From contig LNFR01000066.1 of NCBI GenBank assembly GCA_001567185.1, positions 2,138 through 66,137 of the forward strand: a stretch of DNA of 64,000 nucleotides, given 5' to 3'. Numbering within the stretch: the stretch's first letter is position 1; each line of letters starts with the position of its first letter. The position numbers and the translations under genes are program-made. This DNA comes from Bacteroidetes bacterium OLB12 (GTDB lineage Bacteria; Bacteroidota; Bacteroidia; Cytophagales; Cyclobacteriaceae). Shown here piece after piece: positions 1 through 64,000 of the stretch. The notes under the pieces are model-generated. The model was given only the letters and a program-made list of their open reading frames with translations, searched no databases and was not told the DNA's origin.

Positions 1-484
1 TAACCACGGTGCTTACCAACCGGTGATCGTGATGGCCCGTCCAGCCCGATGCGCCCCAGGTAATTACCACATCGGGTTTTAGCGAAGTGAAAAGTTCTGT
101 GATTTTTGTGCGCATTGTATTGAGTTGCTCGTTGAGTGGGCCCATGCCTTCGCCCATTTTAAGTTGATCGTGCAAGCCAAACAAAACGGGCGGTTGAATG
201 CCAAGTTTTTCAGCAGCGCATTTGGCTTCTTCACTGCGTACCGCAGCAAGGCTGTCGCCAGCCGGAATCTTAGCATGATCAGTTACACCATAACGTCCAT
301 CGGTAGCAATGGCCAGGTAAACCGTTACCCCTTTGGCAGCATACTTGGCAAGCGCAGGGCCTACGGTTGCTTCATCATCGGGATGCGCAAAAATGGCCAG
401 CAACGTTTTAGGTGTAGAAGCGGTTTCTTGTTTGGGATTGCTGCACTGAAAGAGCAGGAAAACAAAAAGGAGAGACCAACGCAT
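1..484 (-). CDS. PIG-L/LmbE-family N-acetyl-sugar deacetylase, probable lipoprotein; runs off the window start
   Basis: Not in the ORF track. Hand translation from ATG at 484 gives MRWSLLFVFLLFQCSNPKQ...LLAIFAHPDDEATVG...TWGASGWTGHHDHRLV, with the AHPDDE and H-x-D-H metal motifs of PIG-L and a lipobox-like LFQC. Confidence 0.85.
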   Translation of the reverse strand, partial: MRWSLLFVFLLFQCSNPKQETASTPKTLLAIFAHPDDEATVGPALAKYAAKGVTVYLAIATDGRYGVTDHAKIPAGDSLAAVRSEEAKCAAEKLGIQPPVLFGLHDQLKMGEGMGPLNEQLNTMRTKITELFTSLKPDVVITWGASGWTGHHDHRLVSTVV

Positions 485-576
485 ACTTGAGGTGGTTAAG
501 AGAAATTCTAAGGTATTAAATTTTGCCATGCAGGCTCGGTTTTTTAAGTGGTGCTAATGTCTTAAGATTTTTTAAG

Positions 577-584
577 TAGCTTCG
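577..584 (+). promoter_or_regulatory. Putative Bacteroidota -7 promoter element (TAGCTTCG variant)
   Basis: TAnnTT(T/C)G match 23 nt upstream of ATG 608. Confidence 0.4.
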
Positions 585-607
585 TTTATCTAAATCAAAA
601 TTCAATC

Positions 608-1885
608 ATGAGCCTGAACAGACGTGCGTTTATCAGAAAAAGTGCATTCGGAGCACTGGGTATCACCCTCCTGCCTTCCCTCATCAGTCGCGGCTCGGTA
701 AATGATCGGGTGCGCATAGCCCACATTGGGTTGGGCGGTATGGGTAATCAGCACATGCAATGGTTTGCTAATTTACCAGGGGCTGAGGTAGTGGCTTTGT
801 GCGATGTAGATCAGAATCACCTGGCAGCTACCCTCGAGTCGCTTAAGAAAATGAATCCCGGAACTACTGCTTCTACGCACGAAGATTTCAGACACATACT
901 CGATCGGAAAGATATTGATGCCATTACAATAGCAACCCCCGATCACTGGCATGCGCAGATTGCCACACTGGCGTTTCAGGCGGGTAAAGATGTTTATGGC
1001 GAAAAGCCCCTTTCCTATAGTGTAAGGGAAGGCAAAACCATGCTACTGAATCAGGAAAAGTATAACCGGGTATTTCAATTAGGCACACAAATACATGCAG
1101 GCGATAATTACCACCGGGTGGTTGAGATTATTCGTAGCGGTGCCATTGGCAACGTGCATACGGTTAGGCTTTGGAAAGATTCATTCTCTCCCGGCCTGGG
1201 GGTGGCTAAAGTTCAGGCTCCACCGGCTTCCCTTAATTGGGATATGTGGCTCGGCCCTGCTCCTTATGTGGATTATGTTCCGGAGCGATGTCATTTTACG
1301 TATCGTTATTTTTTGGATTATTCGGGCGGTGTGTTTGCCGATTTCTGGTGCCACATTGCGGACATTGTTTGGTGGGCGATTGAACCAAAGGGATTGAAGC
1401 GTGTAACCGCGCGTGGTGAAAAAACCGATGGCCAGGCCGATGCCCCGAAATGGCTGGATGCCGAATTTGAATTTAAAGACCTTAAAATTTTCTGGACGAC
1501 CAAACCCCCGCAGGTACCGGGTGCTGCCGAACGAAATATCGGGGCGTATTTTGAAGGAGACAAAGGCACATTGATTTGCGATTACAGTACAAGAGCCATT
1601 ACCATCAATGGCGAAACTGTAAATGATATTCCCTCCGTATCACAAAGTGTTCCGCGTTCACCCGGGCATCAGCAAAATTTTTTAGATGCAGTAAAATCGC
1701 GTAAGCAGCCGGAATCGAACCTGGCCTATGCCCGCGAGATGACTCTGCCTATGCACCTGGCCCTGATCTCGTGGCGATTAAACCGAAGCCTGCAATGGAA
1801 TTCTGAGAAAGAAAAGTTTGTGAAGGATGCGGAAGCGAATGCATTTCTGCATCGCCCCTATCGCAAAACATGGAGTCTGATTTGA
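608..1885 (+). CDS. Gfo/Idh/MocA-family oxidoreductase, Tat-exported
   Basis: N-terminal NRRAFI Tat motif, IGLGGMG Rossmann motif, TPDHWH, YGEKP. Confidence 0.9.
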   Translation: MSLNRRAFIRKSAFGALGITLLPSLISRGSVNDRVRIAHIGLGGMGNQHMQWFANLPGAEVVALCDVDQNHLAATLESLKKMNPGTTASTHEDFRHILDRKDIDAITIATPDHWHAQIATLAFQAGKDVYGEKPLSYSVREGKTMLLNQEKYNRVFQLGTQIHAGDNYHRVVEIIRSGAIGNVHTVRLWKDSFSPGLGVAKVQAPPASLNWDMWLGPAPYVDYVPERCHFTYRYFLDYSGGVFADFWCHIADIVWWAIEPKGLKRVTARGEKTDGQADAPKWLDAEFEFKDLKIFWTTKPPQVPGAAERNIGAYFEGDKGTLICDYSTRAITINGETVNDIPSVSQSVPRSPGHQQNFLDAVKSRKQPESNLAYAREMTLPMHLALISWRLNRSLQWNSEKEKFVKDAEANAFLHRPYRKTWSLI

Positions 1886-1886
1886 T

Positions 1887-2450
1887 TTATTTTCGAAGCA
1901 GTTCCACACCGGTAAAATAGTTTTCCTGTATCAAGCTCATTAGTTGCGCTGAAGTAGGATTGATCTGATAAAAGGTATGGTCATTTTGCTTCAATGTTTT
2001 TACTATGAATTTTTTGCCAAGTTTTTGAAGCACCTGTTCGCATTCAAGATCATCTTGCAGGTTAATAGACAAAAGTTCTAATACGCGGGGCGATTTTACC
2101 CGGAGTAAGCGTAGTATCCACTGATCGCCCTCTTTAAAATTTATGAAGTAATAATTTTGATATTGCTTTACCATCAGGGTGTCGCTGATACGGCCTGCTC
2201 CAAGCCAATCTTTCTCACTTGCATCCTTAATGCGATAGCCCCATGGTTCGATGATAATCGTATCCCCAATTTCGCCTGTAGCTTTATTGCGGATCAGGTA
2301 TTCGCCACAAATGGATTCTGGGAATTGCGGGAGGGCAGCCAGCCCTGCAGGTTGTGCTTTCGGAAATGAAACCTCTTTACACGAAAGCAACAGCATTGTC
2401 CAGCAAATACAGATCATGATAAAACCAAACCGCATGGTATTAGTACGCAT
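1887..2450 (-). CDS. Hypothetical lipoprotein
   Basis: Hydrophobic leader ending LLLSC. No family recognised; exact start uncertain. Confidence 0.6.
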   Translation of the reverse strand: MRTNTMRFGFIMICICWTMLLLSCKEVSFPKAQPAGLAALPQFPESICGEYLIRNKATGEIGDTIIIEPWGYRIKDASEKDWLGAGRISDTLMVKQYQNYYFINFKEGDQWILRLLRVKSPRVLELLSINLQDDLECEQVLQKLGKKFIVKTLKQNDHTFYQINPTSAQLMSLIQENYFTGVELLRK

Positions 2451-2456
2451 TAATAG

Positions 2457-3863
2457 TTATTTGGGGTTTGCAATAGAAATAAGCTGGTAGGTTGTTCCGT
2501 GCTTTACGTATTGTTTAGCAATAGCCGGAATTCTTTTGAAAACACCAGGCATAACCTGGTTTGGATCAACAATAAGCTCAGGCAGATCATTTTCAAAAGC
2601 TTTATCAATCAATACCACATTTTGAAAATAGTCTGTTTCTCTGAAATATTTTTGAGAAATTTTCCATTCGTAAAATCCGGTAGCTAACGTGTTGTTTTCA
2701 AAATATCCCCATTGCTCGTCCAAAACGAGAATGCGCTTATTTACCGGGGCAGCATCAACTTTATTGAAATAGATTTTTTGATAGTCAATCGAATCTATTT
2801 TACCGTACCGGGCCAGGTAAGCAACGGTTACAATGCCAGCAGTAAAACCCCAAAGCAATAGTTCGGCAATCCACTTTCTGCGAATGAGCAGTATATAATG
2901 ACTGATGAAATAAGCAAGGGGCGGGGCATAGGTAATTACCCGGTGCGGGGCCATATTGCCGGCCACCGCAATCTCAACCACCGCAATCAGCAACCATAAA
3001 AACATGATTTGCAAAAGCTGAGATTGATATTTTGTGAGCCGCGCCTCACGGGTTTAACATGATCAGCGAAAAGAAAAAATATACAATAGGAATAGCGGAT
3101 AGATAGAGCATCGCGCTGAGGGTTAACTGGTTTTCAACAAACCATTCTCCACCGGCATAATAGTGGCTCCACAAAAATTCCAGGTGGCCATTAAAGAAAT
3201 AGGCGGTGAGGAGTAACAGGTGCGGCAGGGCAAAACCAAAGAGAAGCAACAGGGCTTTGCGAATAGATAACCGGGTAAAAATAACCAGGATAATAAGCGT
3301 GCCGGGAAGAAAAACAACATAGGTAAAAACAAACAACGAGCTAACCCCAGGTAAACGCCAAGCAATAAAAGTGTGTCGTCACGCTGAATGCGAAACTCCA
3401 CTTCCTTAAACAAGTTATTTAATGCAAACAGCAGGAGGGTGGAGGCAATCAGTTCGGGCGACAGCACCAGCATATCGAACGAGAAGAAACAAACAATACC
3501 AAACAGAAATGCAGGCAGGTAGGTGTTCTCGCTTTGGGCTTTGTTGTTGATAAGCAAAATGGCAAAGTAAGCTCCTTGTAAAAATATAAGCAGAAACGCG
3601 GTGAGATGGCGCGCAGTTAACGAACGACCAAACAACCACTCCTGCCAGCCAAACAACCATGCGGCAAGCGGGGGTTGGCTGGTGTGAACTTGAGTGTATA
3701 AACTTTTGCCACTGTTTAGGACTTCGCCCAATACCATCGCCTTTAGTTCCGAAAGGGTGGTAGCAACCGGATCGAGAAAAAATCCGATACCGATTAATGC
3801 CAGCAACACAAAAATGGCCAGTAACCGATAAGGATCATTTATTCGAAAAAAGCGAAGCAGCAC
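2457..3863 (-). CDS. Polytopic membrane protein, possibly a GT-C-fold glycosyltransferase; one gene split by two indels
   Basis: ORFs 3123-3896, 3046-3336 and 2457-3014 join after restoring one base near 3340 and removing one G at 3050-3052 (MLN-REARLTKYQSQ). Many TM segments, a GKSLYTQVHTSQPPL first loop and a soluble C-terminal domain. Confidence 0.6.
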
Positions 3864-3940
3864 AATACAAGAGTTAAAACGGACACAAATAAACAAAAAG
3901 TTGTCTTTACACCCTGCCCTTAATTATACTTGCTAACTGT

Positions 3941-3948
3941 TATCTTTG
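3941..3948 (+). promoter_or_regulatory. -7 promoter element TATCTTTG for rbfA
   Basis: Exact TAnnTTTG consensus 5 nt before ATG 3954. Confidence 0.65.
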
Positions 3949-3953
3949 TGCAC

Positions 3954-4322
3954 ATGAGCGGAACGGTACGGCAGCAGAAATACAATAAGCTAATTCAAAA
4001 GGAATTGAGCGATATCTTTTTGAAAGATAAGCGAGGTATTATTGGCAATGCGTTTATAACGGTAGCCGATGTGCGCATCAGTCCGGATTTAAGTGTGGCA
4101 AAAGTGTACCTGGGAATGACACTGGCCAAAGACAAGAAGGCGGTGTTGAATAATATAGAGCTGCATAAAAGCGAAATCCGGAAAGCGCTGGGCGATCGTA
4201 TTCGCAACCAGGCGCGCATCGTGCCGGCATTGGTTTTCTTCATTGATGAAGTGGAGGAAAATGCGCAACGGATAGAAGACCTCATCAAGAGCCTTAACAT
4301 TCCCAAAGAGAGCAAAGAATAA
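3954..4322 (+). CDS. rbfA: 30S ribosome-binding factor RbfA
   Basis: ITVADVRISPDLSVAKVY and RIVPALVFFID are RbfA signatures. Start taken at ATG 3954. Confidence 0.95.
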   Translation: MSGTVRQQKYNKLIQKELSDIFLKDKRGIIGNAFITVADVRISPDLSVAKVYLGMTLAKDKKAVLNNIELHKSEIRKALGDRIRNQARIVPALVFFIDEVEENAQRIEDLIKSLNIPKESKE

Positions 4323-4333
4323 CCCCTCCGCTT

Positions 4334-5557
4334 TTGAATCTTCCGCTATTTATCGCAAGGCGTTATTTCTTCTCCGGCAGGAAGAAGAACTTTATCAACC
4401 TTATTTCTATTCTTTCTATTGTAGGAATTGCCTTTTCCACGGCCGCGCTGGTTATTGTGCTTTCTGTTTTTAATGGCCTGGAAGATTTACTAAAAAGCCT
4501 TTACACTTCGTTTGATCCGGAATTGAAAATCGAATTAAAAAAAGGAAAATCGTTTGAAGTGGATGAGGCCCTTATTCAGCGCTTAAAACAAGTACCCGGT
4601 GTAGACATTATTACCGAGGTAATTGAAGATTATGCATATGTGCGTTACCGCGATGCTGATATAGTGGTAACATTAAAAGGGGTAAGCGAAAGTTTTTTAA
4701 AGCAGCACCGCCTTGACAACAGCATGGTTGACGGGAAACTATTGCTGAATCAAAACAACATTGATTATGCCGTTGTGGGGCGCGGGGTACAATATGCTTT
4801 ATCATTAAGCGTAAATGAAAGTATTCATCCGCTGCAGGTGTTCTATATCAAAAACCTGAAGACATCAGGGTTAGATCCTTCCCAACTTTATACACGCAGG
4901 GTGATACAACCCGGAGGGGTTTTCTCGATAGAAAAAAATTACGATGACAACTACATTTTTGTACCCCTGCATTTTGCACAAGACCTACTCAACTACGGTA
5001 ACAAACGCACCAGCCTCGAAATAAAAACGACCGGTAATCTTTCATTAAAAGAAACCCAGGCCGGAGTAGCCAAAGTGGTTGGGGAAAATTTTTTAGTGCT
5101 TACCAACCAGGAACAACATGCCGATTTATACAGGCTGCTTAAAATCGAAAAACTCTTTACTTTCATTGCCCTAACATTGTTGATTCTGGTGGCCTCCATT
5201 AATATTTTCTTTTCATTAATGATGCTGGTGTTGGACAAGAAAAAAGACATTTCGGTTTTATTTGCGATGGGTAGCAGTACCCGCCTGATCCGAAATATCT
5301 TTTTAAGTGAAGGGGCACTGATTGCCTTTGCCGGAGCCTTTGCCGGGCTGTTGCTGGGTGGTATTATTTGTTGGCTGCAGGATTCCTTCGGCCTGGTGGG
5401 TATGGGTATGGAAAATGCTATTGTATCGAGCTACCCCGTTAAAATGAAACTAACCGACTTTGTGCTTACTGCTCTTGTAATTGTATTGATTACCGTACTT
5501 GTTTCCTTCTATCCTGCCCGGCAGGCCGCCCGTTCCTATGCCATCCAAAAGCTATAA
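4334..5557 (+). CDS. LolC/E (FtsX-like) ABC transporter permease
   Basis: LFIARRYF start, VLSVFNG motif, periplasmic domain and C-terminal TM helices ending YPARQAA. Confidence 0.9.
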   Translation: MNLPLFIARRYFFSGRKKNFINLISILSIVGIAFSTAALVIVLSVFNGLEDLLKSLYTSFDPELKIELKKGKSFEVDEALIQRLKQVPGVDIITEVIEDYAYVRYRDADIVVTLKGVSESFLKQHRLDNSMVDGKLLLNQNNIDYAVVGRGVQYALSLSVNESIHPLQVFYIKNLKTSGLDPSQLYTRRVIQPGGVFSIEKNYDDNYIFVPLHFAQDLLNYGNKRTSLEIKTTGNLSLKETQAGVAKVVGENFLVLTNQEQHADLYRLLKIEKLFTFIALTLLILVASINIFFSLMMLVLDKKKDISVLFAMGSSTRLIRNIFLSEGALIAFAGAFAGLLLGGIICWLQDSFGLVGMGMENAIVSSYPVKMKLTDFVLTALVIVLITVLVSFYPARQAARSYAIQKL

Positions 5558-5620
5558 ATGCATGTAATTAGCGAGCATGTTTTTGGGGAAAATTGAGCTA
5601 AAAAGTCTGCGTAAAATTCA

Positions 5621-5628
5621 TAATTTGC
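5621..5628 (+). promoter_or_regulatory. Putative -7 element TAATTTGC for the SNF2 gene
   Basis: TAnnTTGC variant, which recurs at 14312, 22549 and 60921. Confidence 0.4.
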
Positions 5629-5716
5629 AATTCTGCTTAGTGTGTAAGTAGGCCAAAATGGCCGTTTTGGCTCTCTCAGGCTACTTCCATGCGGGCAGTT
5701 CATTTGCAAACAGCCC

Positions 5717-8672
5717 ATGAAAGTATCTGCAGCACAGCCTTTTCAGATCATTTACTCGCTGTATCAGCACGAGTACCTGGGCTTTATTTTTTGAGTCGTT
5801 TATTGTACATCTTGACGAGAAGGGCAAGCTTACCTACCAGCACCAGAATATCTCGCATAAAAACGCCCGTGAGTTTTCAAAAGGCCTTGACGCGCGCGAC
5901 TTCGAGTTAATTGAAATGATGGACGGCATGAGCCAGGACGCAGTACTGAAACACTTTTCGAAGAAGGTAATGAAGCCCGATGAGTTTTTTAGCCGTGTGT
6001 TTAAGAAAGATAAGGGCGATGAACTGTTGCAGGAACAGATTGAAGCCTTTATGGAAAAACGAAGGGCCGCTGTGCTTGAGAAAATAAAGGGCAAGCAGCT
6101 GTTTGAAATGGGCAACGATGGTGAGCCCACCTGGCGTAAAATTGAAGTACTCGAAAAACGAGCCAGCATTCAATTTCATTTTAAGCGTAGCGAAACAAAT
6201 ACAGTTTATTACCCCTCCATCACCTACGATGGAAAGAAAGTGGATATTCCTAACCCGGCTGCCTACCTGGTTTGTAAGCAACCTGCGTGGATGGTGGTTA
6301 ATGGAAAACTGTATGGTTTTGATAAACCGGTGGATGGGAAAAAACTTCAACCCTTTCTTACTAAGAAAAGTGTAGAGATTCCTAAAAAACTGGAAGAGAC
6401 TTATTACAATCGCTTTATAGGGCCGCTTATTGCTGCTTTTGAGGATGTTGAGGCAAGCGGATTTGAAATCATAAAAAATGAATACGATCCGCATCCGTTG
6501 CTAACTATATCAGAGCTACCCCCGGCTAATGTTAAAAATGTGCCCTCGCTATTTGGCAGTACAGATGCACCCGATGGCCCAGGCGATGATGAAGCCGGAA
6601 AAATTGTTTTCGATTTATCGTTCAAATACGGTAAACATCGCTTTCGCGGAGATGCATTTATGCCGGTAAGTGTTACAGTAGAAAGAAAAGAAAATGAATA
6701 TGTGTTTCATCGCGTTAAGCGCGAGTTGGAATCGGAAAAAAAATATGCGCAAACATTAATTAAACTCGGATTGCCTTTGCGGGGATTTCGCACCGCAGTA
6801 GAAAAGGCCCAGGCGTTTTCGTGGTTAAATGAAAACAGGGTTAACCTGCTTAACCTTGGCTTTGAAGTAAGCCAGCCGGAGAATCGGGATAAAAAATATT
6901 TTGTAGGCAAAGCAGTAATTGAACTTGAGGTAAAAGAGAATATCGACTGGTTTGATATACATGCAAAAATCCGGTTTGGTGAGTATGAGATTTCATTTAA
7001 AGAATTGCGCAAACTCATTATCAAAAAGAAAGTTGAGTTTAAACTACCCAATGGCGAAATAGCCATTATACCCGAAGCCTGGCTGGTAAAGTATAGCGAT
7101 TTGTTTGCGCTTAGCGAAACACATGGCACGAATGAAAAACCGGTGCTGAAAAAGCATCACATCAGTTTGTTAAAAGAATTGGAAGAGGGCAACCTGGCCA
7201 GGGTGCACATGAGCGAACGGCTACGTAACCTCCAATCATTTAGTGGTATTAAAGATTATACACTACCCGCAAAATTTGTGGGCACGCTAAGACCTTATCA
7301 AAAAGCCGGATATAACTGGTTGCGATTTTTGAATGAATTCCACCTGGGCGGCTGCCTGGCCGATGACATGGGCCTTGGTAAAACAGTGCAAACACTGGCC
7401 TTATTGCAAGCAGAAAAAGAGAAAGGAAACGCGGGCACATCGTTATTGATCATGCCCACATCCCTGGTTTATAACTGGGAGATGGAAGCCTCCAAATTTA
7501 CACCCGATCTGAAGATACTAACGTACACCGGTACGCTGCGCAATAAAGATATCAGCAGGTTTAGTAAGTATGATGTGGTACTCACCAGCTATGGTATTAC
7601 CCGGTTAGATATCGATCAACTTAAACAGTTTTATTTCAATTACATTATTCTGGACGAATCGCAGGTTATCAAAAACCCAACTTCAAATATTGCCAAGGCC
7701 GTAATGGAGTTGAAGTCGAGGTTCAAATTAACACTAACCGGTACACCACTCGAAAACACCACCCTCGACTTATGGTCGCAGATGACTTTCATAAACCCCG
7801 GTTTATTGGGCGGGCAAACGTTCTTTAAGAATGAATATCAGCTACCCATCGAAAAAAAGCGAGATGAGGTGAAAACAAAAAAACTCAATTCGATTATTAA
7901 GCCCTTTATTCTGCGCAGGCTGAAATCGCAGGTAGCTACCGATTTGCCCGAGAAGGTAGAGAATGTGCACTACACCAACATGACTGCCGAGCAAGAGCAG
8001 AAATACGAAGAAGCCAAATCATTCTACAGACATAAAATTCTCGATCAGATTGATAAGGAAGGAATCAACAATACCCGCATGATGATTCTGGAGGGCCTTA
8101 CGAAGTTGCGGCAGATTTCAAACCATCCTAAAATGGTTGATGTGCGGTATGAAGGAGATTCCGGAAAACTGGAAGATGTATCGTACATGCTTGAAAATGC
8201 ACTGCTGGAGGGACACAAGGTTTTAGTGTTTAGTCAGTTTGTAAAACACCTGGATATTGTAAAAGCATTACTAAAGGAAAGAGAAATTCCATTTGCTTAT
8301 TTAGATGGTTCGAGTACACCCACCGATCGTAAAGCACAGGTAGATAAATTTAATAAAGACCCCAACCTGAAAATATTCCTGATCTCGATTAAAGCTGGTG
8401 GGCTTGGATTAAATCTTACTGAGGCCGACTATGTTTTTATTCTGGACCCCTGGTGGAACCCAGCCGTAGAAGCACAGGCTACCGACCGCGCCCATCGTAT
8501 CGGGCAAAAGAAGAAAGTATTCAGCTACAAGTTTATTACCCGAAACACCGTTGAAGAAAAAATACTCACCCTTCAGAAACACAAACTCAAACTTTCTGAA
8601 AACCTGATTCAGTCAGAAGAGAGCGTAATAAAATCGCTTTCGCGCGAAGATATTGAGATGTTGCTCAACTAA
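5717..8672 (+). CDS. SNF2-family (DEAD/H) helicase/ATPase; one extra T at 5787-5792
   Basis: LADDMGLGKT, LDESQ, WWNPAVEAQATDRAHRIGQ. Removing one T from the T6 run joins ATG 5717 (MKVSAAQPFQ...) to the 5916 ORF. Confidence 0.92.
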
Positions 8673-8673
8673 A

Positions 8674-9510
8674 TCAATCTCGTTTTTTCCATCGGTTGTG
8701 CGACCATAACCAGCCGGCCGGATTTTCCTGTATGATTTTCTCAGTTGCTTTAACATAATTGTCAACCACACGGTCGGAGCCTTTCTCGTATGGAGGTTCA
8801 TCCAGTACCAGGTATTCGGCTTCGTAATAGCCGCGTTTTATTTTTCGGATAGCCAGGTAAAGGACTGGGTATTGAAGCAGAACCGCAAGCTGGCTTATGG
8901 CCTGATAAAATGCGGTAGGTTGATTCAGGAACGAGGTCCAGTATTTTTTATCGGTGGCCTTGCCCGGAAACTGATCGGCCACAATGGCAATTCCACGAAG
9001 CACTTCTTTGCGTGCCAGCGATTCGCGGGCTACCTGGTGGCGCTTAATCGGATAGGCCCCAAACCTGGACCGGCCGGCAAGTGAAAAATTGTTGAAGAGA
9101 TTGCTGCTTTGCTCCTGGTAAGCAAAATCTACCTGGATATACAACGAACCAACAGCCAGTAGCCACTCCCAGTTAAATTGATGCGAGGCCAGTATAATTA
9201 CAGATTTTTTCTCGTTCATAAATTTTTGGGCAACATCCGGATTCACATACCGCATGCGTTTTGTCAGTTCGGCTTTCGAAATGGTTAAGAGTTTAAGTGT
9301 CTCTACGGCATAGTCGCATAAGTTTTTATAGAACTGTTTTTCGATTGTCCTGATTTCGGTTTCTGTTTTTTGAGGAAATGAATTTCTGAGATTTTTTCGT
9401 ACCAGCCGGAGCCGATACCTAACTACATAGTAACTTACAAAAAAGAGAAAGTCCGAAAAGAGGTATAGGATGAAAAGCGGGGTGCGCGAAAGTAATTTCA
9501 GTAAAAGCAT
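8674..9510 (-). CDS. Lipid A late acyltransferase / lysophospholipid acyltransferase (HtrB/LpxL family)
   Basis: SHQFNWEW, IVADQ and WLWSHNRWK motifs. Confidence 0.9.
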   Translation of the reverse strand: MLLLKLLSRTPLFILYLFSDFLFFVSYYVVRYRLRLVRKNLRNSFPQKTETEIRTIEKQFYKNLCDYAVETLKLLTISKAELTKRMRYVNPDVAQKFMNEKKSVIILASHQFNWEWLLAVGSLYIQVDFAYQEQSSNLFNNFSLAGRSRFGAYPIKRHQVARESLARKEVLRGIAIVADQFPGKATDKKYWTSFLNQPTAFYQAISQLAVLLQYPVLYLAIRKIKRGYYEAEYLVLDEPPYEKGSDRVVDNYVKATEKIIQENPAGWLWSHNRWKKRD

Positions 9511-9538
9511 GGTGCGTAAAAATAGCCTATTGTTTTAT

Positions 9539-9546
9539 TACTTTTG
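9539..9546 (+). promoter_or_regulatory. -7 element TACTTTTG for the SDR gene
   Basis: Exact TAnnTTTG 12 nt before ATG 9559. Confidence 0.55.
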
Positions 9547-9558
9547 CTCGCGTTAAGT

Positions 9559-10353
9559 ATGAAGAATAAAGTAGTGATAATAACGGGGGGCTCTTCAGGC
9601 ATAGGCTTGGCGCTGGCCGAAAAATTTGGAAGCGAGGGGTCTAAGGTTTTGATTACGGGTCGTAACCAGGAAAGCCTGGAAAAAGCGGTAACAGCTCTAC
9701 GGGAAAAGGGTATCACGATTTCGGCATTTCAAGCCGATGTAAGCAAAGAGGCCGACAATAAGGCAATGGCCGAAGCGGCTATTCAACAGTATGGCACTAT
9801 TGATATTTTGATTAACAATGCCGGAGTTTCGATGCGGGCCTTGTTTACAGAGGTTGACCTGGCGGTAGTAAGAAGCGTAATGGATATAAATTTTTATGGA
9901 GCCGTTTATGCCACACGTTATTGTCTTCCGGAAATCATAAAGAACAAAGGCTCTGTTATCGGGATATCATCCATTGCCGGCTTTCGCGGATTGCCCGGCC
10001 GCACAGGATATTCGGCAAGTAAGTTTGCCTTAAACGGATTCTTGGAGGTACTGCGAACGGAACTGTTAAAGACAGGAGTGCATGTACTTACAGCCTGCCC
10101 GGGGTTTACTGCTTCCAACATCCGCATGCGTGCGCTAACAAAAGATGGTAGTGCGCAGGGTAAATCACCACGCGTGGAGGAGAACATGATGACGGCCAGT
10201 GAATGTGCAGGCCATATTTATAAGGCAGTAGTTAAAAGAAAACGAACATTAATCTTAACCGGCCAGGGAAAATTTACAGTATGGCTAAACAAATTGTGGC
10301 CATCGCTGGCTGATAAGCTGGTGTATAATATAATGGCACGAGAACCTGAATAG
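9559..10353 (+). CDS. Short-chain dehydrogenase/reductase
   Basis: TGGSSGIG, NNAG, YSASK. Start taken at ATG 9559. Confidence 0.93.
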   Translation: MKNKVVIITGGSSGIGLALAEKFGSEGSKVLITGRNQESLEKAVTALREKGITISAFQADVSKEADNKAMAEAAIQQYGTIDILINNAGVSMRALFTEVDLAVVRSVMDINFYGAVYATRYCLPEIIKNKGSVIGISSIAGFRGLPGRTGYSASKFALNGFLEVLRTELLKTGVHVLTACPGFTASNIRMRALTKDGSAQGKSPRVEENMMTASECAGHIYKAVVKRKRTLILTGQGKFTVWLNKLWPSLADKLVYNIMAREPE

Positions 10354-10365
10354 CCCTCTGCGCCC

Positions 10366-12273
10366 TTATGTCTTGTTCACAAAGACTATTTTAGCCTGGT
10401 CTGCTTTGTTCACATTTTTGTAGAATTCCTGAAACTCCGTGTATGATTCAGCAGGAAATTCGCCCTTGTTCATCTTTATCCTACGGATATAAATAACCTT
10501 ACCCTGATCCAGTTGGTAAGACGCTTCATATTCACCAAACCTGGATTTGATTTTTACCGGCTCAGGAACAAACTCCGGATAAATGATTTCGGGAATCGTG
10601 TACTCAATAGTGTCTATATCAAGGTAGGGCGTACGAAGCACAATATTGGTGTTGCGTTTTTCAAGTTTCTCAGGAATATAACCCATTCGGTTCATCAGGT
10701 TTGGAGTGAGAAAAATCCGCTTACCATTTACGGTAGCTAATCGGTTAAGGGTGTACTCTACTTCCACCTCAGCCGAAGGAATTTTATTCTTATTATTCTT
10801 GAATGAAAACTTTCCCACATCGAAGCTTGGAATTTGAGTGTTGTTCTGAATCCACTTTTTATGGTCGTCTGCTTGTTTGTTTATTACAGCGTCCAGGCTA
10901 TTATTTTCGTATTGTAATCCGGCATACACAGTTTTTACTGAGGCTTTTGCGTTCCCATTCAAATCCAGGTTAACGGATGCTTTTCGCATTTGGGTGTTAA
11001 CTTCAGCGTGGTAGGCTGGTGTTCTTACAACCTTTCCTCCTTGCTCGGTTATCATTAATGCATAGCGGTTTCCGGTAAAGCTTCCCATCCAGCCAAATGG
11101 ATTGGTTTGACTGGTACACTCCAGCCAAAGCGTGTCGGCTCCGTTTGGTACGGCTGCAATAACATGGTTAAACTGCGAACTGGGGAAATCTATTTTCATC
11201 TCCGGCTGATTGTCTCCGGCATTAATCAGAACATAGTTGGCCTTAATTCCTGCGGCTGCAAGCATAGCAACGGTATAATTCGAAAGCGCCTTACAATCGC
11301 CATAACCGGTGTTATCAACAACAGAGGCTTCAAAAGGTTGATGACCGCCAATACCTAACTGAATACTTACATAGCGTGTTTTATTTTGCATGTAGTTATA
11401 CACGGCCTTCACCTTTTCCTCGGTTGAGTTTAGCGGTGCGGTTAGTTGTTTTATTTTTTGAACAGTTTCGGCAGGCAGTACATCTCTTCCTTTATTGAGG
11501 GAGCTTATCCACTGGCCAAATGAGTCCCAGCTATTCATAGTGCCTTCATATCCTTCGTATGAAAAGGAGGAGGGAGCAACTGAAATTCTTGCGACCAGGT
11601 CTTCGCGCAACGGACCGTTTAGTTCGAACTGAAGCGGAGAAATGTTTTCAAAACTCCAGGTTAATGACTCCTGGCCATCGGATGTTTTTTTGCGGCTAAC
11701 TTCCTGGCTTACATTTTGTGTTTGGTAGCGAGGTTCAAGTTCTTTTGGAAAGATCAATGTGTAGGAAGATTTTTCCAATGAAACTTTTTCGGAATACAAT
11801 GGTATATAGGAGGGAATAAAGAACAAAGATTTGTATTCAATTTCATACTCAAACTCTACGGTATAGGGGTAAACATTTTGAGTAACATCTGCGACTTTAA
11901 TCCGGTTATCGCTGTAAAGGCTGAATCCGTCAAAGGCGCTTTGATCATAGATGTCTGAATTTTTTAGCTTCTTAATCTGCTTACCCAAGGCATCATAGGC
12001 GGTGGCATTAAACCGGTTAATTTTTGAAAGTTTGTCGTACGGAACTACTTCAGAAGCAAAACGTCTTCCTTTATCATTCAGAATGGTGTATGCAGATTTG
12101 ACAGAATAAATTGCCCTGCTTTTTGAGATAATTTTAAAAATCATCTCCTCATGACGAATAACCACATTTGCGTTTTCCTTCAACGCGGCCGGTATTAACA
12201 TTACCGGATATTTAGGATCGGCACCATAGGCAGTAAGATTAATTATCGCACATAAAAGAAAAGCCAGTCTCAT
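10366..12273 (-). CDS. DUF3857 + transglutaminase-like domain protein, catalytic Cys retained
   Basis: Signal peptide, DUF3857-type N-terminus, GYGDCKALS and QFNHVI. Confidence 0.85.
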   Translation of the reverse strand: MRLAFLLCAIINLTAYGADPKYPVMLIPAALKENANVVIRHEEMIFKIISKSRAIYSVKSAYTILNDKGRRFASEVVPYDKLSKINRFNATAYDALGKQIKKLKNSDIYDQSAFDGFSLYSDNRIKVADVTQNVYPYTVEFEYEIEYKSLFFIPSYIPLYSEKVSLEKSSYTLIFPKELEPRYQTQNVSQEVSRKKTSDGQESLTWSFENISPLQFELNGPLREDLVARISVAPSSFSYEGYEGTMNSWDSFGQWISSLNKGRDVLPAETVQKIKQLTAPLNSTEEKVKAVYNYMQNKTRYVSIQLGIGGHQPFEASVVDNTGYGDCKALSNYTVAMLAAAGIKANYVLINAGDNQPEMKIDFPSSQFNHVIAAVPNGADTLWLECTSQTNPFGWMGSFTGNRYALMITEQGGKVVRTPAYHAEVNTQMRKASVNLDLNGNAKASVKTVYAGLQYENNSLDAVINKQADDHKKWIQNNTQIPSFDVGKFSFKNNKNKIPSAEVEVEYTLNRLATVNGKRIFLTPNLMNRMGYIPEKLEKRNTNIVLRTPYLDIDTIEYTIPEIIYPEFVPEPVKIKSRFGEYEASYQLDQGKVIYIRRIKMNKGEFPAESYTEFQEFYKNVNKADQAKIVFVNKT

Positions 12274-12297
12274 ATAATGAATAGTTATGTCTAAAAA

Positions 12298-14237
12298 TTA
12301 ACCCTTCTTTAAAACTATTTGTTCAGCTTGTTTGGCAACTACCTGATTATAAAATTCCCGTAATACGGCATAATCTGCTTGATTAAAGAGCGTACGGTTT
12401 ATAGCAAAAATACTAGTGAGAATAATGGCTCCATTGCTATACGATATATTATACATATACCGACCTCCGTTTTGTGGTAGTGCAATTACTTTGCTTTGTG
12501 GCATTTCGTCAACCGTATAACCTCGGGTATAGTTAGTTTAAACATGTAAACAGTTTCTGAAGGCACACCATAATCGATAGGAAAGGTACGGGTATCGTGT
12601 TTGAACGGGTTTTGTTTTAGCTGGTTTGTAACAAAAGGATTAATATAAATAATATCGCCCGCTGCGGAGGCATGATCCGGTATGGTAATAGTATGCACCT
12701 GGCGTACCGGTTTATTTAAATCGTGCAAATCGGCATACTCTGATTTAGTTGCCTCCCACCGTTTTGCTTCGAGAAAATTTTTTGTGAATTCTTTTTCGCC
12801 ACTGGCATGGTATTCTGTTCGTGTGCTGCGGGCATTGTATCCTTCATCTGAAATAGTAACCGTACCCGTGATTTCAGCATCACCTGCTATTTTCAGGTCT
12901 GCATTGATGGTGCTTTTTGCCTTCACTTTGGTTTCGATCGGAATCCATCCATGATTTGTCTTGGAGATCACCAGCCCTTGTCCATTCAAACACCGCTCAG
13001 GAATAACGGTGTAGGGTAAATATTTTTCGGTTGCATCAAGCAGCAGCACTTTATCCTGAATACGTGCTGCACAGATTACGTAATTAAACTGCTGCGTCAT
13101 GGGGTAAGCTTGCCGGATAAAGCCATGGCTTCGGGTGCTTAATAAAACCATATCCACGGGAATACCAGCTTTGTCTAACATAGAAGCCAGTAGTACATTG
13201 ATGTCTCCGGAAGTGCCTTTCTTTTTTTCCAAAATTTTCTTCAAATCCCCGGGGTAATAATCCTCCGTGCCATCCCACGCTACATTTTCTTTTACGTAGC
13301 GATGGATTGCTTCAATCTTTTGAAGTGGATCTGTAACACCCGCAGTAACTTTGGCGGTAGCCTCTTTCAAAAATCCAGACTTTTCGATTACACGTCCAAA
13401 GTCTTCGTCCTCGGTTAGTTCTTTGTTAAGTTTTGCCCAGGAGCCCATGATTTCCTGTACGGGCATACCCGGAAAAGTAACATAAGACAATGCGAAATTT
13501 ATTCTTGAAACAAAGTCTTCTTTTGAAGTCATGAATGGTTCTTCCTTAAAAGCGGGAGCATCTTTAACCACCCAATGATGGGCATTCACAGCAGTACCTG
13601 CCATATTCATCGGCTTCACCTCGTTCACGGAAACAGTCAGGTACCCTTGCATATACTTTTCGTAGTGAAAAAACTCAGGTATCATAGCCCAGTATTCACT
13701 CCAAATAGTTGGAATGGTGCGTTGAAATTCCCAGCTAGGAAAATAAGTCCAGAAATCGGAAGAGACATTATAGGCGTACTCAATCACGGATCCTTCTTTT
13801 ACATCGGGCATAGTAAATTTCTGCTGAATGAAGTTACGGTTGAATTTGTCTCTAAACACCGCGTCTTTATTCATTTTTGATTCAACTATTTTTCCATCCG
13901 CCAAATTGTAGGTGGTGGCTTTTAGTGAGGTTACAAGTTCTCCCGTGCTTCCTGATTTACGGAGAAGAATAGCCACATCGCCCCACTTCATACCTTCTTT
14001 GGTTAGAATTTTTATGCGCACATGGCGTGTTGTGGTCATCTTCACACTGGAAGACATAATATTTATATATGCTTCACCGTAATCCGCCAACACCACGGCT
14101 GCTGCTGAGGAATCTTTGGAATAACGGGTCATTTTTAAATCTTCAATCGGCACGTCACCAAATTTGATGGGAGATTTTTGTGCGTATAGGTTGCCCGTAA
14201 AGAATACGAGAAAGATAAGCGGGAACAGAAGTTTCAT
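12298..14237 (-). CDS. DUF3857 + transglutaminase-like (DUF3858) protein, catalytic residues degenerate; one base missing near 12521
   Basis: KKGTSGDINVLL and QFNYVI. Adding one G gives TIPEGYTVDEMPQSK and joins the 12298-12504 ORF. Confidence 0.82.
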
Positions 14238-14337
14238 AAATTGAGATTTGCCTACCTGTAAGATAACTACAATTTTCCAAACCCAGAGATAAGCCTAAAG
14301 AAGTTTTAAAGTAAATTGCCACCTAATTTTTAATTGG

Positions 14338-15729
14338 GTGGCAAAATCAAAAACCCTTTTCTTCTGCCAAAGTTGTGGTTATGAATCGGCCAAGTGGTTA
14401 GGCAAATGCCCTTCGTGCAATTCGTGGAATAGTTTTGTGGAGGAGGTCGTTTCAAAAAGTGAAACGGATCGAAACACCTGGCGGCAGGATTCTTCAAAAA
14501 CGAAACTAAACAAACCCAAAACACTCAGCGAAATTACCTCATCGGCCGAGGTGAGAATAACTACCCCCGATACAGAACTGAACCGGGTACTGGGTGGTGG
14601 AATTGTTCCGGGGTCGCTCATCTTAATTGGTGGTGAGCCGGGTATTGGCAAATCAACGTTAATGCTACAGGTAGCGCTTTCGTTGGCGAAAGCAAAAGTT
14701 TTGTATGTATCGGGCGAAGAAAGCGAGCAGCAAATAAAAATGCGGGCCGAGCGCCTGACCGGAAAATCAAAAGCCACACATGAAAATTTCTACATGTTGG
14801 CCGAGACGGAAACGCGCAACATTTTTCAGGCAGTAGAAACCCTGCAACCGGGGTTATTGATTGTAGATTCAATTCAAACATTGCATTCGCATATGCTGGA
14901 TAGCGCTGCGGGTAGTGTGGGGCAGGTGCGCCAGTGTGCGGCAGAATTGATGAAGTTTGCAAAAGAAACAAACACCCCGGTATTTCTGGTGGGGCACATT
15001 ACGAAAGACGGATCGCTGGCTGGCCCAAAAGTGCTGGAGCACATGGTGGATACGGTGCTTCAGTTTGAAGGCGACCGGCATCTTGCCTATCGAATTTTGC
15101 GTACTACGAAAAACAGATTTGGCTCAACTTCTGAAATAGGCATTTATGAAATGTTGGGTAGTGGTTTGCGCGAGGTAAATAATCCTTCTGAAATTTTAAT
15201 TTCACAGAAAGACGGACAATTGAGTGGTGCTACCATTGGTGCTACCATTGAAGGCAACCGGCCGCTGTTAATTGAAATACAATCCCTGGTAAGCCCGGCA
15301 TCGTATGGAACGCCACAACGGACACCAACTGGTTTTGATCAAAAGCGATTGAACATGTTGTTGGCTGTGTTGGAAAAGCGGTGTGGGTTTCGGGTGGGCA
15401 CGCAAGATGTTTTTGTAAACATGGCCGGTGGAATTTATGTAGAAGATCCCGCTATAGATCTTGCGCTTTGTGTATCGATCATTTCATCGATGGAAGAAGT
15501 TCCGGTTAGCGACAAGATCTGTTTTGCGGCCGAAATTGGGTTGGGGGGCGAGTTGCGGCGCAGTTAACCGGATAGACCAGCGCATCAGCGAAGCGGAAAA
15601 ATTAGGGTTTGAAGAAATTTTACATTTCAAAGTATAGCAAAAAAATCGCTCGATTTATCGAAAGCAAAAATCATAGTGAAGTCGTTTGGAAAACTGAGAG
15701 ATGTTTTTGCTGAGTTGATGGGGAGTTGA
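14338..15729 (+). CDS. radA: DNA repair protein RadA/Sms; three +1 indels in the last 170 nt
   Basis: CQSC...CPSC Zn finger, GGEPGIGKST, KNRFG. Removing single bases near 15558, 15620 and 15640 restores GELRAVNRIDQRISEAEKLGFEEIYISKY to TGA 15729. Confidence 0.95.
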
Positions 15730-15733
15730 GTTT

Positions 15734-18700
15734 TTATTTAATGTGAATTTGTTTGGGAGTCTCTTGTCCATAAACTGTCGGGAAATACATCCACTCGGCA
15801 CGGGCCGGATTAAGGGTGTACTTGCCCGTAAAGCGGGGCACCAGCGGGATGGTATAAAAATATTCTCCCGCCTTTAGGGACTTGCAGAAAATGGTAGTTT
15901 GGTGATAATCGTATTGCCTGTGTACTTCTCCGTTTGTACGATTTTGATTTTTATTCTCATAACTGCAACCGGCTGGTATTGGTATGTTTAACAATAAATA
16001 TTCTGTATCTTTTTTTACGATAAGCTTTACAGTAAGACTTACCGGCTTGCCAGCAATTAGCTGTGTTGTGCTATCCTGAAAGTAAGAACTAACCACAAAA
16101 TCTTTGTCTATTCGTTTGGGGCTCGCATTCCAGAATTCTCGGTACGCTGTAAGATAGACCGGGGCAATACCAATTTTTTTGTACTGTAAGGGATCCGTTT
16201 ACCTGCACAATGGTGTCATAAGGGAACTTTGTTATGGTTTTGTTCATCAAAGTCAACTCAGTTTTTGTATAGTTAGCGGTAAGCGAAATTAAATCAGGGA
16301 GCAATGTTTCAATAATGGATGCGGACTCGAATGTGTTTCGCCAGGAATGTGTGCGGGCTTCTAAAAAGAAATTTCTAATTCGCTGTAACTCGGTATTGCT
16401 TGCCTTCTCATTTTTTAAGAGTCGATAGGCAATCAGGGTTGACATTATGGCATTGTCAAAAAGATGAAGCGCATCGGTACCCCAGTAATAATTTCCTTTA
16501 ACTGTTTCATTCCTAAAGTCACTCAGCCAGGTTTTATCATAGGGTAGGTTGGCGTGTTGCATTAATTCTGCTAATCGCAGGCGACTGTAAACAGACAAAT
16601 CGGTTTTTATAAGTGAATCATATAGAGGCTGCACGTTTACCTTTATATTGTGCGTTACTAAAAATTGCATTGGCAAAATCTGCTCCCGCAAGGGTAATTG
16701 AAGTAATCCCGACTGCAAAAAGGTCAATACTCCTTCCTTGTTATAGATGGTTTTAAAGCCTTCCTTTTCGGCTAACTCAAGCCCGTGCACTACATGTAAG
16801 GTAATCCACATCAATCCTTCGCTTTGATTCCACCATCCCCACCCGCCATCTTTGTGTTGATTTTCCGATAGCTTTTTGATGATGCGCTTTACGCGATCCT
16901 CCTGTTTAAATTTTTCCTTTCGGAATTCCGCAATTTTCTTTTCGGCCAGTAGTACCTGCAACTTAGAGGCAAGTTGTTCATTGCAATCGTAAGGGTAGTT
17001 TTTTACAGACTCAATTTCATTCAGTACCACGTCCAGTATATCGGATTGTGCATAGATGCGAAGACTACCCGGTTTGAGAGCAATTGTTATGATCGTATCG
17101 TTTGGTAGCGCCACAAAAAGACCATCAGCATCTTTCACCCCCCTTTTGAATACAGGAATTGTTCGACTCTCACCATCTTCATACTCTTTTTGTTTAATGG
17201 CATATTTCAAATGAATAGAATCCGGGCTGGATGCGAATAGAATTAAGGAATCAACGTGCGAATTGGTTATTTGCAAATCAATGTTGGTTAAGTTACCCTC
17301 AACTTCAATGGTTCGGATAATCGAAAGCGTATCGGTTGTATAGTTAGTAATCTTGCCAATTGCATTGGTGTTATCGCCTTCAACAAGAAAGTGTGGTGTT
17401 GCCACCTGAGCAAGCAAAGGCTTATATGATTGTACTTGCGAGGAAGCCAAACCGCTTCGCTTCTTTGAGGCCATTACAAGGGCTTCAATTTTCCAACCAG
17501 TTATATCATCTGGAAATGTTGCTATAAATTTTGCCTTCCCGTCCTTGTTGGTTGTTAACCGGGGCTGCCAAAAAGCATAATCACGGAAATTCTTACGAAT
17601 ACTATTGCCTGGTAAAACTCCTTCGGGCATGCTTGCCATTGGTGTACCGGGCAGGGGCATAGCCAATAATTGGTTTAGTGTAGTCTTTTGCTTTGACGAA
17701 AGAATGATAACCCCACCGGAGGCCCTTGACCCATATAATGCAACAGCGGCCTTATTATCCAAAACCTCGATTGCGGTAATTGCGTTGGGGTCCATGTTTC
17801 GATAGGTCTGAGCATCAATGATTATTCCATCCAGCACAATTATGGGTGTGTGGCCACTATCAAGCGTTGATACTCCCCGCAGATAAATATGTTGGTTATT
17901 GCCAGGTTTCCACTAACCTGAATGCCAGCAAGGCGGCCCTGTAACAGATTGGATTGAACGGTAACAGAACCTGAAAGACTCATTTTTCTTTGAGCTGCAA
18001 AACCAACTACTACCACCTCACTCAGTTGAGTCACATCTGCCGTAAGTTCAACGTCTACTTCATTTCTGTTATTCGTGTTAATTTCTTCGGTCTTAAGTCC
18101 AATAAATGAAAACACCAATGTGCCCCCTGCTGGTACGGTAAGATAATATTCACCATTTGTATCGGTAACAGTACCGTAAATTGTTCCTTTCACAATTACA
18201 TTAACACCGGGCAGGGGCATTCCATCTTCGGAAGAGTAAACACGACCTCTAACCAGGGTTCCGTGATAGGGGTAGCTTTGATTACGTTGATAGTAGGACG
18301 TGCGCACTTCGTTCATTTCTATTCTGCGCTGCTGTTCTATATAGGTAGTTTTAGCGTCCCATTTTTTTAAAGTATTATAGAGTTTTTCTGAAAATGTATC
18401 TTGTATTTGAAGTGAATCAAAATTGAATTTAATGAGAGTCTGTCCGAATGGTTTAAGAAAAAAACTTCCCGAGCGCAAATACTGCCCATCATTCATTAAC
18501 AAAACCACTTCATAATGGGCAGCCCCTAATTGAGCAAATTCAAGATTGCTTGCCGGATATATGGAATATTGATCAGGGCTATCGAGATTTATTAGAAAGG
18601 TGGCGAGGTGAGTTTTTGGTTTTGAGGAAGGTATGAGAGCAAGTGAAAGGGCTCCGGCTGGCTTGTTTATAAAGTGCTCAATTGGGTATCTGGCAAATCG

Positions 18701-21529
18701 CGGATTTTTAATAGCCGAAAAATCTGACCACCGTTTCTCTATTTCTGATTTGGTCAAAACCCGATCATCAAATGAGGGAGAAAAATTTAAGCGATAGTTT
18801 TGACTTTTTAGAATGGGGGCGGTTATTGAACGTTGCCTGATTAAGCCGGGTAAAAACCGATAGGAATAGAAGGGCTCAAAGTTGAAGGTTAATGCGGTAG
18901 TATCTGCTGAAAAGAATTGTGTTAACTGAGGATGAAGCGGACCAACAATTTCGGGTTGTGGATACCCCCGCCCCGGGGATGGGTTAAATAAAAAGTAGTT
19001 GTTGTTTTGCATAATGTATGCCAGAGCCTGTTTTTCAGATCGTTCAACCGTAATAAAATATTTGCTTAGGGTGTTGGCTTCACGCGCCAGGTCTTCCTTC
19101 GTTAGTTCTGTTTTTAATACGTTAGTCGGTAAATGGTTTAGATCCAACGATATAATCTGCTTATGATTCTTCTTTACCTCAACTGAAAAGGATATGGCAT
19201 AATTGCGTACACGTATTTGTACACGGTGGTTACCCGAATCAATCCTGAATGAATAAGGCTGAATGGTGTTCGCTGACAAATGAAAAACAGGTGTATTATC
19301 TATATAAATTACATGAGGCATAAGCACCAACCCGTTTTCAATTAAAAATGGTGCTATTTGTGTGATCGAGTCTGTGTTGGGTTTACTAAACTCATATTGG
19401 CCATTAGCGGGATATAAAAATTGATAGAAGGAAATACTGTCGAGTCCAAGGGTTTTATGCCAGAGTAACCAATCTAGTTTTGTTACATTCAGGGTTTCAA
19501 ATTCACCCTTACTAAAGGCATTAAAAAACAGCCTGCCATTTTGCTTGCGCGGATACGTGGGAACCTGAGCAACACCTCCTTGCTTAAATTTTTTGGTATA
19601 TGCGAGGGCTGTAACATCGGCATCGTTTACCGGATTGCCGTTCACATCCGAAACATTAACTGTAAATTCAGAAGTTTGACCCGGATATACCAAGGGTGCG
19701 TGAGCAATTGAAATATTAAGTTGACGATCGTTAAAATCTACAGTATAGTTTTCGTTTTTAGAAACACCTGCCCACACGTATTGAATCGAAATAGTAAATA
19801 GTTCTCTTGTTTGTGATTTACCTGTAAAAATCGTTGCTGACTCATCCGTACTGCCCCGATCAATTTGGTTACGATTTTTAAAGATCTGATAATGAACCGG
19901 AATTTTGCGCGGGTTACTGATTGTAATTGAAATAGAATCCTTTGTTCGTGTTGATAATACTTCGAGCTTATCGTATTCAGCCATTTCCAGAAATTCCCAG
20001 GAGGTTGACATGCCGGCTTCATATTCTTTAATGAAAGGGTTGATTTTTTCGTGATAGGGAAGTTGAATTTGTTTGGTAAATATTTCCTCATCATCCCAAC
20101 CTAATGCAGTTAGCTCAGCTGAATCGGTTAAAGCCCCGGCCGTAACCCAAATGCTATCATTTTTTATTTCAAACCGAACTGGAGGTTTATTAAAATTGTA
20201 TTGTAGAATAAGTTCTTTGGTTTGGCGTTCGTTGTCTGCGTTTAAAAAGGCAACAACTGCTTTATAAGTAAGATCAGCCTTCGGAAAAATAGAATCAGGT
20301 AATACAATTTTTGTTTCACCGACTACATCTAACTTGATTTTGTGAAACCAAAGTGTATCAGGAACAAATACCTGGGTTTGATAGATCGTATTCACATGCT
20401 TCGGCATAACAAGCACTTCTGCCTGCACATCGTACAGGGGCATATCATTTGAATCAGTGCCTTTCAGGTAAAGAATACCTCCCTTTTCCTTTCTATTGTT
20501 TTCAGATCGTGCCAGAAACTGATTGGCTTTGAGTTCGTATTGCTCGTACCGAAATGATTTTGACTCAACAATTTTATTTCGATGCTCAAAAGAAATAGTT
20601 GGATTTGTATCTAACGAGAGATTTAAGCTATCAGTAAGCACCACTTCATGAACAAACCCTCCTGTACGATATGGGTTTATATGGCCAAGCTTTACATTTA
20701 CGGGGTTATGTCCATAAGCATACAGGCGCAGATCAAGAGTTTTAGAAATTGGCTTTCCTCGCTTATTGGTGAAAAATGCCTTTATGCGTAACGTATCTCC
20801 TGGTTTAAATATTGGCTTGTTGAATACGATGTAGCCTTTCCAATCTTTTTCGTACTTAGGCTCAATCCATTGCTTTGCCTTGTAATAAATTCCAGGCGCA
20901 GAAACACCATACCCCTTTACAAGATTTTTAACGGTGCGCACAGGATAAACGATAACTGAGGCAATGTGATTAATGGGAAATGTTCCTAATATTCTTTTTC
21001 CGGATCGTACAAAAAGGGTGTTGTTTCTTTGTCTTTCAATTTGGAAGTAAGCGGTATGACCATTGACTGTTACAGACAATAGGCCTCGTTTGTTTGATTT
21101 TTGATCAACATAAGCGTTGTCTTTATTATTAAAGGCTATTGGTTGATTTCGGATTTTAACTTGTGCGTTGTTAATTCTGTTTCCGCTTTGATCGCTGATT
21201 GTAAAAATAAAATCGCGTTGATTAGATAAGAGCGTTAAGTTCGTATTGTTAATAGAAACCAGTTCATAGTGCAACTTGCCCTCAATCGTTTTTACTTCCA
21301 GATAATGCCCAACGGGTAATTTATCCTGAAACCGGGCTGAATCAGACGGATAAAGTGTAAATAACGAATGACAAAATGCCTGTGTAGGTTGACGGTTTTT
21401 GTAAAGAGCCTCAGCTTCGGCATTGGTTACTTTATATACAAACGTGTAATAGCTACTTCGCCTACTTGTGGGTAGGTCTTGTGCGTACGAAATTGTTGTA
21501 GCAACAAGCAATAATAAAAGTAATCTCAT
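15734..21529 (-). CDS. Giant (~1930 aa) alpha-2-macroglobulin-family protein with an internal SusC-type N-terminal domain and TonB plug; split by two indels
   Basis: Signal peptide; MG-type IVFNKPIFKPGDT; RKNFRDYAFWQP..T..DG; thioester YPYDCNEQ; C-terminal LNIPIPAGC...YTLNPARAEWMYFP. Joined by adding one A near 17910 and removing one T at 16174-16180. Confidence 0.85.
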
Positions 21530-21543
21530 AATGATAGGTTAGG

Positions 21544-22443
21544 TTACCGAAAACCCTGCAACCCCTGCAACCCGCCCGTGTGTAAAACCAGTACCGTACT
21601 TCCACGCCTGAATTTTCCCCGTGCAATCATGTCCTGCACACCCCACATAAGTTTGGCTGTGTACACCGGATCAAGTGGCAACTTATGGCGGGCGGTTAGC
21701 TCATCCATAAAGGCAAACAACTGCGGGTTGGTTTTTGCATAGCCTCCGTGATGATAGGATGTTTCAATGGTCCAGTTTCCATAAACACGGCCAGAAAAAT
21801 TTTTCAACAGCTGGCTAACTTCATCACTAAGAAATGCTCCGTTTTTTAAAACGGAAATACCAATAATGTCATGGTGTTCATCCAACCCGCTGATGATTCC
21901 AGCTATTGTTCCACCGGTACCCACCGGCAAACAGATATAGTCGAAGGCTATTTCTGCTTTCAGCATGTGCGCAAACTCCTGCACACCACGAATGGCCAGT
22001 TGGTTTGTTCCGCCTTCCGGGATTAAATAAAAATCACCAAAGCGATCTTTTACTTGCTGAATAAATGCAACATCGTTTTTGTGGCGATATGCTTCGCGCG
22101 ATACATAATGCAATTGCATGCCTTTGCTTTTCGCGAAAGCAAGCGTGTGGTTGAGAGGAAGCGTTTCCTCTCCCCGAATTACTCCAATAGATTGAAACCC
22201 TAACTCGTACGCTGCAGCAGCAGTGGCATAGATGTGGTTGGAGTATGCTCCGCCAAAAGTGAGAATAGTGTTGTGACCGTGTTGCTGTGCAGCCTCCAGG
22301 TTGTACTTCAGTTTCCACCATTTATTGCCCGATAGGAAGGGATGATTCTGATCTTCGCGTTTGATGAGAAGCCGGATGCCGGAACGAATCGTTTCGGGGG
22401 TCGAGATTTCAACAATCGGAGTGTTGGTGTATGACAAGGGCAT
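21544..22443 (-). CDS. ACC deaminase / D-cysteine desulfhydrase family PLP enzyme
   Basis: SGNKWWKLKY, TFGGAYSNH, VGTGGT, LDPVYTAK, HTGGLQG. Start taken at ATG 22443. Confidence 0.92.
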   Translation of the reverse strand: MPLSYTNTPIVEISTPETIRSGIRLLIKREDQNHPFLSGNKWWKLKYNLEAAQQHGHNTILTFGGAYSNHIYATAAAAYELGFQSIGVIRGEETLPLNHTLAFAKSKGMQLHYVSREAYRHKNDVAFIQQVKDRFGDFYLIPEGGTNQLAIRGVQEFAHMLKAEIAFDYICLPVGTGGTIAGIISGLDEHHDIIGISVLKNGAFLSDEVSQLLKNFSGRVYGNWTIETSYHHGGYAKTNPQLFAFMDELTARHKLPLDPVYTAKLMWGVQDMIARGKFRRGSTVLVLHTGGLQGLQGFR

Positions 22444-22533
22444 AATCAAGGTAAGTACACTCAAATTCAATGGCATTTTACACTTTATTATTCTGTTACT
22501 AAAACCTCAATTTTTGACATGAAATCAAACAAA

Positions 22534-22550
22534 TACTAAATTATTTAGTA
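22534..22550. promoter_or_regulatory. Perfect 8-1-8 palindrome TACTAAAT-T-ATTTAGTA (CTAA-N5-TTAG), putative repressor operator
   Basis: Read directly. It overlaps the TACTTTGC -7 element (22549-22556) of the radical SAM gene. Confidence 0.65.
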
Positions 22551-22559
22551 CTTTGCCGT

Positions 22560-23612
22560 ATGGATCAGGAATACATGAAAGGGCGTGGCGCACAGATAAA
22601 AACCGAAAACAGGTTTTTAAAAGCCCGGTATGTAACGGACCATGTTGAGGGCCTTGATGAACCACTGCTCGAATCGCCCACCACTCAAATCTTCGTAGAA
22701 CATGCAAAGAAGATTGTGAACGAAGTAAAGAGCCCGGACCTGAGCATGATGTATTCCATGAATCCTTACCAGGGTTGTGAGCACGGGTGTATTTATTGTT
22801 ATGCGCGCAACACACACGAGTATTATGGCTTTAGTGCCGGGTTGGATTTTGAAAGTAAAATCATTGTAAAGAAAAATGCACCCGCGCTTTTAGAAAAACA
22901 CCTGCTGCACAAAAGTTGGAATGCGGTGCCCATTATGCTAAGCGGTAATACCGATTGCTATCAACCCCAGGAGCGCAAGTTTCAGATTACGCGGGGTATG
23001 TTAAAGGTGTTGGCACAATACCGCCACCCGGTTGGCATTATTACCAAAAACAGTTTGATAACACGCGATCTGGATTTGCTCAAAGATCTGGCAAGCGATA
23101 ACCTGGTGCATGTTTATCTTTCCATCACTACGCTTAATGAAGAGTTAAGGCGAATGTTGGAACCGCGCACCGCCAGCGCCATCAAACGTTTAAAAACATT
23201 GGAAGAATTATCGAAGGCCGGAATACCCACAGGGGTTATGAATGCACCGATCATTCCGGGTTTAAACCATCATGAAATACCAGAGATACTAAAGGCTGCG
23301 GCCGATCATGGCGCCATGAGTTGCGGAATGACTGTTGTGCGGTTAAATGGTTCAATTGGTAAAATCTTTGAAGACTGGTTGCGCAAAAACTTTCCCGATC
23401 GGTTTGATAAAGTGTGGAATCAGATCAGCTCCTTTCATGGCGGCACAGTAAACGATTCGCAATTTGGAAGGCGTATGGCAGGCGAAGGGAATATTGCTGA
23501 AGCCATTCATCAATTGTTCAGGGCTGCCCGGAAAAAGTATTTTGCCAATCGCAGCGTACCGCCCTACAACCTTACGAAATTCCGCAAAGGCGGAACACTA
23601 TCCTTGTTTTAA
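22560..23612 (+). CDS. PA0069/Rv2578c-family radical SAM protein (spore-photoproduct-lyase-like, putative DNA repair)
   Basis: MNPYQGCEHGCIYCYAR (CxxxCxxC), SGNTDCYQP, LEPR. Confidence 0.9.
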   Translation: MDQEYMKGRGAQIKTENRFLKARYVTDHVEGLDEPLLESPTTQIFVEHAKKIVNEVKSPDLSMMYSMNPYQGCEHGCIYCYARNTHEYYGFSAGLDFESKIIVKKNAPALLEKHLLHKSWNAVPIMLSGNTDCYQPQERKFQITRGMLKVLAQYRHPVGIITKNSLITRDLDLLKDLASDNLVHVYLSITTLNEELRRMLEPRTASAIKRLKTLEELSKAGIPTGVMNAPIIPGLNHHEIPEILKAAADHGAMSCGMTVVRLNGSIGKIFEDWLRKNFPDRFDKVWNQISSFHGGTVNDSQFGRRMAGEGNIAEAIHQLFRAARKKYFANRSVPPYNLTKFRKGGTLSLF

Positions 23613-23654
23613 ACCACTGGTGTATCCTTCAGAATTTTTTCAAATTTTATTTTT

Positions 23655-23662
23655 TACTTTTG
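23655..23662 (+). promoter_or_regulatory. -7 element TACTTTTG for the czc leader ORF/operon
   Basis: Exact consensus 4 nt before GTG 23667. Confidence 0.6.
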
Positions 23663-23666
23663 AAGC

Positions 23667-24053
23667 GTGAAAAGACCAATGGCATATCTCCTTACCGCAT
23701 TAATCCTTACGGGATCGGTTATTGATCTGCACGATCTTTCGAAGGTGCCATATATGTTGCGCCATTTTCAGCAACATAAAAGTAACACCCAATCATTTTC
23801 GTTTAGCGATTTCTTCGACCTGCACTATGGGGCATCGGCCGAGCAACATGACAAACAAGAGCATGAACAACACAAGGGGTTGCCTTTCAAAACGCACGAT
23901 TGCACCACCTCGCACATCAGCATGATTCTTACTGATTTTGCCCCCCACATCGAGTCGTCATTCAGTTGCATTATCCGGTATTCTAACTTTTACAAATCCA
24001 CGTACACATCCGCTTTCAGCCAATCCATCTGGCAACCACCTAAGGTGGCATAA
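23667..24053 (+). CDS. His-rich hypothetical protein ending IWQPPKVA; candidate regulatory leader of the czc operon
   Basis: N-terminal hydrophobic segment; HFQQH, LHY, QHDKQEHEQH and KTHDC; C-terminal WQPP; 94 nt upstream of czcA. Confidence 0.75.
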   Translation: MKRPMAYLLTALILTGSVIDLHDLSKVPYMLRHFQQHKSNTQSFSFSDFFDLHYGASAEQHDKQEHEQHKGLPFKTHDCTTSHISMILTDFAPHIESSFSCIIRYSNFYKSTYTSAFSQSIWQPPKVA

Positions 24054-24147
24054 AAAATTCTCACCCAAGTTACTGCCACAACAAAGTTGAAGGGTGGTGG
24101 GGTGAGTGCGGTATTGTTTCATTCATTTTTTCTTAAGTATTATTTCT

Positions 24148-27100
24148 ATGCTTCATGGCATTATCTCCTTTTCAATAAGGAATAAGGTCATCGTAGGTAT
24201 GCTTACCATAGCGCTCGTTTTGTGGGGCAGCTATTCGTTAAAGCAGTTACCGATCGATGCCGTTCCTGATATTACCAACAACCAGGTACAGATTATTACT
24301 GTATCGCCCACCCTGGCCGCACCCGAGGTGGAGCGCCTTGTAACTTTTCCGGTTGAGCAAACTATGGCTACCATTCCTGAAATTGTTGAGATGCGTTCCA
24401 TCTCGCGTTTTGGACTTTCGGTAGTAACCGTGGTGTTTGAAGAAGACACCGATATTTATTGGGCGCGGCAACAAGTAAACGAGCGCCTTAACCAGGCGCA
24501 GGATCAAATACCTGTGGGGATGGGCTCTCCCGAAATTGGTCCGCTTTCAACCGGCCTGAGTGAAATCTATCAATATGTGTTACGAGCCAAACCGGGCTTC
24601 GAAGCAAAATACGATGCCATGGAATTGCGCACCATACAGGATTGGATTGTGCGCAGGCAATTGATAGGCACACCGGGCATAGCCGACATCAGCAGTTTTG
24701 GTGGCTATGTAAAGCAATACGAAATAGCCATTGACCCGGTAAAGTTGCGCGGCATGAACATCAGCATCAGCCAGGTGTTTGAAGCACTGGAAAAAAACAA
24801 TCAAAATACCGGTGGGGCATATATTGAACGCAAGCCCAATACTTACTTTATCCGCAGCGAAGGTCTTGTAAATAACCTGGAAGACATTCGCGCGATCGTG
24901 GTAAAAAATACTTCCAACGGTTTGCCCGTACTAATGCAAGATGTAGGAACTATTCAATTCGGCAGTGCGGCCCGCTATGGCGCATTAACCTATAACAATA
25001 TTGGGGAAGCAGTTGGTGGCGTGGTGTTGATGTTGAAAGGAGCAAATTCATCGCAGGTAATAGGCAATGTAAAGGATCGTATCGAACAAATAAGAAAAAC
25101 ATTGCCTGAAGGGGTGGAGATTGAAGCCTTCCTCGATCGTACCCGGTTGGTTAACAATGCTATTGAAACTGTTGTAAAAAACCTGGCCGAAGGCGCGTTG
25201 ATTGTGGTGTTTGTGTTGGTCATGTTACTCGGAAATTTCAGAGCCGGGTTGGTTGTAGCTTCGGTTATTCCTTTGGCAATGTTATTTGCCGTTGCTATGA
25301 TGAATCTTTTTGGCGTATCAGGAAACCTGATGAGCCTGGGCGCACTCGACTTCGGGTTGATTGTAGATGGAGCTGTAATTATTGTGGAAGCTACCATGCA
25401 TCATTTGGGTATCAACACAATGGCGCGGAAACTTTCGCAGCGCGAAATGGATGAAGAAGTTCAGCAATCTGCCAGTTCTATGATGCGCTCGGCTGCATTC
25501 GGGCAGATTATTATTCTGATTGTTTACCTGCCAATTCTGTCGCTTACGGGCATTGAAGGGAAGATGTTCAAACCCATGGCTCAAACTGTTTCGTTTGCCA
25601 TTTTAGGTGCGCTTATCCTTTCCGTTACCTATGTGCCCATGATTTCTGCGCTGGTGCTTAGCAAAACAACGGGGCACAAAGCAAATTTTTCCGACAGGAT
25701 AATATCATTCTTTAAGCGGGTGTACCAACCCGTGATTGAGTCGGCCCTGAAGCATAAAGTTATTACGGTAGCTGTTTCAGTGATTATGCTGATCGGTAGC
25801 TTCCTTATTTTTCTGCGCCTGGGTGGAGAGTTTATTCCCACGCTGGATGAAGGCGACTTTGCAGTAGAGACCCGCTTGATAACAGGAAGTTCGCTCAGCG
25901 AGTCAATTGAAGTGAATCTTAAGACAGCCGATGTATTGATTAAAAATTTTCCGGAAGTAGAAACTGTAATCGGCAAAATAGGAACCTCCGAAATTCCTAC
26001 CGATCCGATGTCAATCGAAGTAACGGATTTGATTATCACATTAAAAGAAAAAGACGAATGGGTTACAGCCTCCACGCGCGAAGAACTGGCGGATAAGATG
26101 CTGGCAAAACTGGAAGCAGCATTGCCGGGTGTGATGTATGGATTTCAGCAACCCATTCAACTACGTACCAACGAATTGATGACCGGAGCCAAACAGGATG
26201 TTGTGTTAAAAATTTTTGGCGAAGATCTGGACTTGCTGGCGAGGTATGGCGAACAAGTGGGAAAGCTGGCCCGTGAAGTGGAGGGAGCGGAAGATGTGTT
26301 TGTTGAACCCATAGGGGGATTACCTCAAATAGTGGTGAAGTGGAATCGCCAGCGGCTGGCACAGTTTGGGCTAAGTATTGATGAAGTAAACCGCGTGTTG
26401 CGCGCTGGCTTTGCAGGCGAGGTTGCCGGATTGGTTTTTGAAAATGAAAAACGATTCGAGCTGGTGGTTCGGTTGGCCAATCAAAACCGCCAAAACATAA
26501 ACGATGTTAAAAATTTATTTGTTACCACGGCATCGGGATTACAAGTACCGCTAGATCAACTGGCAGAAATCAATCTCACCATTGGTGCCAATCAGATACA
26601 ACGCGATGATGCCAAACGAAGAATTGTAGTAGGGTTTAATGTGCGTGGCCGAGATGTGGAAAGCATTGTAAACGAATTAGACGAAGAGATTTCTGCGAAA
26701 CTGAAATTTGAACCCGGCTATTATATTACCTACGGGGGTTCATTTAAAAATCTGGAAGAAGCGGAGCAACGGTTATCCATTGCTGTACCAATTGCACTCA
26801 TTCTGATTTTCCTGATGTTGTATTTTACGTTCCACTCGCTGCGCCACAGTTTGTTAATTTTTACAGCCATTCCACTTTCAGCCATTGGTGGAGTAGTTGC
26901 GTTGTGGTTGCGCGATATGCCTTTTAGTATTTCGGCCGGAGTGGGCTTTATTGCTTTGTTTGGTGTAGCGGTTCTAAATGGCATTGTACTGATTGCGGAG
27001 TTTAATAAACTCCAAAAGCTTGGTAAAGAATCGTTGCATCAGCTGGTGATGAAAGGAACACAAACCCGCCTTCGGCCGGTGCTTATGACCGCGCTGGTAG

Positions 27101-27273
27101 CTTCGCTCGGTTTTTTACCCATGGCGCTTTCGCAAGGCTCAGGGGCAGAAGTGCAACGCCCGCTTGCTACGGTGGTTATCGGAGGTTTAATAACAGCAAC
27201 CTTACTTACGCTGGTGGTGCTGCCTGTTTTGTACACTTTGTTTGAAAAGAGAACGCAATCAACGGAATTATGA
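24148..27273 (+). CDS. czcA: CusA/CzcA heavy-metal RND efflux pump
   Basis: LPIDAVPDITNNQVQ, GALDFGLIVDGAVIIVE, RLRPVLMTA, EVQRPLATVVIGG. Start taken at ATG 24148. Confidence 0.95.
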   Translation: MLHGIISFSIRNKVIVGMLTIALVLWGSYSLKQLPIDAVPDITNNQVQIITVSPTLAAPEVERLVTFPVEQTMATIPEIVEMRSISRFGLSVVTVVFEEDTDIYWARQQVNERLNQAQDQIPVGMGSPEIGPLSTGLSEIYQYVLRAKPGFEAKYDAMELRTIQDWIVRRQLIGTPGIADISSFGGYVKQYEIAIDPVKLRGMNISISQVFEALEKNNQNTGGAYIERKPNTYFIRSEGLVNNLEDIRAIVVKNTSNGLPVLMQDVGTIQFGSAARYGALTYNNIGEAVGGVVLMLKGANSSQVIGNVKDRIEQIRKTLPEGVEIEAFLDRTRLVNNAIETVVKNLAEGALIVVFVLVMLLGNFRAGLVVASVIPLAMLFAVAMMNLFGVSGNLMSLGALDFGLIVDGAVIIVEATMHHLGINTMARKLSQREMDEEVQQSASSMMRSAAFGQIIILIVYLPILSLTGIEGKMFKPMAQTVSFAILGALILSVTYVPMISALVLSKTTGHKANFSDRIISFFKRVYQPVIESALKHKVITVAVSVIMLIGSFLIFLRLGGEFIPTLDEGDFAVETRLITGSSLSESIEVNLKTADVLIKNFPEVETVIGKIGTSEIPTDPMSIEVTDLIITLKEKDEWVTASTREELADKMLAKLEAALPGVMYGFQQPIQLRTNELMTGAKQDVVLKIFGEDLDLLARYGEQVGKLAREVEGAEDVFVEPIGGLPQIVVKWNRQRLAQFGLSIDEVNRVLRAGFAGEVAGLVFENEKRFELVVRLANQNRQNINDVKNLFVTTASGLQVPLDQLAEINLTIGANQIQRDDAKRRIVVGFNVRGRDVESIVNELDEEISAKLKFEPGYYITYGGSFKNLEEAEQRLSIAVPIALILIFLMLYFTFHSLRHSLLIFTAIPLSAIGGVVALWLRDMPFSISAGVGFIALFGVAVLNGIVLIAEFNKLQKLGKESLHQLVMKGTQTRLRPVLMTALVASLGFLPMALSQGSGAEVQRPLATVVIGGLITATLLTLVVLPVLYTLFEKRTQSTEL

Positions 27274-28490
27274 TTTACAGAGTTAAAATTTTTGTTTTGT
27301 CGCTTGCGCTGATCAGCACTGCGACTTACGCTCAAAAAATGAGTTGCAAGGAAGCGATACAAGCTGCACTAAAAAATAACGATCGCCTAAAGGCGGAAGA
27401 ATACCATATCGAGCAAGCCCGCCAGCTTAAGAAAGCACAAACGGACCTTGGTAAGTTTTCGGCTACCTTAATGAAGGGCGAGTACAACACCATTCAACAA
27501 GACAACAACGTTACATTTTCGCAAAGCATTCCTTTTCCTTCTACGCTGATGGCTCAAAACAAATTAGGCAAGGAACAGGTACTGGGTGCCGAGCGAAGCC
27601 TGGCCCTTGAGCAAAACAACCTGGTGTATGAAGTAAGGTTGGCTTACGAACTCTTGTTGTATCACCAGGCGCTTCAGCAACTCTTGCTTTCGCAGGATAC
27701 CTTGTTTGCGAATTTCGCGCGGGTGGCTTCGGTTCGCTACAAAACCGGTGAAGGAACCTTGCTGGAAAAAACAACAGCCGAGAGCCAACACCTTGAAATC
27801 AAAAATCAATTACAGCAGAATGAAGCCGACAGGAACATCGTTCAAAAACGATTGCAGGTATTGGTTAACACAGGCGAAGTAATTCAGCCGAACGAAGATT
27901 TTGTTAAGCGCACACTAACCCAGGGCACCCTTACCAATAACCCAACATGGCAGTATGAATTGCAACAGACCAACATCAGCCGGCAGGCGCTTCGCGTTGA
28001 GCGCAACAGGTTTTTACCCGATCTTGAATTGGGGTATTTCAACCAAACGTTAATCGGATTTCAAAATACTACGGGCACCGAAGAGTTTTACGATAAGAGT
28101 AAGCGCTTTCAAGGCTTTATCGTGGGTGTTTCCTTCCCGCTTTGGTTTGCCCCACAAACTGCGCGGGCAAAGGCAGCTTTTTACCAGCATGAGGCAGCAC
28201 AAAAAACGGCTGGCTATACACAGGCATTAATTACGCAGGAGTATGAGCAAGCCATGCTTGAATTAAGAAAGAACGAAACCAGCCTGGCGTATTACGAACA
28301 GTCTGCGCTTCAAAATGCAGCGCTCATACTATCGCAAGCAACTAAGTCATTTCAGACGGGTGAAATTGGCTATGCCGAGTATTTACAATCGTTGCGCACG
28401 GCTATCGGTATTAAAGCCAATTACCTGATGGCGTTGCAGCAGTATAATTTATCTATCATCAAAATCGAATCACTCACCGGAACCATCTGA
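27270..28490 (+). CDS. TolC/CzcC-family outer-membrane efflux channel
   Basis: Signal peptide ending AQ, two OEP-like helical halves, FLPDLELGY. ATGA overlap with czcA. Confidence 0.88.
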   Translation: MIYRVKIFVLSLALISTATYAQKMSCKEAIQAALKNNDRLKAEEYHIEQARQLKKAQTDLGKFSATLMKGEYNTIQQDNNVTFSQSIPFPSTLMAQNKLGKEQVLGAERSLALEQNNLVYEVRLAYELLLYHQALQQLLLSQDTLFANFARVASVRYKTGEGTLLEKTTAESQHLEIKNQLQQNEADRNIVQKRLQVLVNTGEVIQPNEDFVKRTLTQGTLTNNPTWQYELQQTNISRQALRVERNRFLPDLELGYFNQTLIGFQNTTGTEEFYDKSKRFQGFIVGVSFPLWFAPQTARAKAAFYQHEAAQKTAGYTQALITQEYEQAMLELRKNETSLAYYEQSALQNAALILSQATKSFQTGEIGYAEYLQSLRTAIGIKANYLMALQQYNLSIIKIESLTGTI

Positions 28491-28495
28491 TCATT

Positions 28496-29656
28496 ATGAA
28501 CTCCATTATTATATCAACCAAAAATCTTTACCGGGTAGTTCTGCTGGCAACCCTTACGGTGGTGTCATGTTCAAAACCCGAACATACCAGCCAGGAAGAA
28601 TCAGCAGCCGAGGCAGAAACCATTCGCCTGACAGCGGAGCAGGTTAAAACGATTGGTTTGCAGTTGGGCAATGTAGAATCCCGAACAATCGCATCGCCCG
28701 TGCGGGTAAACGGTATGCTGGAAGTGCCACCCCAAAACATGGTTACGATAGCTGCGCCCATGGGAGGTTTTGTAAAGCATACCGAACTGCTGCAGGGCAT
28801 GCGCGTGAAGCAGGGCCAGGTAGTGGTTACGCTCGAGCATCAGGATTATATCCGCTTACAACAGGATTACCTGGAAAGCAAAACCCAATTGGAGTTTCTG
28901 GAGCAGGAATATAAACGCCAGGAAGAACTTGCCCGCGAAAATGTAAACGCTGCAAAAGTATTGCAACAGGCTCTATCAAATTACAACTCGGCAAAAGCCA
29001 AAGAAGAAGGATTGCGCGCACAAATTAAAATGATTGGGCTTTCCGCAGAGACTATTCAGAAAGAGGGAATAAAAAGTATAATTAATATTACTACCCCCAT
29101 TGCCGGTTATGTAACGGAAGTAAATGTAAACCGGGGCAAGTTTGTAAATAGTGCAGATGTCATGTTTAAGATTGTTGACACCGACCACCTGCATGCCGAA
29201 GCCCAGGTATTTGAGGGAGATATTATGAAACTTCGTACCGGGCAAACCATGAAGTTGAAGTTGGCCAATGAAACAGAAGAACGAATTGCTACCATTTATC
29301 TGATCGGTAAAGAAATTTCAGCAGAGCGAACCGTGCGGGTGCACGGCCACCTGGAAAAAGAAGACCCCTTGTTGATTCCCGGAATGTACTTCGCAGCAAC
29401 TATCGAAACAGGCAGCAGCCCTGTGCCTGCTTTGCCCGAGGCTGCAGTAGTGAGCTACGATGGGGTGAGTTATATTTTCATTCAAAAGGCAGCGAACGAA
29501 TTTGGTTGGGTAGAAGTGAAAACCGGTATTAGTGAATCGGGGTTTACACATGTTATTTTACCCGATGACTTTGATAGGAATGCCGCTGTGGTAACCCGCG
29601 GGGCCTATTCATTACTCAGCATACTTAAAAACGCAGAGGGCCACGATGATCACTAA
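28496..29656 (+). CDS. RND periplasmic adaptor (CzcB-like), lipoprotein
   Basis: Lipobox VVSC, barrel-sandwich/coiled-coil MFP pattern, ITTPIAGYV, C-terminal GHDDH. Confidence 0.92.
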   Translation: MNSIIISTKNLYRVVLLATLTVVSCSKPEHTSQEESAAEAETIRLTAEQVKTIGLQLGNVESRTIASPVRVNGMLEVPPQNMVTIAAPMGGFVKHTELLQGMRVKQGQVVVTLEHQDYIRLQQDYLESKTQLEFLEQEYKRQEELARENVNAAKVLQQALSNYNSAKAKEEGLRAQIKMIGLSAETIQKEGIKSIINITTPIAGYVTEVNVNRGKFVNSADVMFKIVDTDHLHAEAQVFEGDIMKLRTGQTMKLKLANETEERIATIYLIGKEISAERTVRVHGHLEKEDPLLIPGMYFAATIETGSSPVPALPEAAVVSYDGVSYIFIQKAANEFGWVEVKTGISESGFTHVILPDDFDRNAAVVTRGAYSLLSILKNAEGHDDH

Positions 29657-30299
29657 CCTCAGCCATAACGAGATATTAATTTATATCCTTGGATTTTTTG
29701 CCCAATCGCTTTTTGGCGCGCGCACAGTGGTGCAATGGGTGCAGTCTGAGCGTGCCGGGCGGGTTGTATCACCAACATGGTTTTGGATTTTCAGTTTAAG
29801 TGGCTCCATATTATTTCTTGTTTATGGATTGCTGCGAAAGGATGTAGTAATTCTGGTTGGGCAAACACTCTCGTTCTATATTTATGTACGCAACCTTCAG
29901 TTAAAACAGGTATGGAGTAAACTCCACGTTATATTCAGAATACTGATTGTGCCTATTCCATTTGTATTGATGGGCTGGACGTGGTGGGTAACCCCGCAGA
30001 GTTTTCAACACATTTTTAGAGGAACAAACGTTGCGGATGTGGCGTTGCTTGTGGGCGGTGTTGGACAATTATTATTGAATTTGCGATACCTGTACCAATG
30101 GTATTTTTCCGAGAAGGCCCGGCAATCGCTTTTACCCTTGGGGTTCTGGATAATAAGTGCGGTGGCTTCGTTAATGGTAGTTTATTACGGCATCAGGCGC
30201 AATGATCCGGTTTTGCTTACAGCGCAAAGTTTAGGTTTTGCGGTTTACCTGCGCAACATCTGGTTTGCCTTGCGCACCCGTGCAGTTGTAAAGCAATAA
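29646..30299 (+). CDS. Membrane protein with two lipid-A-disaccharide-synthase N-terminal (LAB_N)-type repeats
   Basis: Repeated GQ.LF..R..(V/Y)QW..SE......P..FW..S..GS/AS.....YG..R.D.V motif. Confidence 0.85.
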   Translation: MITNLSHNEILIYILGFFAQSLFGARTVVQWVQSERAGRVVSPTWFWIFSLSGSILFLVYGLLRKDVVILVGQTLSFYIYVRNLQLKQVWSKLHVIFRILIVPIPFVLMGWTWWVTPQSFQHIFRGTNVADVALLVGGVGQLLLNLRYLYQWYFSEKARQSLLPLGFWIISAVASLMVVYYGIRRNDPVLLTAQSLGFAVYLRNIWFALRTRAVVKQ

Positions 30300-30312
30300 C
30301 CTATCTTGCAGC

Positions 30313-31515
30313 ATGGCCGATTGGAAACCGATTTGTGATAGCACGGTGCAGGAGTTCATCTTTAAGAATGAACATGCCGATGAACGTGAATTGGTGCTGC
30401 AACACAAAACTCTTTTCAACCTCCCGGCAAAATTAATCGCAGAACAAATTGCCGGCAGACGAAAGTCCAGGAAAAAGCTTCCGCTCTGGCACAACATGCG
30501 CGGCATTGTTTATCCACCTGCGCTTAATCTGGAGCAATCGTCTTCGCAGGCAACAGCAAAATTTAAAGCGTCATTTCTTAAAACAGAAGCTCAGCCAAAC
30601 GCATTAATTGACCTTACCGGTGGCTTTGGGGTAGATTCATTCTACTTTTCAGAAAAATTTGAGAACGTTATTTATGTGGAGCCGAATGCAGCGTTGCTAT
30701 CCTTGGTTCAGCATAACCATGCGCAGTTAGGGGCAACCACAATTCAACACATTCACTCAACAGCAGAAGAATATGTTGAATCTGTTTCGGGCAATCCTGT
30801 TTTTTACCTCGATCCCTCGCGCAGAGATGAAAATTCCAAAAAGATTTTTCGCTTACGCGATTGTGTGCCTGACATAACACATTTGCAAAAATTGCTTTTT
30901 GAGAAAAGCGAGTGGGTGTTGCTGAAGGCTTCGCCCCTGCTGGATATTCAACAGGGATTGCGTGAGGTTGCTCATGTAAAAACAGTAATTGCACTTTCGG
31001 TTGAAAATGAGATGAAGGAATTATTGTTTCTCTCACGGAAGGGATTTAAGGCAAACCCATTGTGGATCGCAATCGACCTGGATCAGGAAGGGTATATAAA
31101 ATCAAAGTTCCCTTTTCTGTACGAACAAGAAGCTGAAGCAACCGCACCCATGGGCGAACCACAGCAATACCTCTATGAACCCAATGCGGCTATAATGAAA
31201 ACCGGTGCGTTTAAGTTAACAGCAACCCTGTTCGGACTAACCAAGCTGGCCGCCAACACACATTTATACACAAGCACAGCATGGATAAAGGATTTTCCAG
31301 GGCGCGTTTTTAAAATTGAAATACTGAATCCTTCCGCGGATGATCTGAAAAAATTGTTACCCAACAACCGGGCGCATACCGCTATTCGCAACTATCCGCT
31401 AACGGCACCACAACTCATGAAAAAACTCAGGCTTGATGAAGGTGGTGAGATGTTTGTGTGGGGCTTTAGCACTACCAAATCGAAGTATGTAGCCTTGTGC
31501 AAACAACTTCTTTAG
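30313..31515 (+). CDS. Class I SAM-dependent methyltransferase with C-terminal THUMP-like domain
   Basis: LEQSSS, DLTGGFGVD SAM motif, YLDPSRR, LYEPNAAIMK. Confidence 0.85.
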   Translation: MADWKPICDSTVQEFIFKNEHADERELVLQHKTLFNLPAKLIAEQIAGRRKSRKKLPLWHNMRGIVYPPALNLEQSSSQATAKFKASFLKTEAQPNALIDLTGGFGVDSFYFSEKFENVIYVEPNAALLSLVQHNHAQLGATTIQHIHSTAEEYVESVSGNPVFYLDPSRRDENSKKIFRLRDCVPDITHLQKLLFEKSEWVLLKASPLLDIQQGLREVAHVKTVIALSVENEMKELLFLSRKGFKANPLWIAIDLDQEGYIKSKFPFLYEQEAEATAPMGEPQQYLYEPNAAIMKTGAFKLTATLFGLTKLAANTHLYTSTAWIKDFPGRVFKIEILNPSADDLKKLLPNNRAHTAIRNYPLTAPQLMKKLRLDEGGEMFVWGFSTTKSKYVALCKQLL

Positions 31516-31567
31516 ATAGCGATAGATTGTAAGGAGTTTGCTTTTGATGCATTACAACCGTTTTCGC

Positions 31568-31582
31568 TACTAACTGTTAGTA
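31568..31582. promoter_or_regulatory. Perfect 7-1-7 palindrome TACTAAC-T-GTTAGTA upstream of gltB
   Basis: Read directly, about 100 nt before gltB. AGTAACAAA is directly repeated at 31579 and 31609. Confidence 0.4.
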
Positions 31583-31684
31583 ACAAACAAAATTTTTATT
31601 GGGGAAAGAGTAACAAATCCAAATACAATACCTGTAAATTGGTGGTTCACTTTACAATAATTTTTTAAAACCACTACCTTAGAA

Positions 31685-34600
31685 ATGCAGGCGGATCAGG
31701 AGTTGGGGTTGTATCGCCCCGAATTTGAAAAAGATTCTTGTGGTGTTGGCTTTATCGCCAACATGAAAGGAAACAAGTCGCACCAGATTGTAAGCGATGC
31801 GTTAACCATGCTGGAGCGCATGGAGCACCGTGGTGCTTGTGGTTGCGAACCCAACACGGGCGATGGGGCCGGTATTTTAATTCAGGTGCCGCATGAATTT
31901 TTTATTTCAGCGTGCAGTAAGCTTGGGTTTAAACTTCCTGAGTTTGGAAGCTATGGAGTAGGGCTTGTCTTTTTTCCGCGCGATGCCAAAGTGCGTGAAG
32001 AATGCCGCAAGGTGCTGGATCGGCAAATCAAAAAAATGAAGATGACCTTGTTGGGGTATCGCATTTTACCCACCAACAACAAAGACCTGGGCGAAACAGC
32101 GTTGAATGCAGAGCCGGTAATGGAACAGGTATTCATTAAACGGCCCGATAAAATTTCTAACCCCGATGATTTTGAACGCAAACTTTTCATCTTACGGAAA
32201 TACACCACCCACATTATTACCGAATCGGTAAAGGGGGTTGATAATAAATTTTATTTCTCTTCACTTTCCTATAAAACCATAGCGTACAAAGGCATGGTTA
32301 CATCCGGGCAATTGCGACCTTACTTTGCAGACCTGGAGCACGAAGATGTGGTGTCGGCCCTGGCAGTTATTCATTCACGCTTTTCCACAAACACGTTTCC
32401 TTCGTGGCGATTGGCACAACCGTTTCGCTACATTGCGCACAATGGGGAGATCAATACCGTACGCGGAAACATAAATTGGCTCAACTCCAAAGAAGCATTC
32501 TTCTCTTCAAAATATTTTACACGTGAAGAGTTGGACATGATCCTGCCGATCTGCAATCCCAGGCAATCCGATTCATCCAATCTTGACAATGCCATTGAGT
32601 TGCTTGTGCATGCCGGCCGTTCGTTGCCGCATGTAATGATGATGCTGATTCCCGAAGCGTGGGATGGTAACGAAAGCATGAGCCAGGAGAAGCGCGACTT
32701 TTACGAATACCATGCTAACCTGATGGAACCATGGGATGGCCCCGCCTCCATTACATTTACCGATGGAAAAATTATTGGTGCTACGCTTGATCGGAACGGA
32801 CTTCGGCCATCGCGGTTTGTTGTTACCGATGACGATATGGTGATTATGGCTTCGGAGGTGGGAGTGTTAGATATTGATCCCGCCAAGGTAGTAACAAAGG
32901 GACGCCTGCAACCCGGAAAAATGTTTGTGGTGGACATGGAGCAAGGGCGCATTGTAAGTGATGATGAACTGAAGAAAGAAATCTGCAACCGCCAACCTTA
33001 CGGGAAGTGGCTGCGCGAAAATAAAGTACGCTTATTGGATCTGCCCGAGCCGGGAGGAAGTTTTCATAAGTACGACCCGGTTACTTTCTTAAAAAGACAA
33101 ATTTCATTTGGTTATACATCCGAAGACCTGCGTGTTATTTTAACACAAATGTGCGAAACGGGTAAGGAAGCTTTGGGCTCGATGGGTAACGATACACCAT
33201 TGGCCGTGCTTTCCAAACAAGCGCAGCATTTAAGCAGTTACTTCAAACAACTTTTTGCGCAAGTAACCAATCCGCCTATCGATCCGATTCGCGAGCGGTT
33301 GGTTATGTCGTTGGTATCGCATGTGGGTGGTTCGCTGAATTTACTGGAAGAGTCACCGGAACATTGCATCACCTTAGAGTTACCCACACCGGTGTTAACT
33401 AATAATGAGATAGAGCGGATCCGTTACATCGACCATCGCCACCTGCAAACCAAAACCATTTACACCTATTTTAAAGCCGATGGCCAGGCGGGCTCGCTCG
33501 AGAAAGGATTGAACCGCGTATGTCAATATGTTACCGATGCCATTGAAGATGGCTTCACGATAATCATTCTTTCCGACAGAAGTTTTGATAGCGGCCATGC
33601 GCAGATACCATCGTTGCTGGCAGTAGCAGCCGTACATCATGATTTGATCCGCAAAGGATTAAGAGGAAAAGTAGGGTTGCTGGTAGAAGCGGGCGATGTG
33701 TGGGAAACCCATCACTATGCAACCCTGCTTGGCTATGGTGCTTCGGGTGTAAATCCTTACCTCGTGTACCAGACTATTCACGATATGAAGAAGCGAAATG
33801 TGCTGAAGGAAGATTTATCGGAAGAAAAGGCAATAACGAATTACAAGAAAGCGGTAGCCGGTGAGCTGTTGAAGATTATGAGCAAGATGGGTATCTCTAC
33901 GCTTCAATCGTATCATGGAGCACAGATTTTTGAAGCACTCGGCATACATCCGGAAGTAATTGATCAATACTTTGTAGGAACGGTTTCTCGTATTGGTGGA
34001 TTAAAGTTGGATGACATTGCCCTGGAGGCGCTGGCCAAGCACCGGCTTGCTTTCCCCACAACGGCAAATGCGCTGCCCCGCCTGGCGGTAGGAGGTGTAT
34101 ATCAATGGAAACAACGAGGCGAGGTTCACTTATTCAATCCGCAAACCATTCACCTGTTGCAACAATCCACCAAAGTGAACGATTATGCGTTGTTTAAAAA
34201 ATATTCAAGCCTTATTAACGATCAGAGTGAACGGGCTATTACCCTGCGCAGCTTGCTTAAATTCAAAAAGGGGAAGTCCATTCCGATTAGTGAAGTAGAA
34301 TCGAAAGAAAGCATTTTCAAACGATTTGCTACCGGGGCCATGTCGTTTGGATCTATTTCGTACGAAGCACACAGTACCCTGGCAATTGCGATGAATCGCA
34401 TTGGAGGCAAGAGCAACAGTGGAGAAGGCGGTGAAGACGAGGCCCGCTTCTTACCAAAGGAAGATGGTACCTGGGAAAATTCGGCTATTAAACAAGTTGC
34501 TTCCGGTCGGTTTGGTGTAACAAGTTATTACCTCACCAATGCAAAAGAACTGCAGATTAAAATGGCGCAAGGGGCCAAGCCGGGTGAAGGCGGTCAGCTT

Positions 34601-36247
34601 CCCGGCCATAAAGTAGATGAGTGGATTGGACGTGTGCGGCACTCCACTCCGGGAGTAGGATTAATCTCGCCACCACCGCATCATGATATTTATTCCATTG
34701 AAGACTTAGCGCAGCTCATTTATGATTTGAAGAATGCGAATCGCGAGGCGCGCATTAGTGTTAAGCTGGTAAGTGAAGCGGGTGTGGGTACTATTGCCTC
34801 TGGAGTAGCGAAAGCCCATGCCGATGTAATTCTGATTGCCGGGCATGATGGCGGAACGGGGGCATCACCCATCAGCTCCATTCGCCACGCGGGCTTACCC
34901 TGGGAGCTTGGTTTGGCGGAGGCTCATCAGACATTAGTGCGAAATAAATTGCGCGGCCGTGTTGTGTTGCAAGCCGATGGACAAATTCGTACGGGTCGTG
35001 ATTTGGCTATTGCTGCCTTGCTTGGCGCAGAAGAATGGGGAGTAGCAACAGCCGCGCTGGTAACAACCGGTTGTATTATGATGCGCAAGTGCCATCTTAA
35101 CACATGCCCGGTGGGTGTGGCTACACAAAACAAAGAACTGCGTGCGCTCTTTACAGGTAAACCCGAATATGTGGTAAACCTGTTTACATTCCTGGCCGAA
35201 GAGTTGCGCGAAATTATGGCCGAGTTGGGATTCAGAACTGTAAATGAAATGGTTGGGCAAGCCGATCGTCTTGAACTATCCGACAACGAGGATCATTGGA
35301 AATATCAGAACCTGGATCTTTCACCACTCCTGTTTAAGGAACCCATGAGTTTAGATACCGCCTTGTTCAAACAAGAAGAACAAGACCATGGAATTGAAAA
35401 TGTATTGGATAGAAAGTTAATTCAATTGGCTGAACCGGCTTTAAAGAAAGCGGAGCCTGTGCGCGGATCATTCACAATTACAAACCAGGATCGTGCAGTA
35501 GGAGCCATGCTCAGTAATGAAATTTCAAAAATTTATCTGGGCCCGGGTTTACCGGTTGACACCGTGCGTGTAAAGTTTACCGGCACAGCCGGGCAAAGTT
35601 TCGGAGCTTTTGTAACCGGTGGTGTTACTTTCGAGTTAGCGGGCGATGCAAATGATTACTTCGGAAAAGGATTGTCAGGAGGCAAGTTGGTTTTATATCC
35701 TTCATCGGCAGCAACGTTTAATCCCTCAAAAAATATCATTGTAGGGAACGTAGCCTTTTTTGGAGCAACCTCTGGGGAAGCATTTATTAAAGGAATGGCT
35801 GGCGAACGGTTTGCTGTACGCAACTCTGGCGTAAAGGTGGTAGTAGAAGGCGTGGGCGATCATGGGTGCGAATACATGACGGGGGGCACGGTTGTAGTGC
35901 TGGGCGATACAGGAAGAAATTTTGCTGCGGGAATGAGTGGCGGTGTTGCCTACGTGTGGGATGTAAACAAAACATTTGTTAAAAACTGCAACATGGAAAT
36001 GGTATTGCTCGATACCCTGAATGAAGAAGATGAGCAGTTACTTCACCACATGATTGAACAACACCATCAACACACCAACAGCGATGTAGCTGCACATATT
36101 TTAGGATATTGGACCAGTGCTTTTAAAAACTTTTTAAAGGTGATGCCGATCGACTACAAGGCAGTGTTGGAAAAACAAAAAGCGGAAAAGAAAGCTTCGA
36201 TACAAACTACATTGGGCAATACAGATTTTAAATTTTCATCAAACTGA
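31685..36247 (+). CDS. gltB: Glutamate synthase large subunit
   Basis: EKDSCGVGF N-terminus, HSRFSTNT, IKMAQGAKPGEGGQLPG, CIMMRKCHLNTCPVG, GXGXG C-terminal domain. Confidence 0.98.
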   Translation: MQADQELGLYRPEFEKDSCGVGFIANMKGNKSHQIVSDALTMLERMEHRGACGCEPNTGDGAGILIQVPHEFFISACSKLGFKLPEFGSYGVGLVFFPRDAKVREECRKVLDRQIKKMKMTLLGYRILPTNNKDLGETALNAEPVMEQVFIKRPDKISNPDDFERKLFILRKYTTHIITESVKGVDNKFYFSSLSYKTIAYKGMVTSGQLRPYFADLEHEDVVSALAVIHSRFSTNTFPSWRLAQPFRYIAHNGEINTVRGNINWLNSKEAFFSSKYFTREELDMILPICNPRQSDSSNLDNAIELLVHAGRSLPHVMMMLIPEAWDGNESMSQEKRDFYEYHANLMEPWDGPASITFTDGKIIGATLDRNGLRPSRFVVTDDDMVIMASEVGVLDIDPAKVVTKGRLQPGKMFVVDMEQGRIVSDDELKKEICNRQPYGKWLRENKVRLLDLPEPGGSFHKYDPVTFLKRQISFGYTSEDLRVILTQMCETGKEALGSMGNDTPLAVLSKQAQHLSSYFKQLFAQVTNPPIDPIRERLVMSLVSHVGGSLNLLEESPEHCITLELPTPVLTNNEIERIRYIDHRHLQTKTIYTYFKADGQAGSLEKGLNRVCQYVTDAIEDGFTIIILSDRSFDSGHAQIPSLLAVAAVHHDLIRKGLRGKVGLLVEAGDVWETHHYATLLGYGASGVNPYLVYQTIHDMKKRNVLKEDLSEEKAITNYKKAVAGELLKIMSKMGISTLQSYHGAQIFEALGIHPEVIDQYFVGTVSRIGGLKLDDIALEALAKHRLAFPTTANALPRLAVGGVYQWKQRGEVHLFNPQTIHLLQQSTKVNDYALFKKYSSLINDQSERAITLRSLLKFKKGKSIPISEVESKESIFKRFATGAMSFGSISYEAHSTLAIAMNRIGGKSNSGEGGEDEARFLPKEDGTWENSAIKQVASGRFGVTSYYLTNAKELQIKMAQGAKPGEGGQLPGHKVDEWIGRVRHSTPGVGLISPPPHHDIYSIEDLAQLIYDLKNANREARISVKLVSEAGVGTIASGVAKAHADVILIAGHDGGTGASPISSIRHAGLPWELGLAEAHQTLVRNKLRGRVVLQADGQIRTGRDLAIAALLGAEEWGVATAALVTTGCIMMRKCHLNTCPVGVATQNKELRALFTGKPEYVVNLFTFLAEELREIMAELGFRTVNEMVGQADRLELSDNEDHWKYQNLDLSPLLFKEPMSLDTALFKQEEQDHGIENVLDRKLIQLAEPALKKAEPVRGSFTITNQDRAVGAMLSNEISKIYLGPGLPVDTVRVKFTGTAGQSFGAFVTGGVTFELAGDANDYFGKGLSGGKLVLYPSSAATFNPSKNIIVGNVAFFGATSGEAFIKGMAGERFAVRNSGVKVVVEGVGDHGCEYMTGGTVVVLGDTGRNFAAGMSGGVAYVWDVNKTFVKNCNMEMVLLDTLNEEDEQLLHHMIEQHHQHTNSDVAAHILGYWTSAFKNFLKVMPIDYKAVLEKQKAEKKASIQTTLGNTDFKFSSN

Positions 36248-36250
36248 TGA

Positions 36251-36347
36251 TTTCAGATTCAAGATTTAAAATTCAAAATTGGATAAGAGTTTTGAATCTT
36301 GAATTTCCGAATCGTAAATCTTGAATTTTGGAATCTTAAATTTTGAA
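36251..36347. repeat. Degenerate heptamer array arranged as inverted arms in the gltB-gltD spacer
   Basis: Left arm TTTCAGA TTCAAGA TTTAAAA TTCAAAA; right arm TTTTGAA TCTTGAA TTTCCGAA TCGTAAA TCTTGAA TTTTGGAA TCTTAAA TTTTGAA (reverse-complement units). Confidence 0.8.
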
Positions 36348-36354
36348 TTGGATT

Positions 36355-37821
36355 ATGGGTAAACCAACAGGATTTTTAGAACAGCAACGAGAATTGCCGG
36401 GCAAGCGCGATCCCAAAAAACGGATTAATGATTACAACGAAGTTGACCCGGTAATTGATGAGAAGATAACCGTAAAGCAAGCTTCGCGCTGTATGGATTG
36501 TGGTGTTCCTTTTTGCCACCAGGGCTGTCCGCTGGGCAATATCATACCCGATTTTAACGATGCCGTGTACCAGGAAAACTGGAAACTTGCCTATGAAATT
36601 CTGATTTCGACAAACAACTTTCCGGAGTTTACCGGGCGAATTTGTCCGGCCCCCTGCGAAGCTTCGTGTGTGCTGGGAATTAATAAGCCACCCGTAACGA
36701 TCGAGTATATTGAGAAGTCGATTATTGAAAGAGCTTTTCAGGATGGATATGTAAAGCCGCGCATACCGGCAACACGCACCAATAAAAAAGTAGCGGTTGT
36801 GGGCTCGGGCCCGGCAGGGTTGGCAGCAGCTGCACAATTGAATTATGCAGGCCATTGGGTAACTGTGTTTGAGCGTGCCGATGAAATAGGGGGCTTGCTG
36901 CGCTATGGTATTCCTGATTTTAAGTTGGATAAGCAAGTGGTTGACCGCAGGGTTCAACTGATGATTGAAGAAGGTGTGAAGTTTCAGACGAATGCGAATG
37001 TGGGTGTAAACATTTCGGTTGAGCAATTGAAAGAAGAGTTTGATGCCATTCTGTTGTGCGGAGGATCAACCATTCCGCGCGATTTACCGATCCCCGGAAG
37101 GGAATTGAAAGGCGTACACTTTGCTATGGATTTCTTAACACAACAAAATAGAAGGGTAGGAGGTAAAAAGGTGAACGCGGAAGAAATCTGGGCAACCGGA
37201 AAAAATGTGGTGGTGATAGGGGGTGGCGATACCGGCTCGGATTGTGTAGGCACCTCTAACCGGCATGGAGCGAAATTGGTAACGCAGATTGAAATTTTAG
37301 CGAAGCCACCCATTGAAAGAACTGCTGCAATGCCCTGGCCAAACTGGCCCATGATTTTAAGAACATCCACTTCGCATGAAGAAGGTTGTGAACGCAACTG
37401 GTCAATCATTACCAAAGCATTTGTGGGCGATGAGCAGGGCAATTTGAAAGCCCTGAAGATTGCCGAGGTAGAAATGAAACAGGAACCAGGTAAACCATCT
37501 GCGTTTGTGGAAGTGCCGGGTACAGAAAAAGAAATTCCATGTGAGTTGGCTTTGCTTGCCATGGGCTTTTTACATCCGCAACAACATGGCTTGTTAGAAC
37601 AATTAGGAGTTGACAGAGATGAACGAGGCAATGTGAAAGCAAACCGTTACCTTACTTCGGTAGAAGGTGTATTTGCTGCAGGCGATATGCGCAGGGGACA
37701 ATCGTTGGTGGTGTGGGCAATTAGTGAGGGCCGCGAAGCAGCCCGAGCGGTAGATCAATACCTGGAAGGGCAATCGGCTTTGGATGCAAAAGAAGTTGGG
37801 ATATTGAGTTTGATCAAATAG
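36355..37821 (+). CDS. gltD: Glutamate synthase small subunit
   Basis: MGKPTGF, RCMDCGVPFC...CPLGNIIP, GSGPAGLAAA, GGGDTGSDC. Start taken at ATG 36355. Confidence 0.98.
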   Translation: MGKPTGFLEQQRELPGKRDPKKRINDYNEVDPVIDEKITVKQASRCMDCGVPFCHQGCPLGNIIPDFNDAVYQENWKLAYEILISTNNFPEFTGRICPAPCEASCVLGINKPPVTIEYIEKSIIERAFQDGYVKPRIPATRTNKKVAVVGSGPAGLAAAAQLNYAGHWVTVFERADEIGGLLRYGIPDFKLDKQVVDRRVQLMIEEGVKFQTNANVGVNISVEQLKEEFDAILLCGGSTIPRDLPIPGRELKGVHFAMDFLTQQNRRVGGKKVNAEEIWATGKNVVVIGGGDTGSDCVGTSNRHGAKLVTQIEILAKPPIERTAAMPWPNWPMILRTSTSHEEGCERNWSIITKAFVGDEQGNLKALKIAEVEMKQEPGKPSAFVEVPGTEKEIPCELALLAMGFLHPQQHGLLEQLGVDRDERGNVKANRYLTSVEGVFAAGDMRRGQSLVVWAISEGREAARAVDQYLEGQSALDAKEVGILSLIK

Positions 37822-37827
37822 CCTCCA

Positions 37828-38859
37828 TCATCCACCTGCTTTCAAATAGTTTAATGTAACAGTTTCCTCGCGCGTTAATCCACGGTGTTTGTTTCCCTTG
37901 CTGGCCTTGTTCCATTTTGATCGAAACGTACCGGTTGACCAATCGGATAAAATGGATGGATGAATGTAACTTGAACGGCATACCGTGGGGGTGTTGCCCA
38001 AATCTGCAGCAACCGTTTTTACAACATCGTTAGCTACTCGTTTGCGTGCTCTTTCAGTATCGGGGTCTAATTGTTTTGAGAGCCGGAAGGCTGTTTTCCA
38101 GGTTGCAGCCCAGGTGCGAAAATCTTTTGCAGTGATGTTGGTGTTTTCCGGAGTAATGGCATCCAGGTATTCATTAATGTGGTTGGCCTTTACATCGTAG
38201 TCTTTCCCATTTTTATCATGATACCGGAACAAATCCTGGTTTTTGTTTTTACCACCCACTTCACCCGATGCCTGAATAATTTTTACAAGATCATCTTCCC
38301 AGATTCTCCGCTTCCAGAGCTTTCCGGATTTACCTATAAACTCAAAAACGGCATCGCCCTTACCCTCTGCATTGGCCGACCGATCAAAAACAACATGACC
38401 TTCTTTTAATGTAGTGAGGCCGTAGGAATTATTTTGTTTAGCATACTCGTCATTCCCAACCCGGAAGTGGTACAAATCAATTAGTTTAATAATCAACGCT
38501 ACCACTTTTTCTTTTGGCATACCGTGAAGTTTTAAATCGCGGGTTACTTCTTTGCGGATGCCGGGCAGCATTTCTGCAAAACCAACCATGCTGTCAAACT
38601 TTTCGGTTGCACGCGCCAATGTCCAGCTTTCGTGATAGCGATATTGAAGCCGCCCTTTTACATCTTTACCGGTAGCCTGCAGGTGGGCGGTGGCATCAAT
38701 GGAAATCCATACATCTACCCAGGCCGGAGGCAGCACCAGTTTGTTGCAACGATCAATCACTTTCTGGTTTGAAATTTTTTTACCCCGATGATCGAAGTAA
38801 TGCCACACTAGCTTTTTGCCGGCCTTTGCTTTTTTTCTGGATATGCCTTTTTTCTGCAT
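37828..38859 (-). CDS. Bacterial DNA topoisomerase IB (vaccinia-like)
   Basis: LPPAWVDVWI, KGRLQYRYH, FRVGNDEY, FIGKSGK, KDFRTW, LGNTPTVCRSSYIHP. Start taken at ATG 38859. Confidence 0.93.
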   Translation of the reverse strand: MQKKGISRKKAKAGKKLVWHYFDHRGKKISNQKVIDRCNKLVLPPAWVDVWISIDATAHLQATGKDVKGRLQYRYHESWTLARATEKFDSMVGFAEMLPGIRKEVTRDLKLHGMPKEKVVALIIKLIDLYHFRVGNDEYAKQNNSYGLTTLKEGHVVFDRSANAEGKGDAVFEFIGKSGKLWKRRIWEDDLVKIIQASGEVGGKNKNQDLFRYHDKNGKDYDVKANHINEYLDAITPENTNITAKDFRTWAATWKTAFRLSKQLDPDTERARKRVANDVVKTVAADLGNTPTVCRSSYIHPSILSDWSTGTFRSKWNKASKGNKHRGLTREETVTLNYLKAGG

Positions 38860-39037
38860 TTGTGCTTTGCATTGATGCAACTGGAAATTGAAAATACGGA
38901 ATGTTGTGTTAGGAAACAATTTGAAAGAAAGTAAACCTCCGGAAAGGGACTTGCTGGATTGGGCAATGCATAAGATAAATTTGAAAAGTCGATAACCGAA
39001 CTTATTCGTTAACTATTTTTACAGCGACTAACACACC

Positions 39038-40165
39038 ATGAAAAAATCCACATCTAAACATACCCTTAGTGTTCATGCCGGTTCCATGGGAGACCCGGTC
39101 TATGGCGGGGTAGTTACGCCCATCTATCCTTCATCGGCCTACGATTATGAGGCTGAAGTACGCTACCCGCGCTACTATAACACGCCAAATCAAAAAGTGG
39201 TAGTAGAAAAATTAGTTGCGCTTGAAAACGGTGAAGACGGTTTGATCTTCAGTTCGGGTATGGCCGCCATCATGACGAGTATTTTTGGAATGATGCGGGC
39301 CGGAGATCACATTCTGTTTCAGAATGATTTATATGGAGGCACGCACCATGCCGCTTTGCATGAACTGGTGCGCTATGGCATGGAATATTCTATGGCCGAT
39401 GTTTCGGATCTGAAAAGTTTTGAAAAAGCGATTCGGAAAAACACAAAAGTGATTTATGTAGAAACCCCTTCTAATCCTTTATTGAAGATTACCGATCTGA
39501 AAGCAGTGGCGAAGTTGGCAAAGAAGTACGGCATCATAACAATTATCGACAATACGTTTGCCAGCCCGGTAAATCAAAACCCCATGGATCTGGGCATTGA
39601 CATTGTTACACACAGCGGCACCAAATACATTGGTGGCCATAGCGACATCTGCTGCGGGGCCATGGTTTCATCTAAAAAACTTACGGAGCAGATTAAGCAA
39701 AGCGCTATGCACTTTGGTGGAAGCTTAGATGCACAAACATGCTACTTGGTGGAGCGGAGTTTAAAAACAATTGTGCTTCGCGTGGAAAAACAAAACGAAA
39801 ATGCGTTGGCCCTTGCGCGGTATCTTGAAGGAGAACCCCGTGTAGCGAAAGTTTTTTATCCGGGTCTAAAAAATCATCCCGGGTATGCCATTGCAAAAAA
39901 ACAAATGCCCGGTGGCTTTGGCGGAATGCTTTCATTTGAAATAAAAACAGATCCCGATAAGTTTACCAAACGGCTGCACTACATTAAGCGGGCTATTAGC
40001 CTGGGCGGTGTAGAGTCAACCATTACATCGCCTGCAAAAACATCGCACGCAAAACTTACGGTAGCCGAACGGAAGGCAGCAGGAATCTCTGACAAACTGA
40101 TGCGTCTTTCAGTAGGGATTGAAGAGGCGGCCGACCTGATAGCGGATATTAAACACGCGTTATGA
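39038..40165 (+). CDS. Cystathionine beta-lyase/gamma-synthase family PLP enzyme
   Basis: FSSGMAAI, ETPSNP, IDNTFASP, HSGTKYIGGHSD. Confidence 0.93.
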   Translation: MKKSTSKHTLSVHAGSMGDPVYGGVVTPIYPSSAYDYEAEVRYPRYYNTPNQKVVVEKLVALENGEDGLIFSSGMAAIMTSIFGMMRAGDHILFQNDLYGGTHHAALHELVRYGMEYSMADVSDLKSFEKAIRKNTKVIYVETPSNPLLKITDLKAVAKLAKKYGIITIIDNTFASPVNQNPMDLGIDIVTHSGTKYIGGHSDICCGAMVSSKKLTEQIKQSAMHFGGSLDAQTCYLVERSLKTIVLRVEKQNENALALARYLEGEPRVAKVFYPGLKNHPGYAIAKKQMPGGFGGMLSFEIKTDPDKFTKRLHYIKRAISLGGVESTITSPAKTSHAKLTVAERKAAGISDKLMRLSVGIEEAADLIADIKHAL

Positions 40166-40166
40166 A

Positions 40167-41114
40167 TTAACGGTGAGTAAGGAAGTACAGGTAACCCGCA
40201 TAAATACTCAGAAAGATTAACCCTTCCCACCTACTGATTCGGGGACGCTTACCAACAATTACAGCTACAATCAAGGCTGAAGTGGAGATCAGGACCATTA
40301 AAATATCCTGGTTGCTATGATCGTTGAAAGGAATGGGTGTTAACACGGAGGTGAAACCAAGTATCCATAAAATATTGAAGATGTTGGATCCGATCGCATT
40401 GCCTACGGCCATATCGGTATTGTTTTTATAGGCAGCTACGGCCGAGGTGACCAATTCGGGCAGGGAGGTTCCTACAGCCACAATAGTAAGTCCAATTACC
40501 GATTCGCTTATCCCGAATAAGCGGGCAATTTCGGTAGAACCATTTACTACCCAGTCTCCGCCAAAGTAAAGGGCAACAACACCAATCGCAATAAACAAAA
40601 CGGATTTTAGCATGGGTTGGGGAACCGCAGAATCCTCGGGGCCTTCGATTTTTTTTCGGGCTATCACAAAAATGTAAATCATGAACAATGCAAAGAAGTA
40701 CAACATAATGCCGCCTTCTTCGCGGCCAATGGTGTTGGCGCCAGAGTAAAAAATATTAGCATTGGCCAAAAAGCCCAGAAGCAAGGCAGCCAATACGGAG
40801 AATGGGATTTCAATAAAGTAAGTATCGCGTGGAATAGGTAGAGGCCGGATAAGCGCAGCAATTCCTAAAATGATGAGCACATTGGCAATATTGCTTCCTA
40901 AAATATTACCCAACCCTAATTCGGCCTGGCCGTTCAGGCTGGCAACGGTGGTAACTAACAGTTCGGGCAGCGAGGTTCCAAACGAAACAATAGTAAGTCC
41001 GATTACCATTTCAGAAATCCGTAACCTCCTACCTATAGCGGATGCGCCCACTACCAGCAAATCAGCCCCTTTAATCAGAAAGACAAAGCCAAGTACAAAA
41101 AGCAAATAGACCAT
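40167..41114 (-). CDS. Calcium/sodium antiporter (CaCA, YrbG-like)
   Basis: Two alpha repeats GTSLPEL, with GSNIAN and GSNIFN. Confidence 0.93.
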   Translation of the reverse strand: MVYLLFVLGFVFLIKGADLLVVGASAIGRRLRISEMVIGLTIVSFGTSLPELLVTTVASLNGQAELGLGNILGSNIANVLIILGIAALIRPLPIPRDTYFIEIPFSVLAALLLGFLANANIFYSGANTIGREEGGIMLYFFALFMIYIFVIARKKIEGPEDSAVPQPMLKSVLFIAIGVVALYFGGDWVVNGSTEIARLFGISESVIGLTIVAVGTSLPELVTSAVAAYKNNTDMAVGNAIGSNIFNILWILGFTSVLTPIPFNDHSNQDILMVLISTSALIVAVIVGKRPRISRWEGLIFLSIYAGYLYFLTHR

Positions 41115-41149
41115 TCGCAGTTAATATAAATAAAATATTTAATTGCAAC

Positions 41150-41605
41150 ATGATTCTGATACGAGAAGCTGTGCCCGATGATGCGCTGTACATCATCGAC
41201 TTTCAACTAAAAATGGCCATGGAAACCGAAAGTTTGCAATTGGATTACCATACAGTAACCAAAGGAGTGCATGCAGTGTTTGAAGATCCCTCCAAAGGGG
41301 CCTATTATGTGGCTGTTGAAGAGGGCAGGGTGGTTGGCAGCCTGTTGACAACCTACGAGTGGAGTGACTGGCGTTTTGGAACGGTGCTCTGGATACAATC
41401 CGTTTACCTTGTGCCCGAAGCGCGGGGTAAGGGCATATTTAAAAAAATGTATCAGCACATCCAGCAACTGGTTACGCCCCAATCAGGGTACCGGGGCATT
41501 CGGTTATACGTAGATAAAACCAATACCCGCGCACAACATGTTTATGAACGGCTGGGGATGAACGGAGATCACTACCAGCTGTATGAGTGGATGCCTGGGT
41601 ATTGA
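41150..41605 (+). CDS. GNAT-family N-acetyltransferase
   Basis: WIQSVYLVPEARGKGIF, NTRAQHVYERLGM. Confidence 0.9.
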   Translation: MILIREAVPDDALYIIDFQLKMAMETESLQLDYHTVTKGVHAVFEDPSKGAYYVAVEEGRVVGSLLTTYEWSDWRFGTVLWIQSVYLVPEARGKGIFKKMYQHIQQLVTPQSGYRGIRLYVDKTNTRAQHVYERLGMNGDHYQLYEWMPGY

Positions 41606-41660
41606 TTTTCTCTAGTTACCGGTATCGTTTTATAAAAGGTACAAGCGTGACGCTTGCAGG

Positions 41661-43268
41661 TTAATTACCCTTAATCAAATCTCCTGCTTTCTCCGCAATC
41701 ATAATTACCGGAGCGTTTGTATTGCCGCTGGTTAGTGTAGGCATTATCGAAGCATCTACCACGCGCAGGTTACCAATTCCATAAACCTGCAGTTGATCAT
41801 TTACAACAGCCAATGCATCGTTACCCATTTTACACGTACCTACCGGATGATATACACATTCGGCACTGCGTTGAATATGGTTGAGCAAGGCCTCATCGGA
41901 ATCGCGCTGAGCCGGGCAATGCGTTTTAGTCCGGTAAGGAGTAAAAGCATCGGCTTCCAGAATTTGTAACGCTATACGCGCACCCTTCACCAGGGTGGTG
42001 CGATCGGTTTCGTGCGACAAATAGTTTGGATCGATTACCGGTGCCGCAAACGGATCCGCGGAAGCGAGGGTAAGATAACCGCGGCTTTTTGGATTTACCT
42101 GCGTAGGTAAAATGGTGTAACCATCGGTATGCGGAAAGGTGGTAAGATCAAACAAATCGGTAGTGTAATCATTGCCAACATGTGTGGGGGTAAACTGAAA
42201 TTGCAGATCGGGTTTTGGTTGCGATGTATCTGATTTAATAAAGGCACATGCTTCCAACGGCCCAAGTGTGAGCGGCCCGGTCTTAAACAACGCATATTGC
42301 ACCAAGGATTGTATTTGCCGGTACCAGGGCATCCAGTGGTTATTACTAATGGGTTTGTTGCACAAACTGCTTACCGCGAAGAATAAATGGTCTTGCAGGT
42401 TTTGGCCTACACCGGGTAATTCTTTTTTTACTTCGATGTTGTGTTTTTCCAATACCTCTTTTGGTCCCACTCCCGAAAGCATTAGAAGTTGGGGCGATGC
42501 AAATGCCCCTCCGCACAGAATTACTTCTTTTCGTGCAAACACTTTTTCGCAGCAGGCATCGCGAATAAAATATTCAACGCCCGTTGCCTCATCTTTCTCA
42601 ATCAGAATTTGTTTTACGTGCACTCCGGTATAAACGGTAAGATTATCGCGCAGTAAAACTGGTTTTAAAAATGCATCGGCTGTGCTGCAGCGCCTGGCAC
42701 CTTTAATGGTAAACTGCATGAGTCCGGCCCCTTCCTGTTGGGCTCCGTTAAAATCATCGTTGCGAACAATGCCGGTCTGCGCGCAGGCATCAATAAAAGC
42801 TTGTGCCAATGGTGTTTTATGACGTAACCCATGGGTTACATTCAATAGTCCGGTTTGGCCATGATACCTGTTTTGAAACTGTTCGTTGTGCTCTGATTTA
42901 ATAAAGTAGGGGAGCACGTCATCATAACTCCAGCCGGTATTACCTAAACTGGCCCAGTGGTTATAATCAGCGGCATGGCCGCGCACGTAAGCCATCGCGT
43001 TGGTGGTGCTGCATCCGCCTAACACTTTGCCCCGCGGATGGTAGAGTTTTCGGTTTTGCAGAAAAGGTTGTGGTGTTGTCCAGTAACAATTCCAATCAAC
43101 CGAACTGCGATGCAGTTTCATGTAACCACCCGGAATGGTGGTTTCCAGTTTTGTGTTTTTTGGCCCGGCTTCTAAAAGCAATACCGTAATGGCCGGATTT
43201 TCTGTAAGCCGGTTGGCCAGCACACAACCGGCAGAGCCGGCTCCTACTATAATGTAATCGAAAGTCAT
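41661..43268 (-). CDS. GMC oxidoreductase (choline-dehydrogenase-like)
   Basis: VGAGSAGC, RGKVLGGCSTTNAM, VGQNLQDH, YHPVGTC, GNTNAP. Confidence 0.93.
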   Translation of the reverse strand: MTFDYIIVGAGSAGCVLANRLTENPAITVLLLEAGPKNTKLETTIPGGYMKLHRSSVDWNCYWTTPQPFLQNRKLYHPRGKVLGGCSTTNAMAYVRGHAADYNHWASLGNTGWSYDDVLPYFIKSEHNEQFQNRYHGQTGLLNVTHGLRHKTPLAQAFIDACAQTGIVRNDDFNGAQQEGAGLMQFTIKGARRCSTADAFLKPVLLRDNLTVYTGVHVKQILIEKDEATGVEYFIRDACCEKVFARKEVILCGGAFASPQLLMLSGVGPKEVLEKHNIEVKKELPGVGQNLQDHLFFAVSSLCNKPISNNHWMPWYRQIQSLVQYALFKTGPLTLGPLEACAFIKSDTSQPKPDLQFQFTPTHVGNDYTTDLFDLTTFPHTDGYTILPTQVNPKSRGYLTLASADPFAAPVIDPNYLSHETDRTTLVKGARIALQILEADAFTPYRTKTHCPAQRDSDEALLNHIQRSAECVYHPVGTCKMGNDALAVVNDQLQVYGIGNLRVVDASIMPTLTSGNTNAPVIMIAEKAGDLIKGN

Positions 43269-43456
43269 TCTGAATCTTAACGTACGAAAAAAACTTAGAA
43301 ATTGAAATGAGGAGAAGTATCTATGGGCTAATTCTAACCCGGGACAGCGACCTACCGGTCTGGGATCCTCCGCGTACCTTACAAACCAAATTTATTATTC
43401 ACATCGGTGTAATAATTTTATCTGTCCGGATACTTATTCATCCAAACGATGGGAAG

Positions 43457-44554
43457 ATGAAAACAAAATCCACAGGTAAAAAAACAAGATTCCAGGAATG
43501 GCGCGAGTCTATTGTCTTTGCAGTAGTAGTAGCAACGTTGTTTCGCTGGTCGCTGGCCGAAGCGTTTGTAATCCCCACCGGTTCAATGGAAAACTCATTG
43601 TTGGTAGATGACTACTTGTGGGTAAGTAAAATTCACTATGGCCCGCGTACACCCCGCACGCCATTACAAATTCCTCTTACGCATCAAAAAATATGGGGAA
43701 CAGAAATACCATCGTATTTAGATTGGATTGAGTTGCCCTCTTTCCGTTTGCCGGGATTACGAAAAGTAAAACGCGGGGAGCCGGTGGTATTTAATACACC
43801 CAAGGATTTGCTTGATCCCACGGAACGGCCGCTTGATCTTAAAACATATCTTGTTAAGCGGTGCGTGGCTATTGGTGGTGATGTTGTTCAGATTATAGAT
43901 CAGCAGGTGTATATCAATGGCGAACCAATGATAAATCCGCCCGGGATGAAGTTCCGCTACCAGGTGATTACTAAAGAAGAGTTGCATCCACGCACACTCC
44001 ATAACCTTGAACTTGATAGCGAAGATTTTTGGTTTTTAGGCAACACCAATGAGGGCAAGGCAGTTTACAGCATGCTGCTTACCGAAGCCCAGTTGCAAGC
44101 CATTAACAGTGCACCTTATAAAATTTCAATCCAGCCAGCTTCCGATGAGAAAGGTGGTTTTCTGCTTTATCCAAAGATGATGAATGATACATGGACGCTG
44201 AACAATTACGGGCCGCTAACTATTCCAAAAAAAGGAATGACGATAGAGGTGAATGATTCTACGTTAAATTTCTATGGCGAGTTTATTGAAAAATACGAAG
44301 GCCATAAGACTGTAAAAATTGCAAATGGTGAATTAGAAATTGAAGGCAAATCAATCACCACCTACACCTTTCAACAAGACTACTATTTTATGATGGGCGA
44401 TAGCCGCGATAACTCGATCGACTCGCGTTATTGGGGGCTTGTTCCGGAAGATCATATTCTGGGCAAACCATTGTTTATCTGGTTTTCGATAAACAAAGAC
44501 GGGAAGTGGTGGGATAAAATACGTTGGGAACGGTTAGGAATGGGAATCAAGTAA
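43457..44554 (+). CDS. lepB: Signal peptidase I
   Basis: IPTGSME (catalytic Ser), LVKRCVA (Lys), MGDSRDNSIDSRYWG. Start taken at ATG 43457. Confidence 0.95.
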   Translation: MKTKSTGKKTRFQEWRESIVFAVVVATLFRWSLAEAFVIPTGSMENSLLVDDYLWVSKIHYGPRTPRTPLQIPLTHQKIWGTEIPSYLDWIELPSFRLPGLRKVKRGEPVVFNTPKDLLDPTERPLDLKTYLVKRCVAIGGDVVQIIDQQVYINGEPMINPPGMKFRYQVITKEELHPRTLHNLELDSEDFWFLGNTNEGKAVYSMLLTEAQLQAINSAPYKISIQPASDEKGGFLLYPKMMNDTWTLNNYGPLTIPKKGMTIEVNDSTLNFYGEFIEKYEGHKTVKIANGELEIEGKSITTYTFQQDYYFMMGDSRDNSIDSRYWGLVPEDHILGKPLFIWFSINKDGKWWDKIRWERLGMGIK

Positions 44555-44599
44555 TTTACGATTCTCGCCCGGGAGATGAGGAATTACCAATTCTGCATT

Positions 44600-45826
44600 T
44601 CAGGTTTTCTGTTTTTTCTTTTTGGCAGAAGGAAACAACACATTGTTAAGAATAAGCCGGTAGCCTGGCGAATGCGGATGCATGGATAGATCCGTACTGG
44701 CCCTGCGCCAACCGGGCATTCCTTCCGGATCGTGGCCGCTGTAATACGTCCAATGGCCGCGACCTAATTCGCCATACAGATATCGCGAACGACCCGCACT
44801 TCGATTTTCGCCCAGTACCCATGCATTGGGCTTAACAAGGGCGGAGTTGAAGGACGATGTTTGTCCGCTGAATTCTTTAATCACCTGTTCATGATTCTGC
44901 GTAAGCAACGAAGGCACAATATCCCACTTGGCAGAAAACTGAAACAACTGAAAGTACGATGCGGTTGATTGAAAAAAATCGGGGCCCATTGCGTTGATGT
45001 CAGAAAATTTTCGGCTGGCCGCAGGCTCCAACGAAAAATTTTCGAACGCCAGTGTTTTGGAATAATCAAGTGCAGCATCTTCCTCGCTGCTTAAATCTTT
45101 AAAAGAAATACCAGAACCTTCAGCGGCCAGTGCAATGTCAAATGTTTCAGCGCCCGAACACATCGCAAACAAATAACCACCACCGGCAGTAAATCCTTTT
45201 ATTTTTTTGGCCACAGAAAGTTTCATATCGGTTACAGAGGCAAACCCTAACCGGGCAGCGGTTTCTTCCTGAATTTTAGCTTGTATTATTGCCGATTCCC
45301 TGCGCATAAACCTTCCGTGTTGCCCGGTAAAATCTTCATGGTGCAGATGCAACCAATCAAACCTGGCCAGTTCGTCTTTCAAAATTTCCTCGTCATAAAT
45401 AATCGTGTATGGAATTTCGGCATAGTCTAACACCAGGATCACAGCGTCACTTTCATCATTGATCAACTCGTTCTTGGGCGAATACACTGCTACGCGCGGG
45501 GCAGTTTCCAACCGCACTACATTCATGTTTGCATCCGGCCTTGCTATTTCAGTTAAGATGCTGTTTGTTTTTGCTGCCGAAATCAACTCGTATGAAATGC
45601 CACGCACTTTGCATTCGGATAATATATTGTTGTGAAAAGGGATGAGAAAACTTCCGCCCCGGTAATTCAAAAGCCAATCAACAGGCTGGCCTTCTTTTAA
45701 TGCGAAATATGCCAGGCCATAAGCTTTTAAATGATTACGCTGGCTTTCGTCCATGGGGATAAAGATGGAGTTGGCAAAACCTAACCGCACGATTAAGATC
45801 AATCCAAAAACCAGGCGCCCCTTCAT
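44600..45826 (-). CDS. Conserved Bacteroidota secreted protein with class-I GATase-like region (family often labelled asparagine synthetase B)
   Basis: Signal peptide, IPMD..Q.NHLKAYG, DWLHLHHEDFTGQ, GGYLFAMCSG, GYRLILNNVLFP. Confidence 0.75.
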   Translation of the reverse strand: MKGRLVFGLILIVRLGFANSIFIPMDESQRNHLKAYGLAYFALKEGQPVDWLLNYRGGSFLIPFHNNILSECKVRGISYELISAAKTNSILTEIARPDANMNVVRLETAPRVAVYSPKNELINDESDAVILVLDYAEIPYTIIYDEEILKDELARFDWLHLHHEDFTGQHGRFMRRESAIIQAKIQEETAARLGFASVTDMKLSVAKKIKGFTAGGGYLFAMCSGAETFDIALAAEGSGISFKDLSSEEDAALDYSKTLAFENFSLEPAASRKFSDINAMGPDFFQSTASYFQLFQFSAKWDIVPSLLTQNHEQVIKEFSGQTSSFNSALVKPNAWVLGENRSAGRSRYLYGELGRGHWTYYSGHDPEGMPGWRRASTDLSMHPHSPGYRLILNNVLFPSAKKKKQKT

Positions 45827-45928
45827 ACTTCTGAATGTCAGGTTTTTTTTGTTCAATCGCAACCCGATTATTTTTAAAAGGAGTTTAAATGCTTTGGTGT
45901 AGCACAGGGCATGAATTATTTTTGATTT

Positions 45929-46369
45929 GTGGTACCTACAAATGTTTTGCGAATCATTGACCAGATAAAGCCGGAGCTAACGTTCAGCGCTTCGCGCAGC
46001 AGCGGGCCGGGGGGTCAAAACGTGAATAAGGTAAACTCGCGCATTACACTTTCGTGGAAGGTGTCGGAATCGGCTCTTGAGCCAGCGCTGAAAGAAACCA
46101 TTTTAAGAAAATTGCATTCGCGTATTACAGCCGATGGCGAGTTGCAGATTACCGTGCAGGAGAGCCGATCGCAATTGCAAAACAAAGAAGCTACCCTGCA
46201 AAAGCTGCAGGAGTTGCTAACCAAAGCCTTTGCACAGCGCAAAGTTCGCAAAGCCACCAAACCGGGCGCAGCCGCCAAACAAGCCCGGTTAAAATCCAAA
46301 AAACAACACTCCGAAAAGAAGAAATGGCGCCAAAAGCAGAGTAAGAAGTTGCTGGCTTGTTCCTGGTAA
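45929..46369 (+). CDS. arfB: Alternative ribosome-rescue factor ArfB (YaeJ)
   Basis: SRSSGPGGQNVNKV, RSQLQNK and a basic C-terminal tail. Exact start and end uncertain. Confidence 0.92.
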   Translation: MVPTNVLRIIDQIKPELTFSASRSSGPGGQNVNKVNSRITLSWKVSESALEPALKETILRKLHSRITADGELQITVQESRSQLQNKEATLQKLQELLTKAFAQRKVRKATKPGAAAKQARLKSKKQHSEKKKWRQKQSKKLLACSW

Positions 46370-46441
46370 AACAGCAGGACTCCGTAAATTACCTCAACCA
46401 AACAAGCAACCCGTAACCAGCCGCCAGCAACGAGATATAAC

Positions 46442-46449
46442 TATATTTG
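46442..46449 (+). promoter_or_regulatory. -7 element TATATTTG for the IF2-N-like gene
   Basis: Exact consensus 26 nt before ATG 46476. Confidence 0.55.
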
Positions 46450-46475
46450 CGCCTTGAAACTCATTTAGAACTGTT

Positions 46476-47196
46476 ATGCGCCTCGGACAATTAGCCCGAA
46501 AACTTTCGGTAAGACCTTCGCAGATTGTAGATCTGCTTGCAAAAGACCAGCAATTTTTGGAAGATGGATCAAACGCTAAATTAAGCGATGATCTGGTAAT
46601 ACAGATTGTATTGCACTTTGCGCCCGATCGGCTAACTGAAATTATGTTAGTACAAACCCAGGAGGCAGAACCAGAATTGCCACAACAACCAGAAACGGTT
46701 ATTAACGAAGTGGAGGAACAGCAACCCGAAATTGTTTCTGAAATAAAATCTGAAGGTGAAGAGACGGAGACAATACGCGCACCTAAAGTGGAACTGGCCG
46801 GTTTAAAGGTGTTGGGTAAAATTGAGTTGCCTGGCCCCCGAAAAAAGGAAGAACCAAAAGGCGAGGGAGAAACTACCGAAGCAGAACAAAAGCCGAAACG
46901 CGAACACAAGAACAAACGCAGAAAGCCCATTGAGCGGACAGAAAAACCGTGGCGCAACCCCATTGCCCTGCAACGCGAAAAAGAAAGAACGCGAAAAAGA
47001 AGAGCGAAAAAAACAATTGCTCGAAGAGCAGAAGGAACGCAAGCGACTTAACTATTTAAACAAGATAAAAAACAATACGCCTGTCAAAGCAGTTCGTATT
47101 TATGACGAACCTGTTGAGAAGGAGATAACTTCGCAACCAACTGCCAAGCCTCCGCGCACCTGGCTGGGCAAATTTTTAAGATGGCTTAATACCTGA
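46476..47196 (+). CDS. Stand-alone IF2 N-terminal-domain-like protein (~240 aa); one extra A near 46985
   Basis: MRLGQLARKLSVRPSQIVDLL...SNAKL and GLKVLGKIELP resemble Bacteroidota IF2 N-terminal segments. Removing one A joins ORF 46476 to ORF 46822-47196. Confidence 0.65.
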
Positions 47197-47366
47197 TGAA
47201 AACGAAAGAGTGCCCTTCTTGTGCGATGGATGTGGACGCTAAAAGTAAAAGCTGCCCGATTTGCAATTACGAATTTCCCGATCGCAACCCGGTAATACGA
47301 TGGGTGGCCATCCTCTTGATTGTCGCTATTCTGCTTGGCCTTTTCTTTTTGCGGAGTTGGTTGTAA
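47196..47366 (+). CDS. 56-aa Zn-ribbon single-TM microprotein (below the ORF-track cutoff)
   Basis: Hand translation MKTKECPSCAMDVDAKSKSCPICNYEFPDRNPVIRWVAILLIVAILLGLFFLRSWL*. TGATG overlap with the upstream stop. Confidence 0.75.
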   Translation: MKTKECPSCAMDVDAKSKSCPICNYEFPDRNPVIRWVAILLIVAILLGLFFLRSWL

Positions 47367-47380
47367 CTACCCTGCCTGCA

Positions 47381-48340
47381 CTACACCCCCTTAAAATACT
47401 CAAACGAATTCTTCAACGTTTCAATTGGAGTGGGCGTAAGATCGCGTTCCAGGTAAAAATGTTCAGCGCCTGATTTTACAGCTTGTGTTACAATGCCTTT
47501 AATATCAAACACCCCGGTACCCGGGTCGGCCATTTTGGGGAACAAGGCTATCCATTGATCGGATGTGTTGCCATCGCCCGCAAAACGCACCGTCTCTTTT
47601 GCATCTTTAATATGTAGCAACTTAAAGCGACCGGGGTAGGCTTTCAAAAACTCAATTGGGCTTGCGCCTCCGGCTGTCATCCAGAAAATGTCCAACTCAA
47701 ATACCACATACTTTGGGTCGGTGTTCTTCAATAAAACCTCCAGGGGTGTTTGACCATTTTCAGACCAGTGTTCGTAGCCATGGTTGTGATACACAAATGT
47801 TAACCCATAATCGGCCATCTTCTTGCCAATCTGGTTAAACTCATCGGCAAATTTTTTAAACTGATCTAATGTTTTGCGTTCTTCTGCATTATTGAGAGCC
47901 GGCACAGCTACGTAGCGTGTGCCCAATTGACTCAGGGCTTCCATCGCTGATTTTAAATTCGTGCGCATGGTACCAAGATCCAAGTGTACCGAAGGGGTGG
48001 TTAGACCAAAGTCTTTCAGCATCGATTTGATGTCGGCAACAGAGTATCCATAAAATGCATTTCCTTGTATGCCTAACTGGCCGGCAACAGCTTTCCAGCC
48101 TTCTTTGGTTTCGTTGGCGCTGAATTCGTAGGGGCCAAAAAATTCAACTTCTTTATACCCGATTTCGCCCAATGTTTTAAGCGTACCCTTAATGTCTTTG
48201 GAGGCCATTTGCGGAATGGTGAATAATTGAATACCCCAGTTCTTTTTCTGCTCTGTGAGTGTTTGGGCTAAAATCCCGGAAACGGGTAATGCGGCCAATG
48301 TGGTGCCTGCCAATTGAATAAATCGTCTGCGCGGTATCAT
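47381..48340 (-). CDS. Sugar-phosphate isomerase/epimerase (xylose-isomerase-like TIM barrel), Tat-exported
   Basis: PRRRFI Tat motif, GIQLFT, YHNHGYE, FELDIFW, LHIKD. Confidence 0.9.
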   Translation of the reverse strand: MIPRRRFIQLAGTTLAALPVSGILAQTLTEQKKNWGIQLFTIPQMASKDIKGTLKTLGEIGYKEVEFFGPYEFSANETKEGWKAVAGQLGIQGNAFYGYSVADIKSMLKDFGLTTPSVHLDLGTMRTNLKSAMEALSQLGTRYVAVPALNNAEERKTLDQFKKFADEFNQIGKKMADYGLTFVYHNHGYEHWSENGQTPLEVLLKNTDPKYVVFELDIFWMTAGGASPIEFLKAYPGRFKLLHIKDAKETVRFAGDGNTSDQWIALFPKMADPGTGVFDIKGIVTQAVKSGAEHFYLERDLTPTPIETLKNSFEYFKGV

Positions 48341-48473
48341 AAAGTGAATTTTAGATTGAAATTTAAGCTAAATGGTACACAGTTGCTTTTTTAGGCAGAT
48401 GATTTTTTTCGTATGATTTATTTGATAATAATTTTACTTGTGAAATACGTCTTGAAAAAAGTAAGTTTAACAA

Positions 48474-48884
48474 ATGAAAAAGTTGGTTTTTATTATCGAT
48501 GACGACCCGGTGTACCTGAATTTTATGCAAGGACACTTTAAACAGATGCCGGATTTTGAAACGCGTGTATTTCAATCGGGGCCCGATGGCATTGCTGCGC
48601 TGGAAACCACCAAACCTTACCTGATTATACTCGATCATTTGTTTACAAATGCACCAGACAAAACCGGGTTGGATTACCTGAAGGAGATCCGCAAAAAGCA
48701 ATCCGGTGTTCCGGTTATTTATATCACCGGGTTAAACGATGAAGCGTTGAAAGCCAAGACTAAAAAACTGAAAGTAGCTGATCATATTTTAAAGAATGAC
48801 GCATTTCTGATACACTTGCGCACGGCTATGGACAAACTTAATCAGCCTGCTAAAGGAATTTTGAGTAAGCTTTTTAAGAAATAG
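48474..48884 (+). CDS. Single-domain response regulator (receiver)
   Basis: IIDDD, LIILDH (phospho-Asp), IYITG. Confidence 0.9.
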   Translation: MKKLVFIIDDDPVYLNFMQGHFKQMPDFETRVFQSGPDGIAALETTKPYLIILDHLFTNAPDKTGLDYLKEIRKKQSGVPVIYITGLNDEALKAKTKKLKVADHILKNDAFLIHLRTAMDKLNQPAKGILSKLFKK

Positions 48885-48915
48885 TGTATAATCATTACGG
48901 TAATTCGTACAGTAC

Positions 48916-49893
48916 GTGAAAGCCATACTTTGCCGCACACACGGGCTGCCACATACGCTGGTGCTGGCAGAACAGCCGCTGCCTCCTCTACAACCCGATG
49001 AGGTGTTGGTAAAAGTGGCCTTTTGTGGTGTAAACTTTCCGGATACACTCCTCATTCAAAACAAATATCAGTTTAAACCGCCACTACCTTTTTCGCCCGG
49101 AGGCGAGGTAGCCGGAATTGTTGAAGCTGTGGGAAGCGATGTGAAGCATATAAACACTGGCGATCGGGTAGTGGGCATGTGTGGCTGGGGTGGTTTTGCA
49201 GAATATGCCGTTGTAAAATCCATACGAACCTTTGTGTTACCCCCGGATATCAACCTGCAGGCTGCTGCTGCCACGTTCTATAATTATGCAACGGCTTATC
49301 ATGCTTTATCAGACCGGGCGGGGTTAATGCCGGGTGAAAAACTTCTGGTGCTGGGTGCTGCCGGAGGCGCAGGTATGGCTGCCATTGAGTTGGGGAAGTT
49401 GATGGGAGCTACGGTTATTGCGGCCGCTTCCACGGATGATAAGCTGAAGTTGTGCCAGCGTAAAGGAGCGGATTATTTGATTAACTATTCGATTCACAAT
49501 GTAAAAGATGCTGTAAAAGACATTTCGCAAGGAGCAGGCATTGATGTTATTTTTGATGTGGTAGGTGGAGCGGTGGCTGAAAGCGCCATCCGCGCGATTG
49601 CCTGGCGAGGCCGTTATTTAGTGGTTGGTTTTGCTTCGGGAAACGTTCCAACTTTTGCAGCCAATATTCCTTTGCTGAAAGGGGCATCCATAGCAGGAGT
49701 TTTCTGGAGTGGCTTTGCAGAAAAAGAACCAGCCAAAAATGCATCCAATATGAATCAGTTGATGCAATGGCACCAGGAAGGAAAAATCAGTCAGCAGATT
49801 TATAAAACCTATTCATTGGCAAATGCACCACAAGCTTTACAGGATATGATGGATAGAAAAATTATGGGGAAAGCAGTTGTGCAGATTCGTTAA
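48916..49893 (+). CDS. NADPH:quinone oxidoreductase (MDR family)
   Basis: GVNFPDTL, PFSPGGEVAG, LGAAGGAG, GRYLVVGFASG. Confidence 0.93.
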   Translation: MKAILCRTHGLPHTLVLAEQPLPPLQPDEVLVKVAFCGVNFPDTLLIQNKYQFKPPLPFSPGGEVAGIVEAVGSDVKHINTGDRVVGMCGWGGFAEYAVVKSIRTFVLPPDINLQAAAATFYNYATAYHALSDRAGLMPGEKLLVLGAAGGAGMAAIELGKLMGATVIAAASTDDKLKLCQRKGADYLINYSIHNVKDAVKDISQGAGIDVIFDVVGGAVAESAIRAIAWRGRYLVVGFASGNVPTFAANIPLLKGASIAGVFWSGFAEKEPAKNASNMNQLMQWHQEGKISQQIYKTYSLANAPQALQDMMDRKIMGKAVVQIR

Positions 49894-50005
49894 CCGCTAA
49901 GTCGCAAAGTATCTATTGAGTTAGAAAAAATTTTACCGCAAAGTCGCTGAGCCGCAAAGTTTGTAGTCAGAGAATTCTTAGCGCCTTCGCGTCCTCTGCG
50001 GTTAA
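49890..50005. repeat. REP/MITE-like element of 8-nt CGCWRAG units with TTAACCGC terminal inverted repeats
   Basis: CGCTAAGT CGCAAAGT (49895-49910); CGCAAAGT CGCTGAGC CGCAAAGT (49937-49960); inverted CTTAGCG CCTTCGCG TCCTCTGCG GTTAA (49977-50005). Confidence 0.75.
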
Positions 50006-50755
50006 AAAAATCCAATCTAATCAACTCCACTTCAAAAATCAGAACAGAGTATGGTGGAATCTGCCTCCGGCACCCTGATCGCCATAGGCTAATTCTGAAG
50101 GTAAATACAATACCCACTTATCACCCTCGCGCATTAGTTGTAAGGCCTCTGTCCAGCCGGCAATTACTTCGGTTACACCAAAGGTTGCAGGCTCGCCCCG
50201 TTCAATTGAACTATCAAAAGAAGTTCCGTCTAATAGCTTGCCTGCGTAATGTACGGTTACCTGATCGTTAGCCGTTGGCTTTTTACCTGTGCCCGATGTG
50301 ATGATTTTATATTGCAACCCACTAGCGGTTTCGGTTACACCGGGTTTAGTCTTGTTCTCGGCCAGGAAAGCCAACCCGGTAGCTTTAGCTTTTTCAATCT
50401 TTGCCTCCATGGCTTGTTGCATATATACCTGTACAAACATGGCCGCGTCCTCTGGCTTAAGTTGCAGGGAGTCTCCTTTAAACACATCGCGAACACCATA
50501 CACCAATGACTCGTAATCGAGCGAATCGGCACCTTGCATCATTAGATTTTTGGAAATGAGGATGCCCAGCGAATAACTGGCTTTTTTGTGTGGGTTGCTT
50601 AAGTCGGCAGTTTGTGGTTTTTTCAACTCTTCAACCTGTTTTTTCAGGGTTTCAACTTCTGCATTAAGTTGCTGTGTTTTTGCTATCAATTCTTTTTTGG
50701 ATTGAGCAACTACCGTTACGCTACTTAGTATTAAAACAGGCAGAAAAAATTTCAT
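50002..50755 (-). CDS. FKBP-type peptidyl-prolyl isomerase (FkpA/FklB-like); one base missing near 50062, true stop uncertain
   Basis: TASGLQYKI, VTVHYAGKLLDGTSFDSS, VIAGWTEALQLM. The corrected frame gives GQIPPYSVLIFEVEL. Confidence 0.92.
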
Positions 50756-50790
50756 TCGTGATAATCGTTTAATGGCCGCAAAGAAAACAA

Positions 50791-50816
50791 AAACCTCTGG
50801 CGAAAGCCAGAGGTTT
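50791..50816 (-). terminator. Rho-independent terminator of the lipoprotein gene
   Basis: Perfect 11-bp stem AAACCTCTGGC-GAAA-GCCAGAGGTTT followed on the minus strand by TTGTTTTCTTT, 25 nt past the stop. Confidence 0.85.
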
Positions 50817-50841
50817 AACCAATTAACTTTTATCCTGAAAA

Positions 50842-51966
50842 TTATTTGAAAGTTACAACCAGGTTGGAGACAACACTTGGATTATAAGGGCTTAGCGCAC
50901 CCAACCGGCTAGCCAGAACATCCCAATCGGCACCGGGTGAGGTGCCTCCGGCTAAAAATCCAGTCTTGTTATCGAAGTAACCGGGGGCAGCGGTATTAAC
51001 CAGGTATGCATTTAGTAAATTTTGATCTATTTGTGGCCATATGTTGGTAATGGCAGTTGTAAGCACATTCTTGATAGAATTTTGTTTTAACAGTACATCA
51101 CGATCCGTTTCGTTCAAATTGCTTGGTGGAAGTCCAACTTCGGCAACACCAATATTTTTTACATCATTACCAGCGGCTACAAAAGCCCAGTTATACCCAA
51201 CATTACCTGAAAAGAGAAACGCATTAGGGTGGTTTGTATTGCCCATCACATCTACCACATCACCTTTCTTACCGACAAACATTTTAAGGGTATTAACCGA
51301 GAACAGATTTACAAGCGGGCTCTCTAAAGGCAACCCTGAAATACTTACCTCCATTTGCGCATCATAACCCGATGAACCACCTTCGGTATAATCAATACGG
51401 AAGGTAGCGTCTTTAGCATGGTTGTTTTCTAACCGGTTGCAGTTGTAAGGTTTTACAATGGCAATGCCTTTTACCTGCGCACGCTTGTTCCAGAAAATCT
51501 GAAGTGCCTTTCCGCCATCTTCCGCATTTTCAGAATCGGCATCGGTTAACGTTAATTGGTAATCCCATACCTGGCCTTCAAAGGTAGCATCGGCCAGTAC
51601 CACTAAATTTTTTGTTCGGTTATCCTCTTCGCTGGTGTAGGTAAGGGTTTGAATGCGATCAATTTTATACTTCCGGATACCTTCAATGATATCTTCTACC
51701 AACTGCGCAGCACCGTCACCCACAGCAATAAAGGTGTTAAGGTGCAGGTAAATGTCATTACCCCGTAGGGTATCTTCCTTAATTCTACCGGAAGCTCTGC
51801 CATTTGCAACACTGTTTGCATTGCTCAGGGAAGAAGGTATTGCCACGCTGAATTTATCGGGCAGCAGACTGGTTTCGGGCTCAACCATCTCGGTGTTTTC
51901 GCATGAGGTGAAAATCAGGGAGAAAGTTCCGAGTGCCAACAGAATGAAAATGACTTTTGTTTTCAT
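50842..51966 (-). CDS. Hypothetical lipoprotein in the TonB-receptor locus
   Basis: Lipobox FTSC followed by acidic ENTE. No family recognised. Start taken at ATG 51966. Confidence 0.75.
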   Translation of the reverse strand: MKTKVIFILLALGTFSLIFTSCENTEMVEPETSLLPDKFSVAIPSSLSNANSVANGRASGRIKEDTLRGNDIYLHLNTFIAVGDGAAQLVEDIIEGIRKYKIDRIQTLTYTSEEDNRTKNLVVLADATFEGQVWDYQLTLTDADSENAEDGGKALQIFWNKRAQVKGIAIVKPYNCNRLENNHAKDATFRIDYTEGGSSGYDAQMEVSISGLPLESPLVNLFSVNTLKMFVGKKGDVVDVMGNTNHPNAFLFSGNVGYNWAFVAAGNDVKNIGVAEVGLPPSNLNETDRDVLLKQNSIKNVLTTAITNIWPQIDQNLLNAYLVNTAAPGYFDNKTGFLAGGTSPGADWDVLASRLGALSPYNPSVVSNLVVTFK

Positions 51967-52037
51967 GGTTTGTGTTTTTGTTATTGTTTTTACGGGGTTT
52001 ATCCCCTTCATACACTAAAACCCCAAATCCGGCCGGC

Positions 52038-52045
52038 ACCCTTAT
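52038..52045 (-). promoter_or_regulatory. ATAAGGGT motif, putative ECF-sigma promoter element
   Basis: Identical 8-mer also lies upstream of fecR (56490-56497). Confidence 0.4.
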
Positions 52046-52064
52046 GGGGAAGAAAAAAAAAATT

Positions 52065-52850
52065 TTATTCCACTACGGTGGTATCCGAAATTACAGTAGA
52101 AACCGCGAAAAAGCCGGTTGCGCCTGTGGATAGATTGGTGGCCACATTGGCCCTGTCCACATCAAAAATGCCCCCACGCCACTCAGTTTCTGATAACATA
52201 GAGCGTAAGTAAGTTCGATAGGAAGCGCTTACCGAATATTTTCGCCTGATGATGGTTGAACCCGCGGGAAACAGAAATGACTTTTTGCCCGGTTTGTAAA
52301 TCTCATTCACATCAATACTTTTTAAATCGTAAAAAATTACACGACCCAGGCAGGGCATGCAGCCGCTGTTATCTTCTGAAGTAATGGTATGATCGATGTA
52401 GTTTGAAATAGTGCCGGTTTCATACAATACCAATTCAAATTGATTGTTCACCATTTTGTATTGAAGCGGTGTGAGTGGCTCTACCGGAACCGAACTATCT
52501 GTTGCGTAATATTCTTTTCCCTGTATCTGTATCTCCAGTTTATACTCTTCGCCAAACACAGCCCGAAACGGAGCACTTATATACTCGCCAGGCTGTAAGA
52601 TGTTTTCATAGAATGAATAGATGACCGCGTCATTTTCCACCACCTGCACCACCGCACCGGTGGCTGGTGTAGGGGCTCCATTCAGTTGTTGGTAAGGGAA
52701 GGAGAGGTTTATTTTTTGTGGCACCAGTTCGTTTGTAAGCACAGCTTCTACCACCAACAGGTTGGTGGGCCTTGTATTCAACGGATCGTTAAACCGCTCT
52801 TCGCAGGCAAGGAGTAAAAGCAGGATGAGAAAGTAGCGCCAGGGTTTCAT
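52065..52850 (-). CDS. DUF4249-family lipoprotein
   Basis: LLLACEE lipobox, LLVVEAVLTN, GEEYKLEI, ATNLSTGATGFF; lies directly after a TonB receptor. Confidence 0.8.
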   Translation of the reverse strand: MKPWRYFLILLLLLACEERFNDPLNTRPTNLLVVEAVLTNELVPQKINLSFPYQQLNGAPTPATGAVVQVVENDAVIYSFYENILQPGEYISAPFRAVFGEEYKLEIQIQGKEYYATDSSVPVEPLTPLQYKMVNNQFELVLYETGTISNYIDHTITSEDNSGCMPCLGRVIFYDLKSIDVNEIYKPGKKSFLFPAGSTIIRRKYSVSASYRTYLRSMLSETEWRGGIFDVDRANVATNLSTGATGFFAVSTVISDTTVVE

Positions 52851-55445
52851 TGCCATCTAAAATTATAAGATACAGAAGGGGTTGCCCGAAAGAGATAAAA
52901 CTGCGAGATGCTGTACTCGCGGTTTATCAGATCAGACGGTACTTTAAAGTTGTTTGCCGCTTGTGCTTCTTTATTAAAATTAATAAACAAAGGATTTTTC
53001 CGGCCATATAAGTTGAATATGGACAACGCAAGTTCATGTTGATACTTCCGCTCATTGTTGCGATTGAGTTTAAAAATTGCCGTAACATCAAGCCGGTGAT
53101 AGGTAGGCAGGCGTGCATTGTTTTTTTCACCGTACACAGGCACTTCAATTCCGTTGTATTGATAGAAACTAATGGGTGCACTGTAGGGTGCGCCCGATTG
53201 AAGGTTCCAGGAAGAACTTAATTTCCAGCGCTGATGGATATCGTACGACAATGAAAAAATTTACCTGGTGCGGCCGGTCAAATAAAGCGTTGTAACTCCG
53301 GCCTTGGTTAAGTTCTGAAAAGGTGCGCATGGCCCGCGAAAATGTATAGCCCGCTAATCCGCGCAGGCGCCCCAGGTCTTTTTTAACCAGCAACTCAACG
53401 CCATACGATTGTGCCGAGCCAAAGCGCAACTCACCTTCAAAAAAAGGATTCAATAAAGTTTCAGCATGTGTTTCAAAATCAATCTGATGTTGCATGTACT
53501 TGTAAAAAGTTTCGGCACCAAAGGCAATTCCTTTTAAAGGCAGCGAATGGTAATAGCCCAGGCTAAGCTGATCGGCAAGTTGTGGTTGGATATTGATGCT
53601 GCTGGGCAGCCATACTTCCAGCGAGGTGAAGGGGCTAACAGAATTTGAAATGAGATGCACATTTTGCACGTTGCGCGTGTATCCTAACTTAATACTTTGG
53701 TTATCGGTAACCAGGTATTGAAGCACAATACGAGGTTCAGCATTAAAAAAGCGTATGTAGGCCTGGCGGGCCGGAAATACGAGGGTATCGGTTACGGCAT
53801 GTTGCCTGTCAAATTTAAATTCAAAGGCTTCGCCCACATTTGTCCATGAAGTAAATCTTAATCCATAGTTAATTCCCCAGTGTTTATTCCACTGTACCGA
53901 ATGATTTCCGTATAGCACCCATTCAATGGATTGCCGCTTTGATACATTTGAACTCTGAACGTTGTTCGTGAAAAGATTTCCCGGATTGAAATTATAACCA
54001 TTCAGCCCAATCCCAAATGAAATTTCATTTTGAGGTTTAGCAAAGTAGCTGAAATCTGATTTAAGGTTGAGATTTGAGATGTGCGAATTCCACTTTTGGT
54101 TACGCGAAAGATCCGAATGCAAAAAGTAATCGTAGTTGCTGGCAGCGAGGGTTGTGTTAATGAATAGTTTTTCTGAGTGTTGGTTGGTCCACCTGAATGT
54201 GCCGGCAGTATTGCTCCATTGAATAGCATTGTTTGCAGCAAAATAGTTGTCGCCCCCGGTGTAGAAGGAAAAGTATGCGTGGTTGTTAGCGTTAATTCTG
54301 AAATTCACTTTTCCGGTCAGGTCTTGAAAGTTGAACGTACTGATGGCCGGATCAATTTTCTGAAAGAGCCATTTCAGCCGCGAAAATCTTCCGGAGAGTA
54401 AGAAAGAACTTGCATTTTTTTTGATCGGGCCTTCAATGCCCAGCTTGGTAGAGACTAATCCGGTATTTCCCCAAAGTTGAACAACCTGGTCGTTTCCTTT
54501 ACGCGTATGAATATCCAGTACAGAAGAGAGCCTGCCGCCAAACATTGCGGGCATGTTGCCTTTGTAAAGCGTAATGTCTGTTGTTGCATCGGGGATAATC
54601 GTTGAAAAGACGCCCAGCAAATGACTCGGGTTATAAATAGGCGAATCATCTATCAGAATCAGGTTTTGATCGCGATTGCCACCCCGCACATAGTAGAATG
54701 TAGATCCATCCGATTGCAGTTTAATGCCCGGCACGGTTTCAAGCGATTTGATTACATCCTGCTCGCCCAATAAGGCGGGCCGGGTTTCAACTGTTTCTGG
54801 TCGTAACGAAATCTGACTTACACTTGCTTCGGTTAACGATATAAGAGGAAGTGCGGTAACAACAATTTCTTTCAGAAAGGATAACTCTTCCTGTAAAGCA
54901 AAATCTTGCTGATGCGATTCAGACAGATCCAGTGATTGTTCTGTGGCCTTGTATCCCGTATAGGAAATCCGCACAGCATAATGCCCGCCTGGAATGGTTA
55001 ACGAAAAGTAGCCATACGAATTGGCGATAGCCCCGGTTTGCAGCTCAGGAAGATAAACCGTGGCTCCAATAAGAGCCTCTCCGCTTTTTAAATCTTTTAT
55101 ATAACCGCTTAGGGTTATGGTTTTAGGTTGCACGGGGGCAACTTGCGTGCGCGGGGTAATTACAATCTGATTTTCGAGCGGAACAAACTCGAGGCCGGCC
55201 GCTTCGGATAGCGCATTTAGTACAGCGGTTAACGTAGCATTGCTAACGCTAAAAGTAATTTTTCGGTTGGCGGCAATGCTGTTGGGGTTGTATGAAAAAC
55301 GAACCCCGCTTTGCGATTCAATTGCCGAAAGTATTTTGGTGATGGGTTTATGCTGAACCTGAATGGAGATCAGCTTACCTTCCTGCGCATAAATATCACC
55401 TGTCCATAAAATCAGTGCAAGTAAAAACAGCTTAACGGTCTTCAT
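52847..55445 (-). CDS. TonB-dependent receptor with N-terminal STN signalling domain; one extra base at 53254-53259
   Basis: MKTVKLF signal, STN-like domain, LSGYIKD..SGEALIGA, plug YYVRGGNRDQNLILID, barrel, terminal YNFRWQ. The corrected frame gives VNFSLSYDIHQRW. Confidence 0.9.
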
Positions 55446-55458
55446 TCGAAAAGCAGCA

Positions 55459-56453
55459 TCAACAACCCGCGCGGGTAATTTCAATTTTATTTTTTGAATG
55501 GTGTATTCCAGGTTTAGCGTTACCTTCAATACATTTAACACAGCGGTAAGATCTTGCTGGTCGAAACTTACCGTAACCAGGCAGGTATCGGGCACGGGCA
55601 CTGCTATTACAATATTTGATTGGTAAACCTTGTTAAGGGTTTCAACCACAGTTTGCAGGTTGGCTTCGGTAAAGGTAAGTCTGCGGGTTTTCCAGGCATT
55701 AAAGTTTACATCGGTGTTAATTTCGTTTTGCACGGTTTGTTGCTGCGGGTTATAAATTCCCCGATCGCCAGCCTGGAGCGTGACATGCGCTGTTTTATCC
55801 GGAGTACTTAACTTTACAGTGCCGGTAGCTACCACTACTTCTAATACCTCGCTTGCTTTGTACCCACGCACGTTAAACGAAGTGCCCAGCACTTCTACGG
55901 AGGCATCCTTTACAGAAATAGTAAAAGGCTTATTGGGATTATGAGCAACTTCAAAAAATGCTTCACCCTCTAACGAGATGTGGCGATCTGAATTGTTGAA
56001 AGAGGAACTATAGGTGAGTCTGGAGTTTTGATTTAGTGTAACAAGACTTCCATCCGGTAAAGTTACCTCCTGCGCCACCAGTCCGCTTTCTATAATAGAA
56101 AGCCCGGCATTGCTGAAATAGTTGTATAGAACAACTGAAGCAGCCACCACCATTACCGCAGCTGCTACGCGAAGCCAGGTGGTAGAGAATAATGTGCGTA
56201 CGTTGTTCGTTTTGGGTTTGTCAATTGACTTCAAAAATCGGTTCCACTCCGCGTCCAGATTAAGATCCGGAACTTGTTTGGTACGATAATACTGACTGGC
56301 GATTGAGAACGACTTTTGCAGTTTCTGATAGTGTTGGTTGTTTTCGGCCGTGGCGGCAATCCAGGTCCTGAGCTGTTGTTCTTCCTCAGCCGTGGTTTCG
56401 CCCGTCAGCGATCGCGTAATCAGGTTGTCAATATCGTTTTCTTCGTAGTTCAC
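55459..56453 (-). CDS. FecR-family anti-sigma factor (artefactually fused to the receptor in the ORF track)
   Basis: VTLPDGSLVTLNQNS, LEGEAFFEV, VLGTSFNV. Adding one base to the T6 run at 55490-55495 gives KNKIEITRAGC* with the stop at 55459-55461. Confidence 0.88.
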
Positions 56454-56489
56454 AATTTCTCTTGTATCATAACACAGTAACCTGCAAAT

Positions 56490-56497
56490 ACCCTTAT
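56490..56497 (-). promoter_or_regulatory. ATAAGGGT-N14-GTGTTAT putative ECF-sigma promoter for fecR
   Basis: Lies in the short sigma/fecR junction; shares its 8-mer with 52038-52045. Confidence 0.45.
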
Positions 56498-57018
56498 CAT
56501 CCCTGAAAAATAAATAACAAGATGGTTAGAAATTCACGCAGATGCTCCCTCAAAACATGCAAGGCTTTAGACATCTGGGCTTCTACCGTTTTTATTGAAA
56601 TTCCAAGTTTATCGGCTATTTCAGAATATTTTAACCCTTCCATTCGGTTCATTTCAAAAACCTCCCTGCATTTTTCGGGCAAGGATTGAATAGCTGCCTC
56701 TATCAATTGCTCCAGCTCGGCCGTTTCAGCAGTGGTATTGGTTTCTGAAAAGGCTTCTCCATGCACTTCCTCCAGTGAAACCATTTTCTTCTTATCACGC
56801 AAGTAGTTTAGGCTTCGGTTGCGCACCGCAGTAAATAAATAACTTCGGTGTTGCGTACCGGGCGGAAGCGTGTCGAATTTTTCCCAAACGGAAATAAAAA
56901 CCTCATGTACCAGATTTCGCGACTCTTCCCAATCGCCTGTGTACTTCATTGCAAACAGGCAGAGGGGCTTAAAAAGCTCGCGAAAAATAGTTTCATATAA
57001 GCGCAGGTCTTTAGCCAA
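56497..57018 (-). CDS. ECF RNA polymerase sigma-70 factor
   Basis: VHEVFISVWE, YLFTAVRNRSLN, SLPEKCREVF...IADKLGISIKTVEAQM. Confidence 0.95.
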   Translation of the reverse strand: MAKDLRLYETIFRELFKPLCLFAMKYTGDWEESRNLVHEVFISVWEKFDTLPPGTQHRSYLFTAVRNRSLNYLRDKKKMVSLEEVHGEAFSETNTTAETAELEQLIEAAIQSLPEKCREVFEMNRMEGLKYSEIADKLGISIKTVEAQMSKALHVLREHLREFLTILLFIFQG

Positions 57019-57108
57019 ACCGATCTGGAATTGCTTCTAAAGTATTAAAAAATTCAGCGAAAATTGAATCGGACAAATTAGCTTTGTTTGGAATAAACAA
57101 TTTTGGTC

Positions 57109-58368
57109 ATGAACAAGCGTGCTTTTCTCAAAAACGTTGGGTTGCTTTCGTTAAGTAGTTTGCCATTGTGGGATGTGCTGGCAAAAGCCAACGAACGTAC
57201 AGCCACGCTTTCTGCGGAAGCAGTAGCCGGTAATGAAGATTTCTGGGCTACTGTTCGGGGTGGTTATAAACTAAAGCCCGATTACATTAATCTTGAAAAC
57301 GGATACTACTGTTTTCAGCCGCAGGAAATTCTGGAGCACTACATCAATCACATTCGCGAAGTGAATTACCAGGCTTCGTATTATATGCGTACTGTGCAAT
57401 GGGAAAACAAACGGAAGGTAGCGGCTAAACTGGCTGCGCTTGCAGGATGCTCGCCCGAAGAGTTGATTATTACACGCAACACTACCGAATCGCTGGATAT
57501 GATTATTGGCGGTATTCGCTGGAAGGCAGGGGATGAAGCGGTTATGGCCGAACAGGATTATGGCTCGATGCTCAACCATTTTAAACTCATGGAGAAGAAG
57601 CATGGCATTGTAAATAAAATCGTTTCGGTGCCCAACCACCCTCAATCGGATGAGGAAATTGTAAAGCTTTATGAGAATGCCATTACACCTAAAACAAAAC
57701 TGCTGATGGTTTGCCATATGATTAACATTACAGGGCAAATTTTACCTGTAAGAAAAATCTGCGACATGGCGCATGCCAAAGGAGTGGAGGTAATGGTAGA
57801 TGGGGCGCATGCATTTGCTCACCTTAATTTTTCTATTCCTGATTTGGGTTGCGATTATTATGGCTCCAGTTTACACAAGTGGCTAAGTGTGCCTTTGGGG
57901 GCTGGTATTTTGTACGTAAAAAAGGGGAAGGCTGCTAATGTATGGCCGTTGTTGGCCTCGTCCTCGTCCGATCCAACGGATATTTACAGTTTAAATCAAA
58001 CCGGAACACACCCCGTGCATACCGATTTGGCCATTGGCAATGCGATTGATTTTTATTTAAAAATTGGCCGCGATCGCAAGGAAGAACGCCTGCGGTATTT
58101 ACAAACGTATTGGACCAGCAAGGTTCGAAACCTGCCACACATACGGGTAAATACACCCGAAGATCCTAAACGCCACGCAGGAATTGGCAACGTGGGTGTT
58201 GAGGGAATGAAACCACAGGATCTTGCCGATACACTTTTAAAGAAATACAAGATTTTTACCGTTGCGATTGACGGGGCCGGAGTGCACGGATGCCGCATTA
58301 CACCAAATGTTTACACTACCACCCAGGAGTTGGATACGTTTGTGGCAGCCCTCAAAGACCTTGGATAA
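57109..58368 (+). CDS. Aminotransferase class V (cysteine-desulfurase/isopenicillin-N-epimerase-like) with Tat-like leader
   Basis: NKRAFLK leader, VDGAHA, SSLHKWL (PLP Lys). TAGCTTTG promoter element at 57079-57086. Confidence 0.9.
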   Translation: MNKRAFLKNVGLLSLSSLPLWDVLAKANERTATLSAEAVAGNEDFWATVRGGYKLKPDYINLENGYYCFQPQEILEHYINHIREVNYQASYYMRTVQWENKRKVAAKLAALAGCSPEELIITRNTTESLDMIIGGIRWKAGDEAVMAEQDYGSMLNHFKLMEKKHGIVNKIVSVPNHPQSDEEIVKLYENAITPKTKLLMVCHMINITGQILPVRKICDMAHAKGVEVMVDGAHAFAHLNFSIPDLGCDYYGSSLHKWLSVPLGAGILYVKKGKAANVWPLLASSSSDPTDIYSLNQTGTHPVHTDLAIGNAIDFYLKIGRDRKEERLRYLQTYWTSKVRNLPHIRVNTPEDPKRHAGIGNVGVEGMKPQDLADTLLKKYKIFTVAIDGAGVHGCRITPNVYTTTQELDTFVAALKDLG

Positions 58369-58494
58369 CCGTTTTTTGGTCGAAAATGAGGCCTGGGATT
58401 ACCGGTAGATCAACAAATGGTTAATAATGCACTTACCTATTGAACCTCAGGGGATTCATTTGCGTTATTTGTACTAACAACAACCACTAATTGT

Positions 58495-58704
58495 ATGTTA
58501 CAATCACCTAAGCTGGCCATCCTGCAAAGCCTGGACGCTATGGACAAGGTGCAAATGGAAGAGGTGCTTATCTACATTAAGGGCCTTCTTAACAAGCCTG
58601 AAAAAGCTTCGGATTACAAAACCTTCAAGAAAGAAGCGATGAAGGAAATCAGGCAGGCATTGCGCCAGGAGAAAGGTCGCAAGAAATTGCGATTAGCAGT
58701 TTAA
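58495..58704 (+). CDS. Small hypothetical protein
   Basis: 69-aa helical ORF with ATG start in an intergenic position. No family recognised. Confidence 0.55.
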   Translation: MLQSPKLAILQSLDAMDKVQMEEVLIYIKGLLNKPEKASDYKTFKKEAMKEIRQALRQEKGRKKLRLAV

Positions 58705-58819
58705 AGCTCCTCCGGCTTTCTGCAACCCAGGTGGCTCTTACGCACCTGATAGGAAATTCTTCTCTCGAAAAATTATAGAGTTAGTTCCTTAAAGCTATCA
58801 AATTCGCGTATTTTAGTTT

Positions 58820-59713
58820 ATGCGAATACCAATAACATTTATCCTGCTCTTAGTAACTGAGTTTACCATTGCCTTTCCATGTCAGAAATACAAATTCGAT
58901 TTTGCAGAAAAGTGTACGAGTGGCAATCTCTTAATCTCATGGTCTTATAATAATGGATTCAACAGATGTAGTGACTTTTCCAAAGAAGATATTAGTAAAA
59001 AACAATTTGTTGTTAGGGTGGTTGACCTATCTGATAATGTCCTTAGAGTTGATACCATAACAGGAAACACGTACCATCTTGTTCTAGCGAAAGAGGAGCC
59101 TCGGCTTTTTTATGTAAGAGATATTGAAATGGCATACGATGAAATGGACATTTTTCTAGGTCAAACAAATTTTCCCCGTAAACCAATTTCAATGGATTCG
59201 ATTAACTACTTTTTACTGGGAGGCTATCTATATAATGCTAAATATGTTTTAGAGGAAAAAGAATTCCTGAATCAAGACACCATCAAATCTTTATACCAAG
59301 AGTTATTTCCGGAATTCTATCCGGGTCCTAAGGATTTTTTTAATCATTACTATGAACCGGTAACAAGAAAACTTTTACCAATGCCGTATGTTTCAAACTT
59401 ATCTGAATTTATGGCAGAAGTAAATTTGCTGGCCAAATTGAATAAAGTGAGCGGAAAATTTTTAGCGTATGCCAAAGTATCTGAGAATAATGAATTGATA
59501 GACTTTGAGGTTATTCCGAATGAGTACAAACCTCATTTTGAATCAGCTATTAGGAAACTGAAATTTGATAATAAGAATCAGTCTATGTCAAGTGTGCTCT
59601 TAATGTTCTCTGCCGAAAAAAAGAAATATATCCTGTCAAATGAGCGAGCTTTAATGAATCCATCCGATTCAAAATACAAAAAGAAATTTCGGTACTGGGG
59701 TGCGATCCATTAG
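58820..59713 (+). CDS. AT-rich hypothetical exported protein, possible TonB-C-like C-terminus
   Basis: Signal-like N-terminus. Hand counts give 20, 20 and 17 G+C per 60 nt on lines 59161, 59401 and 59521. Confidence 0.65.
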   Translation: MRIPITFILLLVTEFTIAFPCQKYKFDFAEKCTSGNLLISWSYNNGFNRCSDFSKEDISKKQFVVRVVDLSDNVLRVDTITGNTYHLVLAKEEPRLFYVRDIEMAYDEMDIFLGQTNFPRKPISMDSINYFLLGGYLYNAKYVLEEKEFLNQDTIKSLYQELFPEFYPGPKDFFNHYYEPVTRKLLPMPYVSNLSEFMAEVNLLAKLNKVSGKFLAYAKVSENNELIDFEVIPNEYKPHFESAIRKLKFDNKNQSMSSVLLMFSAEKKKYILSNERALMNPSDSKYKKKFRYWGAIH

Positions 59714-59765
59714 GAGTGGAATATTGCAACTCATTTTCCTTTTAGCGTCATTAATCTCAATTCTT

Positions 59766-60807
59766 TCAATTATACTTCACATAATTCTCCCACTTATCAA
59801 TTACTTCTACAAAATCGGAGGGGAGCTCTGAATCAAACTGCATAAACTGGTTGCTAACCGGGTGGATGAAGCCCAGCGTTTTGGCATGCAATGCCTGACG
59901 TGGAATAATTTTAAAGCAGTTTTCAACAAACTGTTTGTACTTCGAAAACACTGTGCCTTTTATTATATCATTTCCACCGTACATGGCATCGTTAAACAAC
60001 GGATGGCCCAGGTATTTCATATGTGCGCGAATCTGATGTGTACGGCCTGTTTCCAGTTTGCATTCAACCAACGAAACATACCGCAGGTCTTTCAATAGTT
60101 TAAAATGTGTAATGGCATGCCGGCCAAAATCGCCCTCGGGAAAAGCCACGGTTACACGCCTGTCTTTTAAACTTCGGCCTACGTGTACGTTAATGGTGCC
60201 TTGGGGCGGGTCGGGTATGCCCCACACAATGGCCTGGTACGTGCGTTCAATGCTGTGATCAAAAAACTGTTTAGCCAGCGAGTTCATGGCAATTTCACTT
60301 TTGGCAATCACCAATAACCCCGAAGTATCTTTATCAATACGATGTACCAATCCGGGCCGGCCTTCATTGCCTTTCATTTCGGGCAAATTTTGAAAGTGAT
60401 AGGTAAGCGCATTTACCAAGGTGCCGCTCCAGTTTTGATAAGCCGGATGCACTACCATGCCTGCGGCTTTATTTACTACTAATACATGTTCATCTTCAAA
60501 CACAATGTTGAGCGGAATGTTTTCCGGAACCACATCGGTATCGCGGGGAGGCTCGGGCAGCGAAACCGTAATTACATCATGCGGATGTATTTTGTAGTTG
60601 GGTTTGATGGTTTTTTCATTCACTTTCACAAAACCATTGTGAATGCCATCTTGTATTTTTAGTGCGGGTTACATTGGGGAGCCGATCCATCAAAAACTTA
60701 TCGATGCGAATAAGGCTTTGTTTGGCATCGGCCACAATGCGATGATGTTCAAACAAGCCGTCTTCATCATCCTCCAATAATTCTTCTGGGTGTGTCACAA
60801 CATTCAC
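59766..60807 (-). CDS. rluD: RluA-family 23S rRNA pseudouridine synthase with S4 domain (RluD); one extra base at 60656-60660
   Basis: RIDKFL...NVTRTKIQ (corrected), GLVHRIDKDTSGLL, TGRTHQIRAH. TACCTTTG element at 60818-60825 (minus strand). Confidence 0.88.
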
Positions 60808-60951
60808 ATCAATCAGGCAAAGGTAGCTTATTTATGATTGCCATCATTAGGCGGTAATCCCAACAACACGCATCCTTACTGAATAAGTAATTGAATGTTC
60901 AAGTAAGCAGATAAGTTTTGTAATTTGCGGCTTAATTTTTTAATAACGTAC

Positions 60952-61802
60952 ATGAAGAATAGCTGGTTCGTAGTGCTGATTGTGATCGCCTGTTCGGGCA
61001 ACAATATTTCTGGTCAATTTTCCCCTGGTTTAGAGCAGGGTGTGGTGGACTTAAAACTGGAGGAGGCATCGGGCCTGGTGGCGAGTGTAGCACACCCCGG
61101 GTATTTCTGGGCTCACAACGATAGTGGAAATAGTGCCGAATTATTTCTGATAGATTCCAACGCACAGATTGCGGCTACATTATTGTTGGCCAATGTACCC
61201 AATCGGGATTGGGAAGATATTACATTAGGGGCTGGCCCTGAAGCGGGCAAAAACTATCTTTATGTTGGCGACATAGGCGATAACAGGGCTCAATTCCCCT
61301 ATAAAATTATTTACCGGTTGGAAGAGCCTGCTCAAATTGAAAGTGGAGTTATAAATCAATTTGATACGTTGTATGTCCAGTTGTCGGATGGGGTACGCGA
61401 TTCAGAAACCCTGATGGTTGATCCGATTTCATCGGATATGTTTATTGTTTCAAAGCGCGAAGATTCAGTAAGGTTGTATCAGTTTGCTAACACCTGGAAA
61501 TCGGGCGATACCCTTACGGCAGAAATGAAAATTAAAATCCCCTATTTCAATACTGTGTCAGCCGATATATCGCTGATGGTAGTGAAGTATTGCTGAAAAA
61601 TTATGATCATATCTACTACTGGAAGCGCAAAGGGAGTGAGTCGATTGCTGATTTACTGAAACAAGTTCCATCGGAGCTTGCATACAAACCCGAAAAGCAA
61701 GGGGAGAGTATAGCCTGGAGCCGCGATGGTTCGGGGTATTATACGTTAAGCGAATCCGGTAAAGAAGAACGCGCAAGATTACTTTTTTATAAACGCAAAT
61801 GA
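60952..61802 (+). CDS. Lipoprotein, SdiA-regulated/phytase-like beta-propeller type; one base missing near 61573
   Basis: VIAC lipobox, EEASGL, WAHNDSG, DWEDI, YVGDIGDN, QGESIAW. The corrected frame gives DISADGSEVLLKNY. Confidence 0.7.
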
Positions 61803-61807
61803 AGAGG

Positions 61808-62774
61808 TTACGATTGGCGGTTAATTAAATCTTTTGCAAACGCAATGAGGTGTTGCTTTTGAGCGGAATCGGGTAGCGCATTTAGTTTTTCAAATCCTTT
61901 CGAAAAATATTCTTCTGACTTCTTTTCGGCAAGCAGACGGATGCCCAACTGATCGTAAACGGCTGTAATTGCTTTTACTTTTTTCTGCTTATTGAATTTT
62001 TTTGGCATTCAGCCAAAACTCAAGCTCGCGTTTATGTTGGCCGCGGGCTTTTTCTTTGGCTTTGATGAGTAGGTAAGTTTTTTTATTGGCAATAATATCA
62101 CCCCCCACCTGTTTGCCGAATTTTTTCTTATCGGCATACACATCCAGTAAGTCATCTTTTAACTGAAAACCAATCCCGATCAGGGTGCCAAATTCGCGCA
62201 AGGCAATTCGTTCTGCTTCCGGGGCTTTGGCTAATAACGCGCCTAACTCCAAACTAAAACCTAAGAGCACGGCTGTTTTCAGTTTGATCATTTCCAGGTA
62301 CCGGGCTTCGGTAACTTTGGTTGTAGTTTCAAACTCCATATCCCACTGCTGGCCTTCGCACACTTCTGTTATACATTTATTGAAGAGCGAAAGCGCCAGG
62401 GGCAATGTTTCTTTGTCCAGATCCAGAAACATATCATAAACTTTTACCAGCATCACATCGCCCGAAAGGATGGCCGTGTTCACGTTCCACTTTTCATGCA
62501 CCGTGACTTTGCCTCTGCGCAGCGGTGCCTTGTCCATAATATCATCGTGCATTAAAGTAAAATTATGAAGGGCCTCTACGGCAATGGCATATTTCAGAAT
62601 TTTCTCCACATCGTTCCGGTAGAGCGAATAGGCTAGCGTAACCAGTAACGGACGCATGCGTTTACCGCCCAAGGCCATAATATACCGGATGGGTTCGTAT
62701 AAGGATTTTGGTTGAGAACCAAAGGATTGTTTTTTTATTTCAGATTCGATCAGGGATAACATTGGTTTAAGCAT
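61808..62774 (-). CDS. Polyprenyl diphosphate synthase (IspA/GGPPS-like); one extra base at 61997-62003
   Basis: GGKRMRP, FTLMHDDIMD, KTAVL, GFQLKDDLLD. The corrected frame gives WLNAKKFNKQ. Start taken at ATG 62774. Confidence 0.93.
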
Positions 62775-62781
62775 CTGAACT

Positions 62782-63216
62782 TTATCTAATAGTATCAAGA
62801 AGTTCTTTTGTACTGATAATCAGTTTTGGCATTTGGCTAGCCAATTTCCGACAAAGGACTTTATCGCCACTCCACAAAACGGCTTTAAGATGCAAGGAAA
62901 GCGAAACAAACGGAATATCCTTTTTATCAACATCCCCGATCAGGCGATTCGCCTGGGCCCAGACAGTGTCGGGTATCAATCGTTCATCCAGAAAAGTGAG
63001 TTTTGAGGTGGTTAGTCCTATTAATTCGACCACTTCGGCCGCGGACAGTTTGGTTAGTTTTTGAATCTTTCCCCTGTGGAGATTCAATTCGTGCAGGAGA
63101 AACTTACAGGAATAGAATTGATGTATTGATCCGGAATGAAATAGGATATTCGCAATGTTGCTATTGGAATTCAGAATGGCGCTGAAAATAATATTGGTAT
63201 CTACAACCAATTTCAT
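62782..63216 (-). CDS. PIN-domain toxin (VapC-like)
   Basis: MKLVVDTNIIFS, DKKDIPF, LWSGDK acidic PIN motifs. Confidence 0.88.
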   Translation of the reverse strand: MKLVVDTNIIFSAILNSNSNIANILFHSGSIHQFYSCKFLLHELNLHRGKIQKLTKLSAAEVVELIGLTTSKLTFLDERLIPDTVWAQANRLIGDVDKKDIPFVSLSLHLKAVLWSGDKVLCRKLASQMPKLIISTKELLDTIR

Positions 63217-63416
63217 TTGCCGACACGCTTTTTATTTTTAGTTAGCCACTTGTTATTAATTGCTGTTGCGAGTTCATCAACCACAGATTGTTTTACTTTA
63301 TGAGATGATGTTAGTTCTTTATAACGCAGGAAGTTTAAAATATCTTGAATCTCACGAATATCAATCTTTTTTGAAACGCGAATCAGAATTTCATTTTTGT
63401 TTTGTTCGATGACCAT
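63213..63416 (-). CDS. Putative cognate antitoxin
   Basis: 67-aa ORF overlapping the PIN start by 4 nt. Confidence 0.7.
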   Translation of the reverse strand: MVIEQNKNEILIRVSKKIDIREIQDILNFLRYKELTSSHKVKQSVVDELATAINNKWLTKNKKRVGK

Positions 63417-63434
63417 ATTTAAAGGTAAATATAA

Positions 63435-64000
63435 TTACTCAAAACTCAAATCAATCAACCTGCGATCGACATCGGTCTTTTTAAATTCGCACCTGAACTT
63501 TATCGCCCAAGCGATAGATTTTTTTTCTTCTCCTACCAATTACACGGTAATTCTTTTCATCAAATTCATAGTAATCATCTTTCATGTCGGCCATGCGCAC
63601 CATGCCCTCGCATTTGGTTTCTACAATTTCTACAAAAACACCAAAATCGGTTACTCCGGAAATGATGCCATCGTAAATCTTGTTTTCGGCCAGGCTCATA
63701 AACTCAACCTGCTTGTATTTGATAGAGGCGCGTTCGGCATCGGCAGCACGCTTTTCGCGTTCCGATGAGTGAACGCACTTGTCTTCGTATTGTTTTTTAT
63801 TTACCGACTTTCCTTTATCAAGATAGTGTTGCAACAAGCGGTGCACCATCATATCGGGGTATCTGCGAATGGGTGAAGTAAAGTGGGTGTAATGATCAAA
63901 CGCCAATCCGAAGTGCCCCTTGGCATCGGTGGTGTATTTGGCTTTGGCCATAGCCCGCACAGCTAACGATTGTAACACATTTTGTTCGGGTTTACCTTCA
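63435..64000 (-). CDS. rnr: Ribonuclease R, C-terminal RNB + S1 region (5' end outside the window); one extra base at 63483-63485
   Basis: HFGLA...YTHFTSPIRRYPD, S1 domain. The corrected end is VRIKKTDVDRRLIDLSFE* at 63435. Confidence 0.95.

Follow-up and report, generated by a model that had tools for sequence, protein, structure and literature searches.

A thioester macroglobulin of Bacteroidota with a SusC-type N-terminal extension, TonB box and plug, apparently at the bait position

By sequence and predicted structure, the gene at positions 15734 to 21529 of the DNA analysed here (the window, 64,000 nucleotides from Bacteroidetes bacterium OLB12) encodes an exported member of the alpha-2-macroglobulin (A2M)/ECAM family with a full MG scaffold, a CUB/TED region carrying the thioester motif CNEQ, and an MG10 lid. 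The original prediction that this single thioester A2M also carries the N-terminal extension (NTE), TonB box and plug of a SusC-type receptor without the barrel is borne out by Pfam and NCBIfam searches and by intact relatives. What is understood of bacterial macroglobulins comes from two proteins of enterobacteria, each lipid-anchored and with a short bait. The OLB12 protein belongs to a large Bacteroidota family in which the anchor is replaced and the bait site appears to have been remodelled by a conserved module of the TonB system, an architecture on which a literature search found no paper.

The gene, its reading frames and its relatives

The gene runs on the minus strand from an ATG at 21529 to a stop codon at 15734-15736 and is flanked by genes for a PALP enzyme and radA. 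Its features are as follows.

15734..21529 (-): whole A2M-like gene, 1931 codons in intact relatives, three ORFs in the window
17840-21529, 16089-17837 and 15734-16096 (-): the three ORF pieces
21479..21529 (-): signal peptide MRLLLLLLVATTISYA, signal-peptidase-I type; +1 residue Gln, following the Bacteroidota Q-rule; lipobox Cys absent
18254..21478 (-): N-terminal MG domain array, residues 18-1092 (weak Pfam MG2 match at 231-296)
18047..18253 (-): SusC-type NTE (CarbopepD_reg_2), residues 1093-1161 (Pfam E 1.9e-18)
18002..18025 (-): TonB box LSEVVVVG, from sequence; compare 81-VDEVVV-86 of Bt1763 (PMC7782687)
17694..18001 (-): TonB-receptor plug, residues ~1177-1290 (Pfam Plug, 38.8 bits, cut-off 23.9)
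17905..17906 (-): frameshift 1, a CC run that is CCC in three related loci (two distinct samples), splitting the gene within the plug
17598..17693 (-): variable linker joining the plug to the A2M domain, 32 residues, predicted disordered
17322..17576 (-): A2M domain (PF00207), starting with RKNFRDYAFWQP (Pfam E 1.5e-15)
16272..17039 (-): helical thioester domain (TED), AF2 helices 1498-1753 (ECAM fragment 4ziu, TMt 0.67)
16974..16985 (-): thioester motif CNEQ, from sequence and aligned relatives
16174..16180 (-): frameshift 2, an A7 run that is A6 in intact relatives
15779..16063 (-): C-terminal bMG10 domain (Pfam E 2e-11)

All of the sequence features named in the original prediction were found where it placed them, including the NTE, TonB-box and plug strings (17694-18253), the A2M segment RKNFRDYAFWQP (17562-17597) and an intact CNEQ motif (exactly 16974-16985). 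Three assemblies (L001, L002 and L003) contain loci whose DNA is 99.3-99.4% identical to the window. They represent two distinct relatives, L001 and L002 being identical over the A2M locus and L003 being the second, and in both relatives the 1931-aa protein is encoded as one ORF. Read against these sequences, 15734-21529 is a single A2M gene that is divided into three ORFs by two 1-base homopolymer differences. The single protein originally reconstructed is recovered by reading through both frameshifts but is not one continuous frame in the window. The read-through differs from the relatives' protein by one Q-to-H change and in the loop at the junction, which had been guessed as SGKPG and is SGNPG; when the run is read as CCC, as in the relatives, the loop in the plug becomes SGNPGNN, so the proposed GKPG does not stand. 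That the plug and A2M halves might be separate genes is answered by the occurrence of one ORF in the two near-identical relatives and in hundreds of distant ones. The encoded domains are, in order, the Q-rule signal peptide, the MG array, the NTE, the TonB box LSEVVVVG, the plug, a linker of ~32 aa, the A2M domain, the CUB/TED with CNEQ, and bMG10 with EWMY.

The two frameshifts are most likely homopolymer assembly errors, and the organism so would probably carry an intact gene. Over 21.8 kb the window region differs from the relatives by 10 single-base indels, nearly all at short homopolymer runs; six of the ten are in coding sequence, and three genes are broken (the A2M gene, radA and a transglutaminase-like gene). 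Between L001 and L003 there are 36 SNPs and no indels. It is possible, though improbable, that the gene is a true pseudogene in the OLB12 strain, with both frameshifts real and the protein not made, in which case the family elsewhere would be unaffected. Both frameshifts do stand in the window sequence as deposited, the indel:SNP ratio of ~1:12 is by itself not abnormal, and the family is patchy, with one genome of the same genus and several of the same family lacking the gene, so loss does occur. Against a pseudogene, besides the coding indels that also truncate the two other genes and the lack of indels between L001 and L003, the A2M gene has a lower density of SNPs (per kb) than the flanking DNA and thus shows no sign of decay. 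Moreover, the OLB12 assembly is a draft of 118 contigs (92% complete) in which other TonB-dependent transporter genes are likewise frame-split, and the MAG L008 has four other homopolymer deletions within the same A2M gene.

The macroglobulin scaffold and the SusC module

Both halves of the protein are predicted to adopt the native A2M fold, with ECAM and Salmonella A2M (SaA2M) as the top PDB matches. The AF2 models of the two halves have pLDDT values of 81 and 83 and pTM values of 0.54 and 0.60, leaving the geometry between domains uncertain. Foldseek searches returned native ECAM 5a42 (E 1.5e-28), together with 4u48, A2ML1 and TEP1, among the best PDB matches; for the N-terminal half (pLDDT 82.9) the best were SaA2M 4u48 (E 6.6e-17) and ECAM 5a42. 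Two helices (1045-1083) end the MG array right before the SusC module. In the C-terminal part, hhalign aligned residues 1310-1931 through to the C-terminus of a canonical Bacteroidota A2M (E 1.4e-38), with CNEQ opposite CVEQ. All 67 of the 67 relatives aligned have CNEQ unchanged, as well as the Met and Tyr of EWMY (AEWMYFP), which lies at 15785-15796 within bMG10 and fits the EXMY motif. In ECAM and SaA2M this motif of the C-terminal MG domain covers the thioester (PMC4498604).

The OLB12 protein lacks the lipobox of an inner-membrane lipoprotein anchor and has an A-Q signal-peptidase-I site instead. An [AGS]-Q signal-peptide motif is present in 85 of 102 family members, nearly all of the exceptions printed also have a Gln site, and just two of the 102 match a lipobox-like regular expression. 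These Q-rule signal-peptidase-I sites suggest that the protein is periplasmic and non-lipidated.

Pfam and NCBIfam searches with the three ORF pieces identified CarbopepD_reg_2 (E 3e-18), Plug, A2M, bMG10 and TIGR04056, the last matched at positions 3-205 only (102 bits versus a cut-off of 368). The 22-stranded beta-barrel (TIGR04056 positions ~206-981) was not found in these searches; the plug stops precisely where plug passes into barrel in SusC and is followed by the linker and the A2M domain. By sequence the NTE matches 6ytc and 9hfj in the PDB, both of which are NTE structures, and it is folded in the AF2 model. The plug matches residues 30-233 of the SusC structure 5t3r_D (E 1.8e-24), with its first half predicted to be disordered and its second half modelled with moderate confidence. 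Compared with SusC, the family is short of ~13 residues in the first plug segment, and the plug-core motifs IxIRG, PLxVxDG and ALYGSRAxxGVI are conserved as in true plugs. Column identity is 0.5-0.7 in the SusC module versus 0.3-0.5 in the upstream MG domains. Such conservation of the plug core exceeds the needs of a tether or a bait, and there may be a partner against which the plug folds. An adjacent SusD-like lipoprotein was absent from the window flanks and from ~12 related loci inspected.

Placement of the module at the bait position, as originally predicted, agrees with the domain order, and a sister subfamily of 2219 aa has the Pfam order A2M_BRD, CarbopepD_reg_2, Plug, A2M. Only ~100 residues lie between A2M_BRD and A2M in canonical Bacteroidota A2Ms. 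Because Pfam did not detect A2M_BRD in the 1931-aa subfamily and a local hhalign comparison of residues 600-1092 with canonical A2Ms gave no significant match, the assignment rests on domain order, the sister subfamily and fold matches rather than on residue-level superposition. The A2M domain does not follow the plug immediately, as had been thought, since the 32-residue linker (17598-17693) intervenes. The linker varies in sequence, yet its length is steady at 32-36 aa across the family, and this variable and predicted-disordered segment could alone act as a classical bait. Values of pLDDT fall below 50 at residues 1296-1321 of the linker and at residues 1166-1226, which take in the TonB box and the first half of the plug. 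The latter stretch mirrors, by analogy, the mechanically weak subdomain that forms the N-terminal part of the plug in BtuB and FhuA (PMC5413942).

The survey of this architecture proposed with the original prediction shows it to be widespread in Bacteroidota. An NTE-plug-A2M query matched at least 621 clusters (50% identity) at E <= 1e-30, and the best 150 span the junction. The family was found in Cytophagales, in the second subfamily of ~2200 aa, and in a Bacteroidaceae-labelled MAG (30% identity). Database names for these proteins, 'SusC/RagA outer membrane receptor' or 'carboxypeptidase-like regulatory domain protein', are wrong.

Proposed function and alternatives

Motif conservation and domain co-occurrence suggest that the module may bind TonB, in line with the original hypothesis of a trap tethered to or triggered by TonB. 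A 451-aa membrane protein of OLB12 (G000 C80:56273-57643), whose genome has six TonB_C ORFs, carries the same NTE and TonB-box cassette fused to TonB_C. In Flammeovirga a TonB_C gene lies 67 nt downstream of the A2M gene, the one such neighbour among ~12 loci inspected. We lean towards a TonB link over a merely floppy bait, given that the module is conserved above its MG flanks, that the TonB box is kept, and that the cassette occurs fused to TonB_C.

The reading we prefer, to which we give roughly even chances, is that of a periplasmic thioester trap whose cassette tethers it to TonB and provides the bait or lengthens it, with the window frameshifts being assembly errors. The A2M-like protein would sit in the periplasm, where the NTE and TonB-box cassette would dock it to TonB, taking over from the lipid anchor found in E. 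coli ECAM. The protease-accessible bait would consist of the disordered stretches, namely the TonB box with the weak plug half, and the linker. Cutting of the bait would release the TED, and the thioester would then form a covalent bond with the attacking protease. Should the module bind TonB, the protein would be the first soluble TonB client and an innate-immunity-type thioester trap tied to the outer-membrane energy system. In that case the family would also offer a handle on the NTE of SusC, a domain that Bt1763 cannot do without although it has no known function (PMC7782687).

Alternatively, as the original prediction also proposed, the SusC front end could be a decoy bait; in this reading TonB binding plays no role. 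It would mimic the receptor: proteases, or toxins with protease activity, whose target is the side of SusC transporters facing the periplasm (NTE, TonB box and plug) would be lured to it, and the trap would then bind them covalently. The module is 36-41% identical to OLB12's own SusCs by BLASTP (41-49% in a tblastn-type search), a level similar to that seen with distant family members, and exposure and disorder are predicted for the TonB box and the first half of the plug. A tree of the module nests the OLB12 SusCs inside the A2M-family modules, as expected if a decoy must resemble its model, but the tree holds only eight SusC-type sequences, all from OLB12, and its deep support is weak. Bait regions are the most variable part of known A2Ms, whereas the module is among the most conserved parts of this protein, and the separate variable linker already fits a classical bait. 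To our knowledge, no protease targets SusC front ends from the periplasm. We consider a decoy unlikely.

That the family is a force-triggered thioester protein is conceivable but quite improbable. TonB driven by the PMF would grip the internal TonB box and unravel the weak plug half at the bait site, so that pulling would replace bait cleavage, release the TED and expose the thioester to capture a target covalently; the result would be an energy-coupled macroglobulin armed without a protease. Less probable still is a split transporter, in which the plug inserts in trans into a plug-less SusC-type outer-membrane barrel, anchoring the macroglobulin beneath it or gating it: the plug-core motifs are kept as in real plugs, but the family lacks the ~13 first-segment residues, all six full OLB12 SusCs match TIGR04056 from 1-2 to 980-981 and so each include a plug, matches to the barrel alone are absent from the interior of every contig of the 92%-complete genome, the NTE-only ORFs checked encode either DUF5686 proteins or a divergent receptor, and a barrel gene adjoins the A2M gene in none of the ~12 loci inspected. 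One partial barrel match (TIGR04056 positions 764-981) is cut by a contig end and hence uninformative.

Comparison with known systems

The protein shares with ECAM/YfhM and SaA2M (5a42, 4u48, 4ziu, 4rtd) the MG array, the A2M domain, the CUB/TED with CxEQ, the MG10 EXMY lid and, as inferred here, a periplasmic location, and these two proteins are the best fold matches for both halves. It differs from them in having a signal-peptidase-I Q-rule signal and no lipoprotein anchor, in ~200 extra residues (SusC NTE, TonB box and plug) at the bait position, and in an N-terminal region of 1090 residues that is not alignable by sequence. It also has no adjacent pbpC, a point made originally that agrees with its PALP enzyme and radA neighbours, and the only BiPBP_C (PbpC-type) ORF of the genome is on contig C63.

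Like SusC/RagA proteins (TIGR04056; Bt1763, BT2264, RagA), it has an NTE (CarbopepD_reg_2), a TonB box (xLSEVVVVGYG) and a plug with all core motifs. Unlike them, it has no 22-stranded barrel or SusD partner, it is missing the ~13 residues of the first plug segment, and its module lies within the chain of a soluble protein instead of at the N-terminus. Eukaryotic thioester proteins (human A2M and A2ML1, CD109, insect TEP1, complement C3/C5) have, in their native state, the same overall fold (Foldseek E values from 1e-28 to 1e-24), and activation through a disordered bait or anaphylatoxin-site segment ahead of the MG domain matching Pfam A2M would be common to both. They are only ~10% identical, however, and have a short variable bait or an ANA domain with no transporter module. 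In the inner-membrane TonB_C protein of OLB12 the cassette precedes the TonB C-terminal domain in a membrane-anchored protein with no plug or macroglobulin, but it is the same cassette (NTE 50% identical, motif DVSQLSEVVVTGY), likewise found outside transporters.

The A2M-type gene and its frame breaks

The gene for the alpha-2-macroglobulin (A2M)-type protein appears in the window as follows:

15734-21529, minus strand: three ORFs that abut one another (1229, 582 and 120 codons)

The boundaries between the three ORFs are frame changes, not gene ends. Pfam and NCBIfam models match the ORFs in a single order that begins with a weak MG2 match and CarbopepD_reg_2 (E 3e-18), continues with the front of the SusC/RagA model TIGR04056 (model positions 3-100, then 157-205), and closes with the end of the Plug domain, A2M (E 1.5e-15) and bMG10 (E 2e-11). 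At the first break (17905-17906) the canonical plug sequence PGNNQHIYLRGVSTLDSGHTPIIVLDG resumes in the +2 frame, and at the second, an A7 run at 16174-16180, IGIAPVYLTAYREFWN resumes in the original frame. All of the motifs quoted in the original prediction are present in the window, with CNEQ exactly at 16974-16985, and the feature as a whole is real and was correctly observed.

When the read-through protein was used as the query in a homology search, it retrieved an intact 1931-aa protein (P0004) that is encoded on three assemblies: L001 (from GCA_016861405.1), L002 (DRR258782 as assembled in Logan, with no difference from L001 across the locus) and L003 (from SRR10090765, with 36 SNPs and 0 indels relative to L001 over 17.7 kb). 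The plug and A2M halves thus belong, as had been proposed, to one gene rather than two, since a single ORF encodes P0004 in these relatives. The window DNA is 99.3-99.4% identical to L001/L002 and to L003. Over 21.8 kb it shows 10 single-base indels relative to the intact relatives, and almost every one changes the length of a short homopolymer. Six of the 10 are coding (two in the A2M gene, three at the 3' end of radA and one in a transglutaminase-like gene), and every coding indel shortens its ORF. In the A2M gene, the window has CC versus CCC and A7 versus A6 in the relatives. The two other affected genes are:

14338-15729, plus strand: radA-like gene, which stops early at 15567 (462 aa in relatives); short runs no more than 90 nt from its 3' end contain three additional bases (indels 15558, 15621, 15645)
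12486-14237, minus strand: transglutaminase-like/DUF3857 gene, 583 aa here versus 646 aa in relatives, cut short because an AA run has lost one base (indel at 12524)

Both breaks in the A2M gene are probably assembly errors, judging from the comparison across assemblies, because the relatives are intact, the indels are of the homopolymer type across unrelated genes, the genome is a draft (118 contigs, 92% complete), at least two of its other TonB-dependent transporter genes are divided between frames, and the number of SNPs per kb is lower in the A2M gene than in its flanks. The radA-like indels support this reading since they are of the same type as those in the A2M gene. The copy in the organism itself is probably intact, and a true pseudogene in this strain, in which the same two breaks would be genuine, is unlikely on these grounds. 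Phase variation at the A7 tract was rejected, as no evidence supports it, CC/CCC is too short for slippage and unrelated genes carry similar indels.

Elsewhere in the same genome, SusC/TonB-dependent transporter genes on two contigs (C34:7152-9049 and C38:10-2063) have collinear two-frame tblastn matches, and these splits are likely further assembly frameshift errors. A metagenome-assembled genome of the same lineage (CP058703.1, L008:6001-11797, 96% identical) has four other homopolymer deletions in the same A2M gene, and its plug loop has 'NN' plus a 3-base insertion exactly where the window has the first frameshift. The length of this loop (SGNPGNN) varies within the family.

A SusC front end within a macroglobulin

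The architecture of the protein was observed directly. In P0004 numbering, its parts are:

1-16: signal peptide, ending SYA|Q
18-1092: MG (macroglobulin)-type beta-sandwich array, with two terminal helices at 1045-1083
1093-1161: N-terminal extension (NTE; CarbopepD_reg_2, E 1.9e-18)
1169-1176: TonB box LSEVVVVG
about 1177-1290: plug (Pfam score of 38.8 bits against a cut-off of 23.9)
1281-1312: linker
1319-1403: A2M domain
1516-1519: CNEQ, inside the CUB/thioester domain (TED)
1818-1917: bMG10 with AEWMYFP

The protein is a genuine macroglobulin. Profile comparison aligns residues 914-1630 of a canonical Bacteroidota A2M (1632 aa) with P0004 1310-1931 (E 1.4e-38), placing its CVEQ opposite CNEQ, and hhalign of the whole family against canonical A2M gave an alignment confined to the C-terminal 620 residues. 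An AlphaFold2 model of residues 735-1931 (pLDDT 81, pTM 0.54) has as its top PDB matches native ECAM of E. coli (5a42, E 1.5e-28), A2ML1, TEP1 and the Salmonella protein SaA2M (4u48), and also matches the native ECAM fragment 4ziu (TMt 0.67). SaA2M and ECAM are likewise the top matches (E about 1e-16) of a model of residues 1-1100 (pLDDT 83, pTM 0.60). All 67 aligned relatives, down to 33% identity, keep C-N-E-Q and the Met-Tyr of the EXMY motif unchanged. In ECAM and SaA2M, EXMY covers the thioester and afterwards binds cleaved bait (PMC4498604).

The inserted module is that of a SusC transporter. By sequence, P0004 1092-1283 aligns with the SusC structure 5t3r_D (residues 30-233, E 1.8e-24), and the isolated NTE structures 6ytc and 9hfj match this region too. 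Alignment with SusCs of the same genome shows that the module ends exactly where these enter the first barrel strand, and that in the 1931-aa subfamily the first plug segment is shorter by about 13 residues. Bt1763 has an NTE at residues 3-76 and a TonB box at 81-VDEVVV-86, and its function needs both (PMC7782687). In a tree of the modules, built as a test of exchange with real SusCs, the own-genome SusCs nest within the A2M-family modules, though the tree draws its eight SusC-type sequences from a single genome and its deep support is weak.

The original prediction placed the plug module where the bait region should be, and domain order, the two preceding helices and fold-level matches support this. 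In a sister subfamily of 2219 aa (L014), the Pfam order is MG2, A2M_BRD (988-1124), CarbopepD_reg_2 (1216-1296), Plug (1319-1404), A2M (1432-1519) and bMG10, whereas in two canonical A2Ms of a different Bacteroidota genome only some 100 residues separate A2M_BRD from A2M; the module therefore fills the bait-holding segment. The 1931-aa subfamily has no Pfam A2M_BRD match, and local hhalign of residues 600-1092 against canonical A2M_BRD was not significant. For this subfamily, the placement rests on the domain order, the two helices and matches at the level of the overall fold.

The NTE, TonB box and plug are better conserved than the MG region upstream, with family-wide column identities of 0.5-0.7 against 0.3-0.5. 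The linker, at 0.41-0.48, is variable in sequence and steady in length (32-36 residues among the 34 members in which a motif pair allowed it to be measured). AlphaFold gives pLDDT <50 at 1166-1226 (the TonB box with some 50 further residues) and at 1296-1321 (the linker), and models the NTE confidently and the second plug half with moderate confidence. Force spectroscopy of the BtuB and FhuA plugs divides them in the same way, into a mechanically weak N-terminal subdomain and a strong C-terminal one (PMC5413942).

Distribution, location and neighbors

A protein homology search returned at least 1940 matches. Among the best 120 of these, all have CarbopepD_reg and A2M, nearly all have bMG10 and most have a Plug match; their lengths are mostly about 1930 aa, they are annotated as 'carboxypeptidase-like regulatory domain-containing protein', 'TonB-dependent SusC/RagA...' or 'alpha-2-macroglobulin', and their sources are Cyclobacteriaceae, Flammeovirgaceae, Rhodocytophaga, Flammeovirga and Mangrovivirga. 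A 336-aa query spanning the NTE, plug and A2M, compared with 1.84 billion cluster representatives, found at least 621 proteins at E <= 1e-30, and nearly all of the best 150 cross the plug/A2M junction in one continuous match. The distribution is patchy, with long forms (1900-2200 aa) in about 8 of 200 sampled Bacteroidota genomes, and a same-genus genome lacks the gene. A contig search with a single-protein query, which reaches close kin only, gave 3 loci. The family extends beyond Cytophagales, since a metagenome-assembled genome labelled uncultured Bacteroidaceae (CAZLHV010000130.1) encodes a full-length relative (residues 1-1931, 30% identity).

Family members have a Bacteroidota-type signal-peptidase-I cleavage site ahead of Gln, only 2/102 have lipobox-like regex matches, and the C-terminus is bMG10 rather than a type IX secretion domain. 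The simplest reading is that the protein would be periplasmic and non-lipidated.

No partner gene is common to the about 12 loci of diverse members inspected, and synteny (radical SAM, PALP, A2M, radA, transglutaminase) is shared by close kin only. As originally noted, pbpC is not adjacent: the single PbpC-type ORF of the genome is on another contig. The sole TonB-system neighbor at the inspected loci is a TonB_C gene of Flammeovirga yaeyamensis (CP076132.1, L011:13028-14014, plus strand), on the same strand as the family member and 67 nt downstream of it. The window's own genome has six TonB_C ORFs, and its examined NTE-only ORFs encode either DUF5686 proteins or a divergent receptor. One further receptor is in the window:

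53169-56453, minus strand: complete TonB-dependent receptor (1094-aa ORF that includes an NTE and a plug; N-terminus matching TIGR04056 positions 1-207), 32 kb from the A2M gene and neither adjacent nor evidently linked to it

The NTE and TonB-box cassette occurs in three settings within this one genome, which fits a module that communicates with the TonB system. The N-terminus of a 451-aa protein of the same genome (C80:56273-57643, plus strand) is anti-sigma-like, and this protein has a single membrane helix, an NTE sharing 50% identity with that of the A2M gene, the TonB-box-like DVSQLSEVVVTGY and TonB_C. It is unusual for a TonB-type protein to carry a TonB box itself, and the case could be informative about the role of the NTE.

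Possible mechanism and relation to known macroglobulins

The favored reading is a periplasmic thioester trap on the ECAM plan in which the borrowed cassette would have two jobs. The NTE and TonB box would dock the protein to TonB, substituting for a lipid anchor, while the unfolded plug half and linker would supply or extend the exposed bait, cleavage of which would free the TED. We infer the docking, the bait use and the location, and regard this reading as having an even chance of being correct. A decoy bait, also suggested originally, would mimic the SusC front ends that the module resembles in sequence, and is considerably less likely. Triggering of the thioester protein by TonB force is improbable. 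The idea that the plug serves a barrel in trans is more doubtful still, since the six full SusCs of the genome all have plugs and no barrel-only match lies within any contig (one partial match at a contig end is uninformative).

Full-text literature searches found no paper joining a macroglobulin with a plug, TonB box or SusC, and the SusC-module A2M is undescribed in the searchable literature.

Follow-up and report, generated by a model that had tools for sequence, protein, structure and literature searches.

A candidate metal-sensing leader peptide with a conserved IWQPPK end at the head of a czc efflux operon in Bacteroidota

A 128-codon ORF at the head of a czc-type heavy-metal efflux operon may encode a co-translationally exported metal sensor whose Pro-Pro pause controls the downstream czcA gene in cis. 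Judging from sequence conservation and from analogy with characterized leader peptides, we give this reading somewhat better than even chances. The ORF lies in a 64,000-nucleotide stretch of Bacteroidota DNA (the window, by which we mean the whole stretch analysed). The motifs of its product, together with their order, are kept over about 1,100 sequence clusters, a pattern that we count in favour of cis metal sensing.

In Proteobacteria, heavy-metal RND pumps are usually under the control of two-component systems; to our knowledge, the control of czc-type pumps in Bacteroidota is essentially unknown. If the cis reading is true, a self-contained sensor-plus-switch of roughly 130 codons travels with the pump, plasmids included, and regulates it without a transcription factor. 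Nascent-chain metal sensing, as in CutF and CruR of Proteobacteria, would then reach beyond copper to Zn, Co and Cd, take in His ligands and include a phylum whose translation initiation is unusual, and the short list of natural arrest sequences would gain one more pause motif. Neither Pfam nor NCBIfam models the family, although it numbers about 1,100 clusters at 50% identity; giving it a model and a name would supply annotation for thousands of 'hypothetical proteins'.

The small ORF and its place in the czc operon

The features of the locus are as follows.

22560–23612, same strand as the ORF: radical SAM gene, immediately upstream (Pfam, PF04055)
23655–23662, + strand: Bacteroidota-type −7 promoter box TACTTTTG (TAnnTTTG), ending 4 nt before the GTG (sequence; comparison of family loci)
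23667–24053, + strand: candidate metal-sensing leader peptide ORF, 128 aa, GTG start, TAA stop (ORF list, homologues, purifying selection on the peptide)
24060–24106, + strand: intergenic stem-loop CUCACCC...GGGGUGAG, about −20 kcal/mol, then a U-rich AU tract (RNA folding)
24148–27273, + strand: czcA, CusA/CzcA-family heavy-metal RND pump, the presumed regulated gene (TIGR00914, 1174.5 bits against a cut-off of 701.45; PF00873)
27270–28490, + strand: outer-membrane efflux protein (CzcC/TolC-like), its start overlapping the czcA stop (PF02321, E 9e-31)
28496–29656, + strand: periplasmic adaptor (CzcB-like membrane-fusion protein; TIGR01730, 128 bits; PF16576)

The first-pass annotation of this DNA had described a probably leaderless 128-aa ORF with a signal-like N-terminus, about a dozen His and Cys residues and a W-Q-P-P at 24030–24041, directly upstream of a heavy-metal RND pump, and this description holds throughout. 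Direct counting gives 10 His (residues 22, 33, 37, 53, 61, 66, 69, 77, 83 and 94) and 2 Cys (79 and 101) in the window protein. The codons TGG (24030–32), CAA (24033–35), CCA (24036–38) and CCT (24039–41) read W122-Q123-P124-P125 at exactly the claimed coordinates; AAG GTG GCA and the TAA stop at 24051–53 follow, placing P124-P125 three residues ahead of the stop in a tail that reads ...WQPPKVA. The N-terminus, MKRPMAYLLTALILTGS, is compatible with a Sec signal peptide in its n-region MKR, its hydrophobic stretch and the small residues G16-S17. Downstream, the ATG of czcA at 24148 is fixed by alignment with 26 orthologues, leaving an intergenic region of 94 nt.

This arrangement recurs across the family. 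In 27 of the 30 best diverse loci, a czcA orthologue follows the family gene on its own strand, at a gap of 43–368 nt (median about 95), which bears out the earlier expectation that the position upstream of metal transporters would be conserved; in the exceptions, the gene precedes a thioredoxin-like protein and ApbE, or small membrane proteins. No dedicated regulator gene is adjacent, either in the window or in the plasmid copies from Chryseobacterium and Spirosoma.

The promoter is likewise shared. About 20 of 30 diverse loci have the same −7 box 3–7 nt ahead of the start codon, where chance would give about 0.09. Roughly two thirds of family loci start with GTG, TTG or CTG. The position of transcription start relative to this box follows the published Bacteroides/Flavobacterium promoter consensus. 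Because the box immediately precedes the start codon in locus after locus, the mRNA is probably leaderless or nearly so, as had been suggested from the window alone. A leaderless layout with non-AUG starts suits an ORF that is regulatory and of low abundance.

Conservation in the family and in DUF6660

The ORF product has no match at E≤1 in Pfam or NCBIfam, and when 78 relatives were scanned singly against both, matches were at chance level at most, save three weak ones to the CzcI model NF045614. The 39 close homologues (45–97% identity) are, where named, all 'hypothetical protein' of Cyclobacteriaceae. Exhaustive phmmer searching of clusters at 50% identity finds 1,103 related clusters at E≤1e-3 and 55 at ≤1e-10; the best 150 of the 1,103 are full-length matches to proteins of about 110–135 aa, and full-length conservation persists down to 25–30% identity. 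The family profile matches 76 of 401 sampled Bacteroidota genomes and 47 of 178 genera, partial matches to the Pfam family DUF6660 counted in.

Along its length the window protein divides into five segments.

23667–23723, + strand: residues 1–19, Sec-signal-like, made up of a basic n-region, a hydrophobic stretch about 12 residues long and G-S (family consensus MKK-(hydrophobic ×11)-S-x-T-E; AlphaFold2 helix 2–18)
23724–23903, + strand: residues 20–79, His-rich module, presumed metal-binding sensor (H33-x3-H37, F49, H53-Y54, acidic/His run 59–69, L72-P73-F74-K75-x-H77-x-C79; conservation, pLDDT, dN/dS)
23904–23978, + strand: residues 80–104, linker of variable sequence and kept length, a ruler (low relative entropy, dN/dS, spacing, predicted coil)
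23979–24026, + strand: residues 105–120, semi-conserved aromatic/Ser-rich stretch (Y-x-N-F-Y-x-S...F) just ahead of the terminal motif (conservation, dN/dS)
24027–24044, + strand: residues 121–126, I-W-Q-P-P-K, nearly invariant terminal motif and candidate pause/arrest site (P124 24036–38, P125 24039–41; conservation, same end in DUF6660)

Per-residue conservation was taken from 194 sequences thinned to <60% identity. In the His-rich module, H33 (100%), H37 (99%), F49 (96%), H53-Y54 (100%) and L72-P73-F74 (96–100%) stand out, followed by K75 (88%), C79 (69%) and H77 (65%); we infer that H33, H37, H53, H77 and C79 bind metal. At the other end of the protein, P124-P125 is present in 100% of the sequences, preceded by I121 (90%), W122 (93%) and Q123 (95%) and followed by K or R at position 126 (87%). 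The prediction that an (I/F)(W/F)QPP end would be conserved is thus borne out across the family, in which (I/V)(W/F)QPP is nearly invariant. The companion prediction, that the middle diverges, applies to the linker only: relative entropy there is mostly <0.7 bits per column and its length is kept, whereas strong conservation and a predicted fold mark the His-rich N-terminal half.

The spacing of these elements is also conserved. The Pro pair lies 2–4 codons before the stop in 263 of 269 family proteins (98%) and is directly followed by K or R in 243 of the 269 (90%). Despite the unconserved linker sequence, the distance from LPF to PP is 50–57 residues with a standard deviation of 1.7 (258 proteins); in the window protein, P124 follows C79 by 45 residues and H77 by 47. 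Crude Nei-Gojobori estimates from eight close relatives, with dS saturated (≥0.8), give dN/dS of about 0.05 for residues 20–79, 0.42 for the linker, 0.11 for residues 105–120 and 0.02 for IWQPPK. We conclude that selection acts on the peptide and not on the RNA.

The partial profile matches from the Bacteroidota genome search proved to be DUF6660 (PF20365), a family whose proteins, about 105 aa long, combine a hydrophobic N-terminus with a CSPFCxCxCCG cluster, a linker of variable sequence and the end IWQPP(K/R/Q)-x-x. Profile-profile alignment with hhalign relates it to the window family with 98.2% probability (E 4e-14) over residues 58–128, and the spacing from P-F to P-P is 51 in both. Their N-terminal halves are unrelated, a His-rich helical module in the window family and PCxD plus the Cys cluster in DUF6660; LPFKxHxC stands in the one where CSPFCxCxCCG stands in the other. 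The window protein does not reach the DUF6660 model and does not have the CSPFCxCxCC cluster. By these comparisons, the window family is a sister family of DUF6660 and not a member of it. DUF6660 itself matches the CopL model weakly, and a literature search found no paper naming it.

DUF6660 genes also head transporter operons, with a similar −7 box likewise just before the start codon. They lie 5′ of czcA in 15 of 20 loci; in the other five, the downstream genes are TonB-dependent receptors (3), a P-type ATPase (1) or DUF3347/HMBD proteins (1). One ending is therefore combined with two ligand modules and with operons for transporters in different membranes, and its partner should be one common to all of them, as the ribosome is and the pump is not. 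On these sequence grounds, the shared terminal motif would be hard to explain by binding to the pump and easy to explain by action on the ribosome.

Alternative readings and a proposed mechanism

The strongest competitor to cis control is a stable protein, exported or membrane-tethered, that binds metal and acts in trans, either as a periplasmic metallochaperone for the pump or as a CzcI-like regulator, with IWQPPK serving in docking or turnover. The N-terminal half of the protein speaks for it. AlphaFold2, run on a 73-sequence alignment, predicts confident helices for residues 1–70 only (block pLDDT 81–92), including helices 21–24, 27–40, 46–54 and 58–69 of the His-rich module (pLDDT 81–92), which is invariant at five positions. 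Three family members match NF045614 at E 0.0045–0.0088 (around 5e-3), although the window protein does not, and hhalign relates the family to CzcI with 35.6% probability. Plasmids also carry the gene together with the pump: in Chryseobacterium balustinum and Spirosoma oryzicola, plasmid-borne members annotated 'hypothetical protein' in RefSeq lie directly 5′ of a CusA/CzcA gene. A hairpin after a first cistron can also serve just to set the stoichiometry of a small abundant protein. Leaderless mRNAs with non-AUG starts speak against high abundance.

The C-terminal half fits a trans-acting protein poorly. Residues 71–128, 58 in all, are predicted to be disordered coil (pLDDT 48–66), and in the AlphaFold2 model the terminal motif is not packed onto the helical part; neither the family profile nor the model finds a match, by sequence or by fold respectively, in the PDB. 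A docking tail needs neither a linker of fixed length nor a Pro pair 2–4 codons before the stop, and the same tail precedes TonB-dependent receptors and a P-type ATPase, which have no partner in common with CzcA. Moreover, the mature forms of CutF and CruR, which are built in the same way, escape detection or are quickly degraded (PMC9973294, PMC9426467). The strong conservation of the N-terminal module leads us to keep a trans-acting protein as a serious minority possibility, though an unlikely one; a metal-binding role in trans and a sensor role in cis are not mutually exclusive.

Considerably less probable is that the Pro-Pro near the stop is a kinetic pause only, during which the short chain is targeted by SRP/Sec or loaded with metal ahead of its release, while expression of the downstream genes is unaffected. 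At termination, a chain of 128 residues is still mostly in or near the ribosome, such that a late pause would help co-translational targeting, and PP followed by K or R is a generic slow site (PMC9973294). Such a pause would leave unexplained the invariance of I-W-Q, the fixed spacing between ligands and motif, the structured intergenic region and the strict position at the head of transporter operons.

The upstream neighbour raises a further possibility, that of a RiPP-like precursor peptide modified by the radical SAM enzyme encoded at 22560–23612. In the window, and likewise in Cyclobacteriaceae relatives, the radical SAM gene is indeed the immediate same-strand neighbour on the 5′ side, but it turns up in just 2 of 30 diverse family loci and in no DUF6660 locus out of 20. 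A promoter box of its own precedes the ORF, whose conserved partner is czcA. With the radical SAM neighbour confined to the clade of the window, we reject this very improbable reading. A chance open frame, for which small size and a GTG start speak and nothing further, is refuted by the 1,103 related clusters, full-length conservation down to 25–30% identity and dN/dS far below 1 with saturated dS, and is the least probable reading of all.

If the ORF acts in cis, its output may pass through the region between it and czcA. The hairpin there begins 6 nt past the stop codon and ends 41 nt short of the czcA ATG; it is no canonical intrinsic terminator and leaves the start of czcA uncovered. Close relatives have a hairpin at the same place with partly different sequence, among which we find one compensatory pair in an alignment defeated by indels. 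Intergenic folding exceeds that of dinucleotide shuffles, with a mean z of −2.45 and 14 of 27 regions below −2. Terminator-like hairpins occur in 11 of 34 intergenic regions against 3–6 in shuffles, a weak enrichment.

Pairing of the stall-site codons with the czcA start region, in the style of SecM or CutF, was suggested by a minimum-free-energy fold and was rejected after recoding controls. Duplex energies (−7.0 kcal/mol) improve slightly on those of shuffles (−5.3), with −6.3 for non-cognate pairs, and controls with synonymous recoding reveal no excess of pairing (Wilcoxon p=0.37) and zero pair mass in the window. The negative outcome for pairing, the scarcity of terminator-like hairpins and the position of the window hairpin clear of the czcA start all speak against the cis reading.

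We turn to a proposed mechanism for a cis-acting sensor. The ORF is very probably the first cistron of a leaderless czc transcript, and because the −7 box lies directly before a start codon that is often GTG or TTG, ribosomes would load at its 5′ end. The signal-like N-terminus would lead the nascent chain to the Sec translocon, and elongation would pause at P124-P125. During this pause, the last 30–35 residues or so, comprising the aromatic/Ser stretch and IWQPP, would occupy the exit tunnel, and the length-conserved linker would span the tunnel and the translocon. LPFK-x-H-x-C, 45–52 residues before PP, would then sit at the periplasmic mouth of SecY, with the His-rich module already outside. 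Zn, Co or Cd on the His and Cys ligands could alter the pulling force on the chain or its conformation and thereby either lengthen the pause, as happens in CutF, or shorten or relieve it, as happens in CruR.

The pause would fall 4 codons before the stop and 21 nt before the stable hairpin, and its length would determine if the hairpin can form in the wake of RNA polymerase or stays open. With a ribosome halted at PP the hairpin would remain intact; a ribosome at the stop codon would intrude 3–4 nt into the outer stem. This geometry is compatible with an attenuation-type logic, although it is no proof of it. The state of the hairpin would in turn set the expression of czcA-czcC-czcB, with transcription attenuation, Rho access and mRNA fate as possible routes.

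A broader proposal is possible and distinctly more tentative. (I/V)(W/F)QPP(K/R) may represent a new, Bacteroidota-specific and Arg-independent class of pause/arrest motif, present in at least two families (the His type described here and the Cys-type DUF6660), through which the nascent chain, sensing Zn, Co or Cd in the periplasm, would tune how strongly RND pumps, TonB-dependent receptors and P-type ATPases are expressed from leaderless transcripts without Shine-Dalgarno (SD) sequences. Its output would differ from both that of CutF (SD unmasking) and that of CruR (Rho), for example by hairpin attenuation set by the distance between the lead ribosome and RNA polymerase.

Comparison with CutF, CzcI, CruR and arrest peptides

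A close parallel in layout is CutF, a protein of the DUF2946-like 'CutF-like' class from the cutFOG operon of Rhodobacter capsulatus. It carries a Sec signal and a CxxxC motif, and after 45 residues come P109EPEGPPPRL118 and the stop (PMC9973294, bioRxiv 10.1101/2025.02.05.636593). Its stall depends on PPP, is sensitive to EF-P and is prolonged by Cu binding to the exported part of the chain (PMC9973294, bioRxiv 10.1101/2025.02.05.636593); the Pro motif alone gave no stall in E. coli reporter tests (PMC9973294), a result that tells against the cis reading. Like CutF, the window ORF is a first cistron of less than 150 aa (128 aa), and its N-terminus would fit a Sec signal. It similarly has a ligand motif about 45 residues before Pro-Pro(-Pro), then a basic residue and one or two residues more before the stop, and a structured intergenic region ahead of a metal-detoxification gene.

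Several features set the two apart. The ligands in the window protein are His (HxxxH, HY, LPFKxHxC) and not CxxxC, the motif is IWQPP and not GPPP, and the presumed target is an RND pump of the Zn/Co/Cd type, where CutF has a multicopper oxidase. In addition, the window mRNA is probably leaderless, in an SD-poor phylum, and the hairpin leaves the downstream start uncovered; because of these last differences, the output step cannot equal that of CutF. SD sequences are rarely used in Bacteroidota, and the SD-shielding output of CutF is for that reason not simply transferable to the window.

Ozturk et al. (2023) listed 5,334 'CutF-like' proteins, 19% of them from Bacteroidota and with ACR_tran (CzcA) among the downstream neighbours, and counted both CopL and CzcI as 'CutF-like' (PMC9973294). 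By the rule for that set, the window protein has a length below 150 aa, PP near its C-terminus and a same-strand neighbour within 1 kb. The first-pass annotation knew of no characterisation of such a system, which is true of experiments; that this list already included Bacteroidota proteins, and ACR_tran among the neighbours, qualifies it.

CzcI of Cupriavidus metallidurans pMOL30 (NF045614) is a small His/Cys protein with a signal, encoded immediately 5′ of a czc RND pump and thus far proposed as a metal-sensing regulator. The weak similarity to it covers the N-terminal two thirds, where hhalign brings HFxEH, HY and (L/K)PF..DC into register, and stays below any family threshold. Unlike the window protein, CzcI has no C-terminal PP (it ends ...APDRPQWQRLA) and precedes czcC, not czcA.

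CruR of Bordetella pertussis, a DUF2946 protein, carries CXXC-45-RAPP, a spacing that is kept within 1–2 residues and is functionally required, and Cu relieves its arrest, allowing Rho-dependent termination (PMC9426467); the arrest was demonstrated in vitro, with the Arg essential (PMC12992588). The CruR product is poorly structured and lowly expressed, its intergenic region is long (162 nt), and its action is independent of signal peptide and EF-P and runs via Rho. The window ORF resembles it in heading a metal-transport operon and in its fixed ligand-to-xxPP spacing, the spacing of about 45 residues in DUF2946 being reproduced between C79 and P124; with DUF6660, CruR shares the position upstream of TonB-dependent receptors. 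Unlike CruR, the window protein has neither the Arg of R-A-P-P nor CXXC. Neither it nor 51 diverse members match DUF2946 (PF11162) at E≤1, and PF11162 has no match anywhere in the genome of the window. The copper motif CXXC/CxxxC is absent, as Cys 79 and 101 are not so arranged and the conserved ligands are His.

The Arg that RAPP/RGPP peptides carry two residues before PP is likewise absent, and W-Q precedes the Pro pair in 93–95% of 194 members; we know of no documented W-Q-P-P arrest motif, and both points speak against the cis reading. The general plan nonetheless resembles that of ApdA and ApdP, which are RAPP/RGPP peptides, and of the monitoring substrates SecM, VemP and MifM: an N-terminal segment for targeting, then a linker of variable sequence and, within a few codons of the stop, an arrest motif, here putative, through which the next gene would be controlled in cis (PMC7897499, PMC10951233, PMC10987492, PMC12992588). 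The window differs from these in that its downstream gene is no Sec or YidC component and that its putative input is metal, not translocon activity. Of the analogies drawn in the first-pass annotation, that with CruR and CutF is accurate (PMC9426467, PMC9973294, bioRxiv 10.1101/2025.02.05.636593), whereas assignment to the RAPP/RGPP type fails for want of the Arg. Reasoning from these likenesses, we find it credible that the window protein, neither a DUF2946 member nor a RAPP-type peptide, works like CutF and CruR.

Start codons and C-terminal residues

The small-ORF start codon is GTG, TTG or CTG in about two-thirds of family members, and a −7 box of the form TAnnTTTG (or TAnnTTTA) has its 3′ end 3–7 nt ahead of that codon (30 diverse family loci, L001–L030, and 20 loci of the sister family DUF6660, L031–L050; window 23655–23669). 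Judged from sequence, these mRNAs would be leaderless with 5′-terminal non-AUG start codons, which would be an unusual combination. At the other end of the protein, the final residue (window residue 128) is Cys in ~25% of diverse family members in the family alignment, with endings such as ...PPKSC, ...PPRNC and ...PPRQC, and Ala in 23%.

Genes beside the czc operon and plasmid-borne copies

Two further genes flank the small ORF and czc operon in the window:

22560–23612, same strand as the small ORF and immediately 5′ of it: radical SAM gene
29646–30299: LAB_N protein (lipid-A-biosynthesis N-terminal domain, PF07578; two repeats, SemiSWEET-like)

The radical SAM gene is kept beside the small ORF in Cyclobacteriaceae relatives, yet it is found at only 2 of the 30 diverse family loci. 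The LAB_N gene starts 11 nt inside the 3′ end of the adaptor gene and might share a transcript with the czc operon.

Family member and pump also occur together on plasmids of Chryseobacterium balustinum (L059, NZ_CP033935.1) and Spirosoma oryzicola (L060, NZ_CP089544.1), where transposase/recombinase and toxin-antitoxin genes adjoin the pair. The CzcA gene in this setting has ~1,450 codons and is apparently joined to that of the outer-membrane factor.

Comparison with CzcI and DUF2946/CutF-like proteins

CzcI of Cupriavidus metallidurans pMOL30 (L058:25177–25524) was aligned to the family by hhalign, CzcI 'EKKPFVDTDCGVCH' pairing with family 'KGLPFKTHDCTTSH'. Its C-terminus, ...APDRPQWQRLA, lacks a PP, a hint that CzcI may be a degenerate relative whose proposed ribosome pause motif has been lost.

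Besides czcA operons, IWQPP-ending small ORFs also stand first in other operons, followed by:

TonB-dependent receptors (outer membrane): L033, L035, L049
P-type ATPase: L047
DUF3347 and HMBD: L041
thioredoxin-like protein and ApbE: L022

This range of neighbours, with outer-membrane receptors and a P-type ATPase among them, resembles that reported for DUF2946/CutF-like proteins.
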